Assembly (NCBI GenBank): GCA_033764315.1
Contig: JANRJA010000095.1
Location: 1 to 26,941 of the forward strand
Length of the DNA stretch: 26,941 nt
Direction: 5' to 3'
Source: Oculatellaceae cyanobacterium bins.114
GTDB lineage: Bacteria > Cyanobacteriota > Cyanobacteriia > Elainellales > Elainellaceae
The notes below the pieces were generated by a model, which was not told where the DNA came from, did no database searches, and saw only the letters and a list, made by a program, of their open reading frames with translations. Below are positions 1 to 26,941 of this stretch, piece by piece (position 1 is the stretch's first letter; each line of letters opens with the position of its first letter). Made by a program: the position numbers and the translations under genes.

Positions 1-138
1 GCTGACGGTGGTGACGACGCTACGTTCCCAAAATCGTCCAGTGTTGGATTATCTAGTCGAGGCATGTCGTGCTGCTCGGCAAGGTCAGTCTGCTCCCTCC
101 CTACTACCTGCTGAAAGCACTACCCCCTGAACGATTAC
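1..138 (+). mobile_element. Right end of an IS66-family insertion sequence (single-ORF/ISBst12-like), truncated by the window edge
   Basis: Frame 2 encodes LTVVTTLRSQNRPVLDYLVEACRAARQGQSAPSLLPAESTTP* (stop 128..130), which resembles the C-terminus of cyanobacterial IS66 transposases. It is followed by ACGATTAC ending at 138; IS66 ends read GTAA...TTAC. An unrelated reading frame resumes at 139. Confidence 0.85.
2..130 (+). CDS. IS66-family transposase, C-terminal 42 aa (5' partial)
   Basis: Manual translation of frame 2, not in the ORF track. The ...R.LTV..TLR.Q.R.VL.YL..A...A.SLLP pattern was recognised from memory. Confidence 0.8.
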   Translation: MTVVTTLRSQNRPVLDYLVEACRAARQGQSAPSLLPAESTTP

Positions 139-813
139 GAAATTGGGGAGTTGTCACGCGCCTTTGCTAGCATGGCACACCAACTCAAAGCCGCCTTTAC
201 CCATTTGGAAGATCGGGTAGAAGAACGCACAACTGAACTGATTCGCTTAAATCAGGAATTACAACGGTTAGCCCAGGTCGATGGGTTAACTCACATTGCC
301 AATCGGCGGCAGTTTGATGTTTATCTAGAAAAGGAATGGCAGCGATCGCTTCGAGAACAGCAACCCCTAACGTTGATGCTATGTGATGTTGATCATTTCA
401 AACGATATAACGACACCTATGGGCACCAGGCGGGCGATCGCTGTCTGCAAGCGATTGCTCAAATGCTGACTCAGACTTTAAAGCGTCCTGCTGATTTGGT
501 TGCTCGATATGGGGGTGAAGAGTTTGCCATCATCTTGCCCAACACTGATGAAGAAGGCGGAATCCATCTGGCTCAAAGAATTCAGAGTGCTCTACAAGCA
601 TTGCAAATTCCTCATAAGTCCTCTGAAAAACACTACATTACCCTCAGCATTGGGATCGCTACCATGTGTCCTACGATTGGCGAAACCTATCAAATCCTGA
701 TTTTAGCGACTGACCAAGCCTTGTATTTGGCTAAAGCTCAGGGGCGCGATCGGTTTTGTGTGAGTGAGTTAGAGGAGATTAAAAATGGCCGGGAAAACAG
801 GATGGCGAGATGA
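139..813 (+). pseudogene. 3' fragment of an IS66-interrupted sensor diguanylate cyclase (HAMP C-terminal helix, S-helix, GGDEF)
   Basis: From 139 the frame reads EIGELSRAFASMAHQL (second HAMP helix, starting mid-domain at the IS end), then LEDRVEERTTEL (S-helix), DGLTHIANRR, DVDHFKRYNDTYGHQAGD, the RPAD I-site and an intact RYGGEEF active site. Confidence 0.85.
342..349. repeat. HIP1 octamer GCGATCGC (one example; dozens of copies across the window)
   Basis: Copies at 342, 434, 1169 and many more, in both coding and intergenic DNA. HIP1 over-representation is a cyanobacterial hallmark. Confidence 0.95.
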
Positions 814-916
814 TGAGGTGGAGAAATGGGGCATTTGTTGATGCCATCTACGCTCGACCCTCCCATGCACTCTACTGTGTATACACAAATCTTCTGATCT
901 AGTCTGGGCTGGGTTT

Positions 917-1000
917 GATCCTCCCTAACCCTCCTTAAAAAGGAGGGGATCGGACTCAAAATTCCCCTTGATCAAGGGAGACGGCGACAGCCGGGGGTGA
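917..1000. repeat. Double-hairpin intergenic element (cyanobacterial REP/SDR-like dispersed repeat)
   Basis: Hairpin CCCTCCTT-aaa-AAGGAGGG (929..947) and a perfect palindrome CCCTTGATCAAGGG (965..978), flanked by C-rich and G-rich ends. Confidence 0.6.
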
Positions 1001-1347
1001 ATTAAAGACATCCTCATATCAAATTGGGATGAGAATGGGACAGTGTACTTAAGTTGCGAAATGTTTTGAAACGTTAATTTTTACAGGACAAATCGGGGGT
1101 TTATTATCTCTAGAGGGATGTGTTTGTCCTGGAATATCGGTAGAATCTCTGATAGTTCTTTGGTTTGGGCGATCGCACCGTTAATACTGCTACGGTTATA
1201 AAATCAGTTTTCGCAAGTAACGTAGATTGTGAGGTTTCTAGATTGGGGATGTGACCTCAATGTCTCGATCACGTTTTGCAACAAAGCTGACGCAGTGTTT
1301 AGTGTGAGTGCTCAATGTTTATGATCTGGAGCGGTTGAGACTGAAGT

Positions 1348-2940
1348 ATGCAAAGTCTAACACTTCCTTTGATGCAGGCGGAACAGTTTCGCCAGCTTCA
1401 GAACCAGTTGCGCGATCGCTGGCAAAGCATTGATGAGTTTGACACGGGTGAATATGACGTATTGGTCATTCCGTCTCTTAGCCTCGATCAGCGAGAGCTA
1501 CACAAAGTGACGGGGATTCATCACTATGAAGAGCGGTTGCTGTTTTCTTTGATTCGGTTACGCAACCCCAATACACGCGTTATCTATGTCACGTCACAAC
1601 CCATTCATCCCAGTGTGGTTGATTACTACTTACAGCTATTGCCGGGGGTGCCCATCTCTCATGCCCGCAACCGCTTATTGTTGCTGTGTACCTATGATTC
1701 ATCGCTAAAACCCCTAACCCAAAAGATTCTAGAGCGTCCCCGGTTGATGGCTCGGATTCAACAGGTGCTCAGACAGGATAGTGCCTATATCACCTGTTTT
1801 AACTCCACTCATTTGGAGCGAGATTTGTCGTTGCAACTGGGCATTCCTCTGTTGGCTCTTGATCCAGATTTGCTTTATTGGGGCACCAAGAGCGGTAGCC
1901 GAGAGATTTTTCAGGATTCAGAAACTCCCCATCCCGATGGCAGTGAGTTGGTGCAAAATGCGGCAGATCTAGCAGCAGTAGCCGCCGATTTGTGGGAGCG
2001 ACAGCCGACCTTACAACGTATGGTGATCAAACTGAACGAGGGGTTTTCGGGGCAGGGCAATGCCTTACTCGATTTGCGATCGCTGCAATCGGTCGCTCCG
2101 GGTCATGCTTCCACCGCCAATCGCACAGAAGCGTTGCATCAACACTTTTGCAACCTCAGTTTTCAAAGCCGCACTGAAACTTGGGATAACTTCAATAGCA
2201 AGATTCCAGAACTGGGGGCGATCGCCGAAGCGTTTTTAGAAGGAGACGAAAAGCGATCGCCCAGTGTGCAATGTCGAATTACTCCTCACGGTAAGGTTGA
2301 AATTCTCTCAACCCATGACCAAATTTTGGGTGGCCCGGATGGACAAATCTTTTTGGGATGCCGTTTTCCCGCTGATGAAGCCTATCGCATGCGATTACAG
2401 GAATACGGCTATCGAGTGGGTAAAGTCTTGGCCGACAAGGGGGCTCTAGAGCGTTTTAGTGTTGATTTTTTAGCAAGACCTGATGCTGACGCTGAGGGCG
2501 GTTGGGAACTTCAGGCGATCGAGATCAATTTGCGTAAAGGGGGCACAACTCACCCATTTATGGCACTCAAACTGTTGACTCAGGGTTACTATGACCTTGA
2601 CACGGGCTTGTTTTACAGTCAAAAGGGTAATCCTAAATATTACGTGGCAACTGATAACCTCCAGAGCGATCGCTATATTGGTTTGTTGCCGGATGATTTG
2701 ATGGATATTGTGGCTCACCACCGTCTCCACTTCAACAGTGTCAGCGAAACGGGCAATGCATTTCACCTGATTGGTTGTCTGTCAGAGTTTGGTAAGTTAG
2801 GGCTAACCAGCATTGGCAACTCGCCCCTGCAAGCAGAGGAGTTATATAACCAGGTGGTGCAAGTTTTGGATGATGAAACGCATACTCCAGTGGCGTCTCT
2901 TGTCGCTGCAACACCTCCTCTCACCTGGAGTCATGGCTAG
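1348..2940 (+). CDS. Peptide ligase PGM1-related ATP-grasp protein
   Basis: 530 aa with YEERLLFSLIRL, WGTKSGSREIF, VIKLNEGFSGQGNA, SPSVQ, STHDQILGG and the ATP-grasp metal-binding motif EINLRKGGTTHP, plus a C-terminal GKLGLTSIG segment. Confidence 0.8.
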   Translation: MQSLTLPLMQAEQFRQLQNQLRDRWQSIDEFDTGEYDVLVIPSLSLDQRELHKVTGIHHYEERLLFSLIRLRNPNTRVIYVTSQPIHPSVVDYYLQLLPGVPISHARNRLLLLCTYDSSLKPLTQKILERPRLMARIQQVLRQDSAYITCFNSTHLERDLSLQLGIPLLALDPDLLYWGTKSGSREIFQDSETPHPDGSELVQNAADLAAVAADLWERQPTLQRMVIKLNEGFSGQGNALLDLRSLQSVAPGHASTANRTEALHQHFCNLSFQSRTETWDNFNSKIPELGAIAEAFLEGDEKRSPSVQCRITPHGKVEILSTHDQILGGPDGQIFLGCRFPADEAYRMRLQEYGYRVGKVLADKGALERFSVDFLARPDADAEGGWELQAIEINLRKGGTTHPFMALKLLTQGYYDLDTGLFYSQKGNPKYYVATDNLQSDRYIGLLPDDLMDIVAHHRLHFNSVSETGNAFHLIGCLSEFGKLGLTSIGNSPLQAEELYNQVVQVLDDETHTPVASLVAATPPLTWSHG

Positions 2941-2957
2941 TCTTGCAGCCAAAATTA

Positions 2958-3014
2958 GATTTTGGGCGTGATCGCGGCACAGGTTAATTGATTCGCGATC
3001 GCGCCCTTGAAAAT
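2958..3014. terminator. Probable bidirectional terminator between convergent genes
   Basis: GGGCGTGATCGCG (2964..2976) pairs with CGCGATCGCGCCC (2994..3006; one G-U pair), flanked by GATTTT and AAAATC. Confidence 0.55.
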
Positions 3015-3031
3015 CAATTCATACAAGCGAT

Positions 3032-4804
<1,773 letters not shown>

Positions 4805-5034
4805 TTAGAGCAAACAGATGAGCAGCAAGAAACCCACGATTCCAAGAGCGGATTCGGCAAAGAGAGCAAATTCTGAGTTAAAGCTAGAGTTGCTGCGTTC
4901 CATAAGACACCTGCTTTGGAGGATAGCTCTATCATCCAAAACTTCTTGAGGAGGATGGGTGATGCCTAACGCAGAACCCAGTGATCTTTAGCTCAACGTG
5001 AGGTGATGAGGTAGACGCAAGAGCATGATTTGGA

Positions 5035-5763
5035 TCACATTTGATAATTTACAATTCGAGCAAACCCCTCTGGAGAAAGGCTGGCACCCCCCACTAAAAC
5101 TCCATTAATCTCAGGTTGAGCCATGATCTCGTCAATGTTTTCGGGTTTGACTGAACCACCATATTGAATGGGTACAGCTGAGTTGCTGAGTTGGCTACGA
5201 ATTAGACCAATCAACCGATTGGCTTCCTTCGATTCACAGGTCTCTCCAGTCCCGATCGCCCAAATCGGTTCATAGGCAATGATCAAATTGTCTTGATTGA
5301 CCCCTAGCAGATCGTCCTTAAGCTGGCTAGTAATGACAGCCTCAGTTTCTCCTGCACTGCGTTGGTCTTTCGTTTCACCAACACACAAAATTGGAATGAG
5401 TCCGTGGTTTTGAGCATTTTTAAGGCGGAGATTGACAGTGTGGTCAGTTTCGCCAAAATATTGCCTGCGTTCGCTATGCCCAATGACGACATAACGCACT
5501 CCAAACTCAAGCAACATGGGGGCTGAGATTTCGCCTGTGTAGGCTCCGGCATCTTCCCAATGGACATTTTGGGCACCAATCTTGATTCGACTGCCGTGCA
5601 GATTTTTAGACAAGACGCCCAACGCCGTAAAGGGAACACATAAGACAATTTCCCGATCGTCGGGGGTCTCATTTAATTGCCCCAAAAATCCTTGAAGAAA
5701 CTCAAGCGTCTCTGCCTGAGTTTTAAACATTTTCCAGTTACCAGCAATGACAGTTTTGCTCAC
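5035..5763 (-). CDS. tpiA: Triosephosphate isomerase
   Basis: [29 protein letters not shown] and LVGGASL motifs; GTG start. Confidence 0.99.
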
Positions 5764-5991
5764 AAGTAGATGAATGTATAGTTCAAAACGATTAAGAATG
5801 CATCCTACAGTTTAAGGCTTAGAGGGATCAATCTATCATTTAGATCCGGTGAAGAGCTTTGTGTAGACACTTACCCTTTTCTCTTCTATTTGAGCTAATA
5901 TTTAGAGATTAATTAATTTTGCTTCCTTTAGAGTTAGATTTCAACTTGCAAACAATTGTTTCTAAATTGTAATTTATCTACTTTAATCAAT

Positions 5992-6092
5992 CGCTTCTAG
6001 GGTTTCGAGCCATTTGACCAGCGCCAATTGCCGCTTCAGAAGTGCTTCGGGTTTTCACTGTCAAAGGTCACTTCTATATTTCCAGGACAGAG
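5992..6092 (+). promoter_or_regulatory. Structured 5' leader of the response regulator (candidate cis-regulatory RNA)
   Basis: A GC-richer island follows an AT-rich promoter zone. CGCTTCT (5992..5998) pairs with AGAAGTG (6038..6044), closing a 39-nt internal region. It ends in TATATTTCCAGGACAGAG before the ATG. Confidence 0.4.
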
Positions 6093-6521
6093 ATGAGCGT
6101 GGATCTTTCCCCTACGTTTGGCTTACCCACCCATGTCAATCGTCCGTTGGTGTTAGCCGCCGATAGCAATGAAGACAACTTGTTATTGTTAGTTCATGCA
6201 CTCAATTTATTTGGCTATACCTGCATTAGCACCTTGAGTGGCGAAATGGTGTTGCAACTTGCTCGTTGCTATGAGCCTGATTTGATTTTGTTGGATGTGG
6301 TTTTTCCTGATTTAAGTGGCATTGAGGTCATCGAGCATCTTAAACAAGATGGAGTGACTCAGACTATTCCGGTGGTCGCGGTGACGACTTTGACCCAAGT
6401 CGAAGATCGAGAACGATTGTTGAACATGGGTTGTAAGGGCTATATGGATAAGCCCTACGACCTTGATGATTTAGAGGCTATGCTTCATCAGTTTCTGACT
6501 CAGATGCCTTCGGTTTCTTAA
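6093..6521 (+). CDS. Single-domain response regulator receiver (CheY/DivK-like)
   Basis: VLAADSNEDN, PDLILLD (phospho-acceptor Asp), IPVVAVT and YMDKPY; no output domain. ATG 6093, preceded by AGGA, is preferred to GTG 6042. Confidence 0.9.
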   Translation: MSVDLSPTFGLPTHVNRPLVLAADSNEDNLLLLVHALNLFGYTCISTLSGEMVLQLARCYEPDLILLDVVFPDLSGIEVIEHLKQDGVTQTIPVVAVTTLTQVEDRERLLNMGCKGYMDKPYDLDDLEAMLHQFLTQMPSVS

Positions 6522-6903
6522 TCTTTGGGTCACTGTTGACTCTGATTTGGGGTGGTTCTGACAGAATGGCGATGGTTCCTGTTCGTCCTGTCTCAAGTGT
6601 GGCATCACTCAGCAGATCAGTAACCTTGACTGCAACGATATCTTCGATCAGTTGAATAAGCTGAGGACGCAGTGCCTTATCTAAATCAACTCGAATCTGT
6701 TCTGCCAGTTCTTCTTGCCCTGAATTAGCGAGCAATAGTTCCGGTTGAGTGATGGCTTCCTCTAGGACAATCGCAATTTTTTCATCAAAGATTCGGCAAG
6801 ACACTTTAGTCGGTCGATGCCCTAATTCTCGACGATATAACGCTTCAATTCCCTGGGCGAGCGATCGCTCCAGTTGTCCACGAGTAGGGTCAGATGCCTG
6901 CAT
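6478..6903 (-). CDS. DUF2294 (MpsC-like) domain protein
   Basis: PTRGQLERSLAQ...LGHRPTKVSC...LEEAITQPE...DLLSDATLETGRTG pattern typical of cyanobacterial DUF2294 proteins. Confidence 0.85.
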   Translation of the reverse strand: MQASDPTRGQLERSLAQGIEALYRRELGHRPTKVSCRIFDEKIAIVLEEAITQPELLLANSGQEELAEQIRVDLDKALRPQLIQLIEDIVAVKVTDLLSDATLETGRTGTIAILSEPPQIRVNSDPKIKKPKASESETDEA

Positions 6904-7305
6904 AAACCTAAATTAACTTGATGAACTAACTTGCCAATAAAGCAATTTTTACAGGATTTTAAAAAAAAAGTGCAAAACTCATAAATTTTGGAACTTTCTG
7001 GTGAGTTTCTTTTTCATAGAAACTATCTGAATAGATGCATCAAGAAAAATTAAAATAACCTTGCTTAATAGGGACCAGTTGAGGTGTCATAGCCAAAACT
7101 GGCGGTGCTTACTGGGCAGTTTTGAGTATCTTACTCAATTTAAAGGAATTGATAGTCCTTTGGTCAGACATCCTGATTAAAGAGAAAAGGGACTGTATCA
7201 CTTATAGGTTTTGTAGGTCATGATCGTGTGACTTCTGCTAACTGTAGACGGGGTGCGATTTGTGTTGACAGAAACATTATTATTTCCACATTTTCGCTTC
7301 CGTTT

Positions 7306-8694
7306 ATGCGTGTTCCAACTGTTGCGTTTTATACTCTGGCAACGTTTACTGTGGCTGATTTAACACAAGCCGCGATCGCCAGTCCGACTCCTCCACCCTT
7401 AGATGCCAATGGCAAAGCGACGGAGCTGACTGAGGTTGAGGTAACTTTACCAGAGTCTATTGACTCTATCACTCCGCCTGAACCATTCATCACAGAATTT
7501 CCAGATCGGGCCTTTAACCAGGCTGGAGTTGACCCTCAACCTACCCTTAAAAGGAGTGTTGTGGGGGATGGAGCCTCGTTTGTGAGTGATTCACCTGATA
7601 TTTCGACATCTGATGGTTTGATGTCTGATGGTTTGACGTCTGATGTTCTAGCGTCTAACATTGCCCCACCTGAAGCTTTGCGGTCATTAGAACGAGTTAG
7701 AGTGCCTGAGCGATCCTCTAATCCTGATCTGGCTATACATGCGATCGCCCCTGATCTGCCGCCGCTAGTTGAGGCGATCGCCAGTGACGATTGGGTTGCT
7801 CCCTCGGAAACGGTTCCATCTCCTGATCTAGTGGCACTTGCTCAACCCCATCCAATCGAGACTCAAATGGAAATTGAGTTTCCGCTCTCGACATCGGCAG
7901 ATTTGTTGCGCGATCGCTCAACTTTGATGGCTCAATCGTCTGCCCCTTCAGAAGCTGAGATTGAAGAGTTGCAACAACAGTTGGAGTCACTTGAACCCGA
8001 TTTTTCAGATGACTATGGCAATGAATTTGAGGGGTCACCTGCGGTCACGATTTCTAACCCATCGGGTTTTGGAGCAGACAACTTTAGAGGCTTTGTGAAC
8101 TTTGGGTTTCAGTCAGAGACGCGCTATTCCGATCAGGCAGATGGCACGATGGGCATCGGTATTGGCTTAGGGGATGCTCAACGAGCCGTGGGGTTGCAGT
8201 TGTCTTATACCCTGGCGAGTTTTGGGGAAAATCGAGACTTTGGCACGGGTGGATTTAATGCTAAATTGCACCGCCAATTTTCTAATGGGTTAGGGATTGC
8301 TGTTGGCTGGGAGGGGTTTGCTACTACAGGCGAGGTGGACTTTGAGGACACTGTTTACGGCTCGATCACCCAAATCATTCGCACCAATGATGATCTCGAC
8401 GACGCATTTAGCCGCATCGCTTTAACCGCTGGGGTTGGTAATGGTCGGTTTCGCTCAGAGGATGCAGTGACGGATGACGAAGACACCGTAGGGGTGTTTG
8501 GCAGTATAGCGGTTCGGGTGGCTCGCCCCGTCAGTGCGATCGTAGAGTGGACAGGGCAGGATCTGGCAGTTGGTTTATCGATTACGCCGATTCGCGGGTT
8601 TCCTTTGGTGATTACACCTGCCCTACGCGACATTGCTGGGGCTGGAGATGGTGCCCGGTTTGTTTTAGGTACGGGAATTTCGTTCCAGTTTTAA
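7306..8694 (+). CDS. Predicted outer-membrane beta-barrel protein with a long acidic low-complexity N-terminal region
   Basis: Signal-like N-terminus MRVPTVAFYTLATFTVADLTQAAIA, about 220 aa rich in P/S/D/E, then about 220 aa of Gly-rich alternating strands. Ends in FVLGTGISFQF (terminal Phe, BAM-type signal). ATG 7306 is preferred to GTG 7228. Confidence 0.7.
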   Translation: MRVPTVAFYTLATFTVADLTQAAIASPTPPPLDANGKATELTEVEVTLPESIDSITPPEPFITEFPDRAFNQAGVDPQPTLKRSVVGDGASFVSDSPDISTSDGLMSDGLTSDVLASNIAPPEALRSLERVRVPERSSNPDLAIHAIAPDLPPLVEAIASDDWVAPSETVPSPDLVALAQPHPIETQMEIEFPLSTSADLLRDRSTLMAQSSAPSEAEIEELQQQLESLEPDFSDDYGNEFEGSPAVTISNPSGFGADNFRGFVNFGFQSETRYSDQADGTMGIGIGLGDAQRAVGLQLSYTLASFGENRDFGTGGFNAKLHRQFSNGLGIAVGWEGFATTGEVDFEDTVYGSITQIIRTNDDLDDAFSRIALTAGVGNGRFRSEDAVTDDEDTVGVFGSIAVRVARPVSAIVEWTGQDLAVGLSITPIRGFPLVITPALRDIAGAGDGARFVLGTGISFQF

Positions 8695-8717
8695 TGTCAA
8701 ACCTGTCAGGAGAATCG

Positions 8718-9251
8718 ATGAAATATACCAAGCGAACGCAGATTCAAACAAAAGGGCTGCATGGTTGGATGCTAGGTCTCTCGATTGCCAGTCTTTCGCT
8801 GGTTTGGAGTTTGGTTCAACCCGTCACCCCTGCCTCTGAGGTTCGGTTGGCTCAAGTGCCACCTAATCAATCAGATGTAACAGGGCCAGATGTAGGCAAC
8901 CTTCAAGGTCCAGATGTTCCTGGTGACTTTCCAGACGTTCCGGTTAACTTGGATGGGTTAGATTTGCTGCGAGAGATTATTGGGGATGAAACCGACCTGG
9001 ATGCGATCGCCCAATCCATTTCGCAAGCCCTCAATGAAGCCTATGAAGATTGTCGGGACTCCAATCAGGTGACTCAGACCAATAGCCCACGACGATTTGC
9101 TAGAGGGGCAACAGCACCAATCTGCACAGCCACCCCCAGTGCAGCCTGTCAGCGGCTTCAACAACTGATTCAAGAAACTCGAACTTTTATCAGCAATCAG
9201 CGGCAACTACAAGACCAGATTCGCTCAAATTCGCGAGTGCGGTTTTGGTGA
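8718..9251 (+). CDS. Secreted hypothetical protein
   Basis: RBS AGGAG at 8708..8712, basic n-region plus hydrophobic h-region, VRLAQ motif, PDV x3, three Cys in a helical C-terminal half. An alternative coupled start is ATG 8694 (TAATG overlap). Confidence 0.8.
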   Translation: MKYTKRTQIQTKGLHGWMLGLSIASLSLVWSLVQPVTPASEVRLAQVPPNQSDVTGPDVGNLQGPDVPGDFPDVPVNLDGLDLLREIIGDETDLDAIAQSISQALNEAYEDCRDSNQVTQTNSPRRFARGATAPICTATPSAACQRLQQLIQETRTFISNQRQLQDQIRSNSRVRFW

Positions 9252-9257
9252 AAAGAA

Positions 9258-9280
9258 GAAACGCGATGAATTGCGTCTGC
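9258..9280. repeat. Degenerate copy of the GAGACGCGATTAATCGCGTCT palindromic dispersed repeat
   Basis: GAAACGCGATGAATTGCGTCT matches the palindrome inside purK (26819..26839) at 18 of 21 positions. Confidence 0.65.
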
Positions 9281-9284
9281 TCTA

Positions 9285-9315
9285 AAGAGTAAAGAGTGAA
9301 GAGTGAAGAGTGAAG
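9285..9315 (+). repeat. Heptamer short tandem repeat (AAGAGTG)x4, STRR-like
   Basis: AAGAGTA AAGAGTG AAGAGTG AAGAGTG AAG, just upstream of the RBS of the next gene. Confidence 0.8.
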
Positions 9316-9338
9316 CAAGCAGAGAGGAGTCAAACTTG

Positions 9339-9920
9339 ATGAAAACTGGATTTCAAACTGTATTGGGAATGCTAATGGGAGTAACGGCGATCGCCCTGAC
9401 GACTCCCGCTTATGCTCAAGATCAGTTCAACAATGCTGCCATCTCATTTGATGTTGACACGGTGGTTGAGTTTGAGTTTGTCGAGTCACGCGGAGTCTAT
9501 CAATCGACGTTTGGCGTGATCAATTTAAACACGGGCGATCGCATCCCCCTGATTCGCGAAGTGCGTTCGAGCGATCGCGCCTCCACAGGCTTTTCTACGC
9601 TGGCAGATGACACAGGGACACCGGGTAACAGCGTATCCCAAGCTCTGGCGGAGTTTGAGTTTGAGGCAAATACGCCCTATGCCTTTTATTTAGAGTCGTT
9701 TTACAATGGGCAGCCCGCTGGAGTGTTCTATTCCATCGATGCTCGCAACTTGAATAACAGCCGACGCTTACGTTTTGAAGGAGATGCCTCAAATTTGGGG
9801 GCAGGCGGAGTTGTCATGCGATGGGATGATACGGGGTCATTGCTAGTGCCCCCTCAAGATCAAGATCGAGACTACAACGACTTCACAGTGCGGGCGGGCG
9901 GACATTTAGCCTGTCCCTAA
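9339..9920 (+). CDS. Secreted DUF4114-like beta-rich protein
   Basis: RBS GAGGAG, signal peptide ending [18 protein letters not shown], and C-terminal WDD...DRDYNDFTV, resembling the DUF4114 D-x-D-[FY]-N-D motif. Confidence 0.7.
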
Positions 9921-11125
9921 CTCAGCTTGGCAAAGTTTGCCGGGTCTTGATCGCGCCGATGCTTAATTGGAATCGCAGGCCCCTGTCTATCTCCGGCTAG
10001 AGTCGCTGTTTTCTCTAATGCTTCTCGCAGATGCTTAGCTGCATAAATAGACATGTCACGGGGTACATTGATGCGATCGCGCAGATATCGCAATGCGAGG
10101 TCAGAGCCATCAGGTGGGGTACAAACTTCACCCGTCATCATCAACGTTAGAGCACATCGCAACGCTTCATCAAAGACATGGTGATCGGCTGGGTTAACTT
10201 GAATGATATTGTCTCGATGCTTGATCACGCGCTGGAGGGCTTCTTGGCGTGCGGTTTCTGGCTCTGGATAAGTCACATCAGGTAACCCAAACCAGGGGCC
10301 GTTATCTACTCGATGCTTATTTAACAGCATTTGCGGTTCGCCATTTTCCCAACAGCCACCCATTTGAGGAGGCAAGTCATGAGCATGGGTGTGAAAGTCA
10401 CTTTGAGTACCCCGATAGGTGGGTCGGCTTTCCATTGCCTCAAACCAAGCTTTAAAACGAGGGTTGTCTTCTCGCAACGAGTAGCCTTTGTAGTAATACA
10501 GGCTAGCATTCATGCGTTCGACATAGGGAGTAAAGATCACATCAGCAGTGCCGAACTCTTCTAGAAAATAAGGACCGGGGGTATTGGCTAGAGCTTGCTC
10601 AACCTTATCTACCACTTCTGTAAATTGCTCCCGGCTGCGTCGCTCTTGCTGAGGAGATGTAATTGGGTAACAAAGCCAGGTGCACCAGGCTCTAAAGAGA
10701 AGCCGCTCCAATCGTCGCAAGGGAAGCACCATTGAGTCTTCCATCCCTCGTCCCAAGGGACCAAAGGCTCTTTCTAAAGCCAACAAAATGTCATCACTTT
10801 CAGTGATTAGACGTCCGTCCAATTCAATAGCGGGTAACATGCCAGATGGCACTTTGCGTTTGTACCAAATTTCTTTGTCCCCGTAGCAAAACATGGTTAC
10901 TTTTTCAATGCGGTAGGGAATTTGTTTTTCCTCAAGCCACAGCCAAACCTTTTGACAATAGGGGCACCAGGCATGGTTATCGCGGTAGAGAATTACCCGT
11001 ATATCGGATTCACTGTGACCAAATAAACGCAACCGGGCTTGAGCATTGGTAGGGCCATTAACGGTATCCATTTGAAAGTCCGTTAGACCTTCTAAGTCTG
11101 TCCAACTGAGAGGAGCAATGGTCAT
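9917..11125 (-). CDS. Glutathione S-transferase family protein (Cys-type, CPYC)
   Basis: [29 protein letters not shown] and TESDDI (GST-N), plus PGPYFL...TADVIF (GST-C). Start moved to ATG 11125. Overlaps the convergent gene by 4 bp at the stop codons. Confidence 0.92.
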
Positions 11126-11172
11126 GCGGGCGAGTGTCCTAAATGAATTCAACGTGATTTGATAACAACAAC

Positions 11173-11194
11173 TATTGTAAAGGTATTGTAAAGG
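11173..11194 (-). promoter_or_regulatory. 11-bp direct repeat giving tandem TACAAT -10-like boxes upstream of the GST gene
   Basis: TATTGTAAAGG x2 on the + strand; each copy reads TACAAT on the - strand, about 50-65 nt upstream of the GST ATG. Confidence 0.45.
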
Positions 11195-11412
11195 GCATCT
11201 TGTAGAGGGTGCGTTTCAAACCGGATTGATTGCGCTTTCCCTACGGTGCCTCTCAATTTTCTTCCGATACTCTCAGATTGCACAGTCAATACTCAGGAAC
11301 TTTTCAGATATCGTTCAAGGCGGTTTCAGCTTGACAACGCACTATAAGAAGCAAGACAGGCGAAGGATGAATTTCATACTTCACTGCCAACATGCTTTCA
11401 AGGAGAACAGAT

Positions 11413-11871
11413 ATGAAAAACTTAGTGCTTGCTGGATTAACCGCTTTAGTTTTAGGAGCGACCCTTGCTCCAATTGCCTCAGTCTCAATTGCCGCCAAGC
11501 CCCCTTCTGGTGATGCTAATCCTTCAGATTTGGGCAACCGCACCGTTGATGTTTCTCAGATCATTGCCGCCAAGCCACCCTCTGGTGATGCTAATCCTTC
11601 AGATTTGGGCAACCGCACCGTTGATGTTTCTCAAATCATTGCCGCCAAGCCACCTTCTGGTGATGCTAACCCTTCAGACTTGGGCAACCGCACCGTTGAT
11701 GTTTCTCAGATCATTGCCGCCAAACCCCCTTCTGGTGATGCTAATCCTTCAGACTTGGGCAACCGCACAGTGGATGTTTCTCAGATCATTGCTGCCAAGC
11801 CCCCTTCTGGCGATGCTAATCCTTCAGATTTAGGCAACCGCACAGTGGATGTTTCTCAGATCATTGGTTGA
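11413..11871 (+). CDS. Secreted tandem-repeat polyprotein (signal peptide plus 5 identical 25-aa units)
   Basis: RBS AAGGAG at 11400..11405; MKNLVLAGLTALVLGATLAPIASVSI-(AAKPPSGDANPSDLGNRTVDVSQII)x5-G*. All differences between repeats are synonymous in this frame. Confidence 0.93.
   Translation: MKNLVLAGLTALVLGATLAPIASVSIAAKPPSGDANPSDLGNRTVDVSQIIAAKPPSGDANPSDLGNRTVDVSQIIAAKPPSGDANPSDLGNRTVDVSQIIAAKPPSGDANPSDLGNRTVDVSQIIAAKPPSGDANPSDLGNRTVDVSQIIG
11491..11865 (+). repeat. Coding tandem repeat, 75 bp x5
   Basis: Units start at 11491, 11566, 11641, 11716 and 11791, with no spacers. Confidence 0.99.
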
Positions 11872-12075
11872 TCAATACATCAATTTTAATGAAAGACCAA
11901 TTGAGTGGGTGAACACGCTACTTAAAAACCTCTCCTAGCCTCTTTGAGCCAAGAATGATTGGATTCTAAAGGATCGCTTCAAAACCCTTATCTTTTTCCC
12001 CTTGCTCAGGACGAGTGAGGGGAAAATTGTTGATGCCCCTTTATGTTTGATCGAGTTTATGGGTAGTCCTAAACA

Positions 12076-12114
12076 AGTAAGGATATGCCGTGCGTCGTGC
12101 GGCATATCCTTACT
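12076..12114. repeat. Perfect 15-bp inverted repeat (REP-like hairpin or terminator)
   Basis: AGTAAGGATATGCCG (12076..12090) and CGGCATATCCTTACT (12100..12114) with a 9-nt centre. Confidence 0.8.
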
Positions 12115-12240
12115 CAAAAATCATTACTTTTAGAGGACTGCCAGTTTATGTAACTCTGTGCTTGATAGAATGCAACCATCCTCTTGTTACTGTAGCTGCT
12201 CTGTTCAGAGGCTCTCATCTTTCACTAATCAGGGAAACTC

Positions 12241-12918
12241 ATGTATAAAATTCCTAAACTAACCCCCAATCTTGTTTTAATAGCTTGTCTAGTTGTCTGT
12301 TTGTGGATTATCAGCATCCAACGCACTAACGCTCAGATTCCCTCTCTTGGCCGTCAAAACCCTATTTCAGATGTTACCAATAAGTTGAATCAAACGATTG
12401 ATAGCTTCAATGGCACAATTAACGAATATCGGCAAAAGATTGACGAATATGAAACTAAAATTGATGCCTATGATCAGCGGGTAACCTCAACCATTGATAG
12501 CCTTGAAGGAAGAGTACAAACTGAAATTGATAACATTTCAGGACGAGTTGAGGATGAAATTACAGGTATCCGTAGTGAGATTGACTCTTCCTTGGAAACC
12601 ATTGAAGGACGAATTGTTAGAACAATTAGCTCGTTGGGATGGGGCTTGTTGATTGGGGATAGTTTTGTGTCTGCCATCTTTTCAGGGTTGGCAACTTGGT
12701 GGGTGACTCGTCGCCTCAGACGCACGATTAGAACGCAGTTAGATGAGTTGAATGCAACCTTTAAAGAAGGGGTGAATACGGCGATGACACGGGGTGAGGA
12801 AGCGGCTCAAACTGTCACTGATGGCATCAGCCAGAGTAGTGTGTTTACTACGATTCAGGGGTTGCAAGCTGAAAACCAAGAAATTCTCCGACTGTTGCGA
12901 GAACTGAAAAACTCTTAA
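12241..12918 (+). CDS. Hypothetical membrane-anchored coiled-coil (apolipoprotein-like) protein
   Basis: Signal-like N-terminus ending RTNA|QIP, about 100 aa amphipathic helix with 7- and 11-residue periodicity, a hydrophobic segment LGWGLLIGDSFVSAIFSGLATWWVT followed by RRLRR, and a helical tail. Confidence 0.8.
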   Translation: MYKIPKLTPNLVLIACLVVCLWIISIQRTNAQIPSLGRQNPISDVTNKLNQTIDSFNGTINEYRQKIDEYETKIDAYDQRVTSTIDSLEGRVQTEIDNISGRVEDEITGIRSEIDSSLETIEGRIVRTISSLGWGLLIGDSFVSAIFSGLATWWVTRRLRRTIRTQLDELNATFKEGVNTAMTRGEEAAQTVTDGISQSSVFTTIQGLQAENQEILRLLRELKNS

Positions 12919-13034
12919 GGGTTGATAACGTCTTGAAGTGAGTTTGACATCTCGCAAGATTTCGCAAGATTTTTGGGGCGAGTCGAGATCTGTATAAACA
13001 ATAGCCTCTTGTGGGAGAAGAGACTTGGGTTCTC

Positions 13035-13526
13035 TTACTTGGTTCGATAACAGATGGCGAGGGTAAATGTAACTGTCGCTGCGATCGCCGCTACTGTCCG
13101 AATGTGGTTCCAAAAAGTCCAGTTGGTGAGGTAGGTGCTCCAGAGGCTCACCCCCTCTGGGCTATTGGGGTTGGCGATCGCTAATGCATCGTTGAGAGGT
13201 ACATTAAAGGCGATCGTGACCAAGAATGTGCCAACCAGGTAAAGCAAACTGCCGACCAGCAAGTAAACAGCACTGGGTTGATGCCACTTGAATAGAGAGG
13301 CGATCGCCAGTACGAGACACACTAAAGCTGTTCCCATAAATGCGGTCATAAACAATGGATTGATGACCGTGATATTGATCGATTGCATCGCGGCAATGCC
13401 TTGAGCCGGGGGTTGCTGGGCAAGGGCTTGCATGACAAAGGTTGAAAAGGCAAAGAAAACTCCTGCGACTAACCCACAACCCAGTATTGCTGATAGTTTC
13501 AATGCAAAAAGTGAGAGATTCATCAT
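13035..13526 (-). CDS. Anthrone oxygenase family membrane protein (DUF1772)
   Basis: GLVAGVFFAFSTFVMQAL, AMQSINITVINPLF, NVPLNDAL and WTFWNHIRT; four hydrophobic helices. Confidence 0.9.
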   Translation of the reverse strand: MMNLSLFALKLSAILGCGLVAGVFFAFSTFVMQALAQQPPAQGIAAMQSINITVINPLFMTAFMGTALVCLVLAIASLFKWHQPSAVYLLVGSLLYLVGTFLVTIAFNVPLNDALAIANPNSPEGVSLWSTYLTNWTFWNHIRTVAAIAATVTFTLAICYRTK

Positions 13527-13553
13527 CTTTACAAACCCTTAGGGGCGATCGCA

Positions 13554-14186
13554 TTAGGCGGCTACAAGTTGAGCAATTTTGGCACGTGCATTAGCAATCG
13601 ATTGTGCTAACCCTGCGCTGTCTACCTGGTCTTTTTCAACGTGAATAAAGGTGATATCGGTAACACCGATAAATCCAAATACGGTTTCTATGTAGGGATC
13701 TTGATGGTTCATCTTACCAAATCGTTCACCGGGGCCAAACCCTGTATCTCCTCGTGCTGTAATGACAATCATTTTCTTACCAAAAACAAGGGGTTTGTAA
13801 GGGTTTTCGACATCCTCTGGGTCATAGCTCGCAGTTCGATCAATTCGCACAATTTGGTCAATATACGCTTTGAAGGCACTGGGAACGCTGAAATTGTACA
13901 TGGGAAGTCCAATGACATAGAGATCTGCAGCTAAGAATTCATCGACCAACTGATCACTGATACGAATGGCTTCCCACATCTCTGGGGTGCGTTGTTCATC
14001 AGGGGTAAAAGCGGCTGCAACCCACATTTCATTTACATGGGGAACGGGATGCCGACCAACATCTCGATAGGTCACGGTGTCGCTTGGATGGAGTTTTTGC
14101 CAAGCCTCAACAAACTCTCGTGTCATGCGGCGAGACTGCGATCGCTCTCCTCTAGGACTTGAATCAATGTGTAATAGGTGTGCCAT
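13554..14186 (-). CDS. azoR: FMN-dependent NADH-azoreductase
   Basis: LLHIDSSPRGERSQSR, PMYNFSVPSAFKAYIDQIVR, ITARG and FGFIGVTDITFIH; RBS GGAGG. Confidence 0.92.
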   Translation of the reverse strand: MAHLLHIDSSPRGERSQSRRMTREFVEAWQKLHPSDTVTYRDVGRHPVPHVNEMWVAAAFTPDEQRTPEMWEAIRISDQLVDEFLAADLYVIGLPMYNFSVPSAFKAYIDQIVRIDRTASYDPEDVENPYKPLVFGKKMIVITARGDTGFGPGERFGKMNHQDPYIETVFGFIGVTDITFIHVEKDQVDSAGLAQSIANARAKIAQLVAA

Positions 14187-14238
14187 AATTCCTCCGGCTC
14201 AGTTACCCTTTCAGCTTATGAAAGTGCCTCATCTCTAG

Positions 14239-14294
14239 CTATCTGATTTTTGTGGCACTATCAAAATCTTGCGGTCAGTTTCAGAAGGTTTAGC
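14239..14294 (-). promoter_or_regulatory. Candidate AraC-family operator (imperfect direct repeats) in the divergent azoR/araC promoter
   Basis: CTATCTGATTTTTG (14239) and CTATCAAAATCTTG (14258) match at 10 of 14 positions, 19 bp apart; a weaker third unit starts near 14279. Confidence 0.4.
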
Positions 14295-14347
14295 AGAAGT
14301 CCATCAAAGGTGAATACAATCAGAATTAGACGAGTTGGGTTCACATC

Positions 14348-15220
14348 ATGAAGACTCCCATGACTCCTCAACCTAAAATAGATTGCTTACCCCTTTTGTC
14401 TAGTCAGGCTCAAGATTGGGGTGACATTTTAGTTGAGCAGTTTCAACATTCGGCAGGGGATGGCAGTTGTCATTACAGAGATGAACACGCCATTTGTCTA
14501 TCGCTTGCATCGCGCCCCGTACGCCTGCTGCAAGTCAAGGGAGGAAAAACCTATGTAGGGTTGTATGGCAAAGGCGATGTTTCTATCACGCCTGCTAAGA
14601 CACCGTTTTTTGCCCGTTGGGAAAGTGATGATCACTATTTACAGATTCGCATTACGTCTCGTTTTATCCAACGAGTTGCTAGAGAAGCGTTGGCGATGAA
14701 TTTGGATCACCTGGAATTACTCCCCGAATTTAAGACCCGTGATCCACAAATTGAGGCGATCGGGATGTTGTTGTTAGCTGAACTCAAACAGGGAAATTTA
14801 GGCGGCAAACTCTACATTGATTCGCTGGCAAACGTTTTGGCGGTGCATTTGCTGCGGCAATACACCGTAACTCAACCTCAACTGACGGTGTATGAAGGAG
14901 GTATCCCAACACGTCAATTGGAGCAAGTTCTAGAATTTATCAACAACTGTCTAGATCAGGACATCAAACTGGCCGACTTAGCCGCATTGCTAGATATGAG
15001 TCAGTTTCATTTTAGTCATCTATTTAAGCAATCTATTGGAATTGCTCCCTATCAATATTTGCTGCAACAACGCATCGAACGGGCAAAACAGTTATTAAAA
15101 CAAACTGACCAGTCAATTTCAGAGATTGCTTTTTCTTGCGGATTTAACAGTCACAGCCATTTGAGCAAACAGTTTCGGCAACTGACGGGCATGACTCCCA
15201 GAGCTTACAGATTACATTAG
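14348..15220 (+). CDS. AraC-family transcriptional regulator
   Basis: C-terminal double HTH LADLAALLDMSQFHFSHLFKQSIG...RIERAKQLL...ISEIAFSCGFNSHSHLSKQFRQLTGMTPRAYR; divergent from azoR. Confidence 0.97.
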   Translation: MKTPMTPQPKIDCLPLLSSQAQDWGDILVEQFQHSAGDGSCHYRDEHAICLSLASRPVRLLQVKGGKTYVGLYGKGDVSITPAKTPFFARWESDDHYLQIRITSRFIQRVAREALAMNLDHLELLPEFKTRDPQIEAIGMLLLAELKQGNLGGKLYIDSLANVLAVHLLRQYTVTQPQLTVYEGGIPTRQLEQVLEFINNCLDQDIKLADLAALLDMSQFHFSHLFKQSIGIAPYQYLLQQRIERAKQLLKQTDQSISEIAFSCGFNSHSHLSKQFRQLTGMTPRAYRLH

Positions 15221-15306
15221 AGATTATTAGAGAGATCTAGTTTGTGTAGTGGGTCTAGTCGAAGATAAGACGTAAGTAGGTGAGTGAAATTAAATATAAG
15301 ATGGAT

Positions 15307-15366
15307 GTAGGTTGGGCTGAAACATGAAACCCAACGCCTGCATGGGTTATGCGATCGCCAACCCAT
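15307..15366. repeat. GTAG-led REP-like double hairpin
   Basis: GTAG-GTTGGG...CCCAAC (15311..15335), followed by ATGGGTT...AACCCAT (15342..15366) with HIP1 in the loop; lies between convergent genes. Confidence 0.6.
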
Positions 15367-15451
15367 AATGGTGTCTTCCTGCTGAGTGCAGGCATTGTAC
15401 CTACGAGAGAGACGTTCGCACTACGACTATCTAATACCAATTTGTGTCAAC

Positions 15452-16129
15452 CTACTTTTGCGTTAACCTGCCATCTTCCATGTGAACGATGCGATCGGCG
15501 ACGTCTAAAATGCGGTTATCGTGGGTGACAAGCAAGACCGTACAACCTTCTTCTTTTGCGAGTCGCCGCATGATTTCAACGACATCTCGACCCGATTTGC
15601 TATCTAATGCTGAGGTGGGTTCATCGGCTAACAACAGCTTGGGATGGCTCACCAGTGCACGAGCGATCGCCACTCGTTGTTTTTGTCCACCAGAGAGCTT
15701 GTTGGGGTAATAGTCGATGTGATCGGCTAACCCCACTGCCGCTAACATAGTGCTGGAGCGATCGCGATAGTCTAATCTGGAAATGTGTTGATGTAGTTTG
15801 AGAGAGGTGCTGACGTTTTCCCACGCTGCCAAACATTCCAGTAAGTTATGAGATTGAAAAATAAAACCAATTTGGCTACGAGTCTGAATGAGAGTCTTTT
15901 TTTTAGCACCTCGCAGTTCACGACCCAAAATTTTGAGGCTGCCTTCCTGTGCCGATCGCAATGCGCCGATAAGCGTCAATAGGGTCGTTTTACCTCCGCC
16001 GGATGGCCCCTCTAAGATCACAACCTCACCCGGATAGAGATTTAGATTGACGTCGGTTAACACTACTTTTTGCAGTGCTCCCTGACCAAAGGTGTGAGTC
16101 AGATGATGAACAGCAACAACAGGTTCCAT
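15452..16129 (-). CDS. devA: DevA-family ABC exporter ATP-binding subunit
   Basis: Walker A GPSGGGKTT, LSGGQKQRVAIARAL, LLLADEPT and VTHDNRILDVADRI. Family-level call; orthology to heterocyst devA is not claimed. Confidence 0.9.
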   Translation of the reverse strand: MEPVVAVHHLTHTFGQGALQKVVLTDVNLNLYPGEVVILEGPSGGGKTTLLTLIGALRSAQEGSLKILGRELRGAKKKTLIQTRSQIGFIFQSHNLLECLAAWENVSTSLKLHQHISRLDYRDRSSTMLAAVGLADHIDYYPNKLSGGQKQRVAIARALVSHPKLLLADEPTSALDSKSGRDVVEIMRRLAKEEGCTVLLVTHDNRILDVADRIVHMEDGRLTQK

Positions 16130-16146
16130 AATAGATTTTATAGTGA

Positions 16147-17379
16147 CTAAAACACATCAGCAGGATCGGCAGATCGAAGCTTATTCATGGCGATCGCTCC
16201 TGAAATAATACACATCACCAGAGTTAGCATAAAAACTTGTAATGCAATTTCTGGACGCATAGTGAGAGGAATTCGAGTCAGGGTTGTGAGTAGACTATAC
16301 ATTCCTAACGATGTAAAGTAACCAGGAATAAAACCTAACACTGCCAGAATAACGGCTTCTTGTAAAACAACCGACAAGAGACTGACATCTGAGTAACCCA
16401 TTGCTTTGAGTGTGGCGTATTCAGGTAAGTGATCACTGACATCGGTATAAAGCACTTGATAAACAATGACTACGCCGACAATGAACCCGATCGCTGCTCC
16501 AAAATTGAGGATTTTCCCTTCTGGAAACGTCGCCCGAAAGTTTTGTTCAGCGGCGAGTAATTCTTCTCGCGTCATCACCCGCACAGCTTCAGGGAGATTG
16601 GCTTGCAACCGTTTTTGCACTGTAGCAATATCCTGTCCCGGTTCTACTGTTAAAACCCCAACAGTCACTTGATTTAAACTGGCCTGTCCATTTAACAAAG
16701 CATAATTCCAATCGCTCATGACGACATGACCCTTATCAAAAAAAGTGCTGCCTAAGCTAAACAGACCCACTACATAGGCTCGCCGATTTTGCATCACGGT
16801 TGTTACCCCACCTTGTTGCTCAAACAACGCAGGCACGGGGCCCAACTGGGATTGAGAGAGGCGATCAAACAGCACCCCTCCTGGGACATTTAACTGCTTG
16901 AGTTGTTGATTGATTTCAGGAGTATTAAAGACAGGTTGAACCGGGTTAAACGCCAAAATCTTAACCGTATTAGGGAAAAAGTCAATCGCTTGAGTTTCTG
17001 GTTTCGGCAGGTTGTGATTGGCTGCGCTACGAGCAAAATCTTCTGGATTAACCCACGGGGCAGACCCAATATAGAGCGGGCTAGCCGTTGCTACTCCAGC
17101 GATCGCATCGGCTTGATAAAGATAGATTTTGGGAAACGAGCCAAAGTCAATCGTGGGGGCATAGGCAGACACCAAAAACAAATCACCATTCAAGTTTTGT
17201 GGAACGAGAGTAATACCGTCAAACAACAGTGCTCTCAATCCGAGTTGCGTAAAGATCAAAATATTAGAGAAAGCAACTCCCGTCATAGCTACTGCCAATC
17301 TCATTTTTTGGTGAGATAATTGTGCCCAAGCGAGTGGTTTATGAGCACGATAGTAGTCGTTTAGAGATTTAAGAAACAT
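16147..17379 (-). CDS. devC: DevC-family ABC exporter permease (FtsX/MacB-like)
   Basis: PLAWAQL...RLAVAMTGVAF, IVYQVLYTDVSDHLPEYATLKAMGY and KLRSADPADVF. Start moved to ATG 17379 because the upstream extension translates a low-complexity tract. Confidence 0.9.
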   Translation of the reverse strand: MFLKSLNDYYRAHKPLAWAQLSHQKMRLAVAMTGVAFSNILIFTQLGLRALLFDGITLVPQNLNGDLFLVSAYAPTIDFGSFPKIYLYQADAIAGVATASPLYIGSAPWVNPEDFARSAANHNLPKPETQAIDFFPNTVKILAFNPVQPVFNTPEINQQLKQLNVPGGVLFDRLSQSQLGPVPALFEQQGGVTTVMQNRRAYVVGLFSLGSTFFDKGHVVMSDWNYALLNGQASLNQVTVGVLTVEPGQDIATVQKRLQANLPEAVRVMTREELLAAEQNFRATFPEGKILNFGAAIGFIVGVVIVYQVLYTDVSDHLPEYATLKAMGYSDVSLLSVVLQEAVILAVLGFIPGYFTSLGMYSLLTTLTRIPLTMRPEIALQVFMLTLVMCIISGAIAMNKLRSADPADVF

Positions 17380-17438
17380 AGAAAAAGAAAGAAGAAAGAA
17401 GAAGAAATAAAAAGAAGCAAGGATTAAAAAGCAGAAGC
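17380..17438. repeat. Purine-rich low-complexity, heptamer-like tract (AGAAAGA-type)
   Basis: AGAAAAAGAAAGAAGAAAGAAGAAGAAATAAAAAGAAG..., directly upstream of the devC start. Confidence 0.6.
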
Positions 17439-17545
17439 CTGTGTCGAGTGCTGTTCGCGTCAGCATAATGCACTACCTAGGCACTATTCAGGTAGTATTC
17501 AGGTAAAGCAGATTCCACCCTGAATGGTTTTGTCCTTCATCCTTT

Positions 17546-18736
17546 CTAATTCCCTAACTGAATTGTGACGCGGACTTGCATATTGGTCAGGTTGGCTACT
17601 TTGTTATTGTCTTGAGGATTGATGCGAATTTTGACTTCGACAACACGAGTATTTTCGTCAGTAGTGGGGTCTGAAGAATTGCTAGAGAGTTTTCGTGCCC
17701 CTACTTGCAGACCAATGTGATCGACAGTGCCGTGCACTTCTCCTGCAAAACCACCATACTCGCTGACCAATGTGACGGGTTGTCCCCGTTGCACTTTAGT
17801 GATTTCAGTTTCATAAACCTCGGCGATCGCAAACATTTCATCGGTGCGCCCTAACTCCACAATGCCTTCTTGCGTGTTGACCTGCTCGCCCACACGAGTG
17901 TTGATGCGTAGAATCTGTCCTGCCACAGGCACTCGCACTTGCGTGTCTTCTAAATCGGCGCGTCGTTGCTCTACGGCGATGCGGGCACGCTCTAACTCAG
18001 CTCGTGCCACCCGAATGTCTACGGGACGCACCTCTCTCAGTTGGGCTAAAGTCTCTCGTTCTTGAGTGATTTGCTGACGTAATGTTTGCACAGTGTTATC
18101 CAATTGGGCTTGGCGTTGAGTCATATTAGCTTGTGCGGTTTCATAGTCTTCTTGAGCTTGATCTAATGCAACTAAATTGGTTGCCCCTTCTGAGTAGAGG
18201 GTTTGATTTCGCTCATAGTTGCGCTGTGCCTGCCGCAACTCAGCCTCAGCACTGGCGATCGCTCCCTGACGTTCTAGCGTTTCCGTTCGCAATTGTGCTT
18301 CTAACCGCCCAATATTGGCTTCCTGAGCAGCCAGTTCTGCTTCTTTGGCATCCCCGGCTTGTGCCTTCTCTAACAGAGCTTGATAATAGTCCACATTTTT
18401 CTGAGCTTCTTCTAAATCTCGTTGGCGGCGATCGCTACCCTGCAACACCGCAATTACCTGTCCGGCTTCAACCCAGTCTCCCTCCTGAACAAGAATTTGG
18501 TTGACCCGGCTATCTTGAGCATTGGGAACTGACAGTTTAATCACTTCTCCATTCGGGGTCAGACGTCCTAACGCCACAATGGTCGGCGTTTGTTGCGTCT
18601 CGCTAGGAGTTGCACTGGAAGTCACCTCAGCTTGAGACAATCCAGAACAGGCTGCAACCCCACTCAACAGGGTTAACACAGCAATCAGATAAATGGGGCT
18701 GTGCCTATAAAGAAAAGGAAGTTGCGATCGCACCAT
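17546..18736 (-). CDS. devB: DevB-family membrane fusion (HlyD-like) adaptor, probable lipoprotein
   Basis: Lipobox-like GVAAC, VALGRLTPNGEVIKLS, long coiled coil, AIAEVYETEI and RVVEVKIRI...LTNMQV. Confidence 0.9.
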   Translation of the reverse strand: MVRSQLPFLYRHSPIYLIAVLTLLSGVAACSGLSQAEVTSSATPSETQQTPTIVALGRLTPNGEVIKLSVPNAQDSRVNQILVQEGDWVEAGQVIAVLQGSDRRQRDLEEAQKNVDYYQALLEKAQAGDAKEAELAAQEANIGRLEAQLRTETLERQGAIASAEAELRQAQRNYERNQTLYSEGATNLVALDQAQEDYETAQANMTQRQAQLDNTVQTLRQQITQERETLAQLREVRPVDIRVARAELERARIAVEQRRADLEDTQVRVPVAGQILRINTRVGEQVNTQEGIVELGRTDEMFAIAEVYETEITKVQRGQPVTLVSEYGGFAGEVHGTVDHIGLQVGARKLSSNSSDPTTDENTRVVEVKIRINPQDNNKVANLTNMQVRVTIQLGN

Positions 18737-19052
18737 ATTAAGTTAAAAAGAATGGGAGTATTTTTAGATAACCAAACCAATACGAGTAGCAACTTTTTTC
18801 AATTCAAGCTCTGTAGAATAGAGTTGAGACAGATGCAAGAGTTGAACTAACTCACTTAATAGAGGGTGTAAAGCCCTTCTGCTCAATACAGTGATGGATT
18901 TTTAATGAGGTAACTTCCTCCATTCGGGCAAACCAATCGGGCAGTTCATTCAATCAACTCGCTGTCTTCCTTGAGAGCTATCGTCTGGATACAAGTCTTT
19001 TGCCCAACGGTGATACGTTTCTGTGACTCATCTACCCCCAACACCAACCCTT

Positions 19053-19328
19053 ATGAGTTGTCAACATCTTGATAATTTGACCCTAGAAAATTTAATTTCT
19101 AAAGCCAACTATCCTGTCTTTCGCTGCGAAGAATGCATGAAAATTAATGGTCGCTGGGTACATCTTCGCATCTGTCAAACCTGCGGCAGCATGTTATGTT
19201 GCGACTCGTCTGAAAACCAACATGCCCGTCACCATGCCGCCGAAACAGGGCATCCGGTGATTAGCTCAGCCGAGTTGGGCGAACAGTGGTTGTGGTGTTT
19301 TGTAGACGAGCAAGGCAAGAACTACTAG
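19053..19328 (+). CDS. UBP-type zinc finger protein (stand-alone)
   Basis: CQHL, CEEC, WVHLRICQTCG, CCDSS, HARHH and WLWCFVDE. ATG 19053 is preferred to GTG 19023. Confidence 0.9.
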   Translation: MSCQHLDNLTLENLISKANYPVFRCEECMKINGRWVHLRICQTCGSMLCCDSSENQHARHHAAETGHPVISSAELGEQWLWCFVDEQGKNY

Positions 19329-19344
19329 AGCGATCGCCCCTAGT

Positions 19345-19499
19345 TAACCTGAGTTTGGGACAAGGATTTTGGCGGTTGAAACCGCTGACTTCGGCGATGC
19401 TCAGACGTTCGGCGATGCTCAGTCAAGCCGTCGAGCCGCGGATTTCGCTCTGGTAGCCGCAAACTGATTCGCTGGGCTGCTTAAACCGAACTGACGCTA
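19345..19499. mobile_element. Putative 155-bp MITE-like element with nested small repeats
   Basis: Imperfect terminal inverted repeats (13/20) TAACCTGAGTTTGGGACAAG and CTTAAACCGAACTGACGCTA, both ending in TA. Internal hairpin GCGGTT-ga-AACCGC (19372..19385) and direct repeat TTCGGCGATGCTCAG at 19390 and 19408. Confidence 0.45.
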
Positions 19500-19574
19500 G
19501 CTAAGTTGGGTCAGCGTCGTGTGACCCGCGATCTAGACTGATGTCGCGTCTCACATTGACTAAACATTAAACAT

Positions 19575-21395
19575 CTAATCTGACGTAACGGCTTCTTGCT
19601 TGGCCTGCTCACTCGGCAAAGTGCCATTAAAATAGGCTTCCATCACTTGCCTAACAATCGGGGCAGCGACCTTACCACCACCACCGCCACTATTTTCAGC
19701 AAACGCCACAATCACAATCTCAGGATTGCTGGTCGGACCATAGGCACCAAACCAGGCATGGGAAGGACGAGGTGGATCTTCAGCGGTGCCGCTCTTGCCA
19801 GAAGGTTCAGGCAAATTTGGAGAATTCATAGCTTTACCCGTACCGCTCGTGATCACTTGGCGCAGTCCTCGCCTCAAGATGTCAAGTGTCTCAGGGCTGA
19901 TGTTAAGTGACTCGCGCCAGTTTTGGGCTTCTTCATTGTCTCGCAACAAGTGAGGTCTCACTAGATAACCCCCATTCGCTGCCACAGCGAACATCACCGC
20001 GACTTGTAACGGGGTTGCCTGCATGTAACCCTGACCAATCGACATATTGACCGTATCTCCGACATACCAGGGTTCGTCCAGGTTTTCTAACTTCCAGGCT
20101 TCATCAGGTACCAGTCCAGGAGATTCCTCGTCGGCAATCTCAATCCCCGTTTTTTGCCCAAAACCAAAGCGGCGAGTCCACTGAATCAGGTTTTCGCCCC
20201 CCATCCGCAGAGCCGTTTGATAAAAGAAAGTATCACTACTCCACGCCATTGCTCCTGGAAAGTTGAGTGGACCAAACCCAGCCCGGTTCCAATCCCAAAA
20301 CTGAATTCCTCCCACCTCAACAAAAGGATAGGTCGGTAGAACTGTATCCGGTGAAAATTTGCCGGACTCGATCGCCGCTGTAGTCGTCACAATCTTAAAG
20401 GTACTGGCAGGCGGATATCCCTGGAGTGCCCGATTGACAAAGGGATAATTGAGGCTCTGCAATTGTTGCCACTGTTCATCGGTGATGTGAGTTGAAAACA
20501 AGTTGGGGTCAAACGCCGGACGACTAACCATAGCCAGTACCGCCCCGTTGCGAGGATCGATCGCCACTACTGCTCCTTTGCGATCGCCCAGTGCAATTTC
20601 AGCCGCTCGTTGCAAATCGAGATCAATCGTTAAGTACACATCATGCCCAGCCCTGGCAGGCTTTTCACCCAATATCCGCAAGACCCGCCCCATGCCATCT
20701 ACTTCAACCTGTTGCCCACCCCACTCTCCTCTCAGTTGGGGTTCAAATGCTGCCTCTACACCCATTTGACCAATCACATCACCCAGGCGATAGCCCTGAT
20801 CGCGGTAACGCTCTAGATCTTCATCACTCATTTCTCCGGTGTAACCCAACACATGAGCCGCCAGATCCCCATTGGGATAGTTGCGGACGGCCTCGGCTTC
20901 AACCTGCACACCCTTGAGTTCTTGACTAAACTCTGCCAGTGCTGTCACCTGGGCAGGGCTAATACCACGAGCAATCCGCAACAGCGTGGGGGAAGTGTAA
21001 CCAGCTTGCTCTAAACGGCTCTGAATATCTTCTTGAGGAAGATTTAAAATTTTAGAAAGATGTTGAATAATTGGCTTCCAGTCCCGTTCTCGGTTAGCGA
21101 TGGGCCACAAAAAGACCGCATAAGAGAGCCGACTTCCCGCTAAAATTCTGCCTTCTCGGTCTAAAATTTTGCCCCGCTCAGGCTGCCGAGGAATCAAGCG
21201 AATTCGATTGTTATCTGCCAGTTGGCGGTTTTGTTCACCCTTGACCAACTGAAGATAAGCCAGCCGACTGCCAATGCCACCCCCCAATGTCAGTGTCACG
21301 ATTAACATGACGATCAAAGATTGGTATTTGCGCCCTACAGTGCGAGCGTTGGGTTGCTGTGCGATCGTCGGAGGAGAATAATGAATTAACGCCAT
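19575..21395 (-). CDS. mrdA: Penicillin-binding protein 2 (class B transpeptidase)
   Basis: N-terminal TM, RLAYLQL, PERGKILDREG, RNYPNG, SxxK (ASTFK), SxD (WSSDTFFY) and KSG (GKSGTAE). Confidence 0.95.
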   Translation of the reverse strand: MALIHYSPPTIAQQPNARTVGRKYQSLIVMLIVTLTLGGGIGSRLAYLQLVKGEQNRQLADNNRIRLIPRQPERGKILDREGRILAGSRLSYAVFLWPIANRERDWKPIIQHLSKILNLPQEDIQSRLEQAGYTSPTLLRIARGISPAQVTALAEFSQELKGVQVEAEAVRNYPNGDLAAHVLGYTGEMSDEDLERYRDQGYRLGDVIGQMGVEAAFEPQLRGEWGGQQVEVDGMGRVLRILGEKPARAGHDVYLTIDLDLQRAAEIALGDRKGAVVAIDPRNGAVLAMVSRPAFDPNLFSTHITDEQWQQLQSLNYPFVNRALQGYPPASTFKIVTTTAAIESGKFSPDTVLPTYPFVEVGGIQFWDWNRAGFGPLNFPGAMAWSSDTFFYQTALRMGGENLIQWTRRFGFGQKTGIEIADEESPGLVPDEAWKLENLDEPWYVGDTVNMSIGQGYMQATPLQVAVMFAVAANGGYLVRPHLLRDNEEAQNWRESLNISPETLDILRRGLRQVITSGTGKAMNSPNLPEPSGKSGTAEDPPRPSHAWFGAYGPTSNPEIVIVAFAENSGGGGGKVAAPIVRQVMEAYFNGTLPSEQAKQEAVTSD

Positions 21396-21624
21396 AGATG
21401 CTGTATAGCCAATCCTTGCGCGTGCTGAGACAAAATACCTACTTAGTCTACAGCCAGTTTTGGCTTTACGGACTGTAATGATCCCTGATCTTCATTACAC
21501 CCTTCAAGTTGAGTTATGCTAAAGGTCGAAAAATAACCTGTATCTTATTTGACGAAACGTTTCTAAGAACTGTCCAAAATGGTTAAATAGCACACAGCAC
21601 TGGGAACTGATTAGGAACTGCCCC

Positions 21625-22761
21625 ATGTCTCAGACCGTTACCCAAGACCGACTAACATCCGAGGTCGATATCAAAGTTGATGTCGAACTGCGAAAAGTAT
21701 TTAAGGTGTTCAATGGTGAGACAGCCGTCAGGGGCATTGATCTCACCATTCGCCAGGGTGAGTTTTTTAGCATTTTGGGTCCTTCAGGATGTGGTAAGAC
21801 CACCACTCTGCGCTTAATTGCTGGTTTTGAGGAACCGACAGCGGGTGAGGTGCTGATTCGAGGACAGTCGATGACTCATACTCCGCCCTATCGTCGCCCT
21901 GTCAACACGGTGTTTCAAAGTTATGCCCTGTTTAACCATATGACGGTTTGGGATAACGTCGCCTTTGGGTTACGAATTAAAAAGCTGAGTAAAGCCCAGA
22001 TTCAAGATCAAGTAAAAGAGGCGTTGCAACTGGTCAAAATGGAGTCCTTTGCCCGTCGCTTTCCGTCTCAGCTTTCGGGGGGGCAACAACAGCGGGTGGC
22101 ACTGGCACGGGCATTGGTGAACCGTCCAGCGGTGTTGTTGTTGGATGAGCCATTAGGTGCGCTGGATCTAAAGCTGCGGAAGGAAATGCAGGTCGAGTTG
22201 TCAAACTTGCACCAGGAATTAGGACTGACCTTTGTCATGGTGACGCATGACCAGGAAGAAGCCTTGAGTTTGTCTGACCGTATTGCTGTGATGAATGAGG
22301 GTCGGCTAGAACAGGTCGGTAGCCCCAGCGAAATCTACGATTTTCCTCAAACCCCATTTGTGGCAGATTTTATTGGCGATACCAATCTTTTTCAGGGAAG
22401 CATTGAAGCCGCTGATCCCTTCGATCCATCTACGCTCTACGTCACGACGACTCAAGGACTCAAGATTTTAGTGAAGAATACAGAGTTACTCGATGGCTCT
22501 GGGGTTCGGCAGGTCGTTGTGAGTGTTCGTCCAGAGAAAATTCATGTCAGTCTAGATCAGCCAAATCATGCGGTCAATTGTTTTGAGGGACGTTTGAAGC
22601 ACACGATGTATCTGGGTACTCATGTGCACTATATGGTTGAGCTGCCATCTGGCGATTGTTTGACTGTGATGCAACCCAATCGTCTGGAAAATCTACCTGA
22701 CCCCCACATGCAAATCTATGTGTATTGGGCCGCCGCAGACTGTTTAGCACTGACTGCATAG
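21625..22761 (+). CDS. potA: Spermidine/putrescine ABC transporter ATP-binding protein
   Basis: GPSGCGKTT, RPVNTVFQSYALF, LSGGQQQRVALARAL, DEPLGALDLKLRKEMQ and a C-terminal TOBE-like region. Confidence 0.93.
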   Translation: MSQTVTQDRLTSEVDIKVDVELRKVFKVFNGETAVRGIDLTIRQGEFFSILGPSGCGKTTTLRLIAGFEEPTAGEVLIRGQSMTHTPPYRRPVNTVFQSYALFNHMTVWDNVAFGLRIKKLSKAQIQDQVKEALQLVKMESFARRFPSQLSGGQQQRVALARALVNRPAVLLLDEPLGALDLKLRKEMQVELSNLHQELGLTFVMVTHDQEEALSLSDRIAVMNEGRLEQVGSPSEIYDFPQTPFVADFIGDTNLFQGSIEAADPFDPSTLYVTTTQGLKILVKNTELLDGSGVRQVVVSVRPEKIHVSLDQPNHAVNCFEGRLKHTMYLGTHVHYMVELPSGDCLTVMQPNRLENLPDPHMQIYVYWAAADCLALTA

Positions 22762-22998
22762 AATAACTGCGTCAACTATTTGCTTGCATTTCGATAGCAT
22801 GCAGTATCGCAGTCAACAACTCTGAGAGTGACATTGGCATACCATCACTGGAGGTTTAACTCCGGTGGTTTCCCGCAGCATGTTTTGGGTGCAAGAGTGA
22901 CGTGTTAGACCTCAACCCAATTTAGTCAGGTAGGGAGAGAATTTACCTTGCCCTGCATTTCTGTGTTGTTCTTTTGATGCAAGCTTTAGGAGAGAGTA

Positions 22999-24198
22999 AT
23001 GCCTTCGGTCAATCCACAAAAATCTCGGTTGTCTTTTGGGCGATCGCCCCGTAGTGGGAACGGCTTCACATCACCCCAATGGTCTGCCAGCAGACGACGG
23101 TTTTTGCAGTTATCAACGGCGGCTTTATCAGGAACCGTTTTGGCAAACTGTACTCGTAACATTGCCGATCCAGGTGCTTCCTCATCAGCTAGCCCCACCT
23201 CTAGCACATCAGGTAGCCCTGCGGGAGATGGCACCCTGCATGTCTACTCGTGGTCGAGTTACATTGATGAAGCCCTATTAAAAGACTTTGAGAGCAAAAC
23301 AGGCATTAAGGTCGTCGCTGACATCTATGACTCTAACGAAACCATGTTGGCAAAGATGCAGGCGGGTGGAGGCAGTGCTTATAGTATTCTCTATCCCTCT
23401 GATTACATGGTGGAGCAGATGATTGAGTTAGATCTGCTGACCGAGTTAGACAAAGCTCAGTTACCCAGCACTGACATGTTGATTGAGCAGTGGCAAAGCC
23501 CACCCTATGACCCAAACAACCAGTTTAGTTATCCCGTTGCTTGGGGGACGACTGGGTTGGTTTACAACTCTGAGATTCTCAATCCTGGCCCTGAAGACTG
23601 GGATTACCTGTGGGAACAGTCAGAGCAAATTTCTCGTAAGATGACGCTGTTAAACGATGTACGAGAAGTCTTTGGGGCGGTGCTAAAGTCGTTGGGCTAT
23701 TCTAACAGCACCACCGACGAATCTGAAATTCAAGCGGCTTACGAAAAATTGACAACCTTGAAACCTGCCATCAACTCTTTTACGACTGATGCCTGGCGTG
23801 ACCAACTGGTTGTGGGTGATTTAGTGCTAGCACACGCTTATTCTGTGGATGCGATCGACGCAATGAGCGCAAATGATAAACTCAAGTACGTGGTGCCTGC
23901 CAGTGGTGCGACAATTTGGGGAGATACGATGGTGATTCCCAAGTCGGCTCCTAATGTGGAAGCCGCCTATGCCTGGATGAACTATATTTTGAACCCCGAA
24001 AGCTCAGTCCAAATTGTAGAACGACTCAAATTTGCTACGCCTAATAAGCAAGCCTTTGAGTCTTTGCCATCGGCCTTAAAAGAAGACCCCAGCCTGTTTC
24101 CACCCGATGCAACATTGGCAAAATGTGAACCTTTGAGCAATGTGGGTGATGCGATCGATTTGTACGATCGCCTCTGGACTCAGCTAACTAGTGCATAA
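22999..24198 (+). CDS. potD: Spermidine/putrescine-binding protein (predicted Tat lipoprotein)
   Basis: SRRRFLQ twin-arginine motif, VLANC lipobox, YSWSSYID, YDSNETMLAK, PSDYMV, WGTTGLVYN and IWGDTMVIPK. Confidence 0.92.
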   Translation: MPSVNPQKSRLSFGRSPRSGNGFTSPQWSASRRRFLQLSTAALSGTVLANCTRNIADPGASSSASPTSSTSGSPAGDGTLHVYSWSSYIDEALLKDFESKTGIKVVADIYDSNETMLAKMQAGGGSAYSILYPSDYMVEQMIELDLLTELDKAQLPSTDMLIEQWQSPPYDPNNQFSYPVAWGTTGLVYNSEILNPGPEDWDYLWEQSEQISRKMTLLNDVREVFGAVLKSLGYSNSTTDESEIQAAYEKLTTLKPAINSFTTDAWRDQLVVGDLVLAHAYSVDAIDAMSANDKLKYVVPASGATIWGDTMVIPKSAPNVEAAYAWMNYILNPESSVQIVERLKFATPNKQAFESLPSALKEDPSLFPPDATLAKCEPLSNVGDAIDLYDRLWTQLTSA

Positions 24199-24206
24199 CC
24201 CAATCT

Positions 24207-25124
24207 ATGTCTACCTCTGCCCCAACCACACCCCCCGCGATCGCTAGTGATTCCTCCGACTCAGTTTGGAGGCGTCGATTAGCGCGACTGATTGAACCAA
24301 CGGTGCTTTTAGGGCCATCGGGCATCTGGCTATTTTGCCTGTTGGTCATTCCCACTCTGTTGATTCTAGATATCAGCTTGCATCCTGACTTGCGCCCCGG
24401 TCAACCGATTGGCGATTATGGCATCGGAAATTACACCAAAGCCCTTGAGCCGGTCTATCTGTGGGTGATTGGGCGATCGGTATTGTTTGCGATCAACAGC
24501 ACCTTACTCTGTTTGTTGTTGGGGTTTCCGGTTGCCTATTGGATTGCCCTCATGGCACCTAAACGTTGGCAAAATCTCTTGCTGGTGGGTTTTGTGTTGC
24601 CACTGTGGACTTCATCACTGCTGCGGTCTTATGCCTGGATCACCATTTTGCGCCCCAGTGGGGTGCTCAACTCGTTTTTAACCACGATCCACTTGCCTAC
24701 GGTTGATTTGCTCAATCGGCAAGCGGCTGTGATGATTGGACTGGCTTACAACTTCTTGCCCTATATGGTGTTAATTCTCTACGCATCACTAGAGAAACTC
24801 GATAAACGCCTACTTGAAGCGGCATCTGATTTGGGTGCCAGTCCTCAACAAGCTTTTTGGAAAGTGACCGTGCCCCAAACCCTATCAGGCATTGCGGCTG
24901 GCTGTTTGCTGGTGTTTATTACCAGTTTGGGAGAATTTGTCGTACCAGAACTGTTAGGTGGAGCCTCTAGCATGACAATGGCGCGATTGGTTTATAACCA
25001 GTTTTTGGGCGCAACCCGCAACTGGGGGTTTGGTTCTAGTCTCAGCATGATTTTGATTTTGGCAGTCAGCATTTCAATTGCTCTGCTGATCAAATATGGC
25101 GACCAAAAGGCAGAGGATTTTTAG
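24207..25124 (+). CDS. potB: Polyamine ABC transporter permease
   Basis: LPLWTSSLLRSYAW, LPYMVLILYASLEKLD, LLEAASDLGA (EAA loop) and NWGFGS. Confidence 0.92.
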   Translation: MSTSAPTTPPAIASDSSDSVWRRRLARLIEPTVLLGPSGIWLFCLLVIPTLLILDISLHPDLRPGQPIGDYGIGNYTKALEPVYLWVIGRSVLFAINSTLLCLLLGFPVAYWIALMAPKRWQNLLLVGFVLPLWTSSLLRSYAWITILRPSGVLNSFLTTIHLPTVDLLNRQAAVMIGLAYNFLPYMVLILYASLEKLDKRLLEAASDLGASPQQAFWKVTVPQTLSGIAAGCLLVFITSLGEFVVPELLGGASSMTMARLVYNQFLGATRNWGFGSSLSMILILAVSISIALLIKYGDQKAEDF

Positions 25125-25266
25125 GGTTTGGTTAAGGGTCAAGGATGATCGGTATGGGGTGCTGTTAGTGTCAGCGTCATGCACCAAAAGTTAAGTCTCA
25201 GCTTGGGCACTGTTAAGCGTTAAGTGTCAACCGTCAATTGCTCGTTACACGTTAGCCTTATCTCTC

Positions 25267-26082
25267 ATGGACACAGCCAAATCCCGACAATTTCAAATTA
25301 GAGCAGACTGGCAGTTGATTGTGACACTGCTGATGTTCGTGTTTATGTATCTGCCCATTTTGGTACTGGCGTTTTATAGCTTCAATGACTCGCCGTTTAG
25401 TGCTGGGTGGAGTGGGTTTTCGCTGCGGTGGTATGAGCGTATGTTTGCTGACGCTCGAATTTTGTCAGCGTTGCAAGATAGCTTGACGATCGCTTTTTTG
25501 GCAGTTGGCATTTCAGCCATCTTAGGCACACTCATGGCAGTGGGGTTGGCACGCTATCAATTTCCAGGGAAAGGTTTATATCAGGGCATGTCTTATTTGC
25601 CGTTGATTATTCCAGATATTGCGATCGCCGTTGCGACGCTGGTGTTTTTGGCATCTGTCGCCATTCCCCTGAGCTTGTGGACGGTGGTTGCAGCACACAT
25701 TGTTTTTTGTCTAGCCTATATTGCGCTGGTGGTCTCGACACGATTGGCAAGCCTCAATCCTCATTTAGAGGAAGCCGCCCTTGATTTGGGCGCAAACCCC
25801 GTTCAGGCATTTATCAAAATTTTGTTGCCTGAGTTGATGCCTGCAATTATTTCTGGTTCCTTGTTGGCATTTGTGTTGAGTATGGATGATCTGCTCATTT
25901 CCAGCTTTACAGCAGGGGGTGGAGTCACTACCTTGCCAATGGAGATTTTTAGTCGCGTTCGCACCGGAGTTAAACCGGATATCAATGCCCTCAGTGTCAT
26001 TCTGATTTTGGGGTCAGGTGCTCTGGCATTTGTCGCCGAATATATTCGCTATCAGAGTGATAAAAAGAAGTTGAGCAATTAA
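25267..26082 (+). CDS. potC: Polyamine ABC transporter permease
   Basis: FMYLPILVLAFYSFN, GFSLRWY, LEEAALDLGA, SMDD and TLPMEIFSRVRTGVKPDINALS. Confidence 0.92.
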   Translation: MDTAKSRQFQIRADWQLIVTLLMFVFMYLPILVLAFYSFNDSPFSAGWSGFSLRWYERMFADARILSALQDSLTIAFLAVGISAILGTLMAVGLARYQFPGKGLYQGMSYLPLIIPDIAIAVATLVFLASVAIPLSLWTVVAAHIVFCLAYIALVVSTRLASLNPHLEEAALDLGANPVQAFIKILLPELMPAIISGSLLAFVLSMDDLLISSFTAGGGVTTLPMEIFSRVRTGVKPDINALSVILILGSGALAFVAEYIRYQSDKKKLSN

Positions 26083-26085
26083 GGA

Positions 26086-26940
26086 TTACGGATACCAAAT
26101 TTGTTCGATCGCTTCGGCTATCTCAATCGCTTTATGACGACTGGTTGTATCTAACAGAGTGGTAACATGCCCTAACTTACGACCCAGACGAGATTGGGCT
26201 TTACTATACCAGTGAACAAACGTGTTGGGCAATTGCGCCAGGCGGTGTCGTTGGTCGAGGTAAGAGCTTTCAGAGCTTTCATACCCCAGCAAATTGACCA
26301 TGACCGCTCCCTTGCAGCACATGGATGGGTTGCCCAGCGATAACCCACTGACAGCTCGCAGATGTTGCTCAAACTGAGACGTTTCACAGGCATCCAGGGT
26401 GAAGTGCCCAGAATTGTGGGTGCGGGGGGCAATTTCGTTGACTAGCACCTTGCCCTCTGGGGTGAGAAATAGTTCAATGCCAAAGATGCCGACGACTTGC
26501 AACTTTTCCATTAGAGTATGGGCGATCGCCTCTGCTTGTTGAGTCACGGTTGCGTCAAACCCAGTCACAAAGACGCGCCGACAGATCTGATTGACTTGCT
26601 GCGTCTCAACCACCGGATAAGTCACAATCTCGCCAGTGTGCGATCGCGCCACCATAATGGCCAGTTCTTTTTCAAAGGGCACAAATTCTTCGACTAAGAG
26701 CGATCGCCCCTGTAGGTGTTGCAATTTGGTTTGTAATTCTGCCGCTTCACGAATAATCCAGGTGCCCTGACCGTCATAACCGTGACGCCGAGCCTTTAAC
26801 ACCAATGGAAAGGTAGTGGAGACGCGATTAATCGCGTCTCCACCAGGATTAATCGCGTCTCCACCAGGATTAATCGCGTCTCCACCAGGATTAATCGCGT
26901 CTCCACCAGGATTAATCGCGTCTGCTATAGCCGCACATTG
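26086..26940 (-). CDS. purK: N5-carboxyaminoimidazole ribonucleotide synthase (5' partial, runs off the window)
   Basis: VLKARRHGYDGQG, VEEFVPFEKEL, NEIAPRTHNSGH, SQFEQHLRA and RKLGHVT. Manual translation shows the frame stays open from 26805 to the window end: ...QCAAIA(DAINPGG)x4DAINRVSTTFPLVLK. Confidence 0.96.
   Translation of the reverse strand, partial: QCAAIADAINPGGDAINPGGDAINPGGDAINPGGDAINRVSTTFPLVLKARRHGYDGQGTWIIREAAELQTKLQHLQGRSLLVEEFVPFEKELAIMVARSHTGEIVTYPVVETQQVNQICRRVFVTGFDATVTQQAEAIAHTLMEKLQVVGIFGIELFLTPEGKVLVNEIAPRTHNSGHFTLDACETSQFEQHLRAVSGLSLGNPSMCCKGAVMVNLLGYESSESSYLDQRHRLAQLPNTFVHWYSKAQSRLGRKLGHVTTLLDTTSRHKAIEIAEAIEQIWYP
26816..26923. repeat. 28-bp palindrome plus 21-bp tandem repeat (about 4.7 copies) inside purK
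   Basis: Perfect palindrome GTGGAGACGCGATT|AATCGCGTCTCCAC (26816..26843). Unit GATTAATCGCGTCTCCACCAG at 26826, 26847, 26868 and 26889, with a 14-bp partial copy at 26910. Confidence 0.97.
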
Positions 26941-26941
26941 G

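Follow-up and report, generated by a model that had tools for sequence, protein, structure and literature searches.

The repeat gene and its flanking signals

The window, by which we mean the whole 26,941-nucleotide stretch of DNA that was analysed, contains an ORF of 152 amino acids (11413..11871, +; the window gene) that reads as MKNLVLAGLTALVLGATLAPIASVSIA, five copies of AAKPPSGDANPSDLGNRTVDVSQII, a Gly and a stop codon, in agreement with the preliminary description. The first 27 residues (11413..11493, +) form a predicted Sec-type signal peptide, with a Lys in the n-region, a mean Kyte-Doolittle value of 2.15 over residues 4-22, and S-I-A at positions -3 to -1, after which signal peptidase I is predicted to cut; the N-termini of homologues are equivalent and have A-x-A-like ends. 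The five tandem 75-bp units (11491..11865, +), delimited by Tandem Repeats Finder and alignment, are followed by the last Gly codon and the TGA stop (11866..11871, +). Tandem Repeats Finder places the array start at 11488, with a period of 75, 5.1 copies and 94% matches, and the echo of the unit junctions previously seen at the end of the signal peptide comes down to no more than two codons (ATT GCC) at the beginning of the repeat DNA. A Shine-Dalgarno sequence, AAGGAG (11400..11405, +), lies 7 nt 5' of the ATG at 11413 and is kept in the G026 orthologue, and a terminator-like hairpin of 14 pairs with a T-rich tail follows the gene (11994..12026, +), which looks monocistronic.

Among the 75 positions of the unit, 11 vary between copies (in codons 1, 3, 4, 5, 7, 10, 13, 14, 18, 19 and 23, the same list as in the preliminary description), and all 11 are synonymous third positions that leave the amino acids unchanged. 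If any random change to the consensus unit has a chance of 0.26-0.30, depending on transition bias, of being synonymous, the probability of 11 synonymous sites out of 11 is 3e-7 to 2e-6. The core of the window gene is thus under strong purifying selection, as had been claimed. The 25-aa unit is acidic (pI 4.4), contains three prolines and lacks Cys, His and aromatic residues; the whole protein is likewise free of Cys.

The statement that there is no other domain also held, with 0 individually significant Pfam stretches and 0 NCBIfam families for the window protein; the apparent Pfam matches to Molybdopterin_N, ParB_C, DUF6634 and Gp5_C are noise summed over the repeats. The search for a known structural repeat family returned none in Pfam, NCBIfam or the PDB, where every match to the core profile had E >= 1. 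The top score in the ESM Atlas (0.84) was at chance level, Rfam gave no match over 10900-12400, and a word-indexed search for homologues of near length returned P0001 only.

Upstream of the gene, five pentamers (CACAG, CTCAG, TTCAG, TTCAA and TTCAG; 11281..11329, +) stand at an exact spacing of 11 bp, forming a candidate site for an OmpR/PhoB-type response regulator, and the end of the array is followed after 14 bp by TATAAG (11343-11348). A consensus promoter scan found no sigma-70 site. The G026 orthologue has the same five-member array at an equal distance to the ATG, and synteny with the same-genus genome is limited to the window gene and ~140 bp upstream. This array is the only one in the 6.64-Mb genome, on both strands, with at least five pentamers of this kind in 11-bp register; of 60,000 random genomic segments of 303 bp, 43 had a chain of at least three (exactly three in 42, five in one). 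The array suggests that the window gene is under the control of a response regulator, which would bind at the pentamers.

Paralogues and the NHLP-type export operon

The window gene had been described as an orphan, but three further family members are present in the same genome, besides 24 clusters worldwide. One paralogue (C16:47029-47532) has a Sec signal followed by five units of 29 aa, and its amino-acid-changing codons (4 of 4) fall at unit positions 21-22 and 27-28, that is, at the end of the core and beyond. The other two (C113:154250-154468 and C11:19762-19989) have a double-glycine (GG) leader ending in GVAGG, one core and 3-6 further residues. The CTB bacteriocin, Nif11, NHLP and bacteriocin_sig models match only the GG end of these leaders (L003 and L004), below their cut-offs.

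The C113 gene opens a curated export operon of the NHLP type, which includes a C39-peptidase ABC exporter and is recognised by TIGR03896 (326 bits, cut-off 161), TIGR03796 (the C39 ABC protein; 1139 bits, cut-off 853) and TIGR03797 (981 bits, cut-off 709), together with a short HlyD that stays below the cut-off of TIGR03794 (147 bits, cut-off 156). This operon is present at all four GG-type loci with a downstream flank. Among the scanned ORFs of the window there is no C39-peptidase ABC exporter, the sole exporter being DevBCA (15452-18736), and the window gene itself has no linked gene for a protease, an exporter or a receptor. The RppA box, a motif given in PMC13421787, has three matches with at most 2 mismatches in the C113 locus, where 0.69 would be expected (a count of three was reached in 6 of 200 shuffles), one of them 169-183 nt upstream of the GG-type gene, and no match upstream of the window gene. 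We regard this enrichment as a weak lead only.

A rare family with one conserved core

The family core is PPSGDxNPSDLxNxTVDxSxxI. An exhaustive profile search of 1.84e9 representative proteins of all lengths gave 25 matches, corresponding to 24 real clusters, and it reached nothing beyond proteins with an explicit core, with no detectable homology to other families. The remaining match, P0017 (1186 aa), was left out of the family; its 20 short matches are confined to profile positions 17-26, and it carries unrelated Pfam domains. The core was found in 9 of the 57 genomes of its cyanobacterial order, and the core motif strings are absent from the literature searched. The family is tiny and taxonomically narrow, without a Pfam or NCBIfam model. 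The window gene belongs to this rare and previously undescribed family of exported cyanobacterial peptides, since other genes, which use a dedicated peptide exporter, encode single copies of the same peptide.

Three types of leader precede the core, namely double-glycine, Sec, and Sec with a propeptide, and the core occurs in 1-5 copies. By cluster, a single core follows a GG leader in 4 of 24, a Sec signal in 4 and a Sec signal with propeptide in 3, while one further Sec-type cluster has the core joined to a fused domain; Sec signals with two, three and four cores account for 6, 4 and 1 clusters, respectively, and one is a fragment. GG-leader members always have a single core. In single-core genes the mature N-terminus lies 0-3 residues before PPSGD (4 residues before its counterpart in G042), with a short tail after the core, and in most of them the mature product has only ~30 aa. 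The earlier proposal of a multi-copy peptide precursor is strengthened to the extent that the core is the whole mature product of single-core genes, with either a GG leader or a plain Sec signal; the array itself may plausibly be cleaved.

In the core alignment, sequence is conserved in the cores and variable in the spacers, which supports the view that the 25-aa unit is an autonomous exported peptide module. Of the features expected of homologues, variable copy number and a conserved core were found, whereas the junction, II[A/G]-[A/S][K/L]PP, is kept only in a compact sub-lineage; elsewhere the spacers are unrelated, Arg/Pro-rich stretches of 4-15 residues. This variability of the junction across the wider family counts against cleavage. 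The conserved core residues are Asp, Asn, Ser and Thr, with no conserved His, Cys or Met. A reading of the conserved N-x-T as an N-glycosylation sequon was rejected, several members having Pro at x. Units of one array are 1-8 nt apart, whereas those of the G000 orthologue differ from those of G026 by 12-20 nt, and both species-specific residues are common to all five units, so the units evolve in concert within arrays.

Curli CsgA likewise consists of a Sec signal and five short repeats, and a building block of the matrix or of a functional amyloid could be assembled from repeats of ~22-25 aa such as these. An AlphaFold2 (AF2) model of the whole window protein, from an 8-row alignment, places a strand of 5-9 residues in each RTVDVSQII segment, though with very low confidence (pLDDT 46.5, pTM 0.36) and with no confident fold or beta-solenoid. 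GG-motif secreted proteins do enable biofilms in cyanobacteria (PMC4997328). Synechococcus elongatus needs the EbfG proteins, which are small and have a GG motif, to form a biofilm. Nevertheless, the prolines in every unit, the absence of a curlin-repeat or any other family match, the return of explicit-core proteins alone by the profile search and the small size of most single-core products make such a structural role very improbable.

Gene neighbourhoods of the homologues

In three genera (G044, G042 and G003) a CzcB-like adaptor and RND pair is found 180-240 bp downstream of the Sec-type family gene. These pairs are orthologous, with adaptors 52-78% identical, and the G042 pump passes the cut-off of TIGR00914 (CusA/CzcA heavy-metal RND; 799 bits against 701). 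A kinase of the RppB equivalog, a nickel-sensing type, is found four genes away in G042 (666 bits, cut-off 400) and directly upstream in G032 (654 bits, same cut-off). In G225, from another family, genes for the peptide, an HK, an RR, an adaptor and an RND pump that is not orthologous share one strand. A two-component system together with an HME-RND pump accompanies the G042, G044 and G003 homologues, and is present in part at G032 and G225 and not at the window gene. These contexts hint at a role in the envelope or in metal stress more than in antibiosis.

The same neighbourhoods also speak for a protein acting uncut, a multivalent periplasmic or surface protein whose five acidic, D/N/S/T-rich modules buffer cations or metals, or assist efflux or the stress response. 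Its capacity would rise with the number of repeats and cleavage would be unneeded, as in proteins with repeated sites that act as a sponge, and Asp, Asn, Ser and Thr are indeed the conserved residues. Set against this, the usual ligands of Ni, Co, Cu and Zn are His, Cys and Met, which the core does not conserve, no metal gene is near the window gene, and the window genome has no orthologue of the homologues' pump, the top matches being ~27% identical. Moreover, the members with GG leaders and PCAT export leave the cell as single 27-30-mers, as one would expect of a free peptide more than of a chaperone in the periplasm. Precedents are known from Synechocystis, where (PMC4335983 and PMC13421787) copMRS-copBAC (with CopM) and nrsRS-nrsBACD combine a small Sec-exported protein, a two-component system and an HME-RND pump, as in the G042, G044, G003 and G032 contexts, and RppB/RppA drives the nickel operon nrsBACD. 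CopM differs in that there is no sequence relation to it and no conserved soft-metal ligand, and in that the window genome lacks the pump. On balance we consider an uncut metal buffer unlikely, though well worth keeping in mind.

No modifying enzyme or receptor is adjacent to the window gene among the scanned window ORFs, as noted before, and none of the 18 loci with inspected flanks (14 Sec-type, 4 GG-type) has an adjacent modifying enzyme. This bears on a further alternative, a multi-core RiPP precursor of the cyanobactin or graspetide kind, in which an enzyme encoded elsewhere would cross-link Ser/Thr with Asp/Glu. Some RiPP classes typically have precursors with several cores, the residues concerned are abundant in the core of this family, and there are ATP-grasp genes both in the window, 8.5 kb upstream of the gene (PGM1-like), and at a distance of 11 kb from the precursor on C113. 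However, genes for CTP synthase and triosephosphate isomerase, both housekeeping functions, stand between the window ATP-grasp gene and the window gene, and the leaders in front of the one core are of three unrelated kinds, of which two are plain Sec signals without a recognition sequence. A leader or recognition sequence combined with a clustered enzyme or protease was found neither in the window nor at the homologous loci. Bufferins, in the account extracted from PMC12452194, are likewise small periplasm-directed peptides with a Sec signal in place of a classical leader, but these RiPP copper chelators depend on Cys motifs and on MNIO and DUF2063 enzymes; the window family has no Cys and so is not of this type, and no MNIO or DUF2063 Pfam matches were found among the window neighbours. 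Modification as a RiPP is in our judgement the most improbable of the readings.

A 'companion' protein was also considered as an obligatory partner and rejected as a rule, because 27 of the order's 57 genomes have it whereas 9 have the core, and because in the window genome it lies far from all four core genes. A complex prediction with two window units gave a score of 0.00, where the mark was 0.32, and speaks neither for nor against a contact.

Proposed mode of action

In our view the window gene probably encodes a Sec-exported concatemer of five acidic modules of ~22-25 aa, from a small and unnamed family of cyanobacterial exported peptides. The family appears, with similar likelihood, to deliver its core in three interchangeable ways, by a GG leader with an NHLP-type C39 ABC exporter, by a Sec signal with one core, or by a Sec signal with 2-5 cores, the last of these being at its largest and most compact in the window gene. 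The peptide is most likely unmodified, resembling class II bacteriocins or pheromones and not a RiPP, because the core works behind unrelated leaders without an accompanying modifying enzyme.

A promoter dependent on a response regulator would produce a monocistronic mRNA, and Sec export with signal-peptidase cleavage would release a disordered periplasmic chain of 12.5 kDa. Trimming at the II-A/A-K junctions, between the two alanines, would then yield five identical peptides equal to the products of the single-core genes. These may act in the periplasm or, judging from the neighbours of the homologues, outside the cell via a TolC-type tripartite exporter, and tandem amplification with concerted evolution would raise the dose of one invariant peptide per transcript.

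We give trimming of the chain into five peptides about an even chance, and the chain acting uncut a considerable but smaller one. An uncut multivalent chain is a strong rival, since it accounts for the identical repeats equally well. We know of no established mechanism by which signal peptidase cleaves internally, and Lys-Pro and Arg-Pro bonds, such as precede the core here, withstand trypsin-like enzymes. Nor is it typical of bacteriocins, or of pheromones, which evolve fast, to be hydrophilic, acidic and strongly conserved.

A more elaborate version, which we find rather improbable, is that of a 'polyprotein pheromone', where an invariant peptide, exported by a GG leader and PCAT, by Sec, or by Sec as 2-5 cores that are cut apart, would be an extracellular or periplasmic signal for two-component systems (of the RppB type and of a second kinase type) that control efflux pumps. 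If true, filamentous cyanobacteria would communicate envelope or metal stress by means of peptides, with the gene dosage set by repeat number and uniformity maintained by concerted evolution. More generally, the recurrent place before CzcBA-like pumps, and the RppB-type sensors close by in two genera, suggest that the envelope or metal-stress systems of cyanobacteria include a peptide component that has gone unrecognised.

Comparison with known systems

The nearest systems are the peptides with GG leaders and PCAT export, which include class II bacteriocins, pheromones and the three-gene NHLP/Nif11 transport of cyanobacteria. They share with the family the GG leaders and NHLP-type operon of the paralogues, and small, apparently unmodified products, whereas the window protein starts with a Sec signal, lacks a GG motif, carries five tandem cores and has no transporter encoded next to it. 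Its peptide is acidic and hydrophilic, and neither amphipathic nor cationic, unlike class II bacteriocins. Among the class IIa bacteriocins of Gram-positive bacteria, homologous mature peptides are made with a GG leader in some cases and with a Sec signal in others, but we know of no Sec-dependent class II bacteriocin with tandem cores.

A signal peptide followed by identical short copies in one ORF is also the design of yeast alpha-factor and of fungal repeat proteins processed by Kex2. The window gene is bacterial, and its junction, QII-AAK-PP, has no dibasic pair, so that its likeness to eukaryotic repeat pro-peptides is confined to the architecture. Should the array be processed, it would be, to our knowledge, a bacterial counterpart of eukaryotic multi-copy pro-hormones, and the same core behind a GG leader, a Sec signal and a multi-core Sec precursor would constitute a natural experiment on the evolution of export route and dosage. 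An unmodified peptide of 25 residues is easy to synthesise and test.

The repeat gene and its paralogues

The gene at 11413..11871 (+) codes for 152 residues, comprising a hydrophobic N-terminus (MKNLVLAGLTALVLGATLAPIASVSIA) that is probably a Sec-type signal peptide, 5 x AAKPPSGDANPSDLGNRTVDVSQII and a Gly immediately before the stop codon. AAGGAG is found 7 nt ahead of the ATG, and a terminator-like hairpin lies 3' of the gene (11994-12026). Tandem Repeats Finder gives a period of 75 and 5.1 copies, and ORF translation and repeat comparison bear out the five identical units and Gly-stop reported in the preliminary description, which also correctly saw no other domain: the Pfam matches of the protein are sums over the repeats, with no individually significant stretch, and the NCBIfam models gave no match. 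The mature chain (12.6 kDa and pI 4.4, computed from the sequence) contains no Cys, His, Met or aromatic residues and looks disordered or peptide-like. The AF2 model (8-row alignment; pLDDT 46.5, pTM 0.36) presents weak strands only, inside each RTVDVSQII segment; no relative of the core was found among solved structures, and the ESM Atlas gave no lead for the protein.

The gene had been considered an orphan, which proved wrong, as a six-frame search of its own genome (G000; 6.64 Mb, 251 contigs, 90.7% complete) revealed three further genes with the conserved core of the unit, which starts with PPSGD. One of these, C16:47029-47532, joins a Sec-type signal to five units of 29 aa (ARPVSGDSNPSDLRNSTVDTSEVIRPNTK); an ORF of 68 aa that combines a signal peptide with a tail rich in Pro, Thr and Ser (L002:2044-2250) follows it directly. 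The other two are small ORFs with one core and a tail of 3-6 residues, whose N-termini end in a double glycine (GG), …ELSDEQLKGVAGG in C113:154250-154468 and …VLEGVAGG in C11:19762-19989.

Selection acts on the peptide, as had been proposed. A script comparison of the five 75-bp units, which are pairwise 3-8 nt apart, identified 11 variable nucleotides, all third-position and synonymous, exactly at the codons listed previously. Since the synonymous share of random substitutions in this unit is 0.26-0.30, the probability of 11 out of 11 by chance is P = 3e-7 to 2e-6. The orthologue in G026, a genome of the same genus, agrees, with nine synonymous variable sites and one changed codon, and so does the C16 paralogue when four of its five units are compared (leaving out the first, which starts with ATPP): ten variable sites lie in amino-acid-preserving codons, and all four amino-acid-changing codons are at unit positions 21-22 and 27-28, at and past the end of the core. 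In addition, the arrays evolve in concert: units within one array are 1-8 nt apart, those of the window and G026 arrays 12-20 nt apart, and the species-specific residues A/S at position 9 and V/T at position 21 are common to all five units of each species.

One conserved core behind different leaders

The reading as a multi-copy precursor had anticipated homologues with a conserved core and variable copy number, and profile and genome searches found such a family. A 29-position core profile was run against all 1.84 billion representative proteins (E <= 1e-3), giving 25 matches, of which 24 were kept; P0017 (1186 aa) was dropped, as its 20 matches are short and confined to profile positions 17-26 and its domains are unrelated. 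The core is encoded behind GG leaders (one core, four clusters), behind Sec-type signals (one core, four clusters; one core with a fused C-terminal domain, one; one core after a propeptide of ~35 aa, three) and behind Sec-type signals in multiple copies (two cores, six clusters; three cores, four; four cores, one, P0001), with a fragment as the last cluster. Copy number thus varies across the family, reaching five per gene in the window gene and its same-genus orthologue. These proteins are annotated as hypothetical in their sources, and no paper was found carrying the core motif strings.

The distribution of the core is narrow. Of the 57 genomes in the GTDB family of the window, a family that makes up its entire order, 9 carry it (6 of 38 high-quality genomes, 7 of 25 genera), as do 7 of 401 genomes of a class-wide sample, where outside this family it was found in only one of 359, G225, as three degenerate units. 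Scanning 185,579 species genomes for the core pattern turned up 20 stretches, of which five were confirmed, all from the same family-level genomes, filed as Microcoleus, Chroococcidiopsis, Oculatellaceae and Leptolyngbyaceae cyanobacteria. Two more loci came from a metagenome scan, one with a 2-core gene closely related to the window gene, the other (L070:2228-2724) with a 1-core gene beside a 2-core gene. The signal peptides and first cores of this pair are nearly identical, and the pair therefore seems to capture a change in copy number brought about by gene and unit duplication. At L016 ~1435-1578 (G035:C84) there is a single core in decay (…CDLNPQDRSNPTVDSSQVIG-stop), which may be the remnant of a disrupted family member; it lies partly inside an ORF of 94 aa that is read in a different frame of that strand and whose N-terminus is transposase-like by eye.

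In single-core members the mature N-terminus, from the GG cut or the predicted signal-peptidase cut, falls 0-3 residues ahead of PPSGD (four residues ahead of its counterpart in G042), and the C-terminus 3-8 residues past the …I-I/V-x-P end. The predicted mature product is essentially the core alone, which suggests that the module alone makes a functional peptide of some 26-30 aa. Across multi-core members S6, D8, N10, D13, N16 and V19 are invariant, and G7, P11, S12, T18 and D20 are at least 90% conserved, while the spacers are unrelated, ranging from 3 to ~15 residues and Arg/Pro-rich at the long end. The junction motif noted previously holds, as II[A/G]|[A/S][K/L]PP, within a compact sub-lineage (window, G026, P0001, P0008/L071 and G031; five copies in the window and G026, four in P0001, two and three in the others), and does not extend to the other multi-core members. 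The chances that the five units are cut apart are about even; a chain that stays uncut and is multivalent is a somewhat less probable, still serious, alternative.

Export operons and comparison with known systems

A bona fide peptide exporter adjoins the GG forms of the family. The C113 gene heads an operon coding for a bacteriocin-type transport-associated cNMP-binding protein (TIGR03896, 326 bits, cut-off 161), a short HlyD matching the C-terminal part only of TIGR03794 (147 bits, cut-off 156), a C39-peptidase ABC exporter (TIGR03796, 1139 bits, cut-off 853) and a TIGR03797 protein (981 bits, cut-off 709), which corresponds to the three-gene NHLP/Nif11 transport cluster described from cyanobacteria (PMC3140520). 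This operon is present in all four GG-type loci with a downstream flank (G000:C113, G026:C66, G026:C3 and G031:C92); in the fifth, G000:C11, the contig stops 683 bp past the gene, which adjoins a clostripain-family (C11) peptidase with a PPC domain. The C113 and C11 leaders match the CTB bacteriocin, Nif11, NHLP and bacteriocin_sig models at the GG end only, below the curated cut-offs. Two successive GG motifs (…SVSGG…GVAGG), a duplicated leader before a single core, are found in the C11 gene (L005:13766-13990) and in P0025. The HlyD has ~200 aa against the 421 positions of the model, its best stretch being the last 130, and follows the 360-aa TIGR03896 protein; this short form is kept in three operons (L006:14002-14601, L037:8168-8749 and L040:10052-10660).

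The nearest known kind is that of leader-exported unmodified peptides, which includes the GG/PCAT class II bacteriocins and pheromones. Of their two defining features, the GG leader and the adjacent exporter, the window protein has neither, whereas its paralogues have both. Nor does it fit multi-core RiPP precursors, bufferins, Kex2-type pro-peptides or curli. Given that the core lies behind three unrelated leaders and that no modifying enzyme was found beside core genes in any inspected locus, a leader-dependent RiPP pathway is unlikely. The window protein would be exported by Sec, and its peptide would act outside the cytoplasm without modification. To our knowledge, no one has described a peptide that is made both singly behind a GG leader and as tandem cores behind a Sec signal; among the matches listed, the literature on multi-core, Sec and RiPP comprised eukaryotic and MNIO cases only.

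Pumps, kinases and a companion protein

We inspected 14 Sec-type loci with flanks, several of which are orthologous pairs and therefore not independent. An adaptor and RND pump are present in four (G044, G042, G003 and G225), and a DevBCA-type exporter within 4 kb in two (window and G026:C20). The gap between gene and pump is 180-240 bp in G044, G042 and G003. The pumps of these three are orthologues of one another, with 52-78% identity between adaptors and, in the single pair examined (G044 and G042), 68% between RND proteins, and the G042 RND scores 799 bits against the CusA/CzcA heavy-metal model (cut-off 701). In G225 a kinase and regulator lie between core gene and pump, all on the same strand; its pump is not orthologous (24-28% identity), representing a second, independent peptide-pump association. 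A search of the window genome for an orthologue of the CzcBA-like pump found none.

Nine of the 14 loci encode a histidine kinase or response regulator no more than about four genes away. Two of the kinases score as RppB equivalogs (cut-off 400 bits), that of G032, encoded directly upstream, at 654 bits and that of G042 at 666 bits; they have a sensor domain in common (38% identity over 257 aa), and those of G031 and G225 share a different one (28.5% over 221 aa, E 9e-26). RppB/RppA are described as activating the nickel-tolerance operon nrsBACD of Synechocystis (PMC13421787), and an earlier example of a small exported protein whose gene accompanies those of a two-component system and an HME-RND pump is copMRS/copBAC (PMC4335983). 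Considering the acidic composition, the invariant Asp/Asn/Ser/Thr and the pump and two-component contexts, we favour a role in envelope or cation stress, or as a signal feeding such circuits, over a classical membrane-active bacteriocin. Against a chaperone for Ni, Co or Cu stands the absence of His, Cys and Met.

Some core genes are accompanied by an exported protein of ~100 aa with no Pfam family and a conserved …NLVNLARNGYFQEQGIPSH… (L047:2207-2503, L042:7602-7928, L037:2187-2528 and L069:4499-4861), which adjoins the multi-core genes of G031 and G026:C6 and is fused behind the core in P0012 (44% identity, E 1e-20). This companion is far more widespread than the core (27 of the 57 genomes of the order, up to 8 matches per genome), and in the window genome it is unlinked to core genes.

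Surroundings of the window gene

The window gene is surrounded by genes for a GST-like protein, a coiled-coil membrane protein, a DUF-type oxygenase, an FMN reductase, an AraC regulator, two exported proteins with no known family (one weakly DUF4114) and a convergent DevBCA exporter 3.6 kb downstream, with housekeeping genes farther away. The G026 orthologue adjoins a GAF-PAS kinase, and a GG-type gene accompanied by its export operon lies 9 kb away. Alignment of G026 with the window is limited here to the gene and ~140 bp upstream, indicating that the gene moved as a unit.

This conserved upstream stretch contains five pentamers (CACAG, CTCAG, TTCAG, TTCAA, TTCAG) with exact 11-bp spacing at 11281-11329, followed 14 bp past the end by TATAAG (together 11281-11348). 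Direct repeats that keep step with the DNA helix and reach up to the -35 position are a usual mark of OmpR/PhoB-type activators, and the array is likely a response-regulator site, through which such a regulator would control the gene. The same array precedes the G026 orthologue (L038 ~860-960 (-)), and in the 6.64 Mb of the window genome no other site has at least five such pentamers in register. The only site with at least four strict pentamers (CTCAG/CTCAT) is at G000:C113 ~154594-154637 (-) (L006 ~16595-16640), where four in 11-bp register form a 22-bp unit twice, ~180-210 nt upstream of the GG-type single-core gene; it is kept in G026, and its last repeat agrees with the published RppA box in 13 positions out of 15.

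Elsewhere in the window, a peptide-ligase-like protein of the ATP-grasp kind, its C-terminal domain being PGM1-type, is encoded at 1348-2937, 8.5 kb upstream of the repeat gene, with CTP synthase and triosephosphate isomerase in between. Three consecutive ORFs with no clear family occupy 7228-9920 (+), coding for a protein of 488 aa, one of 177-234 aa that bears a signal peptide, and an exported one of 194 aa whose DUF4114 match is weak. At 26826-26923, a minus-strand ORF running off the end of the window contains 4.7 perfect copies (100% matches) of a 21-bp tandem repeat.
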